Assembly (NCBI RefSeq): GCF_001194135.2
Contig: NC_068982.1
Location: 100,222,201-100,275,627, forward strand
Direction: 5' to 3'
DNA length: 53,427 nucleotides
Origin: Octopus bimaculoides
Lineage: Eukaryota
Shown: positions 1 to 53,427 of the stretch, piece after piece
How the letters are laid out: each line of letters starts with the position of its first letter
Numbering within the stretch: the stretch's first letter is position 1
Notes under the pieces: generated by a model
Told to the model about the DNA's origin: nothing
The model's database searches: none
The model's input: the letters and a program-made list of their open reading frames with translations, nothing else
Made by a program: the position numbers and the translations under genes

Positions 1-7
1 ATATACA

Positions 8-53
<46 letters not shown>

Positions 54-110
54 GTATGTACGTGTGTATATATACTGTGTGTGTATATATATATATAATA
101 TATATATACT
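1..110. repeat. (TA)n/(TG)n compound microsatellite
   Basis: Direct reading of alternating TA/TG runs. Confidence 0.95.
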
Positions 111-1362
111 GTGTTAACTAGGAAGTTAGTTTTTGTATGTGGCAGATGTTCAGGTGCAATAAACACTGAAAATGTGCAGAAAACAACTTTTGTCACATTC
201 CAGAAAGAAAAACTGGATGTAGTTGATAGCTTCCGATATGTGGGTGACCAAGTTAGTAGTGGGGGAGGGTGTGCTGAAAGTGTAGCTGCTAGAATAAAAA
301 TAGCCTGGGCAAAGTTCAGAGAGCTCTTACCTCTGCTGGCAACAAAGGGCCTCTCACTCAGAGTAAAAGGCAGACTGTATGACGCATGTGTACGAACAGA
401 CATCCTACATGGCAGTGAAACATTGGCCGTGACTGCTGAGGACATGTGTAAGCTCGCAAGGAATGAAGCCAGTATGCTCCGATGGATGAGTAATGTCAAT
501 GGGCATACCCAACAGAGTGTAAGTATCTTGAGAGAAAAGTTGAACCTTAGAAGCATCAGTTGTGGTGTGCAAGAGAGACGATTGCGCTGGTATGGACATA
601 TGGCGAGAATGGATGAGGATAGCTGTGTGAAAACGTGCCACACCCTAGCGGTTGAGGGAACCCATGGAAGAGGCAGGCTCAGACCAAGACCTTTGGAAAT
701 ATGCTGTGCGTGAGAAGACCCGGCAAGCCAAGTGAGACCAAAATCCAAGGCTTCTGCCAGGGATATAGCCAGCCCACTTACACGTAACATTCCTTCATTG
801 GACACTAAACTCCGCTTGTGAAGACCTGTTGAGACAAGTGAAATCGAAATCAAACTAAATTTGTAAACTGGCACCCATGCCAACATCTCTTCATTGAACA
901 CTAAACTCAGCTTGCGAAGACCTGTTGGGGCAAGCGAAATCGAGCATGACCGTTGCCAGAGCACCAGCTGTCTGGCTTCCGTGCCGGTGGCACATAAATG
1001 GCACCATTTGAGCGTGATCGTTACCGACGTCGCCTTCCTGGCACTTGTGCCAGTGGCACGTGAAAAGACATTCGAGTGAGTTCGTTGCCAGTACCACTGG
1101 ACTGGCCCCTCAGCAGGTGGCACGTAAAATACACCATTTCAAGCGTGGCCGTTGCCAGTACATCCTGACTGGCCTTTGTGCCAGTGGCACGTAAAAGCAC
1201 CCACTACACTCTCAGAGTGGTTGGCGTTAGGAAGGGTATCCATCTGTAGAAACTCTGCCAAATCAAACTGGAACCTGGTGCAGCCATCTGGTTCACCAGT
1301 CCTCAGTCAAATCGTCCAACCCATGCTAGCATGGAAAGCAGATGTTAAACAATGATGATGAT
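111..1362 (+). mobile_element. 5'-truncated RTE-clade LINE: C-terminal ORF remnant (111-713) plus 3'UTR with hairpin array and (GAT)n tail
   Basis: Translation has VDSFRYVGD, RIKIAWAKFREL, HGSET, RLRWYGHMARM and EGTHGRGR, typical of the RTE post-RT region. The 3' end GCATGGAAAGCAGATGTTAAACAATGATGATG is shared with other copies in the window. Confidence 0.9.
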
Positions 1363-1388
1363 ATATATACATATATATACATAAATAG

Positions 1389-1427
<39 letters not shown>

Positions 1428-1530
1428 CATGCATACATATATATATGCATGCATACATGCATACATACATACATACATACATACATACATACATACATAC
1501 ATACATACATACACGCACACACACACACAT
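1362..1530. repeat. (TA)n/(TACA)n/(CA)n microsatellite
   Basis: Direct reading. Confidence 0.95.
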
Positions 1531-2050
1531 TACATGGAAAAATGCCAGCATAAAAAGTCATATTCTTAAGATTATAAATCCGGAAAAGTACATGACAAGT
1601 TATTACACCTGTAAAAGAATAGGACAAACTATTACTTCTAGTGAAGTAAAAAAATTTAAAATTTTTACTTAAAATATTGCAGCAAAGAATCACTCTTTAC
1701 AGGTCTCATCTTTTAAATTTATTGTACAAAACTGTTCAGCTAATTTAAAAGTTTGTCTAATTAGTCACTTTTTTCTGTAGTTAAGGTAGTAAATTAGCCA
1801 AATTCTATTTAAATAAGTATAGTTTTATTTGTAAACTATAATAAAATAAGTTTTATTATTCAAATTTTAATTTTAGCTGCAATATTTTAAGTAAAAAGTT
1901 TCTTTTTCTTTACTTTACTAGAAATAATAGCTTATCCTATACTTTTCCAGGTGTAATAACTTGTTCTGTACTTTCCCAGGTTTATAATCTTAAGAATATT
2001 ACTTTTCATGCTCGCATTTTTTCATGTAACCCATGATTTTTCCAGGCATT
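1530..2050. mobile_element. Foldback/MITE family A with ~150 bp inverted arms (1530-1683 / 1876-2029)
   Basis: Left arm TTACATGGAAAAATGCCAGCAT...TTAAAATATTGCAGC matches the reverse complement of GCTGCAATATTTTAAG...GCATTTTTTCATGTAA. A second copy lies at 15410-16440. Confidence 0.8.
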
Positions 2051-2397
2051 GCTGTTATAAGATAATTTATAATGTGTTAATTAATAATTTAAGATTTTAC
2101 TTTATAAAATACTGAAAGATAATATTTCAATTTTTCCATGTAAAGTCATGATAATATTTAATTCATGTTTAATTGAAATATATGTTGTGATTGAATTATT
2201 TGATATTACCCAATCTACACCAAATTAATGGCAAGGATTTTTATCATGTTGTTGGTTGCACCAAGGCTCACCAAAAGTTACAAACAACAAGACCCCAAAA
2301 CCATCAGTTACCAGGCTTACCTTAAGTAACCAAATTTTGCAATTTTAGGAGATCACAAGAATTCATTCAATGAAAAAAAAATTTCCAATGATTCTGA

Positions 2398-2487
2398 GAT
2401 TTGCAGCATATTAGGAGGTCAGGGTACTTGATTCCATGCGAAAAATCAAATTTTTTGTTTTTTTCCTTAGTGAAAATCGTGCGGGTG
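2398..2487. mobile_element. Solo arm of foldback family C
   Basis: TTGCAGCATATTAG..GTCAGGGTACTTGATTCCA..TGAAAATCGTGCGGGTG matches 36983-37070. Confidence 0.75.
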
Positions 2488-2504
2488 TCAATACAGAAAT
2501 TGAC

Positions 2505-2757
2505 TATAATGTTGTTGTTATTTAGCCTCAAATCAACCCTGACACTGCAAACCTATCATCAAAGACNNNNNNNNNNGTTATTTAGCCTCAAATCAACCCT
2601 GACACTGCAAACCTATCATCAAAGACATTCCAGCCTTCAGCAAACCATCTTTTTAGGGATAATCTAGGATATTACATGCAATGAGCATGTGATTTACATA
2701 GGGAGATACTTTGGCTGCTATTTTTAGCGTGTCGAGCGACCAAGTAGAGGCTCTTTC
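2505..2757 (-). mobile_element. Dispersed retroposon-like repeat with (AAC)n tail on the minus strand
   Basis: Shares GTTGTTGTTATTTAG..CCTATCATCAAAG..TTTGGCTGCTATTT with 8560-8790. A short inverted piece occurs near 37240-37295. Confidence 0.55.
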
Positions 2758-3363
2758 ATTGGTTCAATTTCATGAGATTTTTTTACACATATATTTAATA
2801 TGTATATGTATCATCGGCAGAAGTTAGAGAGTAAGTCAAAAGTTAAGCGTTTCATATACTGGCACTTATCAAACACGAATTTGTCCATTGTCACTCTGTA
2901 ACTTCTGACGAAATAACTTCTAAAATACAAAATTTTGTCAAAAACGTTAAGAGTAAACCCTGACACATTCTACCAATACCGGAAGTTTCGAAGTGTTTAG
3001 TTAAAAAAAATTAATTAAATAATTTTTGTTCAATGCGACTAATGATTCTGGATTCTTCATGCATTTTTCTATCATTTAAGCCTAAGAAAAGTATACTTTT
3101 ATTTTAAAATTTAAAAATTTATGTTAATTGAAGATGAATACCTGCCTTACTGCCCCACTTGAAGTGGCAGATATTTTAATGTAACTTTTTTCCTACTGAA
3201 CCAAATTTCAGATTATTTATGCCAAAGTGTAGCTGAGGAGGTGTCCTGTTTAANNNNNNNNNNNNNNNNNNNNNNNNNNNNNNNNNNNNNNNNNNNNNNN
3301 NNNNNNNNNNNNNNNNNNNNNNNNNNNNNNNNNNNNNNNNNNNNNNNNNNNNNNNNATATATA

Positions 3364-3501
3364 TAGTTTCGGCTCAGAGCTGCAGCCATACTGATGCACC
3401 ACTGTTTAAAAATGAACGGCAAAGTCGACCTCGGCAGAATTTGAACTCAGAACATGAAGCATTTCGCCCGGTGTGCTAACGATTCTGCCAACTCACCACC
3501 T
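3364..3501 (-). mobile_element. Internally deleted tRNA-derived SINE (same head as 11308-11537)
   Basis: Reverse complement GGTGGTGAGTTGGCAGAATCGTTAGCACACCGGGCGAAATGC..GTTCTGAGTTCAAATTCTGCCGAGGTCGACTTTG. Confidence 0.8.
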
Positions 3502-3559
3502 CATATATATATATATATATATAATATCAAAATGAACTTCAATCTTGCTTGCTTGCAAT

Positions 3560-4380
3560 GTTACACAGCCAAAATGGTACATAATGCGAAAATACTATGA
3601 ATTAAGGTCCTCCTGAAATGTGAATACAAACGGAAAACGAGTTGCGAGTAAATCGGACAACTGGTTCTTGAGACATTGGCAGTTTTGCAGGTATAAATAC
3701 CCAAAACGGTGCATAATGGGAAAATACTCTGAAAAGAACTTAACCATGAAAGGGAAGAAACTCTAACCTTTCAATTAAACACATCATGATGTTAAACACA
3801 ATATTTTAATTATTTAGAAATATTTTTGAATGTGATTTCAAAAATGTAAACAAAACTCCATTAGTGGGAAATTCAGAGTGACCCAGGAAACTCCAAGGTC
3901 CCCACCACCCCTCCCCCATTTCTTTTTTGGAAGAAAGTGACTTGCAGTGAGTTTGGAGGTGAGATATGTTGAATGCACTCAAAAAAAACCTGTGGAAAAA
4001 ATTATTTCACATGGAAGTACAAATGGGTCCTTCATGAAATATTTACCTAAGATTGGGATGGATGCCAATAGAAGGATCGATGAGACTGATAAACCAAGGG
4101 TTGAGTGTCTGGCAGAACAAAGAGAAAGAGACAGAAGCAGGAAAGATCAGGAATTAGATGCTCGGAGAGCTGTGCATCTAGCAAAACAGAGGGAAAGACA
4201 AAAGCAGGAGACATCATGAAATCGGATCATGGGTTACCAAGATACGTGGTTTTTCAGGTATCTTTATAAATAGCCAAACCAGCATGTAATGGGGAAAATG
4301 TTTTGAAAGTAAGGTACCATTGAAATGTGAACACACACAGAATAATAGAAGTTATAACGAGCTGGGGAAACTGCCATCTC
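3560..4380 (+). mobile_element. Probable Helitron-derived remnant with STPR-like 23-aa repeats
   Basis: ORF 3947-4219 contains ETDKPRVECLAEQRERDRSRKDQ followed by ELDARRAVHLAKQRERQKQET. Internal direct repeats at 3570/3701 and 3604/4311. No Rep or helicase motif is visible. Confidence 0.4.
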
Positions 4381-4399
4381 TCCCTCAGGCCCATTTTCA

Positions 4400-4930
4400 T
4401 ATCCTATGATTGGGATCCATGCAGCAAGCTATGTGCCTTTTTTGCTGACTTTACTGGCCTCCCTTCCTTTTTCATGAACTTAATTGCTGCTGTTGTTCTC
4501 CCCTGATGATAATGCTTTTTGTAGCCTTTCCTGCTCCAGGGTTTGAGCAAGTGTTGCAAGCATGGCATCACTTGTATCTTCCTTGAGAAAGTGCTATTCT
4601 GCACCTTGACAAAATGTGCATCAGTGTGCCCTTTTCTCCACAAAGTCTACATAGCTGGTCTTCTCTCAAACCCCATTTGTACAGGTTTGTTGGCATTGGG
4701 AGTGTGTCATACACTGTTTACAGCAAGAAGGAGATGCAGAAAGGTTCCAGTCTACACAGGTCTGTCCATGTGACCTTCCTCTTAGGAAGGTCACATTTAA
4801 CCCAGGTACCCTGAGATAACAGCTCCACAGATCTTGATCTTTCTTCCTCCTGGTTCTGCACTTCAGCCTGGATCATGGCCCTCCTCTCTTTGACGTCTGC
4901 CTTCTTCCATTGCTGGAAATGGGAAGACCC
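4400..4930 (-). mobile_element. HERO-clade (restriction-like endonuclease) non-LTR retrotransposon fragment
   Basis: Hand translation of the minus strand from 4930: QQWKKADVKERRAMIQAEV..QGTW..RKVTWTDL..FLL*TVYDTLPMPTNLYKWGLREDQLCRLCGEKGTLMHILSRCRIALSQGRYK*. This includes a CX2CX7HX4C knuckle and resembles HERO ORFs. Confidence 0.75.
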
Positions 4931-6009
4931 GTGTGTGTGTGTAGATATATATATATATATATAGATATATATATATACACAGAGCAGAACAGTGTATCTT
5001 AAAATTTAAATACAAATGAATGGTCACAACTATATGTCTGCTAAATCAGAGCAAGAGGGGATGAACAACAATAAACTAAAATATATACCTCTAGTTGTAA
5101 ATTCAGTGTAGGGAAAGTGTAAGAATTGGATTGAGTGTGAAACAGCCATCCATGACTGAAGGACATTCATGAGTAATCCTTTTGAGATCCCTAGAGTAGT
5201 TCTCAAACTTGATTTTAAAAACACTTTCATTTCAATCAGACACATTGTCATTCACAGTTCAGCAGAAGAGAGGGCTCCACAGCTCTACTCCTTTGCTTGA
5301 GAGGTTTAGCAGAATAACAGTCTGCACTAGGTATTGATGATATCACTAGGTTGAGATCTGACCAGGATTTGAATGTACAGTACCATGGTAATGTTTATTT
5401 AAGGAACTTCGTTATGTGGTGGGTACCACGTAACAGCAAAGATAAAGATTGAAGAAGCTGGTTGTAGTTTCAAGTTAACTGTTCTAAACATGGATACTTA
5501 ACCATTTATCTTTGCAAAGTCAGACTACAATGGATCAACTCATTGAATTCTTTCCATCTAACATAGTCTCTCCCTCATTAGCAAAAGTTTCAATCTTGCT
5601 TTCAAACAAACCCTTTCTATCTAAAATGTTGATGCTTAAACAATTATTTAAAACATTGATGTAATTGAGTACCCCTACCTGCAAGATACTCTTATATCTC
5701 TTATCATCATTTACTAGTCATTTCTATCTCATTTTGCACCATCTCTCCTCACATTCCCATGTAACTTCCCTTTCTATCCTTAGCCCAATCCTCTATGTCA
5801 CTTCATTTATATTCACCCTTATTTGTACCTTAAGAGTATGTTCTGACACATGTCCACCACCACCATCTCTTTATCTATCTATTTATCTGTCTTTCTCCCT
5901 AAGCTTCTCTCCTTTCTCTTCCAACTGGAGCATCCTTGTTTCTCTTTAACAGCAAGACTCCTATCTCTATTCTGTTAACTTATCATCATCTGGCACACTT
6001 CCTTCAATA

Positions 6010-6258
6010 CTACTCCCTGTCACAGTCAAGGAGTCTTTGTCTTGCAAGTTACTTGGTGATCCCACCAGTGATGGTGCTATGCAAAAAAAAGCCTTCAGTA
6101 CACTCTGTAAAGTAGTTGGCATCAGGAAGGATATCTAGCTGTAGAAACCATGTCAAAGCAGACAATGAGAGCCAAGTACAGTCCTCTGGCTTGCCAGCAC
6201 TTGTCAAACCATCCAACCAGTGCCAGCATGGAAAACAGATGTTAAATGATGATGATGA
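6010..6258 (+). mobile_element. Short RTE-tail element (3' end only)
   Basis: Ends in GCCAGCATGGAAAACAGATGTTAAATGATGATGATG like the RTE copies. Confidence 0.75.
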
Positions 6259-6568
6259 AATCTTTGTTATTCCTGATTTATAAGAACATGAAAATTTGGT
6301 CAATGTCAAATTCACTTCAAAATCTCTTACCCAGGATGCATTGACCAAACAATTTGGAGGGGTCTAGATATGTGTAAATTTTCCTTTCTATCGCTACCAG
6401 GTTTTCTACCTTCCATTAATATTTGCAACATCCTCACCATTACAACATGGACTAACTCCAAAAGGGAGGTAGCTGAAACTCTACAAACTTGATGCATGTG
6501 GAGGAATGAGGGATTGATGTGGTAAACCTAATTCCAAAGACATTCATGGATTGTCTTATTAACTGAGT

Positions 6569-6976
6569 GTAGGCATGGTTGTGTGGTTAAGAAGTTTGCT
6601 CAAAACCACATGGTTTTGGGTTCAGTCCCACTGAATCTGAAGTGTTCAAAAAACAAGCATCTTCTGCTAATAACGCTGGGACGACTAAAGCCTTCTGAGT
6701 GGATTTGGTAGACAGAAACTGAAAGAAGCCGTGTGTGTGTGTGTGTTGGTGTCTCCTTGTCTTGACATCATGCAAAAATTGTAAACAAGTGTTACTGTCA
6801 TACAAGCAGGGCCCTTCATTTCTAGTCTTCCATAGAAACGTTTGGTTATGGGAAGATATTACTGTGCTTGGAAGCAGATGAGGGTTGAAACAAGAAGAGC
6901 ATCTAGCAGTAGAAAAACTGCCTCAATGAATTCTGTCTGAACCATGAAAAAGTGGAAGTGATGGTTGATGATGATG
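6569..6976 (+). mobile_element. tRNA-derived SINE with internal (TG)n and RTE-type (GAT)n tail
   Basis: A-box-like GCATGGTTGTGTGGTTAAG, B-box-like GGGTTCAGTCCC, the shared core GAGTGGATTTGGTAGAC.GAAACTGAAAGAAGCC, and a GATGATGATG tail. Confidence 0.8.
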
Positions 6977-8067
6977 AATGAGATAAACCTAATTATTAAG
7001 TGAGCTTTAACCAAAATAAAATACCCCTTCAATAAGCTATAGGGACTACTCTTCAGCTAAAGGCAAGATGCCTCACATAGGATGCTACTGTTAGAAACTC
7101 TATTTCCATACTGAAAGTACAGTGGACATGAGAGGTTACTGCATCTATAACTAAAGAGAATAAGATACTGAAATGTCATAATTTGTTGCTAAATTACATT
7201 TTTCAACCTATGGAATTTGTGATGTTCTAGGGAGCAAAGCCACTGACAATGAAGTTTGTGTCATTATTGACATCCTATCTCATCAAAACATCGGGTGATG
7301 CTTGTGAGCATGATTGACTGTCCTAGAATCTCACTCAGCATCACAATCACTTGTGGAATGCCCGGAGTGTTTTGGGTTGCTCATTGAGGCGGAACAACAA
7401 TACCCTCTTTTGTTGAGCAAAACTGAGGGATAATGCTCGCCTTTTAATTTTATATTTTATATATTTACCTATTTTCAAGTTATTTTTCCCCCTATTATTA
7501 TCCACTTAATAAGTAAAATGTGTTCCTAAATAGTTTTATAATTAAATTACAGTTTTAAAAAAAATCAAAAAAATTTTGGTGGACATTGGAATTAGACACT
7601 GAGGGNNNNNNNNNNNNNNNNNNNNNNNNNNNNNNNNNNNNNNNNNNNNNNNNNNNNNNNNNNNNNNNNNNNNNNNNNNNNNNNNNNNNNNNNNNNNNNN
7701 NNNNNNNNNNNNNNNNNNNNNNNNNNNNNNNNNNNNNNNNNNNNNNNNNNNNNNNNNNNNNNNNNNNNNNNNNNNNNNNNNNNNNNNNNNNNNNNNNNNN
7801 NNNNNNNNNNNNNNNNNNNNNNNNNNNNNNNNNNNNNNNNNNNNNNNNNNNNNNNNNNNNNNNNNNNNNNNNNNNNNNNNNNNNNNNNNNNNNNNNNNNN
7901 NNNNNNNNNNNNNNNNNNNNNNNNNNNNNNNNNNNNNNNNNNNNNNNNNNNNNNNNNNNNNNNNNNNNNNNNNNNNNNNNNNNNNNNNNNNNNNNNNNNN
8001 NNNNNNNNNNNNNNNNNNNNNNNNNNNNNNNNNNNNNNNNNNNNNNNNNNNNNNNNNNNNNCAAGCA

Positions 8068-8124
8068 GGTTAGGGTTAGGGTTAGGTTTACCCGAACCCT
8101 AACTCAAAACCTAACCCTAACCCC
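8068..8124. repeat. Short inverted telomere-like repeat (TTAGGG)n...(CCCTAA)n
   Basis: GGGTTAGGGTTAGGTTT (8073-8089) is the exact reverse complement of AAACCTAACCCTAACCC (8107-8123). Confidence 0.8.
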
Positions 8125-8559
8125 GTTTGCCAAAGCGCATTTTTTCCTTCATATTTATTTACATATAGTCCATCTGGACCAATGCAAGATTTGGATTGTC
8201 CGCGTTTAGCTGTTATTTCTAGCATATCAAGTTTCGTGGTGGGGACTCCACATATGTATGATCCTTTTTCTGTTTCAATATAAATGTAAGCCGTTCATTT
8301 TCACATCTAAGTTGCGAGAAGGCTATTCGTACGACCTGAACATGTAGAACACAATGTCAAAAATGAAAATCGCTTAATATTCACTTAATATTTCTATCCT
8401 TGCTTATTTCTTTGTTTACTGCTTTGCAAGAATAAACACATTTTCAGTCTGTTGTATTTTCTTTGCTCAGCTTCTTTTAGTTTACTTCACTACAACAACG
8501 TGGGTATATTGTTTACATCGAATCTTTTAGATTACCTCAATGACCAGGACTTATTTATT

Positions 8560-8790
8560 TTTGTTGTTTAGTTCAAACACAGTTCTGATTATGTAAGACC
8601 TATGATTAAAGGTATTCGACAATCTTTCGCTGGGTATTCTATCCGTGACCATCCTGTTATTTCAGAGTATCTAAAATTACCTACAATTATCTAATGTGCC
8701 CTTCCTTATTTTTGTTTTTGCTTTTATGCCGAGACAATGGGATGTACTTTAAGGGAATTTGGCTGCGATTTATGAGGAACCGCATAAAAG
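8560..8790 (-). mobile_element. Dispersed repeat, same family as 2505-2757
   Basis: TTGTTGTTTAG..GACCTATGATTAAAGGTATTC..GACCATCC..GGAATTTGGCTGCGATTT. Confidence 0.5.
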
Positions 8791-9108
8791 ATGTTTGGTC
8801 GGCACACACGCAGAGAGTCCTTCGTTAGTTCAGTAGATAATCTCTCGTTGGCATTCTTTTATGCAACAACGAAATACATACAACAAATCAACAATAAACC
8901 TTGTTTAATTATTATATTTACTTCGAAAACTGTTTTGAGTGGATGGTCTTGTTAGAATAATTGTTTTAGCCAAGCATTATATAAGCTAATACATCAGCGT
9001 GTACTCGGTAAATGTTACACGTTATGGGCTTATTGTTTTTGTTTTTACGCTTCTCAAAAAACAGATTACTTGAAATAAAGAAACAACTTATGCACACAAT
9101 TTACTTAC

Positions 9109-9160
9109 AACAACGGAATAATATCAATGGGACACCGTGACTGCAAGTCGCCATCTTATT
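9109..9160 (-). promoter_or_regulatory. YY1-like AAGATGGCG motif followed by a GTAAGT donor (candidate first exon)
   Basis: The minus strand reads AAGATGGCGACTTGC...CGTTGTT|GTAAGTAA within a locally CpG-retaining stretch. No downstream exon was identified. Confidence 0.3.
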
Positions 9161-9801
9161 ATCTTAATTACTACGAAATTTAGGGGAATCAAAGAGAATG
9201 TTCTCATTATAAAAAGAATACTCAATAACACATGTGTACCATTATGACAATATCCATCTGAGAAAAAGAAAGCTATATATTATATCGCATCAATACATAG
9301 GATGAAGATTAATCTAACATAAAGATAACTCAGGCTAGAAGTTTGATTATTAATCATATAATTACAAATACTATTTTCACACAATTCGTAATTATAAAGC
9401 AAGTAATTTCAAAATTACAATGAAATAGGTGTTTCTTGCGTACAATCTGTTGTAAATATAATTTGAATTCGTTTTTGGTATAACAAACCACGGAGGTTTT
9501 TGCATGCCACCTCTTATTTCTTTTTTCTTTCTCTTCTTAGCTCTGTTTTCAATTCAGTAAAATATATTTTTTTTTTTCCTAGGAAAAAAAATTATAAGTT
9601 ATAACGAAGTGAATGAAATCACGTTGATAGCAGCGGATTCTTGAAAATTGCCAAACCAGCAAAGTTCTTGGAGCAGTTAATAAAAATTTATATATATATT
9701 AGCATAACAAAAAATATATACATCCGTTCCTTTTTGTTTGTAAACTCAAATGCGCATGATAAACATCGATTTATATATATCAATAGAACTGATATAACCA
9801 C

Positions 9802-9853
<52 letters not shown>

Positions 9854-11307
9854 TCTATATATATATATATATATATATAGTGATTATATAAGTTCTATGA
9901 AATGAATAATTTTGAAATACGTAGACTCTCAATGATTTAGACATGTAATTGNNNNNNNNNNNNNNNNNNNNNNNNNNNNNNNNNNNNNNNNNNNNNNNNN
10001 NNNNNNNNNNNNNNNNNNNNNNNNNNNNNNNNNNNNNNNNNNNNNNNNNNNNNNNNNNNNNNNNNNNNNNNNNNNNNNNNNNNNNNNNNNNNNNNNNNNN
10101 NNNNNNNNNNNNNNNNNNNNNNNNNNNNNNNNNNNNNNNNNNNNNNNNNNNNNNNNNNNNNNNNNNNNNNNNNNNNNNNNNNNNNNNNNNNNNNNNNNNN
10201 NNNNNNNNNNNNNNNNNNNNNNNNNNNNNNNNNNNNNNNNNNNNNNNNNNNNNNNNNNNNNNNNNNNNNNNNNNNNNNNNNNNNNNNNNNNNNNNNNNNN
10301 NNNNNNNNNNNNNNNNNNNNNNNNNNNNNNNNNNNNNNNNNNNNNNNNNNNNNNNNNNNNNNNNNNNNNNNNNNNNNNNNNNNNNNNNNNNNNNNNNNNN
10401 NNNNNNNNNNNNNNNNNNNNNNNNNNNNNNNNNNNNNNNNNNNNNNNNNNNNNNNNNNNNNNNNNNNNNNNNNNNNNNNNNNNNNNNNNNNNNNNNNNNN
10501 NNNNNNNNNNNNNNNNNNNNNNNNNNNNNNNNNNNNNNNNNNNNNNNNNNNNNNNNNNNNNNNNNNNNNNNNNNNNNNNNNNNNNNNNNNNNNNNNNNNN
10601 NNNNNNNNNNNNNNNNNNNNNNNNNNNNNNNNNNNNNNNNNNNNNNNNNNNNNNNNNNNNNNNNNNNNNNNNNNNNNNNNNNNNNNNNNNNNNNNNNNNN
10701 NNNNNNNNNNNNNNNNNNNNNNNNNNNNNNNNNNNNNNNNNNNNNNNNNNNNNNNNNNNNNNNNNNNNNNNNNNNNNNNNNNNNNNNNNNNNNNNNNNNN
10801 NNNNNNNNNNNNNNNNNNNNNNNNNNNNNNNNNNNNNNNNNNNNNNNNNNNNNNNNNNNNNNNNNNNNNNNNNNNNNNNNNNNNNNNNNNNNNNNNNNNN
10901 NNNNNNNNNNNNTATATATATATATGGTAAAGAAGAAGTATTATTCGCTCATTTATTCTTATTCATTTATATATTATTTTATTTACTTGTTTATCTACTT
11001 ACTTATACATATGATTGTAATTAATTAATAAATAGATCCAAATGAATGTTTGCAGGCTGATGTTTGTTTATTTTCTCCATTTTCATCTTTACCTTATAAA
11101 TTATGGGTAAATTTCTGCTTTACCCCCACTCATACCTATTATTCAATTGCGATACTGCCCTACAACACTAAGCATTTGAATATAAATACATAGGTATACA
11201 TCCAGTAGTATATTGGATATTTATTATCCCTTGGATGGTTGTTTAACCTCTAACTCATACAGACGTGTATGGATTTTGTCCCTAATATTATATATATATA
11301 TACATAC

Positions 11308-11537
11308 ATTTCTTTATTGCCCACAAGGGGCTGAACACATAGGGGACAAACAAGGACAGACAAGGGGATTAAGTCGATTGTATCGACTCCAGGTCGCAAC
11401 TGGTACTTATTTAATCGATCCCGAAAGGATGAAAGGTAAAGTCGACTTCGGCGGAATTTGAACTCAGAACATAAAGACAGACGAAATACCGCTAAGCATT
11501 TCGCCCGGCGTGCTAACGTTTCTGCCTGCTCACCGCC
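11308..11537 (-). mobile_element. tRNA-derived SINE (Meta/MESC-like core, from memory)
   Basis: Head GGCGGTGAGCAGGCAGAAACGTTAGC, B-box-like GAGTTCAAATTCC, core CCTTTCATCCTTTCGGGATCGATTAAATAAGTACCAG, tail ending CAATAAAGAAAT. Confidence 0.85.
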
Positions 11538-11655
11538 TTTATACACACACACACACACACACACGTAAATTTATATTATTATATGCATATAGATACTAAT
11601 ATGAATCGTCGATACGTATACGAATATACATACATACATACATACNNNNNNNNNN

Positions 11656-11693
<38 letters not shown>

Positions 11694-11917
11694 GTACATT
11701 ATGTATGTATATTTGTATATGTGTGTATACCGAAACTGCAAAGACGTCTCGACTGAAGATTGGAAACTCCGTATGCCCCGTCCTTATTTTTTCCTGTCCT
11801 TTTTGGTATCACCTACTCTCCGAATGTTTTGTTGTCACCTGTTATGTTCTTGTTCCATTTCTTTGTTTTGATTTTTTTTATATATATATACATATAGCAG
11901 CATATGCACTTACTTAT

Positions 11918-12245
11918 GGATATGCTATCTTTTGGAGAGGCCTACCTAAGGGTCAGTGTAGAGAATCTGGTGTTGGGTTTGCTCTCAAGAATACATTGGT
12001 ATACTCCATTGCAGAGCTTCCAAGTGGTATATCTGAACGGATCATGTCATGCCGTATTAAACTGACAAAAGGTCGGTTTCTTACCGTTATCAGTAGTAAT
12101 GCACCAAGAATGTTGCATTCTGATGAAACTGTATGACAGTTTTATGATGATCTAGCGCAATTATTGAGAAAAGTACCAATTTCTGACAAGCTGGTCATAT
12201 TGGGAGATTTCAATGCAAGAGTTGGAAAGGACTATGCAGAAGTTT
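11918..12245 (+). mobile_element. LINE apurinic-type endonuclease fragment (RTE-like)
   Basis: GYAIFWRG..ESGVGFAL..ERIM..NAP..FYDDL..LVILGDFNARVG with one internal stop at 12134-12136. Confidence 0.85.
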
Positions 12246-13577
12246 GAATATGAGTGCCTTGGCCAGGTTCTAAATATGGATGATCCAGAAAGATTAAACT
12301 AAAAATTTGTTCAAAGTAATACTCAACACAGCTCTTAAATTTGATCAAATATAAAATTTTAATGACAAATGTAAATTTTTAAATAATATGGGTAATTTAA
12401 GAAACCAAGTTAAAAACAATTGAAGCAAACACTAATATAAGGGCTTTTTTTTAATTGGAACAGAATCTGAACAAATTGTGAAATATCTTTATTCCATTAA
12501 CTTCATGATGATAAAAAATTATGTAAGTGTAACGAATATTCTCCATAGAATTACAGAAAATTAGCAAAAGAGATGATGAAAAACTTGTTACATACTGCCT
12601 CGTTTTTTGTGTTTGTTTTTATCTGTTTTCAAGTTGATTTCTTAAACTTACCCTATGTTATTTCTAAGTTAATAGGTTAAGCTAAGATACCAAGAAATAT
12701 AATGATATTAGTGGTTGTGATTTCTTCGTTGGAATAGATTTTGAAAAAGATACATCTTCAGGAGTTGTAAAGTTTTCAATAGGAGCCGTTAGAGTCATCA
12801 TGAGTATGTTATGACCAAATCTGTGAGTCGCATTAAAAATAATGTTAACGATACCCCAGGTGAGAGAAGTGTAACGATGGAATTTGTTATGTGTAGATGC
12901 ATCAGAGAAATGATTGGAGAATAATATTATTGATTTTCAAGATGGCAATTTATTAAGTTGATTATTAAATTAGTTGTTAAAACATATGTATAAAGTTGTT
13001 TGTGCGTACAAAGCTTGTTTGTAATCTCCAGTCCATTCTGTACGATAGTTAGTTCCATCTCGGTGGCTGCTAGCGAGAAAGACAAAGCAATCGGAATGTA
13101 TACAGGTAGAAAAAATAACAGTTGTGTTCTGGCGTTCATGGCAGTACATACCTGAAGTGAGCAAAATAGCCATGCTCTTTGACTGGAGACATGTCAACCG
13201 CAAAAAGAAAGAGAAAGCTCGTTCCTCAGCCACACGCCATATGTCCGAAAGACGATGAGAGCAATTTGGATTATGTATTTATATTTTTGCTAATTTAATT
13301 TGGTCAACCGAGAACAATAGGGTTCTACTTCTAAATCGGCTTTGACCGAGGAATGTCCCGAAAAAGGTCATTCTCATTAATCTTTCAGTGCAGAAAGGCT
13401 AAGACAATGGACCAAGAACTTGTTTCGCAATGTTGAAAATTGTAGATTCGCTTTCGAATCTTAGCTTAGGTATTCTGTAACTGTTCGTTAAAGAAGCTTT
13501 TATAAACTAAAGCTTATAAAAACATTGTCGTGTTGTTACTTACTCACTATTGTTGTGGGGTCGTGATGTTGGATGTG

Positions 13578-14480
13578 TACGAAGGCTGACCAAGATATGC
13601 ACATGGGATGTGATCAAATGAGGTTTATTTTTCAACATAGGCTCCCTTGTGGTCTCTATATTTCTGCTTTCGGTGTTGCAGTGCTTGGATCCCATTGGTG
13701 AAGCTTTCATCCTTTCGCTCAAAAAGTCATTAGCAGCAGATATGACGACATCATTACTGCGATTCTGGTTACCAGCCCAGTATTTTTTCATGTTAGGGAA
13801 CTGATGGGCCGAATCGGGAGAATAGGATGAATGATCAGCCAACTCAAAGACCCTTTCATCAGTTTTCCTGTCCTTTGATTTGATAGTCTTTTGCAACTAC
13901 CTCAGTAGTGGCCCTTTTGAAGATAGTTAATAAACACAATGCTTTTCATCCCTCAAAACTGAGGCTATCATCTTCCCTGCAGATGAAACTACCTTGGCCT
14001 TCTTTAGAGCAGGTGAAGAGGGGTGTTTTCACTGCATAGATTGTCTCTTTGTCTCTGGCTCGAAGTGATGTATCCAACACTCATCATGGCTTAGGAAACA
14101 TTCAAGGAATCTGCCTCAAACATTGTTAGATTTTACCGTGATGTGATCAGACTGGTGCGCTTTTGATCAGGTGTCAGAAGGCGTGCACTCAATGGGCAGA
14201 AAGTTTCGTCATGCCAAATTTATTGTATAGAATACTCTCAACTCTCTCACAGAATATGCTAATAGCATTAGCAATTTGATTTGTAGTCAGTTGCCTGTCA
14301 TCCATCACCATGCGGTGAACACAATTAATGTTTTCCTCAGTGGTGGAAGTTGCAGGACGTCCAGACCGTGGGGTCATCTTCAAGACTCTCTCTTCCCCTC
14401 CTAAATTCAGCTTCCCACTTCTGCACTGTTGATGAACATTGTTGTGTGTTCTAGCTGTCAGCGTGAATAATAAACGAAGT
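13578..14480 (-). mobile_element. Decayed mariner-family transposon
   Basis: Minus-strand blocks PRSGRPATSTTEENI..DRQLTT..KLSAH and HSSYSPDSA..FPNMKK..VISA. A TIR-like TACGAAGGCTGACC lies at 13578. The opposite TIR was not found. Confidence 0.85.
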
Positions 14481-14822
14481 AAATTCACGAACTTTTAAGA
14501 TTTATTGATGGACATGATTTAGTGTGTTGGTTATCTAGTAAAGAAAGATGTAGGTAAAATAACCACAGGTCGGGGAGGAGAGAAACGCGTTGTATCTTGA
14601 AGGTTATCCGTGGACCATCGTGTGTGAGCATCCAAAGTCGTTTGTTGCTCGAAGTTGTCTTCCCGAGTGCCCAAGTTGTCTGCATGAGTACCCAAGGGGA
14701 TCTGCCTTCTGTCAGTGCCTGAGATTGCCTTCATTGCGAGTTCGGCACCAAACTATCTAAGCAGGGTAAAAAGGAGATGAATTTTAGATCATCCAAGAAA
14801 CCATATCACGCCACATCTTCAC

Positions 14823-14855
14823 GTTGATTGGTCGATTTATAAATCAATCACGTGG
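14823..14855. promoter_or_regulatory. Palindromic CCAAT-like pair plus E-box
   Basis: TGATTGGTCGATTTATAAATCAATCACGTG: ATTGG, a perfect 12-bp palindrome GATTTATAAATC, and CACGTG. Confidence 0.25.
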
Positions 14856-15194
14856 AACTGTAGCGGCTTACTCGTAATCCCTAACAGAATATTTTGTGGT
14901 TGGGGTTCAAATCCCAACAATATATTTATTTATAGTCGTCTATGACACAGAGTAGATGAAATTCTTTGGCAATTTTGTCATTAGAGAATAAACTTGTAAA
15001 CAAGCTACACGTAGAAAATGCCATGAAAACATTTGCATTTCAAAAGCTAAGCAAAGATGTTTTTATTAAGAAAATGTGTGTTTATTTAGCATCCACTTAA
15101 CATATTTTGAAATTTATTTGGATTTAGATATCTAGTTTTTGTGTTTGATTTTCATTGCTTTCTAATTTATTCATATTAAACATATCATTCGATT

Positions 15195-15315
15195 TACTCT
15201 TACTCTCTTTTACTTGTTTCAGTCATTTGACTGCAGCCATGCTGGAGCACCGCCTTTAGTCGAGCAAATCGACCCCAGGACTTATTCTTTGGATGCCTAG
15301 TACTTATTCTATCGA
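15195..15315 (-). mobile_element. SINE 3' half with (AAGAGT)n tail
   Basis: Reverse complement of AGAATAAGTCCTGGGGTCGATTTGCTCGACTAAAGGCGGTGCTCCAGCATGGC..GACTGAAACAAGTAAAAGAG. Confidence 0.85.
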
Positions 15316-15409
15316 TTTATTTTCTTTTGTATTATGAATACAGCATATTTGATTGTAAATATTAATCAACCATCAGACTGAGTTTGATCTTGGATTTATG
15401 TCATATATT

Positions 15410-16440
15410 ACTAGAATGAAAAATGTGGACGCAGAATCCTAGAATATTCTTAAGTATTGAACCTGGGAAAGTACAGAACAAGTTGTAATTAAGCCCGGAA
15501 AATAACTTTAAAATATTCTTTTCTACTGTAGGCACAGGGCCCAACATTTTGGGGGAGAAGCCAGTCAATTAGATCGACCCCAGTACGCAACTGGTACTTA
15601 ATTTATCGACCCCGAAAGGATGAAAGGCAAAGTCGATCTCAGTGGAATTTGAACTCAGAACATAAAGACAGACAAAATACCACTAAGCATTTCACTCAGC
15701 GTGCTAACGTTTCTGCCAGCTCGCCACCTTAAAATATTGCTGTTGAAATTAAAATTTAGAAACTAAAATAGTAATAAATGCATTCTATATTTTAATTTTT
15801 ACTTAAAAGTTTAAATTAGAATACTCAAGAAGCTATTTATTTTCAATTTTAGTGAAAAGATCAATTGCCTGTAAGTTTACTCATTAANNNNNNNNNNNNN
15901 NNNNNNNNNNNNNNNNNNNNNNNNNNNNNNNNNNNNNNNNNNNNNNNNNNNNNNNNNNNNNNNNNNNNNNNNNNNNNNNNNNNNNNNNNNNNNNNNNNNN
16001 NNNNNNNNNNNNNNNNNNCATATATTCTACATGAGATTAATTTTATAAAACAATATCTGTGATTTAAAATTTTTGAATAATGAGTTTTGTTAAGAAAAAA
16101 TTTTTTTAATAATATAATAATAGAAATAAGTCAGAAATATTTTAGCTTAATACAAAGAAATTTTAAAATCAAAAATAGTAACTTGTTTTTAAAAATTGCT
16201 ATAAAAACATGAAAAATATAAAAAACACAACAGACCACATAGTATTTCATGAACAATTTCAGAAATCTATTTAGCAAATTCCAACTTCAGCAGCAATATT
16301 TTAAGTTTTTTTTTTCTTCTTATTCTGTACTTTTCCAGGCTTAATTACTGTTTGTTCTGTACTTTCCCAGGTTTAATACTTAAGAATATTCTAGGATTCT
16401 GCACCAATATTTTTCATTCTAGTCTACTTTTTTTCCAGGC
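15410..16440. mobile_element. Foldback/MITE family A, copy 2 (left arm interrupted by a SINE)
   Basis: ACTAGAATGAAAAAT..AATATTCTTAAG..CCTGGGAAAGTACAGAAC is inverted against 16290-16423. Shares arm motifs with 1530-2050. Confidence 0.75.
15518..15728 (-). mobile_element. tRNA-derived SINE with 10-bp target-site duplication
   Basis: Same head and core as 11308-11537. TTAAAATATT occurs at 15508-15517 and 15729-15738. Confidence 0.9.
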
Positions 16441-16749
16441 AATGCTTCTATTATTATAATTGAGAAAATGACACTATTGTAAATATTTTTTAAATACAGG
16501 TTTTGTTCAAACTTAGAAATTTCGTTTGCACATTAAATTAACAAAGGATTAATAGTAGCATATCTGTTACAAATAAATATATATTTTTAAACAATTTATA
16601 TTCTAATAAAATGATTAATAATTAGTTCTTTTTCGTGAGTGAAATTTTCTGTTATGATATGTTTTTAATAAGTACATGATTTAATATATTAACAAAAGAA
16701 TAAAAATTAATATGAAATCGCAAAAAGTCATAACTTAATATTTTTAGAT

Positions 16750-17480
16750 AGGATTTTCTCCAAAATATTCCTCTGGATCAACTCTTTCATATAAGTTCAA
16801 TATCTTCAAATTATCTTTCTTGTAAAAAGGCAAAAGTATTTTGATTTCTTAAAATTATCACCATTTTTTTTGTCACTTAAATCCAAACAATAGTTTCCAT
16901 AGCTAATATTTTTTGACAAGGTTTTCACCATCCCCTTAGAAATCTAGGTTTTCAAAATTTCCCTAGAAAATGGGGAAAAGATGGGTAAAACACCACAACA
17001 GAGGACCAAACTCATACCACTCAAGCACCAGTTAAGCATGTTGCACTATTAAGCTAAAGTGACATAACATCAGGTGCTGCCTTTTATAATGTTAAATATC
17101 TTAACATTACAAAAGTATTTTAATTTGTCAAAATCATCACCCAGATTTTATTATTTTTTTTGTTACTTAAAGCCACAGCACATTTTGTATAGCAAATATT
17201 TTTTGGTGAGGTTTTCACCATTAGATTCATTTCATGGAGCTATTTCATTTGAACACAACTGTTGTACAATTTTCTTCAATATTGAGATATTTCAATTCAA
17301 AGTCAACTTGGAGGGTGGGTTACTTACCATTTTTTCATCTCTTAGAGCCATACAACTTCTTTTCTAGCAAATACTTTTTAATACAGTTTTCACCAAAATA
17401 TTCTTCTCAATGTGCACATTCTTTTAAATTCAATTAACCGATATTTTTCTTTTAAAATAACCAAGATATTTTGATTCAAA
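16750..17480. repeat. Degenerate ~180 bp-period repeats, probably DNA-transposon subterminal
   Basis: Recurring TAGC(T/A)AATA(T/C)TTTTT..GTTTTCACCA at about 16900, 17190 and 17367, and TTCAAAGTCAA at about 17296 and 17476. Confidence 0.4.
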
Positions 17481-17624
17481 GTCAATTTGTCTCCTTTTTG
17501 TCTCCTTACTATCACCTTTTTGACCTCACATATTTAGACTAACTTTTTTAATGAATCCATTTTTAATTATCTGATTTCAAAGTGTAGCTGAAGACTGGAC
17601 CACCATTGCTAAAAAAACTGCATT

Positions 17625-17972
17625 CAATTTGGGCAAGTGTCTTCTACTATAGCCTCAGGCCGACCAAAGCCTTGTGAGTGGATTTGGTTGACGAAAACTG
17701 AAAGAAGCCTGTCGTATATATGTATATATACATATATATGTATGTGTGTGTATATGTATGTGTGTGTATATGTTTGTGTGTTTGTCCCCGCAACATCAGT
17801 TGACAACCAATGCTGGTGTGTTTACGTCACCGTAACTTAGCTGTTTGGAAAAAAAGACCGATTGAATCAGTACTAGGCTTACAAAGAATAAGTCCTGGGG
17901 TCGATTTGCTTGACTAAAGGCGGTGCTCTAGCAAAGGCCACAGTCAAATGTCTGAAACGAGTAAAAGAGTAA
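17625..17972 (+). mobile_element. Composite SINE (CORE-like half, microsatellite spacer, AAGAGT-tail half), 5'-truncated
   Basis: TTGGGCAAGTGTCTTCTACTATAGCC..GAAAGAAGCC, (TA/TG)n, then the GGGGTCGATTTGC..GACTAAAGGCGGTGCT tail. Confidence 0.85.
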
Positions 17973-19090
17973 GGGTATTCAATGTTCACTAAAAAAAAAA
18001 AATAATAATAATGTATTCAAATTAAAGATATATATATTGTGTCTATACTAGACATCGTTACTCCAGCCCATTGAAACATATATTCAGTGTTTGCTCAGAA
18101 GAAAAAAAAAATTTATTCAAATAAAAAATAGGTGCATGTAAACCAAACACCCTGTAACTCTCCCATTAATCAGTGTAATAAAATTGAATTAAAACCAGTT
18201 NNNNNNNNNNNNNNNNNNNNNNNNNNNNNNNNNNNNNNNNNNNNNNNNNNNNNNNNNNNNNNNNNNNNNNNNNNNNNNNNNNNNNNNNNNNNNNNNNNNN
18301 NNNNNNNNNNNNNNNNNNNNNNNNNNNNNNNNNNNNNNNNNNNNNNNNNNNNNNNNNNNNNNNNNNNNNNNNNNNNNNNNNNNNNNNNNNNNNNNNNNNN
18401 NNNNNNNNNNNNNNNNNNNNNNNNNNNNNNNNNNNNNNNNNNNNNNNNNTATATATATATATATATATTGGAAGGTTTGGAGGTGATGTACAGCAATTAT
18501 ATTATAGAAAAAATTAAGGTACTCAGAAATCTGGATGGTTGTACATTTACAGATTTTTATTAATATGTCACATGTTTTATAAATCATATAAAGCGCTTTT
18601 AACCTAATCTTGTAGGATTTTCAAATTTTTGATTTCACCTTGCGATGCCGTCTCTTTGTATAGTTTTATTGAGTGTGTAGGGGTGGAGAGAGAGATATAT
18701 AGGATAGTAAGAGAGGGTGAGAAATGGAGGGAAAAATGAGAGAGAGAGAGAGAGTGTGTGTGTGTGTCTTTTTGTGTGTGTGAGTGTTTGTTTTTTTGTG
18801 TTGTTGTGTTTGTATGTGTGCGTGTGTGTGTGCCTGTGTATCTGAAAGGAGTGTCAATGGGAAAGAGAAAAGAAAAAAATTGTGTTTATAGCTGGTCAGT
18901 TCTTTCAATGATAAGTTTATTCTATATATATATATCAATACATATATTTTAAATTCGTTTAGGTAATGGTAGGGGTATGCAAATAAAGTTCCTATTTCAT
19001 TATGCTGGCTACCGTATAATGATACTAACTAGTGAGTCAGATTTTCAGGGTGGCATCATGGTTATACCAATATAATGTGGGATAAATATT

Positions 19091-19482
19091 ATAATAACAA
19101 TGATACCAGGATGGAATTAATAAATATTTAATACATTGCTACATACGTTTCCATAAATCAGATGATTTTGACATCAGAGTTGGTATCCTTGGGATTAGTA
19201 CAGTATAGTCTGTATTATTTGTTGGGATCAGCATTGATCCATTTCATCAGGCTAGATTGGCCTTCATACTGGCAAGAAGGGATAATCATCCCTCTGTGAT
19301 TCATCCAATTATAAAGTATCACCTGAAGAAATGGATTAATGATGATACCCACAGATAATATGGACTATACTGTACTAATCCCAAGGATACTGACTCAGAT
19401 GTCAAAATCATCTGATTTGTGGAAACGTATGTAGCGATGTACTATATATTTATAAAGTCCATCCTGGTATTATTGTTATTAT
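19091..19482. mobile_element. Foldback family B: ~160 bp inverted arms with ~70 bp spacer
   Basis: 19091-19251 matches the reverse complement of 19322-19482 (for example GCTACATACGTTTCC / GGAAACGTATGTAGC and CCTTGGGATTAGTACAGTATAGTC / GACTATACTGTACTAATCCCAAGG). Confidence 0.85.
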
Positions 19483-19683
19483 TATTATTATACATATATG
19501 TACACACACACATACAAACACAAATATGAACACATGTATGTGCATGTGTGTGTGTGTGTATACACAGAGAGTATGTTACCTAGAGGGTTCGTGGCAGATA
19601 GTCTGAGAGAAGGTTGAATGAGTGAGAGAAAGATGAGCAAGAGGAAAGGTAGGAAAAAGAAAATATACAAGGAAAGAAGGAAG

Positions 19684-19725
<42 letters not shown>

Positions 19726-20623
19726 TATAAAACTTACTTGGAGGCAATGCGTGGCGTTCGATCATATAATAACATAAATAATATATAATTATATGCATAT
19801 ATCTATACATATATGTACATACCGACATCTATATGTATACATACAAGCATATATGGGTACAGGACATCACAAAAAACGTTAAACACAATGAGAAAAGNNN
19901 NNNNNNNNNNNNNNNNNNNNNNNNNNNNNNNNNNNNNNNNNNNNNNNNNNNNNNNNNNNNNNNNNNNNNNNNNNNNNNNNNNNNNNNNNNNNNNNNNNNN
20001 NNNNNNNNNNNNNNNNNNNNNNNNNNNNNNNNNNNNNNNNNNNNNNNNNNNNNNNNNNNNNNNNNNNNNNNNNNNNNNNNNNNNNNNNNNNNNNNNNNNN
20101 NNNNNNNNNNNNNNNNNNNNNNNNNNNNNNNNNNNNNNNNNNNNNNNNNNNNNNNNNNNNNNNNNNNNNNNNNNNNNNNNNNNNNNNNNNNNNNNNNNNN
20201 NNNNNNNNNNNNNNNNNNNNNNNNNNNNNNNNNNNNNNNNNNNNNNNNNNNNNNNNNNNNNNNNNNNNNNNNNNNNNNNNNNNNNNNNNNNNNNNNNNNN
20301 NNNNNNNNNNNNNNNNNNNNNNNNNNNNNNNNNNNNNNNNNNNNNNNNNNNNNNNNNNNNNNNNNNNNNNNNNNNNNNNNNNNNNNNNNNNNNNNNNNNN
20401 NNNNNNNNNNNNNNNNNNNNNNNNNNNNNNNNNNNNNNNNNNNNNNNNNNNNNNNNNNNNNNNNNNNNNNNNNNNNNNNNNNNNNNNNNNNNNNNNNNNN
20501 NNNNNNNNNNNNNNNNNNNNNNNNNNNNNNNNNNNNNNNNNNNNNNNNNNNNNNNNNNNNNNNNNNNNNNNNNNNNNNNNNNNNNNNNNNNNNNNNNNNN
20601 NNNNNNNNNNNNNNNNNNNNNNN

Positions 20624-20915
20624 CGAGCAAGATCGTTGCTAGTGCCCCTGGACTGGCTTGTGTGGGTGGCACATAAAAGACACCATTTTGAGCGTGGCCG
20701 TTGCCAGTATCGCCTGACTGGCCTTCGTGCAGGTGACACGTAAAAGCACCTACTACACTCTCTGAGTGGTTGGCGTTAGGAAGGGCATCCAGCTGTAGAA
20801 ACTCTGCCAAATTTAGATTGGAGCCTGGTGTTGCCATCTGGTTTCACCAGTCCTCAGTCAAATCGTCCAACCCATGCTAGCATGGAAAGCGGACGTTAAA
20901 CGATGATGATGATGA
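20624..20915 (+). mobile_element. RTE LINE 3'UTR (5' part in gap)
   Basis: Hairpin-array units and the terminal GCATGGAAAGCGGACGTTAAACGATGATGATG. Confidence 0.9.
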
Positions 20916-20927
20916 TATATATATATA

Positions 20928-22232
20928 TACAAGGTGGTATCAAACGTTTCAAGGATTAGTTCTGTAGCACACTAACAGATGGTAGTAAACAGTTGCATGC
21001 ACAGTGAGAGCTAGCAGTGACTTTCATGAGTCAGTGTCCTGAGTGACATTGCTGTGTTTACTTTACAAGTTGTGAAATTTGCGTTTTTGTGATCACGTGT
21101 ATGCTGTAGTTAGCAATTTTGTCATGGCCAGGAAGTTGGAACAAAGAGCCAATATGAAATTTTGCCTTAAATTTGGGAAGCCTGCTACAGAGACACTGAG
21201 CATGCATCAGCAAGTTTACGGCAATGAGGCAATGGATCATACACAATGTTTGAATAGCATGGATGCTTCAAAATTGGAAGAATGTCTCAGGAAGATGATG
21301 AGCTGCCATGAGCATCACCCTCAGAATGGAGGACCTGCCACGAGCATCACCCTTGGAATGTGAAGAAAATTCATCAGCTTGTGCATAAGGATCATTGGAG
21401 AACAATCAACGACATTGCTGATGTTGTTGGCCTGTTGTATTGGTTCGTGCAGGCAACCTTCAAATCTGAATTGAATATGCGGTGTGTCTCTACCAAGTCT
21501 GCCCCTGCCTGCTGACCACTGAGAAGAAAGAACATTGCGTTGAAGTCTGTCAAGATCTCTGTCAGTGTGCTGCTGACGACCCACGCTTCATGTCGCAGAT
21601 CATCACCAGTGATGTGAGTTGCATCTATGGGCATGACTCTGAGACAAAGCAGCAGTTGTCACAATGGATGATGCCTTCCTCTCCACAACTGAAGAAGGCA
21701 CAACAGAGCTGCAGCTCAATCAAGAGCATGCTAATCCTTTTTCCTGACATCCGTGGTATTGTGCATCAAGAATTCATTTCCCAGGGCCATGCCATCAATC
21801 GAGAGTTCTGCCACATCTTGAAGCATTTAAGGGAGGATATTCGGTGAAAGCAATTGAATCTGTGGGGCACAAAGAATTGGATTCTTCACAACGACAATGC
21901 ACCCCGTCACCAAGCTCTCTTCGCTCATGAGTTTCCCATCAAAAACATGGTATCACTTCCACACTCACCCTATTCACCAGATTTAGCACCTGTGGATTCC
22001 CATCTCTTCCTCAAGATGAAAATGCAGCTCAAAGGTCACTGTTCTAACACAGCTTTGTCAAGATACTCAACTCCCTCATGGAAAATGACTTCCAGGCCAG
22101 GCTCCAAAAGTGACAGGAATACTGAGACTGTGCAAGATGACTATTTTGAAGGAGATGGTGATAAAACTTAGGTAAATAAGTCGTATTTTTATTAAGCATA
22201 ACAATCCGAGAATTTTTAGTTACCACCTCGTG
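20928..22232 (+). mobile_element. Near full-length decayed mariner transposon
   Basis: LEQRANMKFC..KPATETL, IITSDVSCIYGHDSETKQQ, LHNDNAPRH and HSPYSPDLAP, spread over several frames. Imperfect TIRs TACAAGGTGGTATCAAA (20928) and TTTAGTTACCACCTCGTG (to 22232). Confidence 0.9.
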
Positions 22233-22249
22233 CACATATATATATATAT

Positions 22250-22408
22250 ATTGTGTAGTAAGTAGCTTGCTTACCAACCACATGGTTCTGGGTTCAGTCC
22301 CACTACGTGGCATCTTGGGCAAGTGTCTTCTACTATAGCCTCGGGCCGACCAAAGCCTTGTGAGTGGATTTGGTAGACGGAAACTGAAAGAAGCCCGTCG
22401 TATATATG

Positions 22409-22447
<39 letters not shown>

Positions 22448-22645
22448 TTGTCCCCCCAACATCGCTTGACAACCGATGCTGGTGTGTTTACATCCCCCGT
22501 AACTTAGCGGTTCGGCAAAAGAGACCGATTGAATCAGTACTAGGCTTACAAAGAATAAGTCCTGGGGTCGATTTGCTCGACTAAAGGCGGTGCTCCAGCA
22601 TGGCCGCAGTCAAATGACTGAAACAAGTAAAAGAGTAAAAGAGTA
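22250..22645 (+). mobile_element. Composite tRNA/CORE-like SINE with (AAGAGT)n tail
   Basis: GGGTTCAGTCCC B-box-like motif, CTTGGGCAAGT core, (TA)n(TG)n spacer, tail GACTGAAACAAGTAAAAGAGTAAAAGAGT. Confidence 0.9.
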
Positions 22646-23293
22646 ATATAGGAGGAATAGGAAGTGGCATCAAAAGTATCAAATACACACACACACACAC
22701 ACACATGCATAACTTGCATTTCAAACCTCCTGTACAGTTATCAACTACCATATGCCACCATACAGTAGGAATACTCCTTTACATGATATACATGTGGAAA
22801 TCCGTTAGTGTGTGCAGAATTTGTATAAAAATTTACAAGACAAGAAGATGGAATGAAGGGACTTTGATCACAAGTCACAATAATTGTTTCTGTGCATTGA
22901 TAACAACTGTTAGTTGCTGATTTTTTTCCATATCATACTATTACATAAATATTATATAAATAGATATGATCCACTTGCAGCTGTGTACCCACACATCATC
23001 AGGTGAGTTGCTTTGTGAGCACTACTAGATCATGTCCAGTTTCTCATTGTTTTATACCATACTCTGTTTTCAGCATTCCCTCTAAACTGAGTAACATATA
23101 GATTCAGATAGGCATAAGCCATCAAAGAATACAAAATGAGGTAAAAACCAAAATATGTAAATTACAAAACAATTAAACTGAAATTAGCCAGTGGAAAGCA
23201 GCTGCTACCAATGTACAGAAATTATATTGCGATTAGTGTTTAAAGCCTGTTCATTTAATCTTGTTTTGTAAATTTATACACACATGTACACAG

Positions 23294-23375
23294 AGAGAGA
23301 GAGAGAGAGAAAAAGAGAGAGAGAGAGAGAAAAAGAGAGAGAGAGAGAGAGAAAAAGAGAGAGAGAGAGAGAGAG
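23294..23375. repeat. (GA)n microsatellite with AAAA interruptions
   Basis: Direct reading. Confidence 0.95.
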
Positions 23376-24125
23376 GGTTATTAGGGACAAAAGAGTATCT
23401 CACTGTGAAAAAAAAAGGACAGAGAGTAAGAAAAAGAAATGTAATGAAAGAGAAAAACACAGAAAAAGAAACAGAATATGAAATGTATGAAGAGAGACAC
23501 AGCTGGAAAAAATGGAGAAAGAGACAGAGTAACAGAGAAAGAAAGAGTAAGTGTAGGAGTCAGAAAGAGAGAGAGCTGTGTAGGCGAGGTGTTCATAAAA
23601 CAGAAGCAGTTTAAGGAGAGGGAAAGAAAAAACAAACAATAGACAAGTATCATATACCTGAAAGTTCATTCTGCTTAAAGCTTAACCAATCTCATGATAC
23701 ATATAATAAAATGCAATGTGTTTCACATTGTTCATGCTGGTAGAAGGAAACTACAATAACAAATGGAGTTGGAGTGAGTGAAAGTTTGAGATGCTAAATG
23801 CAGGCAGCTGTAGTGAGAAGTTTTACTTTCATCGTAAATAGTATTTACTTTAACAATTTCACACACATATGTATATAAATATATATGAAATTACATATTA
23901 CATTCTTATTTTCAAAATATTGTTCACATAACATACACACACACACGTGTATGTATGTGTGTGTGTGTATTTACATGCAGTTAAGTATATGTCCAGTTGT
24001 AAAGTGATCAATGGTTTTGCATTCATAGAGCACTTAGTTTTGTAGACAACTTATCAAATCTAAGATAAGATGGATGTGAAACCATTGGTCACTCTATGAC
24101 CGGACAGATATTTAACTGCATGTAA

Positions 24126-24196
<71 letters not shown>

Positions 24197-24235
24197 TAAT
24201 GAAAAGAAAATGGAAAGTCTAAACTGACATATATT

Positions 24236-24612
24236 CTTTTATTCGTGTCAGTCATTTGTCTGTGGCCATGCTGGAGCACTGTCTTTAGTCAAAAAAATTG
24301 ACCCCAGCACTTATTATTTGTAAGCCTAGTACTTATTCTATCAGTCTCTTTTGCTGAACCGCTAAGTTACAGTGGCATAAACACACCAGCATCGGTTGTT
24401 AAGAGATGTTGGGGGGACAGACACACAAACACGCACACACACACATATATATACGCCGGGCTTCTTTTAGTTTCCGTTTATCGAATCCACTCACAAGGCT
24501 TTGGTCGGCCCAAGGCTATAGTAGAAGATACTTGCCCAAGGCGCCATGCAGTGGGACTGAACCCAGAACCAATTGGTTAGTAAGCAAGCTACTAACCACA
24601 CAGCCACTTCTG
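24236..24612 (-). mobile_element. Composite SINE (same family as 22250-22645)
   Basis: Reverse-complement match to both halves. Confidence 0.85.
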
Positions 24613-24986
24613 CGCCTTAATTTATTAACATAAGATTATATTATTATTATAATATAAAAATAAATATAATTCCTACAATTGTTTCAATTCAAATCCCAAA
24701 AACAAAAACTGATATTATGCAAATATTTGAGTAAGAATCTCATCAGGGTAAACTGGATGAAAATTACGTTTGAGAAGTTTGAAATCATAAAACAGAATGA
24801 ATCAATATGAGCGTCGATAATTAAATTTTAAAAAATAAATAAAATAAAATAAAAAACCAATATAACAGTTCTAAAAATGTATGTGTATATTTAAGAATAT
24901 TAGTAAAAGAATTACATACATATATAAATATACATGCCTACATATATACATACATGCGTACATATGTATGTACATACATAATGAGT

Positions 24987-25369
24987 TGAGATAGAGAAGA
25001 GAAACTGTGTACAGTTGTGGAAATCAGCTGCCCAGTGGATGTTAACATAAAGCTGAAGACCAGTGAAAAAGAGAATACCTATGCTGAACTAATGAAAATT
25101 CTGTAGTTACACTATCCAGATTGCAAGTTCAGGTTTATACCTTTAATTATTGGGACCACACTGCCTAAATACCACTCTTGAGAAATTAGCCTTTTCAAAA
25201 CCAGAAAGAAAGCTAATTCAAAGACTACAGATCTAATCCATCACTGGAACTATAAAAATTCTGTAAAACTTTCCAGAAGTTTATCATTTAAGTATATGTG
25301 CGCATGTCTAGATATGCAAGTATATACACGAGAAGACATACAAAAAACAAAACATACAAATCTGCATGT

Positions 25370-25400
<31 letters not shown>

Positions 25401-25510
25401 CATACAAAAATACCCCATTCTTGATGTTGATATTCCATTGAAGGAACCTTGGCTCTAGGTTAGAAACCAAGACTTTCTCTATAGGCAAGAAATCTTGAAA
25501 TAAACTGAAT
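24987..25510 (+). mobile_element. R4/Dong-like RLE LINE 3' end, copy 1
   Basis: *DREEKLCTVVEISCPVDVNIKLKTSEKENTYAEL..RFIPLIIG..IQRLQI*SITGTIK, an RLE endonuclease C-terminus. The 3'UTR contains (TACA)n and ends in GAAATAAACTGAA. Confidence 0.7.
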
Positions 25511-26189
25511 AATATACATACATATATACGTGAGTGTGAAATATACAGTGGCTTCTCATCTCCTCATGATTTTATGTGACATGCAGATAATTCAACTGAG
25601 TAACACATATTCTGTTGAGTCAGCTGTTGTGCTGAAATTTCCATTAGGTTTACCAGGCATTTTGAATAATTTATACCATTTGTTATTTGGTAACCCATCT
25701 GTCTGTTCAGACTGACAATATTCTATTCATCATTTCACTTTACTTTTCTCTCCATCAGTCAGAGCAGGATATCTATTTGTAGTGACCTTTTCATACACTT
25801 TTAGACTGGAGAAATTTATGAAGTTTATGTCTGTTTGAACATCTGTATGTTGACAGCTACAGATGTAGATTTGAACAAGAAATATTGCCTTACTAATCAA
25901 TTTCACACAGTGGAACTTATCAGAAATTGTCTGCAGACAAAAAGAAAATTGAAGAAAAGTAGAGAAGTTATGAAACGATCAAGAACAGTAAAACACAGAT
26001 CTGATCAGCTGGAATTATGCAATCTTAAACTTGAATGTAAGTGTCTTAAGATACAGGTCATAAATTGTTTCTTCTCCAATCTATGGCAATGAAGGGACTC
26101 AGCAATTTCTTGGGTGATTGAACAGCCTTTTCCAAGGATAGCACTGCTCACTAGTTAATCAGGAAAGATCTAGAAAAGGTAGTCTAAGC

Positions 26190-27023
26190 CAGAAGTCTAC
26201 AACAACTAGGCCACAGACCAGTACCAAGCCATGGATCATTTGGTCCTGGACTGTACAGAAAGAATAGATTTTAAATTTTATTGACTATTGCAGTCTGCTG
26301 GGGGTGGGGGTGGTGGTGGTGGATTGCATTATGTGTGTATGACAGTTGACACCAACTCCCATTTGTCGATTACCTGTAAATTGTGAGTTCATCGTGCATG
26401 CAGACCCCAATTTCAGCCAATCAGAACTTATTTTTCATGTGATAAGTTTCAGAATGTTCTTTCAGTGAGTGCCTTAAAAACAGTCACTTTTAGCATCAAA
26501 CCCAGAGGGAATTGGGATCCCATTTCATTATGGCACCCAGTAAATTCCTCTCTCATAGCTATTTTCACAAATTTCATACTCAAACCAGCATGATTTTCCT
26601 AATAGCTGATTTCTCAGCTTTATACCAACTCAGAGATTGATGAAGGAATCAACACAGCAAAACGTTTTTGCAGTGATGTGAAAAATCAGGTTAATCATTA
26701 ATTATCTGCAAAGACTTTTAGCACCTGTTAAACACAACATTCATAAAAGATTGACGCTGTCTGTGTTTTTATGAAGCCTTATAAAAATAACATAGCAATA
26801 AATGTTTATGAATCAACACCAAATCTTTGTCATAATAAACACTACAAATTGGTGACCCCTTCTCCATACAACAGCCACATATGTATTATATATGAAATAA
26901 TTGATTGATATATTACACACTTTATGCACCTCATTGTATTTTTATGTGTGAGATACCCTGGTCCGTGGAAAACTTGTTTTGTATGAAACCAGTCCATGAT
27001 GCATAAAAAGTTGGAGACTGCTG
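26190..27023 (+). mobile_element. Internally deleted hAT (Charlie/MER1-like) DNA element
   Basis: Termini CAGAAGTCTACAAC..GGCCACAGACCAGTACC and GGTCCGTGGAAAA..GAAACCAGTCC..AAAAAGTTGGAGACTGCTG. Flanking 8-mers GTCTAAGC / GGCTAAAC match at 6 of 8 positions. Confidence 0.7.
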
Positions 27024-27875
27024 GGCTAAACAAAACTTAGCTAATTTTAGAACTGGCCAGCATCCCTGTGGCTAGCAATTGTCCTCTCTTTGTGAATGTC
27101 TGTGATAACATTCAAGCAATTTACATTGTACTCAGGCACATGTTGGCTTGCACAATATCTATATATATATATATAGTTAAGATCCTGAATACAAAAAAAA
27201 AAGGTCGTGGTTTGCTTCAGCAAAATTTAATCCATAAAAGTTCATAAATAGGCACAAGCATGGCTGTGTGGTAAGAAGCTTCCTTCCTAACCACATCCCA
27301 GAACAGCTATTGAATTTGAGGGTAAGTTGTGGACAAGGAGTGATAACTCTGATAGCTTCGATATAACCATGGGATTGAGTGATCCCACACAGGTCACTAA
27401 TCATGTGGGTATATATTTTCTACATTGCCTAAGAAATAGTTTTCCAAAATTACAAAGTGGTCTGTATAGGAATGATGTTTTATTTATAATCCCAAATAAT
27501 AGTAAGAAATTGAAAGGATTAGAAATAAACTCGAGAAATTCTTTAAGAATTATAACCACGGTTTAACATTTGAATACAAAGCCTATAATGTCCTAGACGT
27601 GACCATGGACCTTAAATTGGGTCTATATTACCCTTATAGAAAACCTTCTGAAGTTACCACTCATATAAACTGTTTACCTAATCATCCCTCTTGCATAATA
27701 AAGACTGTAGTAACAGGGGTTTCAACTAGCAGTTTGCAACTGTCTGCTAGTCAAGCAATATCTAATGCTCACTACTATAACTCTGCATTGTCTAGAGCTG
27801 GTTGCAAGCAATGTATAGAATTTTCCGCAGAGACTGATACAACTATCAGCTGCATTAAGGCTATGGATACTAATA

Positions 27876-28790
27876 TCTATACTATAAATTGCAGTGTTCT
27901 TGATTGATTGATTGATTGATTGATTGAGTGTCGGCAGATTCACTCGAGAACGGTGCAGTGGAATCGCGTGAAATTCAGCACAGAGCGGCAGCATGGTCCA
28001 CTCATGTTCAGGAGATTTTTATTGCCCTCCAACTCCCATGGTTACCGAGATAATCGATTATTACTTTTTAAGATAGGAATATCCCATTCAAAGTGGGGAA
28101 GGGCAATTTTGTTGCCTTTCCCATGCGCGAAATTTTACGAAAAACCAGCTCAATAAAGATTATTTTTTTCCAAGTAATGTGGCTGGGTTTNNNNNNNNNN
28201 NNNNNNNNNNNNNNNNNNNNNNNNNNNNNNNNNNNNNNNNNNNNNNNNNNNNNNNNNNNNNNNNNNNNNNNNNNNNNNNNNNNNNNNNNNNNNNNNNNNN
28301 NNNNNNNNNNNNNNNNNNNNNNNNNNNNNNNNNNNNNNNNNNNNNNNNNNNNNNNNNNNNNNNNNNNNNNNNNNNNNNNNNNNNNNNNNNNNNNNNNNNN
28401 NNNNNNNNNNACTTGAAAAGAATGCATGTGAGAATGCCGTTATAATGAATGCTCATTTAAATGTATTTTGCATGGAGTTGATGTACTTTTTAACAGGAGA
28501 GGAGTGCCTGCAGGCTGGTTCTTCTCAAGTTTATGAATTTTCAGGTTCAATGTGTTTCAAATAAGTACTGACAATTGAAGGTGATTGCAAAGACAAAGAA
28601 CTACCTGTTTTTTTTAAACAATTTTAACAGTGAGAACATTGGACAAAATATGTTATTGACATTAATAGTTTGTACCTCAGCTAATTACTGTTGAGAACTG
28701 CATAATCCATGTGTCATGTTAGAGATCTAAAAGGCATTTTCGAATTTCATTATTTTCTTTAATCCAGGCAACGCTGGATATTTCTGCTAG
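27876..28790 (+). mobile_element. Non-autonomous Helitron inserted in the Penelope element
   Basis: 5' A|TCTATACTATAAA, internal (TGAT)n, 3' hairpin ATCCAG-GCAACG-CTGGAT then ATTTCTG-CTAG|T. No TSD, A|T target. Confidence 0.8.
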
Positions 28791-29699
28791 TTCATAATAA
28801 CTTGCATCCTACTAGAGGTTATAGTGAAATTGGTAGTAAAAATTAAAATAAATATAAGAGTTAGATTAGGAAGTATAATTCTAATATCCTCATTAGTGGA
28901 CTGATATATGGTAGTGATAGCAGTAATAACAGTGTTGATGACAAGGATACAAATAGTGAATCACAAGCTATGTACAGTGGTGGAATTTCGATAACCACAA
29001 CAGATAATGGAAGAAATAGGCTAGGAACTCATTATTGTTAGAATGACTCCACTGATTCTTGTTGCAGTCAATCTAATAGCAACATATGATCCATCAAAAT
29101 AAAATTATAAAGTTAGACACCATAGGGCGGGAAAAGGAGACAGATTACATAATAATGGCATAATTTGGTACAACCCTCCTTGGAATTAAGCAACTGCTAC
29201 TGATCTTGCTGAAAATAGGTTTAGCATGTTAGAAAAGACCCTCCTCCTCATCATTTAATAAGTACAACCAGACATCTTCTACTCTTCTTAACCTTGGGAC
29301 TATTATAGCAGGCTTCAATCGATAGATTATTAATTTAGCCTGATATTATGATCAGAATGTAATAGATAGAAATATGAATGTTAGGCAACTTGTAGCTACA
29401 ACTAATACAGTTCTGAACTGTACTGGGCAAAATAATGAAAATGGGAACGCAAGCAGTAACACATTTAAGGTTAATGCCATGAACAGTAATGGTAGTAATG
29501 GGCAATAATATTAATTTTTACAATAAGAGGCAGTGTATCAACAGCAGTGTTATTTCGATAAATAATAGCAATAATAGCTTATACCAATGTCATTTTAATG
29601 ATTGTAGTAATAATGATAGTGGGTGTAAAGATATGTGTAATGTGAGGTGTTGTTATAATCAAATAAAAAAATCATAGTACTAGTAATAGTAATAACATC

Positions 29700-29986
29700 A
29701 TCGTCATCAAGAAGAAGAAGAAGAAGAAGACGACGAAGAAGAAGACGAAGAAGACGACGAAGAAGATGAAGAAGAAGACGAAGAAGAAGAAGAAAAAGAA
29801 GACGAAGAAGAAGAAGACGAAGAAGACGAAGAAGAAGACGAAGAAGACGAAGAAGACGAAGAAGAAGACGAAGAAGAAGAAAAAGAAGACGAAGAAGAAG
29901 ACGAAGAAGGAGACGAAGAATAATAATAATAATAATAAGAAGAAGAAGAAGAAGAAGAACAACAACAACAACAACAACAACAACAA
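29700..29986. repeat. Compound trinucleotide microsatellite (GAA/GAC)n-(TAA)n-(GAA)n-(CAA)n
   Basis: Direct reading. Confidence 0.95.
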
Positions 29987-31055
29987 ATAATATAAGTGCT
30001 TGTACAGAGCAACATTCTTGTGTCAGTATTGCCAAAAATCATCATTATGGGATGTTAGACTGTGTACCTAAAAAATGTAGTAGGAATTCAGTTAATACAC
30101 ACTTGATTGCTCACGCAAATAGCTGCCCATTGCCTGCTGATAAGGTCAGCAATATATGGTTCCCTATTGTTGATATAAATAGCCCTAATCCTGCCAGTGT
30201 ACGTAGCACCAGGTGATTGGAGGCTGGGAAAATAAGTATTGATAATGTAAATATTACAATTACTGATGCACTGATGGATAACTAAGGGTTTTGATGTAAT
30301 TGAATTTAATGCAACCAATTAAAATGTGACAGCCCTACTAATGTTAGCAATTATAATAACATTAGCCATTGTAGTAATGTTATTTGAGTCATCTTATTAG
30401 TTTTACTGCTTCAACTAGCTTATATAATAATTGTGATAATAATTACCTTGTTACTCCTAGAACGTGCAAGTGTCATAACATAAATGCTTGTCCGGTTAAT
30501 AATACCTGTTTAGGTAGTAATACAGCTTACAAGTGTGATATCATTACTGATGCTAAAACCTTAACTTATATAGGCGCAACGTGTCACAACTTCAAATTCA
30601 GATTGAGTAATCACCTTTCATCATTTTGATATCACAATAAAGCTTGAATGACAGCCCTAACAGAAAAGGTGTGGCAATTAATGGATAATAATACTCAGTT
30701 TGAAATTGCCTGAAGTATAGTTAGGAAGCATTGCCATATTTCAATAACAGGTATAGCTGTATGCTGTACATGAAATATTAAAATATCTAGTTAACCTGCT
30801 GAATAAGATATGTGAATTTTGCATTATGGTAAAAAGACATTCACTTACTTCGAACCTGTTATGTAATGTCTACAGATACCAAACTGTCTATTTCTAACAG
30901 AGATTAATTCAGTTAGTTCTGCAATCCTCTAACCCGTATTGAACCTAAGTTACTATTAGTGTTATACTGTTATATGTGCTCTTGGTATGATTGCATTACA
31001 TAATATAATTATGATATAATTTACGACCTCATTCTGGACATAACCTCCCTCTCTC

Positions 31056-33275
31056 ATGAAGACATGGAAAGCCCCCGGCCCATCAGGAATCACTACAGAG
31101 ATGCTTAAAATATCTGGCGGTGTCAGCTATAGCCTAGTCACTCGTATAGTTAACCAGATGATACATAAAGGAGTCATACCCAATGACTGGTGTAGCAGCA
31201 CCATAGTCAACTGCTACAAAGGTAAAGGTGATGTTTTAGACACAAATAATTACAGAGGTATCAAGTTGTTGGATCAGGTAGTGGAGGTCACGGAGAGGGT
31301 TATAGCCCAACTAATTAGAGAGAGAGTCAGTCTAGATGAGCTGCAGTTTAGGTTCGTGCCCAGGGAAAACACCACCGATGCTATATTTCTGGTAAGACAG
31401 CTGCAGGAGAAATACCTAGCCAAAGATAAACCTCTGTACCTGGCTTTTGTTGACATGGAGAAAGCTTTTGACAGGGTCCCCTGATTCCTTATCTGGTGGT
31501 CAATGAGGAAACTAGGGATAGATGAATGGTTAGTGAGAGCTGTGCAAGCCATGTACAGGGATGTTGTCAGTAAGGTGAGTGTTGGCAATGACTACAGTGA
31601 AGAATTCCGGGTAGGGGTAGGGGTCTACCAAGGATCAATCCTCAGCCCCCTCTTATTCATCATAGTCCTCCAGGCAATAACAATGGAATTCAAGACAGGA
31701 TGCCCCTGGGAGCTCCTCTATGCTGATGATCTTGCTCTAATTGCTGAGTCACTACCAGAACTAGAGGAAAAGTTTCAGGTGTGGAAGCAAAGATTAGAAT
31801 CAAAGGGCCTTAGAGTCAACCTAGCTAAAACCAAAGTCTTAATAAGTAAGAAGGCAGACAAACCACAAATCTCTTCAGGTAGATGGCCCTGCTCAATCTG
31901 TAGAAAAGGCGTAGGTAGAAATTCCACAAGATGTACCCAGTGTAAGCTATGGACACATAAGAGGTGCGGGAATATCAAAGGAAGGCTAACTGGGAAGATA
32001 GTTTTTGTATGTGGCAAATGCTCAGGTGCTATAAACACTGAAAATGTGCAGAGAACAGCTTNNNNNNNNNNGCAAATGCTCAGGTGCTATAAACACTGAA
32101 AATGTGCAGAGAACAGCTTCTGTCACATTCCAGGGAGAAAAACTAGAAGTAGTTGATAGCTTTCATTATCTAGGGGACCAAGTCAGTAGTGGAGGTGGAT
32201 GCTCTGAAAGTGTAGCTGGTAGAATAAGAACAGCCTGGGTAAAGTTCAGAGTGCTCCTACCTCTGCTGGGGACAAAGGACCTCTCGCTCAGAGTAAAAGG
32301 TAGACTGTCTGGCACATGTGTATGAACAGCCATGCTACATGGCAGTGGAACATGGACCGTGACTGCTGAGGACATGCGTAAGCTTGCAAGGAATGAAGCC
32401 AGTATGCTCCATTGGATGTTTAATGTCATTCATACACGACGGAGTGTAAGCGCCCTGAGAGAAAAGTTGGATTTAAGAAGCATCAGAATTGGTGTGCAAG
32501 AGAGACTGCGCTAGTATGGTCATTTAGCGAGAATGAATGAGGACAGCTGTGTGAAAAAGTGTCATACCTTAGCAGTTGAGGGAACCTGTGGAAGAGGTAG
32601 ACTCAGGAAGATTTGGGATGAGGTGGTGAAGCACAACCTTCGAACACTGGGACTTACCAAGGCAATGACTAGTGAGCAAGACCTTTGGAGATATGCTGTG
32701 CTAGAGAAGACCTGACAGTGGGTGTAACCCCTTATTCATTGGACAATAAACTTGCTTGCAAAAACCTGTTGAAGAAAGTGAAATCAAAATCAAAATTGCT
32801 GACAGACCCGCCTGATTGGTACTTGTGCCAGTGGAACATTAAAAGCACCATCCAAGCGTGATCGTTGCCAGGGCTACTGATCGGTTGCCGTGCAGGTTGC
32901 ATGTAAAAAGCACCATTCGAGCATGATCATTGCCAGCGTTGCCTTACTGCCACATGTCCCAGTGGCACGTGAAAAACAACATTCGAGCAAGGTCGTTGCC
33001 AGTGCTGCTGGACTGGCTCCCGTGCAGGTAGCACATAAAAAACACATTCTGAGCTTGGTCGCTGCCGGAACCGCCTGACTTGCCCTCGTACCAGTGGTAC
33101 ATAAAAGTACCCATTACACTTTCGGAGTGGTTGGTATTAGGAAGGGCATCCGGCTGTAGAAACTTTGTCAGATCAAATTAGAGCCTTGTGCAGCCTTCTG
33201 GCTTACCAGTCATCAGTCAAACTGTCCAATCCATGCCAGCATGGAAAACAGACGTTAAACAACGATGATGATGAT
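31056..33275 (+). mobile_element. 5'-truncated RTE LINE: RT domain (YADD), PHD-like finger, 3'UTR array, (GAT)n tail
   Basis: KAPGPSGI, NYRGIKLL, AFVDMEKAFDRVP, GVYQGSILSPLLF and LLYADDL (31719-31730). The frame is broken by point stops (31482, 32323, 32512) and a 10-N gap. Confidence 0.95.
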
Positions 33276-33781
33276 TTTGTTATCTATATGGTTATTTATA
33301 TTACCATCTATTGTTTCCTAACTGGGTACTTGATTCTCATATTCCAATTCTGTATCAGCTTTTAATTCATCTACTATGTTATATATTCTATTTATTTATT
33401 TTATTAATATTCTTATTGTTTTATATTTGTATTCTTTTTTATATTCTTCTGTATTGTAAATTCTTATATTTTTGTATATTATCATTTACATTTATGACGT
33501 ATTTTCTTTCCCTGAATACTTTCTAAATTATATTGTTTTATGAATCATTAAGATGTGTTAAAGGATTTCATTTTCTTCTTATATATATATGTGAAACCCA
33601 CCGCCTAAGCAATTTTCTAGACATTCTACTGAAACCCTTGCTGAAATACATAAAAAGTTTCATTAGAGATGATCTAGATATGCTTGAGCACCTACTTTAA
33701 AACAACTAATGAACAAACATTATTGGTTTCCTTCAATGTTATTAATTTTTTCGACATTCTGCCAAGCACATGAAATTACTA

Positions 33782-34631
33782 TAGGGAAGTGGGGCAAAAT
33801 GAGTAATTTCCGATTTCTTGTTATTTCTTTCCTACCTGTTTGAAACTATTACATTGCACGTATTGCATCTCCATTTTGTACCATTGCGTCATGTTTGGGA
33901 GTAGAAATTGGTCAGTATAGTTGTTATTGAAGTTGAGAGAGTTTGAAACTTAAGTGACAGGTACTCTTTTTCTTTTCAAGAAATTTTTCCTCAATTTTTA
34001 CCTCATTATAATTGAGGCAGCTAACAAAATATCTGGATAATTTTAGGTGTTTAACTATCAATATTCTTGCCTTTGTAGGATTCCACGTCACCCCCCCCCC
34101 CCCACTAATATCTAAGTTGATAATTTTTAAGTTTCAAAAACAATTATCTAAATCGGGGCAAAATGAGTAATGACTAACTCCAATAATTTTTTCTTTTTAA
34201 CTGTACAGTGCAAGACGCTACAGAGAATAGTTTATGTTGAATTTTTAGATTTAGTTGAGATTTGTTAATTACATATCACGTGCTATTTTTCCATGATCCT
34301 GTTTCATTTGACCAAAATATTAAAATTTTTTGTTGCATTTCTAATGTTTGAGGATGAATATTTATGTGTATCAGTCTTTTTTTCAAACGTAATGAATTGA
34401 AGAAGCAAATTTGCTTTATCTTGTCTTACTCATTTTGCCCCATCAAATTTTATATGCTCAAAGAGAATGATGATAATTTTCTGAAACAATGATCTGAATG
34501 TTATAGCGTTTTTATTACATTTAGAGGTCTTTGCTTAGCTGATATAATTTTTGTAAGGTAGTGAACATTTGTAAATTTTTTTTCAGAGTCAAAATTGCAG
34601 TAAATATTACTCATTATGCCCCATCTACCCC
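33782..34631. mobile_element. MITE family D with nested inverted GGGGCAAAATGAGTAA motifs
   Basis: The motif is direct at 33791 and 34155 and inverted at 34426 and 34607 (one mismatch). Confidence 0.7.
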
Positions 34632-36159
34632 TCCCTACTGGAAACTGGGAAAGCAGACTTTTGGAATAGCGGTCCCATATAAGTTTGAATTTTCCTTTTT
34701 GTCAGGATATTTCTCCTTTTTTTTTTTTAAAGCATTGCAAAACAATGAAGGGAAGCCTTTTTAAAATAATTTTTTTAATCCATGTCTTTTAAACGTTGGT
34801 ATCTTTACCCACCCACCCACACACACCCATCATGCCTTTGGAACAGCAACAACCACTAAAAGGATTTTCTTTATTGTAATTTTCTGTCTTTTTAATCGTA
34901 TACCACATTCTGAAATTTATAAAATGCATTAAAAGTTAAAAAATCTTACCTCCTCTTCCCTCCATTGTATTTTTAACAACGAAGAGAAAATCCAAACACT
35001 GCAAGTGGATGTGTAAAAAAGGAAATTTGAATTTTGAAAGGTGTATCTATAAATCGACATTTTTAGTCTTTTATTTAAACTTTCTCTGCTAACTATTCAC
35101 ATTCAATTACATGAGATAGGTTTTGAGATTTAAATTTGGTAATTTTCCGAGATTTTAATTCTTGTGTATGAGGGGCCCACCGAAGTTGAAGTGCCTTGTT
35201 CATCCCCACCCATGGTTTAAATTCGGTCTTATGTGCTTGTTGATTTTCTTGATCTATACAATACTATAGTCGATTAAATACGAACCGATTGATGTGCAGA
35301 ATTAACACATCAACATATTACGACACACTTGCTCATCTGAAATGTGCGGAAGCAAATTATGGATTATAAATTATGTATTAAAATATATATATAATTCTCC
35401 ACTCTTCTTTACGCTTTATACTATACTCTGAGATGTACAAAAGTGAACTTTGGATTTTCTAATCGAATAGGCACAAGTCTAATCGTATGGCTCACTGGTT
35501 ATATAACGATTACCAATCATCGATCTAGTAGGCTAAGCTGTGTTGCTACAAAGTCCTCAAAAAAGTATCACCTGGTTTTTACTATCCCTATTCCTTTGCA
35601 TATACGCACATACATATGAGTATGCATATGTATACAAGTGATGAACTTCTTGATAGTCTTCGTCTACCAAATTTTACAGAACTATTAGTAACCTTCGTTT
35701 GATGTCCCGATTTATACCTGAATTCATAAACACACACATACGTTATAATGGTCCCACGCACTGCTTCTGCCTAGCAAATTTAACTGCGGAAGCTATGCTG
35801 CAGGACACTGAAGTTTTCACATCGTACGATCGATACCAGATCCAATCTGTTGCACAGCAAATTACTTAACTATACAGCTAAGCTTGCGCTCGAAAATACT
35901 GAAATATTAATCTTCCAATAATATTGTTTCACCTCACTGCATATTTATTTACAGTTAGCTTCTTTCATTAAGTGCTAAATTTTTTAATTATTTGTTTTTC
36001 ATTTGACTGGCGTTTCTGAAAAATTATGGGTTTGTAGTGACGCCAGGTTAATGTCGCAAATTTGACAGTTTTATAGCACTTCTAGGCAATTGTTTTGGTT
36101 TAAAACTAGAAGAATCTTCTTTAGGAAAATTCAGCATAACTCTTACTCTAAGCATAATG

Positions 36160-36345
36160 CTTAGCGGCATTTCATCCGCCTTCACATTCCAAATTCAAAT
36201 TCCACCGAGGTCGACTTCGCTTTTCATTTTTTCGGAGTCAATAGAATCAATACCAGTCAAGCACTGAGATTAGTGAAATCGATTTAATCCCCTCCTCCGA
36301 AATTGCTGGCCTTGCGCTAAAAATTTGAAATCAATATTCATTTTC
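36160..36345 (+). mobile_element. Diverged tRNA-derived SINE (11308 family)
   Basis: ATGCTTAGCGGCATTTC..TTCAAATTCCACCGAGGTCGACTTCGC..ATCGATTTAATCCCCT. Confidence 0.7.
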
Positions 36346-36640
36346 AACATCGCTCCAATGTAACTCAGAGAGGTTGAAATCGATTAATAGATGTAAGGGA
36401 GATTACTGCGGAAGCTTTGCTTGCATTCACTTTGACGCACATACTCTACAACTATTAACTAAGATTTTTAACAGGTTACTTAATACACTCCTCTGTCTAG
36501 TCCTACAATTTACTATCGTATTTATGTGGCCCTTTTAAAAGTTCAACTATTATATGCCTTTGTTCTTTTGATTTTCTCTCTTTCTCACTCATGTGCTTTG
36601 TTTACTATTTTTTAAAGGGCAAAATCGGTAAATTTTGTTG

Positions 36641-37074
36641 CTTTCACCCGCACGATTTTCACTAAAAAACCCCACAAAAAACCTCGGAATTTTTGTGTGG
36701 AATCAAGTACCCTGATCTCTTAATATGCTAATGCAGATTCGCACCTCTCCTTCAAAAATGCATTTTTCTGAAAAAGTTTATTCCGACATGTAAAACCCAG
36801 AAATCCAAATAAACTTTTCAGAAAAATGCATTTTTCTCGGGGAGGTGCCAATCTGCATTAGCCCCCCCGCCTTCCCCCCGGAATTGTGCCTATTTAGTCG
36901 AAAAATGCGGTTGGTCTGTGAAGAGGAAATGGGGTGGAGGTCTGTTCCACCCCACGTTTTTTTTCCGAGCAAAAATATGGGGTTTGCAGCATATTAGAAA
37001 GTCAGGGTACTTGATTCCACGCAAAAAATCTGAGATTTAAAAATTTTTCATAATGAAAATCGTGCGGGTGAAAG
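36641..37074. mobile_element. Foldback family C: ~90 bp outer inverted arms enclosing a 55 bp inner hairpin
   Basis: Outer arms 36641-36730 / 36985-37074; inner arms 36727-36782 / 36808-36862. Confidence 0.8.
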
Positions 37075-37452
37075 GATCAAATACCGCAAAATCAGTAGAG
37101 CAACGGACAAATACCTCGTAGTATTTATTTATGACCATTTACGTTTTGAATTCGGTTCGAATACAGTTTCGCTTTTCGTTCAGCAATTTCTCTATAACCT
37201 TTTAGCTTTACAGTCACCTACAATAGCTATACATATATAAGGAGCCCTTAAGTGATCACCCGAGATGCTAGTAACAGTGACTAAATACCCCTCTAATTAA
37301 ACTCTACCGTTTGAAAGAGCGAGGACATTGGATATTTGTAGTCTAGATACACGATGTCGGCAAAAATAAGTAAAATGGAATAAAAAAAAAAACTGAAGGC
37401 GAAATGGTCATAGCTGGAAAACATTTGCTCATAAATCTGCTCGTTCATACAT

Positions 37453-37502
<50 letters not shown>

Positions 37503-37504
37503 AC

Positions 37505-37932
37505 ACTGAAGATCAGTGAAAACGAGAAAACCTATGCTGAACTATTGAGAAATCTGCAGTTACTCTATCCAGATTACAAGTTAGGTTTATACCTGTAATA
37601 ACTGGAGCCCTGGGATATGTAACACACTGCCTACATACCAATCTTGAGAAATTAGGCTTCTTAAAACTAGAAAGGAGAAAGCTAATTTGAAGACTACAGA
37701 TCCAATCCATCACTGGGCTGTATAAATCTGTAAAACTTTTCAGAAGTTTATCATTTAGATATATATGAGCATGTCTAGATATGCTCATATAGGAAAACAT
37801 ACAAATCTGCACATATACATACAAACAAAAATACTCTGTTGTTGATGTTGAAATTCCAATGAAGCAACCTTGGATCTAGGTTAGCAACTGGCTCTTTCTC
37901 TATTGGTTAGACAACTTGAAATAAACTGAACA
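37505..37932 (+). mobile_element. R4/Dong-like RLE LINE 3' end, copy 2
   Basis: LKISENEKTYAELLRNLQLLYPDYK, colinear with 25055-25510 to the same 3' terminus. Confidence 0.7.
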
Positions 37933-37944
37933 TTGACATAGACA

Positions 37945-38055
37945 GACAGACAGGCTTCTTTGAGTTTTTGTCTACCATATCCACTCATAAGGCTTTGATT
38001 GGCCTGTGACTTCAGTAGGCCTGAACACGGAACTATGTGGTTAGGAAGCAAACTT
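37945..38055 (-). mobile_element. Diverged SINE 5' half
   Basis: Reverse complement resembles the tRNA/CORE-like head of 22250. Confidence 0.6.
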
Positions 38056-38759
38056 CGTAAAATGAAGGCAAGGAAGCTAAGGGCTTTGAGTTTTAGCTCT
38101 ATCTTAAAATTAAAGACACTTTTGCTAAGAGAAGTCCAGAACTTCAATAAATAGCATTTTTCAGTTTCATTGAATCTTTTGTTTTATTTTTTTTTACAGA
38201 CATGTAATGTCATTGGATAAATGGATAAATTATGTTATGTAGAATTCATGGATTGCCATTTTGATTTTATTTCTGCCCACTGTTAAAAGTTCATAAGTCA
38301 CATTGATTTTAATGCAACTTAAGTATTTTTAGAGCTAGATCCTTCAACTCTCTTTTGTAAAGTTTTGAGTTTCTTAATGTAGCTACTGTATGTGGACATA
38401 AAGATAGTGTTAGAGTGAGACTGTTAGATGAAACGAGAAACTTTTAGGTGAAGTGAGAAACTGTATTGCCTCCTCCAAGTTCAAAACCCGCTGAGGCAGA
38501 CTCTTTGCATTCTTTCATTCCAAGGTTGAATAGCTATCATAGACAAATATAGGTATATCAAGTACCATACAATATAAATTCTTAATTTATTAAAATGATG
38601 TCTGCCACTGGAGGATGTGTTATCATCATCATCATAATTACCAAATGGCACTCAAGAATCAGCTCCACTTAAGAAGAAATAATCTTAAGAATCAAGAATT
38701 TCCCCCAAGTTGACATGCCATTAAGTGAAAGGACATAGTTATTATCTGGAAAGTCCCTC

Positions 38760-39630
38760 TTATAGATTCCTGTCATCCCTCCAATACTTTGACAATCTAA
38801 TCTTCAGGAAACTCAAATGCTTGGTCAATGTCAAATTCTTCCAGCGACCAAGCTGGTTTGCCCAAATGGTTTGGGGGTCTAGGTCTGCGCAAGTGCTCAT
38901 CTTTATCTCTTCCCTGTTTTCTTTCCCCCATCGACAATTGCTCTCCTTAGTTAGGCAACTTCATCTCCAACATGGATAAATTCCAATAGGGAAATGGATA
39001 AAGCTCTATCATAATGGAGAGAGCTGGGTTTGTCAGTTCCAGTTACATGATAGATGGAAACAGAGAATATGGGACAATCTGCATTCAGGTGCCCCTGATC
39101 AATCTGATCAATTTTCAAGGTGTTGCCTACTTTCAGCCAGTGCAAAATTCTCAGGGGACTGAATTGATGCCCTGCCTGTGGCCAACATCAATCCAGATGA
39201 ACTCAGAGTAGGAACTGACGTCTGTAGGGGACTGAGATGCCACTGTGGTAGGCCCCTAGACTCTACAGGTTTTCATGGTCTGTCTTGCTGACTAAATGCT
39301 AGTTGCTTCACTCGTCACACCAAGCTAACCCTAATCATTAAGTGGGCCTTGGCTCAGATTGATATCCTCTCAGTTCTGGAGCCATCAGGGTTATTCAGAA
39401 GTGATGGAAAAAGACCAGGTGGTCTTACCCTCTTTCCCTGGATTAGAGGTAGGTGCCTTGTTTGGGACGCCACAATCTGTGACTCCTTTGCTTTCTCCCG
39501 CATCTTGGATGCTGCAGTTAATTGGAGGGTCACTGCTTCTGTAGCCAAACGGAAGAAAACCCTGAAGTATTGAGATCTGACAGTGAACTATCTCTTCCAA
39601 CCTGTGACGTTTGAGACATGAGGGCATTTG
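38760..39630 (+). mobile_element. CRE-like RLE non-LTR retrotransposon, copy 2 (thumb, zinc knuckle, endonuclease)
   Basis: QAGLPKWFGGLGLR; LLSA..SGD*IDALP; CHCGRPLDSTGFHGLSC; LEPSGLFRSDGKRPGGLTLFPW..LVWDATICD..KKTLKY*..YLFQPVTFET. Confidence 0.85.
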
Positions 39631-39752
39631 GCTTTCCCAATGCCTTAGCCTAACCCTGTGGTAATGCTGTGCGCATGCTGGTTTGCTCAAGTAGGTTCCA
39701 TCAAACCTTGTGATGTGCAACCAGTTGCTGTGATACAAAAAAAAAAATCCTT

Positions 39753-39808
39753 ACAAGGCGGTGCTCCAGCATGGCCACAGTCAAATGACTGAAACAAGTA
39801 AAAGAGTT
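39753..39808 (+). mobile_element. Isolated SINE 3' tail
   Basis: AAGGCGGTGCTCCAGCATGGCCACAGTCAAATGACTGAAACAAGTAAAAGAGT. Confidence 0.8.
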
Positions 39809-41766
39809 ACAAACGGTTTCAATACAGTTTTAACAGAAAGATTTGGAAGAATTAGATCAAAGTTCTCCAGTAATTTTCTTTCAGGTAAATAAATGTTTAT
39901 GTTAATTTAAAAATTTGCCAGCAAAATCTTCTAAAAGATGTACATATTTATATGTTATGAGAATAAGAAGACAGTAATGGCTACACATTTTTGTTTCTCT
40001 AAACGTCATCAGCATGACAATTGTTCTATGTTAGCTGCAGTAGCCAAGGAACAGAAACATGCATAGAGTAAAACACATTAATGTCCCAGACAATTTACCT
40101 AATTTAAACAGAAATGAGCAAAGAGAAATAACCCAAACTGGCCATTGACATGCCTGTGAACATCATATACAAACGCATGTACATCAAAAGCCATACAACA
40201 TAAATTGTTGATTTATTAAAATTATCTGCTTCTAGAGGATTATCATAATGACCAACAGACAATTAAGAGCAGCTCAATATGAGAAGGGGAGATAATCTCA
40301 CGGAGCAAAATCTCCAGAATTGATACGCTCTTAAAGAAAATAACAGACTTATTTGTCTGTAAATAAGAGGTCAGTCATAGTCAGGTGTTTCAGCCTAAAT
40401 AAGTGTCATCAGTATGACATTGTCCTACCTACATGATCTCCATCAACCAAGGAATGCACGCGTCAGCAGTAATCTCCAGTAGCCAAGCGACTCTACCCCT
40501 ACTATATTTGTATTTTGTTTTATTTGTAACAACAGACTAAGTAACCATGTAGAGCTGTAATTCTCGAATGTCAGGCGCTTGGCTCTCGGGGAATGTATTT
40601 CAAAGAAGAATCGCCAATCTGAGAAAGTAGTTTGCATAAAATTATGGAATAGAAGACTGGTATCATACAGGGAGGAACTTGACCTGGGATTCTGTGAATT
40701 ACAGGTTTAGAGGCTCCCTAATTCCTTCGCGAATATTTTGATGGTAGTGGTGTTAGTCAGAATATAACATCAGAAATTGAAAAATTAATGATGTGACGAC
40801 AATAGACTGAGCAGATATCTCACAATTTAGCGACCTCTCATAATGGGAAGTAAACCGAAAGAAAAATAATACGTAAAATTAACGAAGTGCGAACGTCGTG
40901 GAAATGGGGGTCGAAGATCTACCGAATGGAAAACTGTCCAATATTATATTTAAAATAATTAATATTAAAGGATAAGGAAAACAATATTTAAATATAGAAA
41001 TTTTTAATCGACAATTAAGAACCGATCTCCATAGTACCAAAAACTTTGAAGAAATAAAATTATTAAAATGCTTTCGTACTCACCAAATATCTTAAAATCC
41101 TTGTTTTAAATATCATAACTATACTTTTATTAAGAATACGTATTGATATCCATTAACTTTCTTAGATTTATTCATTTAGTTTATAAAAGCATTGCTGTAC
41201 ATTCATATGAAGACCTGTCACAGAACGTACTCAGGACAAATGAAAACAAAGCTCCCAACTTAAATAAATTATATATATATAGGTAAAGATATATGTAAGT
41301 ATATGGATATATATTTTACATGCACCTATATATGTGTATGTATATATATACTGCCAAATTTAAAAATTAAATACCAAAGCTTAATATAGTAGAAACTTTG
41401 TTTTCTTAAATAAACTTCTGAAAGTGTACTCTGCAGACAGATATAACCGCGCGCTCACAAATCGTAAACGGAGGCAAAAGTTGTTCGAATTACTTTGGTG
41501 AGTACAGGTAATTTGAATGAATGAATTAATATACCAAATTGATCTCACTTTCTGAAAAATTAATTCTTCTCGAATTTTCTCAGTACTTCATTTTATATAT
41601 AGCTTACTTTTAGAATCGAGTCAGTTCTAATCGAAAAGAAGTATATTCAAAAATTGATCACGCCTCAGCCATCCCATCGTTTGTTTGTTTGTGTGTGTGT
41701 ATATATATATATGTATATAAACACAGACACCTGTGTGTGTGTATATATGTATATATNNNNNNNNNN

Positions 41767-41829
<63 letters not shown>

Positions 41830-42744
41830 CGCATACATGTTTGTGTGTGTGTGTATATATATATATTATAACATAGATAAAATTGTATCTAATGACGCAA
41901 TGTAATAGGCATATACAATAAGTAGTACTCATATTAGTTTACAACTGAAACTCCGACTTGAATTGTGACTTAAACGAAAGTGTTGTTGTACCTGCCTAGC
42001 AGTAAATGGCTATTAGTAGTCCTCTTCGAGCAGGTGTATATATATATATATATATATTAGAAAGAAAAATGAACATGCAAACGTGGTATCATTTCAGAGC
42101 ATGTAATTTATAATTCAAACAGTTTCTATTATAGAAGTATCGAAAGTCCAAAACGTTGCTTTTTCAGAAAACGAAAAAATAGTTTCACCATTCCGTAGCA
42201 AAACCGTTGTACTACACTTTGACAATTTTTGATATCTTGGCATCTGAAGCAGCTGGAGATACGATTGTTTGATCAAAAGAACCGGCTATTGCAAACAAAA
42301 ATAAATATTGAAAAAAATAAACAAAACGCATTTGGACATACGACAGTTTAACATAATAGCAACGAAATAATTGTAGAGTTGTTACAATGGAGTTTTAGGG
42401 GTAGAAAGTATAATATAATTAAGGGAGTAAGAACTTGTGCATATAGTCTACTGCTGTTTCTAGAATTGCTGTGCAAATTGGTACATATCTCAGCAAACAA
42501 AAATTTCCATATAAAAGCCGACAAAGCTGTCTTCAGAGAGGAAGAATTGAAGAATATCCTTAATAAAAGTTATTAGTAGTTACTAGTTCCATTATTGAAG
42601 ACAGAGTGAAGTAGATTATGGGTGGAAGACTTGTGAGGAATAAAGGACAGTATAAAAAAAGATAGTGAGGAATGTATGAGACTAGATAGAGACTGATATA
42701 GTGAAGGCAAATATACCTTAAGCATGAGAGGGATATATATAAAT

Positions 42745-42780
<36 letters not shown>

Positions 42781-43254
42781 TATAAGAGACTATTCTAGAG
42801 TACATTCTGCCTTATCTTCGAAACGTCTAGTTAGAATAAGAGGCAGCTGACGAAGGATTAATTCCAAGTGGCTATTTGTTTTCCTCTGTGTTCGTTCCAT
42901 TGTCTGTAGTTCATTTTTCTAACGTCCTGTACCCTGATATGCATCTATATACACATGTAGATGTAAGTATGTACATATATGTGTGTATACATGCATATAT
43001 ATTCTTTGTATTATTATTATATATATATATATATATATATGCACACATAATACTACCAAACTGAACCAACAAGTTCATTCTACAATCAGCAAAAGTTATA
43101 GAATCATAGAGGTGCACATTCCGTCGGATTTTGAATGTTGTAGTTCATGAAAATATAAATCAATTAAAAATTAATTGGAAACAACTGTAATGAATTGATA
43201 CATTATCCATCTATTATTCATTTATTTATTTTTACCTCTCTTGGAACCTGCTCA

Positions 43255-43690
43255 TTGTGTAGATTTGAAGTATATTATGGACTACATTTAGCATTTTAAT
43301 ATTGGCCTTCAATACTTTGTTCCATGTCTTCCTTGGTCTCCCTTGTCCATAAGTTTTATCCATTTTAAGTAATCTGCACTTTATGCAACTGTCCTTATCC
43401 ATACATGTCACAAAACCAAACCAGTGCAGTCCTCCCTTTTGCACACTGCATCTATTTCTTTTTATGCCTAACTTTTCTTTCAATACACTAGTGTCTGTCA
43501 TACGTGTACATTGACATTGCACATCCAGTGGAGTATACTAGCTTCATTCTTCTCTTGTCTTCACATGTCCTCTGCATTCAGAGCCCTTGTATCACTACCA
43601 TGTGACATTGCTGTTTGTATACATGCCTCATACAACCTTCCTTTCACTCAGAGGGAGCATGTGAGGAGATCAGTTTCCCATGTATCTAAT
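43255..43690 (-). mobile_element. Old RTE LINE C-terminal fragment
   Basis: Minus-strand VKGRLYEACIQTAM.HGS..EASILHWMC and WFGFVTCMDKDSCIK..GQGRPRKTW. Confidence 0.8.
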
Positions 43691-45220
43691 CTTTAAGTAG
43701 GTATCACTATAGAATGTTGTACAATGGAGACAAACACAGTCTGAACACACAAAAACACACCTTTTGCTTCATCATTTTCATGTCAAAATAAATATTTTCT
43801 GAGGGAAGTTATATATCATTTGAAAGTTCTGGATGTGAACTTTCTTCTCATGTAGTTTTAATTAAAATTCGACAGTTACATATTGTGTCAGGGTATTTCC
43901 ATGCATTTACAAAATTTGTCTTTTTTTTTTTTGACTGCTGAACATTCTAGTTCAATGCACTCAAGCACCATAATTCAAGTTGTGTTAAAAATCATACTGT
44001 CATGAAGAGGAAGGTTTTCACTTTATTTTGATATAAAAATTGATGGGGGGTAGGTCAGACAATCATTATGAAATATAGAAGTTAAAATTTCATTGTTAAT
44101 TTTCACGTAGAAAAGGACATATTTTCTTGAAGATTTTTATCTCAAGAAAATAAAAAATTTCTCATGAATTCAATGTGATCATTGATAATTCTGGCCAGGA
44201 TATGGTTAAAAAGTGCAAAGTGAGTAAAGAGGATGGTATACTCACCTTACTTGCCAAACAAGTAGTTGCATGTGATGAGAGGTTAAATGGAACACAAATC
44301 TAAGGCTTCAAGTTTACCAAGTAAATATATATTTCTACAAAAAATGCACTAAATTGAGTTTAATAAATCTTTTAGAGTCCAAACTTAGCAAGAGGTTGTT
44401 GTATTGAGAATGTTGTTTATTCCGTCTCAGTGTTTTAACAATATGTAGTGAGCCACTAGACAAACCTAGCAGATATTCTTGTACATGTAAGATTTGTTTT
44501 CCTTTGAGAAAATATTGGTCAAATTCTGCCAATAAAAATTATATTGTGCAATGAATATAATTTTGTAGACTTATCAAAATCAGATGTAATTTATTCAGTT
44601 TATTCAGAATAATTTATTCAGTTTATTCAGAATAATTTGTGTTAGTGCTTACATATTTATTTTGTTTTTTTTTCTCTCTCTCCTAATGAGTTTGCTGTAA
44701 GTTACAGATGTTATTAATGCCTTTAATTTATGTTTTTAATGCTTGAATCGAGGAATTAGTTTTCACATTTTGTTTGTCTTTTAATCTAGGTCAACGTACA
44801 ATTCTGAGAAAGGTATTAGGTGTTTGTGGGATTTGCTAGAAACAGCAGCGAAATCTTCCTTAAATCACACATCTTTTCGTTTGCAAATATTTTCAAAATT
44901 CTTTTTTAACTGAAAAGGCTTCTCTCATCGTTTTTAAGTGCGTGGTGCAAACAAAATTGGCCAAAATCAGTTTGGAGGAGGTAGGAGATGGAAAGGGTAT
45001 GTGTGTGCACAAAAAAAAAATCATAAATTTTTCAAAACTTTTTTTTAATAAAAAGCTTATCCCCATCATTTCCAAGACTATGATGCCAAAAAAATTAGGG
45101 AAACCGCTGTCAAAACAGAGAAAATCTAACTTATGTAGGAGTCCTGATTCAAAACTCTGCCACATAAAGCCCTTTTCAATAGTCCATTAAAATTTTATTG
45201 AAATGTTGTCATGTTCCAAA

Positions 45221-45965
45221 ATCATCTTCATCATTGTCATTTAACATCTGCTTTCCATGCTGGCATGGGTTTGACGGTTTGACTGAGAGCTGGCAAGCCA
45301 GAAGGCTGCACCAGGCTCCAATCCGATCTGGCAAAGTTTCTACAGCTGGATACCCTCCGTAATGCCAACCATTCTGAGAGTGTAGTGCCACCGGCACTGG
45401 CATTGACCATGTTCAGATGGTGCTTTTTACGTGCCACCGGCATGGGAGCCAGTCAGGTAGCACTGGCGACGACCATGCTTGAATGGTGCTTTTTACGTGC
45501 CTCTGGCATGAGACCAGTCAGTTAGCACTGGCATCGACCACGCTCGAATGGTGCTTTTTACATACTACTGGCATGGGTGCCAATCAGGCGGTACTGTCAT
45601 CGGCTACGACAATGACTTCACTGGACTCAACAGGTCTTCGCAAACGCAGTTTATTGCCCAATGATTGAAGGGTACTCTTACATGGGCTGGTTATGCTGCA
45701 CTGGCATAGGCCACAGTTACAGTCTCACTTGGCTTGCCGGGTCTTCTCAAGCACAGCATATCTCTAAAGGTTTTGATCACTTGTCATCACCTTCGTGAAG
45801 CCCAACATTCGAAGGTTGTGCTTCATCACCTCATCCCAGGTCTTCCTGAGTTCCTCTCTTGCACAGGTTCCCTCTACTGCTAGGGTATGACACTTTTTTA
45901 CACAGTTGTCCTCATCCATATTATGTAACATGACTATACCACCACAGTCGTCTCTCTTGCACACT
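45221..45965 (-). mobile_element. RTE LINE 3' end
   Basis: MDEDNCVKKCHTLAVEG..RKTWDEVMKHNLR, followed by the 3'UTR array and (GAT)n tail. Confidence 0.9.
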
Positions 45966-46469
45966 ACCAAGATTTATTTAGTTCTATACCAATTACAAAT
46001 GTGCCAAAACTCAAGACACTGTGACTTGTACTTTTGGATTTAACTAGGTCTGAAAACTCTGTGGAATTGACTCTTTGTGACATGTAACAAAATAGGCTTT
46101 ACATAAATATTTTTAAAATTTGTCAAAAGGAAAAAGTTTTTTTTACCAAGAACCTGAAAAAAGTTGGTAACTGCTATACCATGCTCACTATTGATTTGTG
46201 TAATTTGAAAATGATTATTGCTTCAATTTCAAAGATATGACATCACAAATATGACTAATTAGGCACAATTTCAATCATTCAAATCGTCATATTTCCTAAA
46301 ATATTCACCTAAATTTCACAAATGAGATATCAAAATGTCTCTTTTTGGATGCTCTCCAAGATGAAGTACAGTAGAAATTACATTAAATATTTTCAAAAAT
46401 TTAGAATGATACCTACTTGAAGGTTCCTGTACATCTTCCACATACAAACACCACTTCTTCTGTTAATGA

Positions 46470-46620
46470 CATTTCGTCTGTCTTTACACTCTGAGTTAAA
46501 ATTCTGCTGAGGCTGACTATTCTGTTCATCTTTTGGGGTTGATAAAATTAGTACCAGTGAAGTATTGAGGTCAATGTAATCAACTTACCCTCACCCGATT
46601 ATAATAAAGTGTTCAAAGCA
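46470..46620 (+). mobile_element. Diverged SINE (11308 family)
   Basis: CATTTCGTCTGTCTTTAC..CTGAGTT..CATCTTTTGGGGTTGATAAAATTAGTACCAG. Confidence 0.7.
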
Positions 46621-46870
46621 TGAAATACAAAGTCTACAATAGCATTCTAGTTTTATATTCGTTTATGAAGTTTGCACCTTTTGTTTTTATACCAATTTTA
46701 CCTTTTCCATTAACCATGTTGTCTAATTTTATTGCAGGAACTTTGAAATGATGTATGATTGGACACAATTAAAGAGTAGCTGCTGCAACAGTTCCAGTTT
46801 ACCATTTCTGAACCTTTGTTGAAAGTGAAAAAAGGGAAAAAGAAGAAAATAAGCATTTGGTTGGATAAAT

Positions 46871-48191
46871 ATGAAGTCCAGTGGTGATCATTGTATTATT
46901 TTGTCTGATTCCAGTTCTGAGTGGAGTTCTCTACCTGATTTAACAGAGCTTTCAGATACAGAGGATCTGTTTCTGTCTAGATTTAACCAACCAAAATCTT
47001 GTACAGGGACTAAAATTGGACCTGACTTTGTAATAGAAGTTGATGATGACTCTGATAATCAAGAAAATGATGTTATTTTGATTGAGGATACAAATGATGA
47101 CACCAAAAATTCTTTTTGTACAATACCAGAAAGGAAACCCAACACGAACTGTGTAGTGGATGCTTATTTTCCAAGACAGAATATAATCAAAAAATGTTTG
47201 TTTGTTCCTTATTTATTTCAGTCTCCGTCAACCGATGTGATAAAATATGGTAAAAGCTTACAACTTCAGTCTTTGTTGTCTATGACACTTATATGTTCAT
47301 ACGTTGAAGAAGGGACTGCATTCGCCAATTATACATCTTATATTACTGATGTTTTATATAACTGCAAACCTGATATTTCCGTTTCCAAAAACTTATTTAA
47401 ATTACTTATATCAATCAACTCTGATAAATCTCACAAAATGAATGAATTTCTTCATTTGTCTTCTTCTGAAATCTATCGACTTCTTAATGTTATTTGTCAC
47501 CGTTACCCAGAAAACATCAGGTTCGTCTGGTCTGAGTTTTCAGAGATAGCAAAGGCGACACCAGTGTCATTAATTAACTTGTTTTTGGTTGTTGAACTTT
47601 GTCTAAGTGTTTTTGAATCTGAACTGAATGAAATTGTTTCCTCAAAAACCACTGAAATAAAAAAGTTCCAGACTTATAAAATACTTGCCAATGAAGAAGC
47701 TCATTCCTCTGTTAGGTGCATAATTACAATGTTGAAATATTCTTTTAATATTTTACAAGAAGAAAGTTCTGATGTGTTAGAAATTCTAATTCATAAATTG
47801 CAAAAATTACTAGAAATTTCTGTATATATTAGTTGCAAAAGTATTTCAATGGCTGAACATGTTGCTAAACATCTTGTCAGTTTATACAATAACCTTCCTC
47901 AATTGAAATACCGTATCAAATTGATTACATCTATCAAATCAGAGTTGATACGATTTAAAATGATGGAAAATATTTTGGTATTGTATTATGATAGCATAAC
48001 GTTACAATGGGATGATATGCCTGTTTCTTTTACTAGTCTAGCAGAATGTTTCTTTCAGGCCTTACCACGGAAGAATTCTATGTTTAGTACTTATAGCGAC
48101 ATTGAAGTTATATCATACCATGAACAATCTTGTGAAGAACTTATCATGATCATATATTACACAGTCAACAGCTATATCCTTTATTTACAAC
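46871..48191 (+). CDS. SIMC1: First coding exon (440 codons plus 1 nt, phase 1) of a SIMC1-like protein (SUMO-interacting motifs plus Nse5-like domain); 3' exons not located
   Basis: Long non-repetitive ORF. Acceptor TTTTATTGCAG|G at 46737/46738, in-frame stop at 46850, ATG at 46871, donor CAAC|GTAAGT at 48191/48192. By-eye match to human SIMC1 recalled from memory: YRLLNVICHRYPEN~YMLLMKIQQLHPAN, HSSVRCIITML~PHNVRDVIKWL, LQKLLEISV~LQRMLSIAV, IKSELIRFKMMENIL~MESHLLRCKVLEII, CEELIMIIYYTVNSY~WDELVEHLQFLLSSY. Exon confidence is high; orthology is unverified. Confidence 0.7.
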
Positions 48192-48352
48192 GTAAGTCAA
48201 GCATATTTTTTTGTTCTTTTTGTGTGTCCATTTGCTATTTATTTATGTTATTATTTAGAACCAGGTCAGTCTTCATTGAGCAGGTCTGTGATAAATGTCG
48301 TTCCAGCTGTGATCATTCTGTCTTAGGATTAGTAAGTATAATGCTAATTACA

Positions 48353-49225
48353 ATGGCTATGTAATAAGAAGCTTGCTTCCCAACCACATTCCAGGTTCAG
48401 TCCCACTGCATGTCACCTTGGGCAAGTGTCTTCTACTTGAGCCTCGGGCCGACAAAAGCCTTGTGAGTGGATTAGGTAGATGGAAACTGAAAGAAGCCTA
48501 TTGTATATATATTCGTGATTGAACCAAATTCGATGACTGGCACCTGTGCCAGTGGAGCGCTAAGAGCACCGTCTGAGCGTGATCATTGCCAGAGTAGCCG
48601 TCTGGCTTCCGTGCTAGTGGCACGTAAATAGCTCCATTTGAGCGTGATCGTTACCAGCGTTGCCTTAATGGCACTTGTGCTGGTGGCACGTGAACAAAAC
48701 ATTCAAGCGAGGTCATTGCCAGTGCTGCTGAACTGGCTCCTGTGCAGGTGGCACGTAAAATATACCATTTTGAGCATGGCCGTTGCCAGTACCACCTGAG
48801 TAGCCTTCATGCCGGTGGCACGTAAAAGCACCCACTACACTCTTGGAGTGGTTGGCGTTAGGAAGGGCACCCAGCTGTAGAAACTCTGCCAGATCAGATT
48901 GGAGCCTGGTGCAGCCACCTGGTTCGCCAGTTCTCAGTCAAATCGTTCAACCCATGCTAGCATGGAAGGCGGATGTTAAATGATGATGATGATGTTGATA
49001 TATCTATTTGTTTGTTCCCCCACCATCACTTGAGAACTGATGTTGGTGTGTTTTTGACCCCCCCCCCCCAACTTATAATTTAGCAGTTCGGCAACAGAGA
49101 ATGATAGAATAAGTACTAGGTTTATAAAGAATAAGTCTTGGGGTTAATTTGTTCGACTAAAACCCTTCAAGGCAGTGATTTAGCATGCCAGCAGTCAAAT
49201 GACTGAAATGTGTAAACGAATAAGA
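48353..49225 (+). mobile_element. Composite SINE split by an RTE 3'UTR segment
   Basis: Head and core at 48353-48500, second half and tail at 49005-49225. Confidence 0.8.
48517..48994 (+). mobile_element. RTE LINE 3'UTR fragment
   Basis: Hairpin-array units and terminal GCATGGAAGGCGGATGTTAAATGATGATG. Confidence 0.9.
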
Positions 49226-49349
49226 AAATTATCTGGAACTACAGTATTTAATGTTTTCATTCTTTTGTAAGATGTGAAAGTTTCACTGTTGGTATTACAT
49301 GTACGTTTATATGTTGTGGGGGGAGAGGGGTTAATTGAGGTGGTAAAGT

Positions 49350-49731
49350 TGTTGGCACTCCGTCGCTTACGACGTCGAGGGTTCCAGTTGATCCAATCAA
49401 CGGAACAGCCTGCTCGTGAAATTGACGTGCAAGTGGCTGAGCACTCCACAGACACATGTACCCTTAATGTAGTTCTCGGGGATATTCAGCGTGACACAGT
49501 GTGACGAGGCTGACCCTTTGAATTATAGGCACAACAGAAACAGGAAGTAAGAGTGAGAGAAAGTTGTGGTGAAAGAGTACAGCAGGGTTCGCCACCATCC
49601 CCTGCTGGAGCCTCGTGGAGCTTTAAGTGTTTTCGCTCAATAAACACTCACAACGCCTGGTCTGGGTATTGAAACCGCGATCCTATGACCGCGAGTCCGC
49701 TGCCCTAACCACTGGGCCATTGCGCCTCCAC
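49350..49731 (-). mobile_element. Full-length tRNA-derived SINE (third family) with 11-bp TSD
   Basis: Head GTGGAGGCGCAATGGCCCAGTGGTTAGGGC, B-box-like GGTTTCAATACC, tail GTGCCAACA. Flanks GGTGGTAAAGT (49339-49349) / GGTCGTAAAGT (49732-49742). Confidence 0.9.
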
Positions 49732-50012
49732 GGTCGTAAAGTACAGACACAAAAACAAGCATTCTTAAAAATTCATATAACCTACTAACAGATAATATAT
49801 ATAAATGCAGACACGTTGAGTGATTAAAGGTTCACTCAGCAACCATGTAATTTTGGGCTTTATTCTGCTGTGGAGCATCTTGGACAGGTATTTTCTACTA
49901 CAGATATTGATTGACTAATGACTGCAGAAACTATGCGGAAGCCTGACATGTATGTACATGAATATATGTTTCATCAGTTGTACAATGGCTTCCTGAAAAT
50001 GTTAAACTTTAA

Positions 50013-50060
<48 letters not shown>

Positions 50061-50061
<1 letters not shown>

Positions 50062-50200
50062 ATCATCATCATCATTTAACGTCTGTTGTCCATGCTGGCA
50101 TGGGTTGGACAGTTTGATCAGAGCTGGTAAGCTGAGGGCTGCACCAAACTTGAGTCTGATTTGGCATGGTTTCTAATGCCAACCACTCTGAGAGTGTAAT
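50061..50200 (-). mobile_element. RTE-tail fragment
   Basis: ATCATCATCATTTAACGTC..CCATGCTGGCATGGG. Confidence 0.8.
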
Positions 50201-50695
50201 AAGTGGCGAGGCAGTCAGAATTTTGGACATATCTTTATTAGCACTTTTGTTCATCTAACCGAACTCTTAAAAAAAAATTGGTTCAACTTTTCTTGAAGAG
50301 TTCAGTTAAACGAATGAAAGTGTTAATAAAGAATTATCTGAAATTCTGACTGTCTCTTTTTTCTTAATATGCAATGTCTGTACACCACTTCAAACACCCT
50401 ATACATCGTCATCATTTAATGTGCATCTTCCATGCATGCATGGGTAGGACGGTTGACAGGAGCCGGCCAGGTAGAAAAATGACTCTCGGCTACATACATA
50501 CATACATATATATATATATATATCTACACACACACACACACACATATACAGTGTATATGTATATTACATGTATGTATGTATGTAACATATGTATCTGTAT
50601 TTGTGTTTGTATATATGTTTTTACATATATGCATTTATACATGTGTATATAAATGTGTATGCATGTATTTGTACACATTTGTATGTGTGTATATA

Positions 50696-50740
<45 letters not shown>

Positions 50741-50843
50741 TTATGTGNNNNNNNNNNATATGTATATTTGTATATATATATATATATATATATGTTTGTG
50801 TATATGTATGTTTATGCGTGTGTACATATATATATGTTTGTGT

Positions 50844-51788
50844 ATCATCATCATTATCATTGTTTAACGTCCACTTTCCATGCTAGCATGAGTTGGACAA
50901 TTTGACTGAGGACTGGCAAACCAGATGGCTGCACCAGGCTCCAATCTGATCTGACAGAGTTTCTACAGCTGGATGCCCTCACTAACACCAACCACTCTGA
51001 GAGTGTAGTGGGTGCTTTTACATGCCACCGGCATGAGGGCCTGTCTGGTTGTACTGGCAACGGCCACGCTCAAATGGTGCTTTTTACATGCCACCTGCAC
51101 AAGAGTCAGTCCAGTGGCACTGGCAACGACCTCGTTTGAATGTTTTGTTCACGTGCCAGTAAGGCAACGCTGGTAACGATCATGCTCAAATGGTGCTTTT
51201 TACCTGCCACCGGCATGGAAGCTAGACAGCTACTCTGGCAGTGATCCCACTCGGATGGTACTGTTAGCGCTCCACTGGCATGGGTGCCAGTCATTGAATT
51301 TGGTTCAATTTCGATTTCACTTGCCCCAACAGGTCTTCGCAAGCTGAGTTTAGTGTCCAATGAAGGAAGGTTGGCATGGGTGCCAGTCGTCAAATTTGGT
51401 TCGATTTCAATTTCACTTGCCTCAACAGGTCTTCGCAAGCAGAGTTTTGTGTCCAAAGAAGGAAAGGTACGCATAAGTGGGCTGGCTATACCCCTGGTAA
51501 AAGCCACGGGTTATGGTCTCACTTGTCTTGCTGGCTCTTCTCATGCACAGCATATTTCCAAAGGTCTCGGTCACTAGTCATTGCCTCGGTGAGACCTAAT
51601 GTTCGAAAGTCGTGCTTCACCACCTCATCCCAGGTCTTCCTGGGTCTACCTCTTCCACAGGTTCCCTCAACCGCTAGGGTGTGGCACTTTTTCACACAGG
51701 TATCCTCATTCATTCTCGCCACATGACCATACCAGTGCAATCGTCTCTCTTGCACACCACAACTGATGCTTCTTAGGTTCAACTTTTT
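50844..51788 (-). mobile_element. RTE LINE 3' end (ORF tail plus full 3'UTR)
   Basis: KLNLRSISCGVQERRLHWYGHVARM..GRGRPRKTWDEVV..DRDLWKYAV, a duplicated ~105 bp block, hairpin array and (GAT)n tail. Confidence 0.95.
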
Positions 51789-51848
51789 GTATATATATAC
51801 ATTTATGTGTATATATGTTTGTGTACATATATGTTTATATATATATAT

Positions 51849-52030
51849 ACTCTTTACTCTTTTACTTGTTTCAGTCATGTGACTGTGGCCACGCTGGAGC
51901 AAATCGACTCCAGGACTTATTCTTTGAACGCGTAGTACTTATTCTATCGGTCTCTTTTGCCGAAGCGCTAAGTTACGGGGATGTAAATACACCAGCATCG
52001 GTTGTCAAGCGATGTTGGGGGGACAAACAT
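51849..52030 (-). mobile_element. Composite SINE 3' half (rest in gap)
   Basis: Reverse-complement match to 22450-22645. Confidence 0.85.
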
Positions 52031-52266
52031 ATACATNNNNNNNNNNNNNNNNNNNNNNNNNNNNNNNNNNNNNNNNNNNNNNNNNNNNNNNNNNNNNNNN
52101 NNNNNNNNNNNNNNNNNNNNNNNNNNNNNNNNNNNNNNNNNNNNNNNNNNNNNNNNNNNNNNNNNNNNNNNNNNNNNNNNNNNNNNNNNNNNNNNNNNNN
52201 NNNNNNNNNNNNNNNNNNNNNNNNNNNNNNNNNNNNNNNNNNNNNNNNNNNNNNNNNNNNNNNNNN

Positions 52267-52299
<33 letters not shown>

Positions 52300-52779
52300 T
52301 TATGTATATACATATATATATCTCCGTTTTTGGCCTCATCGTGCACCATGGATCCACATACTCCTGACTCTGCCTGGAACAGCGTTACATTTTCAGTCTA
52401 CAAACACAAACTCCTTTCGAACTCAACACAACCCCCTCCTCTTAACAACTGTCTCTACACCCTCCCTAAAAAAAGCATCTTTTTATTTTATTTTATTTTA
52501 TTTTCTCTTCTCTTATACCCACTTACTTTTTTTACACTGTTACCTTTTTGCGATTTTTTATCGTTTTTTTTTCCATTGAATTTTAAAACTTTTTAATTGT
52601 ATTGTTTTATAATTGTATTAATTTCTATTTTATCCTTTTAATTTTAATTTTTTAATTTTATATTGTATGTTATTTTTTGTATTTTCTATTCATTTTTCAT
52701 TTTTACATCTTGTACCCTTCCCCTCCTTTTCCCCCTTTTCAGTCACTCTTATTTTATATTTTATTTCTGTATTCATGTA

Positions 52780-53065
52780 CACATACATACACACGCATAC
52801 ATATACATATGCACGTACATGAACGCACATATGCCTCCTCACACACCACACACATACACACACACCTGCACACTCTTGCGCGTACACACTCACACATGTG
52901 CACAGGAATGCATATATACCTCCGCACACACAATCCCACGTACACACTCACATACATGCTCATACATACATGCACACATACACGCATGCGCACAAACATA
53001 AATGCACATATACCTCACACACAACATGCACACAGACACGCACATATACACACGCACTCACAGGA
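52780..53065. repeat. Degenerate (CA)n/(CATA)n low-complexity tract
   Basis: Direct reading. Confidence 0.9.
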
Positions 53066-53427
53066 AAGCAAAAGACGAATGATCATGATAATCAGTCCGC
53101 TACTCTAGCCTAGTTGTTACTACTCCCCAATGTAGGATTCCTCACCTACAGGTGACAGGCACAGCTGTAAGATGCATTACGGATCTATAGCAATTGGAAG
53201 GGCATGACCCAATTGAAATAACGTGTGACGCTTGGAGTAAAGGGAAATGAAAGTGTCGCCTCTGGAGTTTGCAAATGACCACTATACCGATAGGTAACTG
53301 TGCAGAAAAAATTTATAATCGATAAATGTCTTAGAACAACCAGTCACTCATCTGGGAAGGCCTTGAAATCAATGTTATCAACTGGGGACTATGTGTGTCG
53401 CAGTGATAATAAAAAGACTGAAAGGAG

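What the first reader, a model, noticed from the sequence alone, without database searches (positions are those of the whole stretch)
46871..48191. Candidate invertebrate SIMC1-like (Nse5-like) SMC5/6 regulator
Seen: a single long non-repetitive coding exon with clean splice signals. Inference: residues of about 95-440 align by eye, block after block and in order, to the C-terminal Nse5-like domain of human SIMC1 as recalled from memory. Established: SIMC1 and SLF1 each pair with SLF2 (Nse6-like) to recruit SMC5/6; SIMC1-SLF2 targets SUMO-rich sites such as viral replication centres and silences extrachromosomal DNA. This exon has an in-frame upstream stop, no BRCT domain and SIM-like motifs at the N-terminus, which fits SIMC1 rather than SLF1. 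A mollusc copy would indicate that SUMO-directed SMC5/6 targeting is not restricted to vertebrates.
Basis: partly seen in the sequence, partly recalled or inferred. Interest (0 to 1): 0.75.

Follow-up and report, generated by a model that had tools for sequence, protein, structure and literature searches.

The report
Octopus SIMC1-like SMC5/6 cofactor gene
This exon encodes most of the octopus counterpart of human SIMC1, the protein that steers the SMC5/6 DNA-guarding complex to SUMO-marked sites. It is a diverged invertebrate member of a known family, and relatives in other invertebrates already carry that name in public databases.

Summary
Window 46871-48191 (+) is the first of two coding exons of Octopus bimaculoides LOC106871623, annotated as "uncharacterized" (510 aa). 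An in-frame TAA lies 7 codons upstream, and the GTAAGT donor is conserved in three octopods.

The interpretation also holds.
- A profile of three octopod proteins, searched against 1.84 billion proteins, found 38 relatives. All match in their C-terminal part. They include molluscs, hemichordates, a brittle star and Nematostella.
- NCBI already names three of these relatives (Haliotis cracherodii isoforms, Ptychodera, Amphiura) "SIMC1-like".
- The family profile matches one PDB sequence significantly: human SIMC1 (7T5P chain A, E=5e-44). A profile built from named molluscs only still gives 1e-27.
- An AlphaFold2 model (pLDDT 83) has one significant Foldseek match, the same chain (TM 0.64/0.66).
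- The N-terminus is predicted disordered and carries three SIM-like motifs.
- No BRCT or ankyrin domain is present, so the architecture is SIMC1-like and not SLF1-like.
- The two acidic SIMC1 residues that contact SMC6 (E480/E481) are conserved as E146/E147.

SLF2 binding, SUMO binding and orthology relative to SLF1 were not tested. This is a fast-evolving new member of a known kind. Interest is moderate.

The parts
46850..46852 (+). In-frame TAA stop, 7 codons upstream of the start codon
   Evidence: Translation of 46691-46873 ends ...K*AFGWINM.
46871..48191 (+). Coding exon 1 (aa 1-440 plus the first base of codon 441) of the octopus SIMC1-like gene LOC106871623
   Evidence: ORF listing. 100% tblastn match to P0001. 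The exon structure is conserved in O. vulgaris and Argonauta.
46895..46921 (+). SIM-like motif 1 (aa 9-17, IILSDSSSE): hydrophobic core followed by an acidic/serine tract
   Evidence: I9, I10, S12, D13, S14 and S16 are invariant in four octopod proteins. Similar N-terminal motifs occur in many relatives, e.g. VIILSDSNS, IIVISDDEE, LIILSDEED and Nematostella LICLSSDEE. The region is predicted disordered, pLDDT 20-29.
47027..47056 (+). SIM-like motif 2 (aa 53-62, FVIEVDDDSD)
   Evidence: Motif scan and shuffle test. Present in the three Octopus-type sequences. Argonauta has EVIVIKDEDPED nearby.
47069..47101 (+). SIM-like motif 3 (aa 67-77, DVILIEDTNDD)
   Evidence: Motif scan and shuffle test. 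Conserved in O. vulgaris and P0003.
47180..47251 (+). Conserved segment just before the helical domain (aa 104-127, NIIKKCLFVPYLFQSPSTDVIKYG). It may correspond to the SIMC1 loop (431-451) that inserts between SIMC1 and SLF2; this is inference only.
   Evidence: Many columns are invariant among octopods: I106, K107, K108, C109, F111, P113, Y114, L115, Q117, S118, P119, S120. pLDDT is low in the monomer model. The SIMC1 loop is described in PMC9708086.
47231..48191 (+). Nse5-like alpha-solenoid domain, the part inside the window (aa 121-440). The remaining helices (aa 441-~505) are in exon 2, outside the window.
   Evidence: Profile match to human SIMC1 7t5p_A, E=5.1e-44. Mollusc-only profile, 1.2e-27. 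AF2 model pLDDT 83. Foldseek TM 0.64/0.66 to 7t5p_A as the only significant hit.
47306..47311 (+). E146-E147, aligned with SIMC1 E480-E481, which form salt bridges with the SMC6 neck
   Evidence: hmmalign pairing. These columns are acidic in 34 and 36 of 40 family members. The role of E480/E481 is taken from PMC12656486.
48192..48197 (+). Splice donor GTAAGT of the ~9.8 kb intron
   Evidence: Sequence. CAAC|GTAAGTCAAG is conserved in three octopods. The acceptor TTTTCTTTGTAG|GT lies at L001 21098/21099.

Best explanation
The exon encodes residues 1-440 of the octopus orthologue of SIMC1, the Nse5-like cofactor of the SMC5/6 complex.

Shown here:
- The C-terminal four-fifths of the protein is an alpha-solenoid homologous in sequence and fold to the Nse5-like domain of human SIMC1.
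- The N-terminal ~120 residues are predicted disordered and carry three SIM-like motifs, each a hydrophobic core flanked by acidic or serine residues.
- There is no BRCT or ankyrin module.
- The gene is intact, has the same structure and the same neighbour in other octopods, and is under moderate purifying selection.

Inferred by analogy with human SIMC1 and yeast Nse5:
- The solenoid pairs head-to-tail with the Nse6-like protein SLF2.
- The composite surface, including the conserved E146/E147 pair on helix 1, docks on the SMC6 neck.
- The SIMs bind SUMO or poly-SUMO, concentrating SMC5/6 at SUMO-rich nuclear sites where it can load onto and silence extrachromosomal or viral DNA.
For: Identity and gene structure.

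Family membership:
- The octopod profile found 38 proteins at E<=0.001 among 1.84 billion. All matches lie in the C-terminal part of the hit.
- Named hits are molluscs, hemichordates, an echinoderm and a cnidarian. Three of them are named SIMC1-like by NCBI.

Link to human SIMC1:
- Family profile against PDB: 7t5p_A at E=5.1e-44, the only significant hit.
- Mollusc-only profile: 1.2e-27.
- Stepping stones by single-sequence phmmer from the human SIMC1 fragment: Ptychodera 2.7e-23, Haliotis 5.8e-11, and P0005 1.5e-6. P0005 is the octopods' closest relative, itself found at 1.8e-46 by the octopod profile.

Fold: AF2 model pLDDT 83.3, pTM 0.83. Foldseek finds 7t5p_A at E=3.2e-7, TM 0.64/0.66, 397 columns; the next-best TM in the top 50 is 0.37 or less.

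SMC6-contact pair: E480/E481 correspond to E146/E147, and those columns are acidic in 34-36 of 40 members.

SIMs. Disorder.

No BRCT or ankyrin.

A neighbour-joining tree roughly follows the species tree, and human SIMC1 groups with the hemichordate sequences.

Selection: dN/dS is 0.28-0.47 in the domain. Synteny with an MRPL35-like gene is shared by Octopus and Argonauta.
Against: - Direct octopus-human similarity is not significant: phmmer E=0.17-0.41. The octopod-only profile gives E=0.06-0.2. The link is therefore transitive.
- Two of the four SIMC1 residues shown to contact SMC6 are not conserved: R473 aligns with T139 and N477 with S143.
- SIM motifs 2 and 3 are poorly conserved in Argonauta, and the N-terminus evolves almost neutrally between the two Octopus species (dN/dS 0.99, based on few substitutions).
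- No SLF2 orthologue, SUMO binding or expression evidence was examined.
- Yeast Nse5 did not appear among the top 50 Foldseek matches.
- No antiviral or plasmid-silencing role is shown for any invertebrate.
Confidence: 0.8

Rival explanations
1. The gene descends from the single Nse5-like gene that existed before SIMC1 and SLF1 separated. It would then be co-orthologous to both, and in octopus it may serve all SMC5/6 loading, including DNA-lesion and replication-fork recruitment, rather than a specialised SUMO/extrachromosomal-DNA branch.
For: Only one O. bimaculoides protein was recovered by either search. No relative with BRCT or ankyrin domains turned up among the 38 hits tested. The SIM-plus-solenoid architecture reaches back to Nematostella. 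PMC9708086 reports that SLF1 and SIMC1 detect each other by HHpred. Reviews call them paralogues.
Against: In the tree, human SIMC1 groups with the hemichordate sequences, as an orthologue would, but SLF1 was not included. The octopod-seeded search would probably miss a very divergent SLF1-like gene, so absence is not shown.
Confidence: 0.3
2. It is an unrelated alpha-helical repeat protein (generic HEAT/ARM-like solenoid), and its resemblance to SIMC1 is convergent or due to composition.
For: Pairwise identity to SIMC1 is only 14-17%. There is no Pfam hit. Many solenoids give weak Foldseek matches.
Against: SIMC1 is the only significant PDB hit both by sequence profile (E=5e-44, against 0.21 for the next hit) and by fold (TM 0.64/0.66, against 0.37 or less for the rest of the top 50). 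The match covers nearly the whole chain in order. Pfam lacks a model for this domain even for human SIMC1.
Confidence: 0.02
3. It is a decaying or non-functional gene copy: an ORF kept by chance inside a repeat-rich region.
For: The surrounding sequence is full of LINE fragments, microsatellites and assembly gaps. dN/dS is fairly high, 0.36-0.54 over the whole exon. P0003 reads through the donor into the intron.
Against: The 440-codon ORF and its donor site are intact in three octopod genomes at dS of about 0.9. The domain dN/dS is 0.28-0.29 over that distance. Exon 2 and its acceptor are intact. Synteny is conserved.
Confidence: 0.03

Closest known systems
Human SIMC1 (C5orf25), the Nse5-like subunit of the SIMC1-SLF2 cofactor of SMC5/6 (PDB 7T5P chain A; PMC9708086, PMC12656486)
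   Same: The domain order is the same: a disordered N-terminus with tandem SIM-type motifs, then a C-terminal alpha-solenoid of about 17 helices. The solenoid is homologous by profile (E=5e-44) and by fold (TM 0.64/0.66). The acidic pair E480/E481 that contacts the SMC6 neck is conserved. Motifs shared with the family include LQxLLxxxVxVS, SxLLxFK and (C/W)(E/D)EL.
   Different: The octopus protein is much shorter (510 aa, against the 872 aa implied by the 284-872 construct). Its disordered region is ~120 aa, where the human solenoid begins at residue 468. The disordered 629-653 insert between helices 8 and 9 is lacking. It has three SIM-like motifs where two are annotated in human. R473 and N477 are not conserved. 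Identity is about 15%. No functional data exist.
Invertebrate proteins named 'SUMO-interacting motif-containing protein 1-like' in RefSeq (Haliotis cracherodii XP_071089535/6, Ptychodera flava XP_070541227, Amphiura filiformis XP_072025163)
   Same: They belong to the same family and were recovered directly by the octopod profile. The helical domain is C-terminal, and the Haliotis rufescens representative of the abalone cluster (P0010) has N-terminal SIM-like motifs.
   Different: They are close enough to vertebrate SIMC1 to be named automatically (phmmer 3e-23 to 6e-11 against the human fragment). The octopod proteins are too diverged (E about 0.2-0.4) and remain 'uncharacterized'.
Human SLF1 (ANKRD32/BRCTx), the other Nse5-like partner of SLF2
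   Same: According to PMC9708086, SLF1 has an Nse5-like solenoid that binds SLF2 in the same way as SIMC1.
   Different: SLF1 has N-terminal tandem BRCT domains and an ankyrin-repeat domain inserted into the solenoid. Neither is present here.
Yeast Nse5 of the Nse5/6 subcomplex (PDB 7LTO, 7SDE)
   Same: It has the same proposed role and overall solenoid topology, and docks on the Smc6 neck (literature).
   Different: It was not detected here by Pfam or among the top 50 Foldseek matches. Even human SIMC1 superimposes on it only at 6-8 A r.m.s.d. after manual alignment.

Membership tests
SIMC1 (metazoan Nse5-like SMC5/6 cofactor) | C-terminal alpha-solenoid homologous to SIMC1 residues 468-858 | tested here: met
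   Family profile vs PDB: 7t5p_A E=5.1e-44. Mollusc-only profile: 1.2e-27. Foldseek E=3.2e-7, TM 0.64/0.66, the only significant hit.
SIMC1 (metazoan Nse5-like SMC5/6 cofactor) | Tandem SUMO-interacting motifs in an N-terminal disordered region | tested here: met
   Met at motif level only. There are three SIM-like motifs within aa 9-77, and 9 of 20,000 shuffles reach three. pLDDT is 20-29. Motif 1 is invariant in octopods. SUMO binding itself cannot be tested here.
SIMC1 (metazoan Nse5-like SMC5/6 cofactor) | Forms a heterodimer with SLF2 (Nse6-like) | not testable with these tools
SIMC1 (metazoan Nse5-like SMC5/6 cofactor) | Helix-1 residues that contact the SMC6 neck (R473, N477, E480, E481) | tested here: inconclusive
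   E480/E481 align with E146/E147 and are conserved. R473 aligns with T139 and N477 with S143, so these are not conserved.
SIMC1 (metazoan Nse5-like SMC5/6 cofactor) | Orthology: single copy, gene tree following species tree, vertebrate SIMC1 grouping with the invertebrate family | tested here: inconclusive
   One copy per octopod. In the NJ tree human SIMC1 groups with the hemichordate sequences. There is no bootstrap support and no SLF1 sequence in the tree.
SLF1 | N-terminal tandem BRCT domains | tested here: not met
   No Pfam hit in the octopus protein or in 18 full-length relatives.
SLF1 | Ankyrin-repeat domain inserted into the Nse5-like solenoid | tested here: not met
   No ankyrin family hit in any of the 40 domain sequences. 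The AF2 model shows a continuous solenoid.
SLF2 / Nse6 (CANIN domain) | Similarity to the SLF2 C-terminal solenoid | tested here: not met
   7t5p chain B is not among the top 50 Foldseek matches, although it is in the same entry as the top hit. There is no Pfam hit.
Fungal Nse5 | Match to the fungal Nse5 family model or to solved yeast Nse5 structures | tested here: not met
   No Pfam hit at E<=10 other than a chance AP5B1_N match. No yeast Nse5 chain appears in the top 50 Foldseek matches. The literature needed HHpred plus manual superposition even for human SIMC1.

The most novel reading that the evidence does not exclude
The SIM-plus-Nse5-like architecture is the ancestral animal form of the SMC5/6 loader. 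It was already present in the cnidarian-bilaterian ancestor, and SLF1 is a later BRCT/ankyrin-bearing derivative. If so, SUMO-directed loading of SMC5/6 onto foreign or extrachromosomal DNA would be an ancient animal genome-defence route, and the fast evolution of the octopod copy could reflect conflict with DNA viruses or mobile elements.
Probability: 0.3. Interest if true: 0.6.

Novelty: new member of a known kind. Interest (0 to 1): 0.4.

Why it matters
The papers found here treat SIMC1 and SLF1 as human or mammalian Nse5-like factors. They stress that Nse5/6 proteins lack cross-species sequence conservation.

This locus, together with the 38-member family recovered from it, shows a recognisable SIMC1-type protein in cephalopods, gastropods, bivalves, hemichordates, an echinoderm and a cnidarian. 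N-terminal SIM-like motifs are seen in many of these, but not in the hemichordate or echinoderm models, some of which may be incomplete at the N-terminus.

That gives a functional annotation to an "uncharacterized" octopus gene. It also supplies a diverse alignment good enough for AlphaFold (pLDDT rose from 43 to 83). And it makes the question "is SUMO-directed SMC5/6 targeting older than vertebrates?" testable.

The result is not a surprise. An Nse5-like subunit is expected wherever SMC5/6 exists, and RefSeq already labels some invertebrate members SIMC1-like.

Tried and rejected
- Single-sequence Pfam and PDB searches with the 440-aa exon product found nothing meaningful.
- The octopod-only profile put SIMC1 second in PDB, but at a non-significant E=0.2. 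The top hit, 3toc_A (E=0.017), did not recur with the deeper profile.
- The first AlphaFold2 run, with a 3-sequence alignment, was unusable (pLDDT 43).
- The word-indexed search with the 40-sequence alignment returned only 5 proteins and added nothing.
- One literature search was too loosely specified and returned irrelevant papers.
- tblastn for the C-terminal 70 aa inside the window found nothing. The second exon is outside the window.
- I could not obtain SLF2 or SLF1 Nse5-domain sequences, so the partner search and the SIMC1-versus-SLF1 phylogeny were not done.
- I considered and rejected a generic solenoid, a pseudogene and an SLF2-like identity (see rival explanations and the membership test).
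- A weak RTT107_BRCT_5 hit (E=0.0019, one of 40 trimmed domains) was treated as chance.

Full report
**What is at the coordinates.**
- The window is Octopus bimaculoides genomic DNA. The exon product is 100% identical to NCBI "uncharacterized protein LOC106871623", 510 aa (P0001).
- An ORF starts at ATG 46871. An in-frame TAA at 46850-46852 precedes it.
- The annotated protein follows the ORF for 440 codons plus one base.
- The remaining 70 residues are not in the window. In the chromosome record (L001) they lie in a second exon behind a TTTTCTTTGTAG acceptor, about 9.8 kb downstream and about 4.5 kb past the window end.
- The exon contains no tandem repeats. It is the only long non-repeat ORF in a window otherwise made of LINE reverse-transcriptase fragments, microsatellites and assembly gaps.

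**Is it a real gene?**
- O. vulgaris (91% identity), a third Octopus-like sequence (85%) and Argonauta hians (63%) have the same protein.
- The three genomes share the donor sequence CAACGTAAGTCAAG.
- Octopus and Argonauta share the downstream neighbour, an MRPL35-like gene on the opposite strand.
- Nei-Gojobori dN/dS for exon 1 against Argonauta (dS about 0.9) is 0.28-0.29 in the helical domain and 0.67-0.68 in the N-terminal 120 residues.
- The gene is therefore constrained but fast-evolving.

**What family is it?**
- Single-sequence searches against Pfam and PDB were empty.
- A profile of three octopod proteins put human SIMC1 second in PDB, but only at E=0.2.
- The same profile, run exhaustively against 1.84 billion representative proteins, found 38 proteins at E<=0.001 (16 at <=1e-10). 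Every match lies in the C-terminal part of the hit.
- The named hits are:
  - gastropods: Haliotis, Patella, Lottia, Littorina, Batillaria, Pomacea;
  - bivalves: Mactra, Sinanodonta, Tegillarca, Dreissena, Saccostrea;
  - hemichordates: Ptychodera, Glandiceps;
  - the brittle star Amphiura;
  - the cnidarian Nematostella.
- NCBI calls the Haliotis cracherodii, Ptychodera and Amphiura proteins "SUMO-interacting motif-containing protein 1-like".
- I trimmed the 40 sequences to the domain and aligned them (A3). That profile has one significant match among 177,635 distinct PDB sequences: 7t5p_A, human SIMC1, E=5.1e-44 over 379 of 442 profile positions. The next hit is at E=0.21.
- To check that this does not rest on the deuterostome members, I rebuilt the profile from subsets of A3 and searched the SIMC1 fragment printed, using the same database size. 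Fourteen named molluscs give E=1.2e-27. The octopods plus their two closest relatives give 8.4e-11. The octopods alone give 0.06.
- Single-sequence phmmer from the human fragment reaches Ptychodera (2.7e-23), Haliotis (5.8e-11), Saccostrea (1.6e-9), P0005 (1.5e-6) and Nematostella (1.6e-5), but not the octopods (0.17-0.41).
- The homology is thus secure but transitive. This explains why the octopus gene stayed unnamed.
- Pfam has no model for this domain even for human SIMC1.

**Structure.**
- With the 3-sequence alignment, AlphaFold2 failed (pLDDT 43).
- With A3 it gave mean pLDDT 83.3 and pTM 0.83: an all-helical solenoid of about 17-18 helices from residue ~121 to ~501. Human SIMC1 has 17 helices.
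- Foldseek against 350,542 PDB chains found one match with E<=0.001: 7t5p_A (E=3.2e-07, probability 1.00, TM 0.64/0.66, 397 alignment columns against a 403-residue chain, 14% identity).
- Everything else in the top 50 is a generic solenoid with TM of 0.37 or less.
- SLF2 (chain B of the same entry, which has a similar topology) and yeast Nse5 do not appear in the top 50.

**Architecture: SIMC1 rather than SLF1.**
- The first ~120 residues are predicted disordered (pLDDT 20-29).
- They contain three motifs of the classical SIM type: IILSDSSSE (9-17), FVIEVDDDSD (53-62) and DVILIEDTNDD (67-77).
- Only 9 of 20,000 composition-preserving shuffles give three or more. The motif rule was written after seeing the sequence.
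- Motif 1 is invariant in octopods. Similar N-terminal motifs recur across the family, including in Nematostella.
- Neither the octopus protein nor 18 full-length relatives have a BRCT or ankyrin hit.
- None of the 40 domains has an ankyrin insertion. These are the features that define SLF1.

**Functional residues.**
- PDB chain numbering plus 283 gives SIMC1 residue numbers (the construct is 284-872). This was verified because R473, N477, E480 and E481 fall on R, N, E and E.
- In the profile alignment, E480 and E481 pair with octopus E146 and E147. In human SIMC1 these two residues form salt bridges to SMC6 K957 and K942.
- Those columns are acidic in 34 and 36 of 40 family members.
- R473 and N477 are not conserved in the octopus protein (T139, S143).
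- The octopus protein lacks the disordered 629-653 insert of SIMC1.
- A strongly conserved segment before the solenoid (aa 104-127) may correspond to the SIMC1 loop that inserts between SIMC1 and SLF2. This is inference only.

**Phylogeny.**
- A neighbour-joining tree on 335 profile columns groups octopods with P0005 and P0006. Bivalves and gastropods fall into mostly taxon-consistent groups.
- Human SIMC1 groups with the hemichordate sequences, in a wider cluster with Amphiura and Nematostella.
- This is what orthology predicts. The tree has no support values and lacks SLF1.

**Mechanism.**
- Shown: homology of the solenoid to SIMC1, presence of SIM-type motifs in a disordered N-terminus, and absence of SLF1 modules.
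- Inferred from human and yeast work:
  - the solenoid dimerises with an SLF2/Nse6-like partner;
  - the composite surface binds the SMC6 neck;
  - the SIMs tether the complex to SUMO-rich sites, directing SMC5/6 loading and silencing of extrachromosomal or viral DNA.
- Whether the octopus protein is dedicated to that branch or serves all SMC5/6 loading (the pre-duplication scenario) is open.

**Novelty.**
- The papers I could search describe SIMC1 and SLF1 as human or mammalian factors. I found no discussion of invertebrate orthologues.
- RefSeq names already expose SIMC1-like proteins in abalone, acorn worm and brittle star.
- The finding is therefore a correct functional annotation of a diverged new member of a known family, with a modest evolutionary implication. 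It is not a new kind of system.

Noticed in passing
window 111-713 (+), 31056-32099 (+), 45764-45970 (-), 51519-51902 (-): ORF fragments of LINE-type reverse transcriptases. They share a recurring C-terminal tail, ...RLRWYGHxARMxEDxCVKKCHTLAVEGTxGRGRPRKTWDEV..., so several decayed copies of one retrotransposon family flank the gene.
   Followed up: no
window ~7.6-8.0 kb, 9.9-10.9 kb, 18.2-18.5 kb, 19.9-20.6 kb, ~50.74 kb, 52.04-52.29 kb: Runs of N (assembly gaps), seen as X-runs in the ORF translations. The intron downstream of the exon is also rich in TA/CA-type microsatellites.
   Followed up: no
L001 21099-21310 (about 4.5 kb beyond the window end): Second and last coding exon (aa 441-510) of the same gene, behind a TTTTCTTTGTAG acceptor. 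The intron is about 9.8 kb.
   Followed up: yes
L001 26007-31310 (-) and L002 11087-11469 (-): The downstream neighbour on the opposite strand is a Ribosomal_L35p (MRPL35-like) gene in both O. bimaculoides and Argonauta hians, so local synteny is conserved.
   Followed up: partly
window 46871-47230 (aa 1-120): The N-terminal disordered region evolves much faster than the domain (dN/dS 0.67-0.99 against 0.28-0.47). SIM motifs 2 and 3 are rearranged in Argonauta, while motif 1 is invariant.
   Followed up: partly
window 48192-48364: The ORF reads through the donor for 57 more codons into the intron. P0003, a Logan-assembled relative, carries a similar read-through tail, which suggests an unspliced or genomic contig rather than an alternative C-terminus.
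   Followed up: no
window 29595-30035 (-): A 146-aa ORF made almost entirely of leucine/arginine repeats (LLLRLL...). It is a low-complexity repeat and not a gene candidate.
   Followed up: no
alignment A3 (one of 40 trimmed domains): One family member gave a weak Pfam hit to RTT107_BRCT_5 (E=0.0019). It is below any useful threshold, and I did not identify which member.
   Followed up: no
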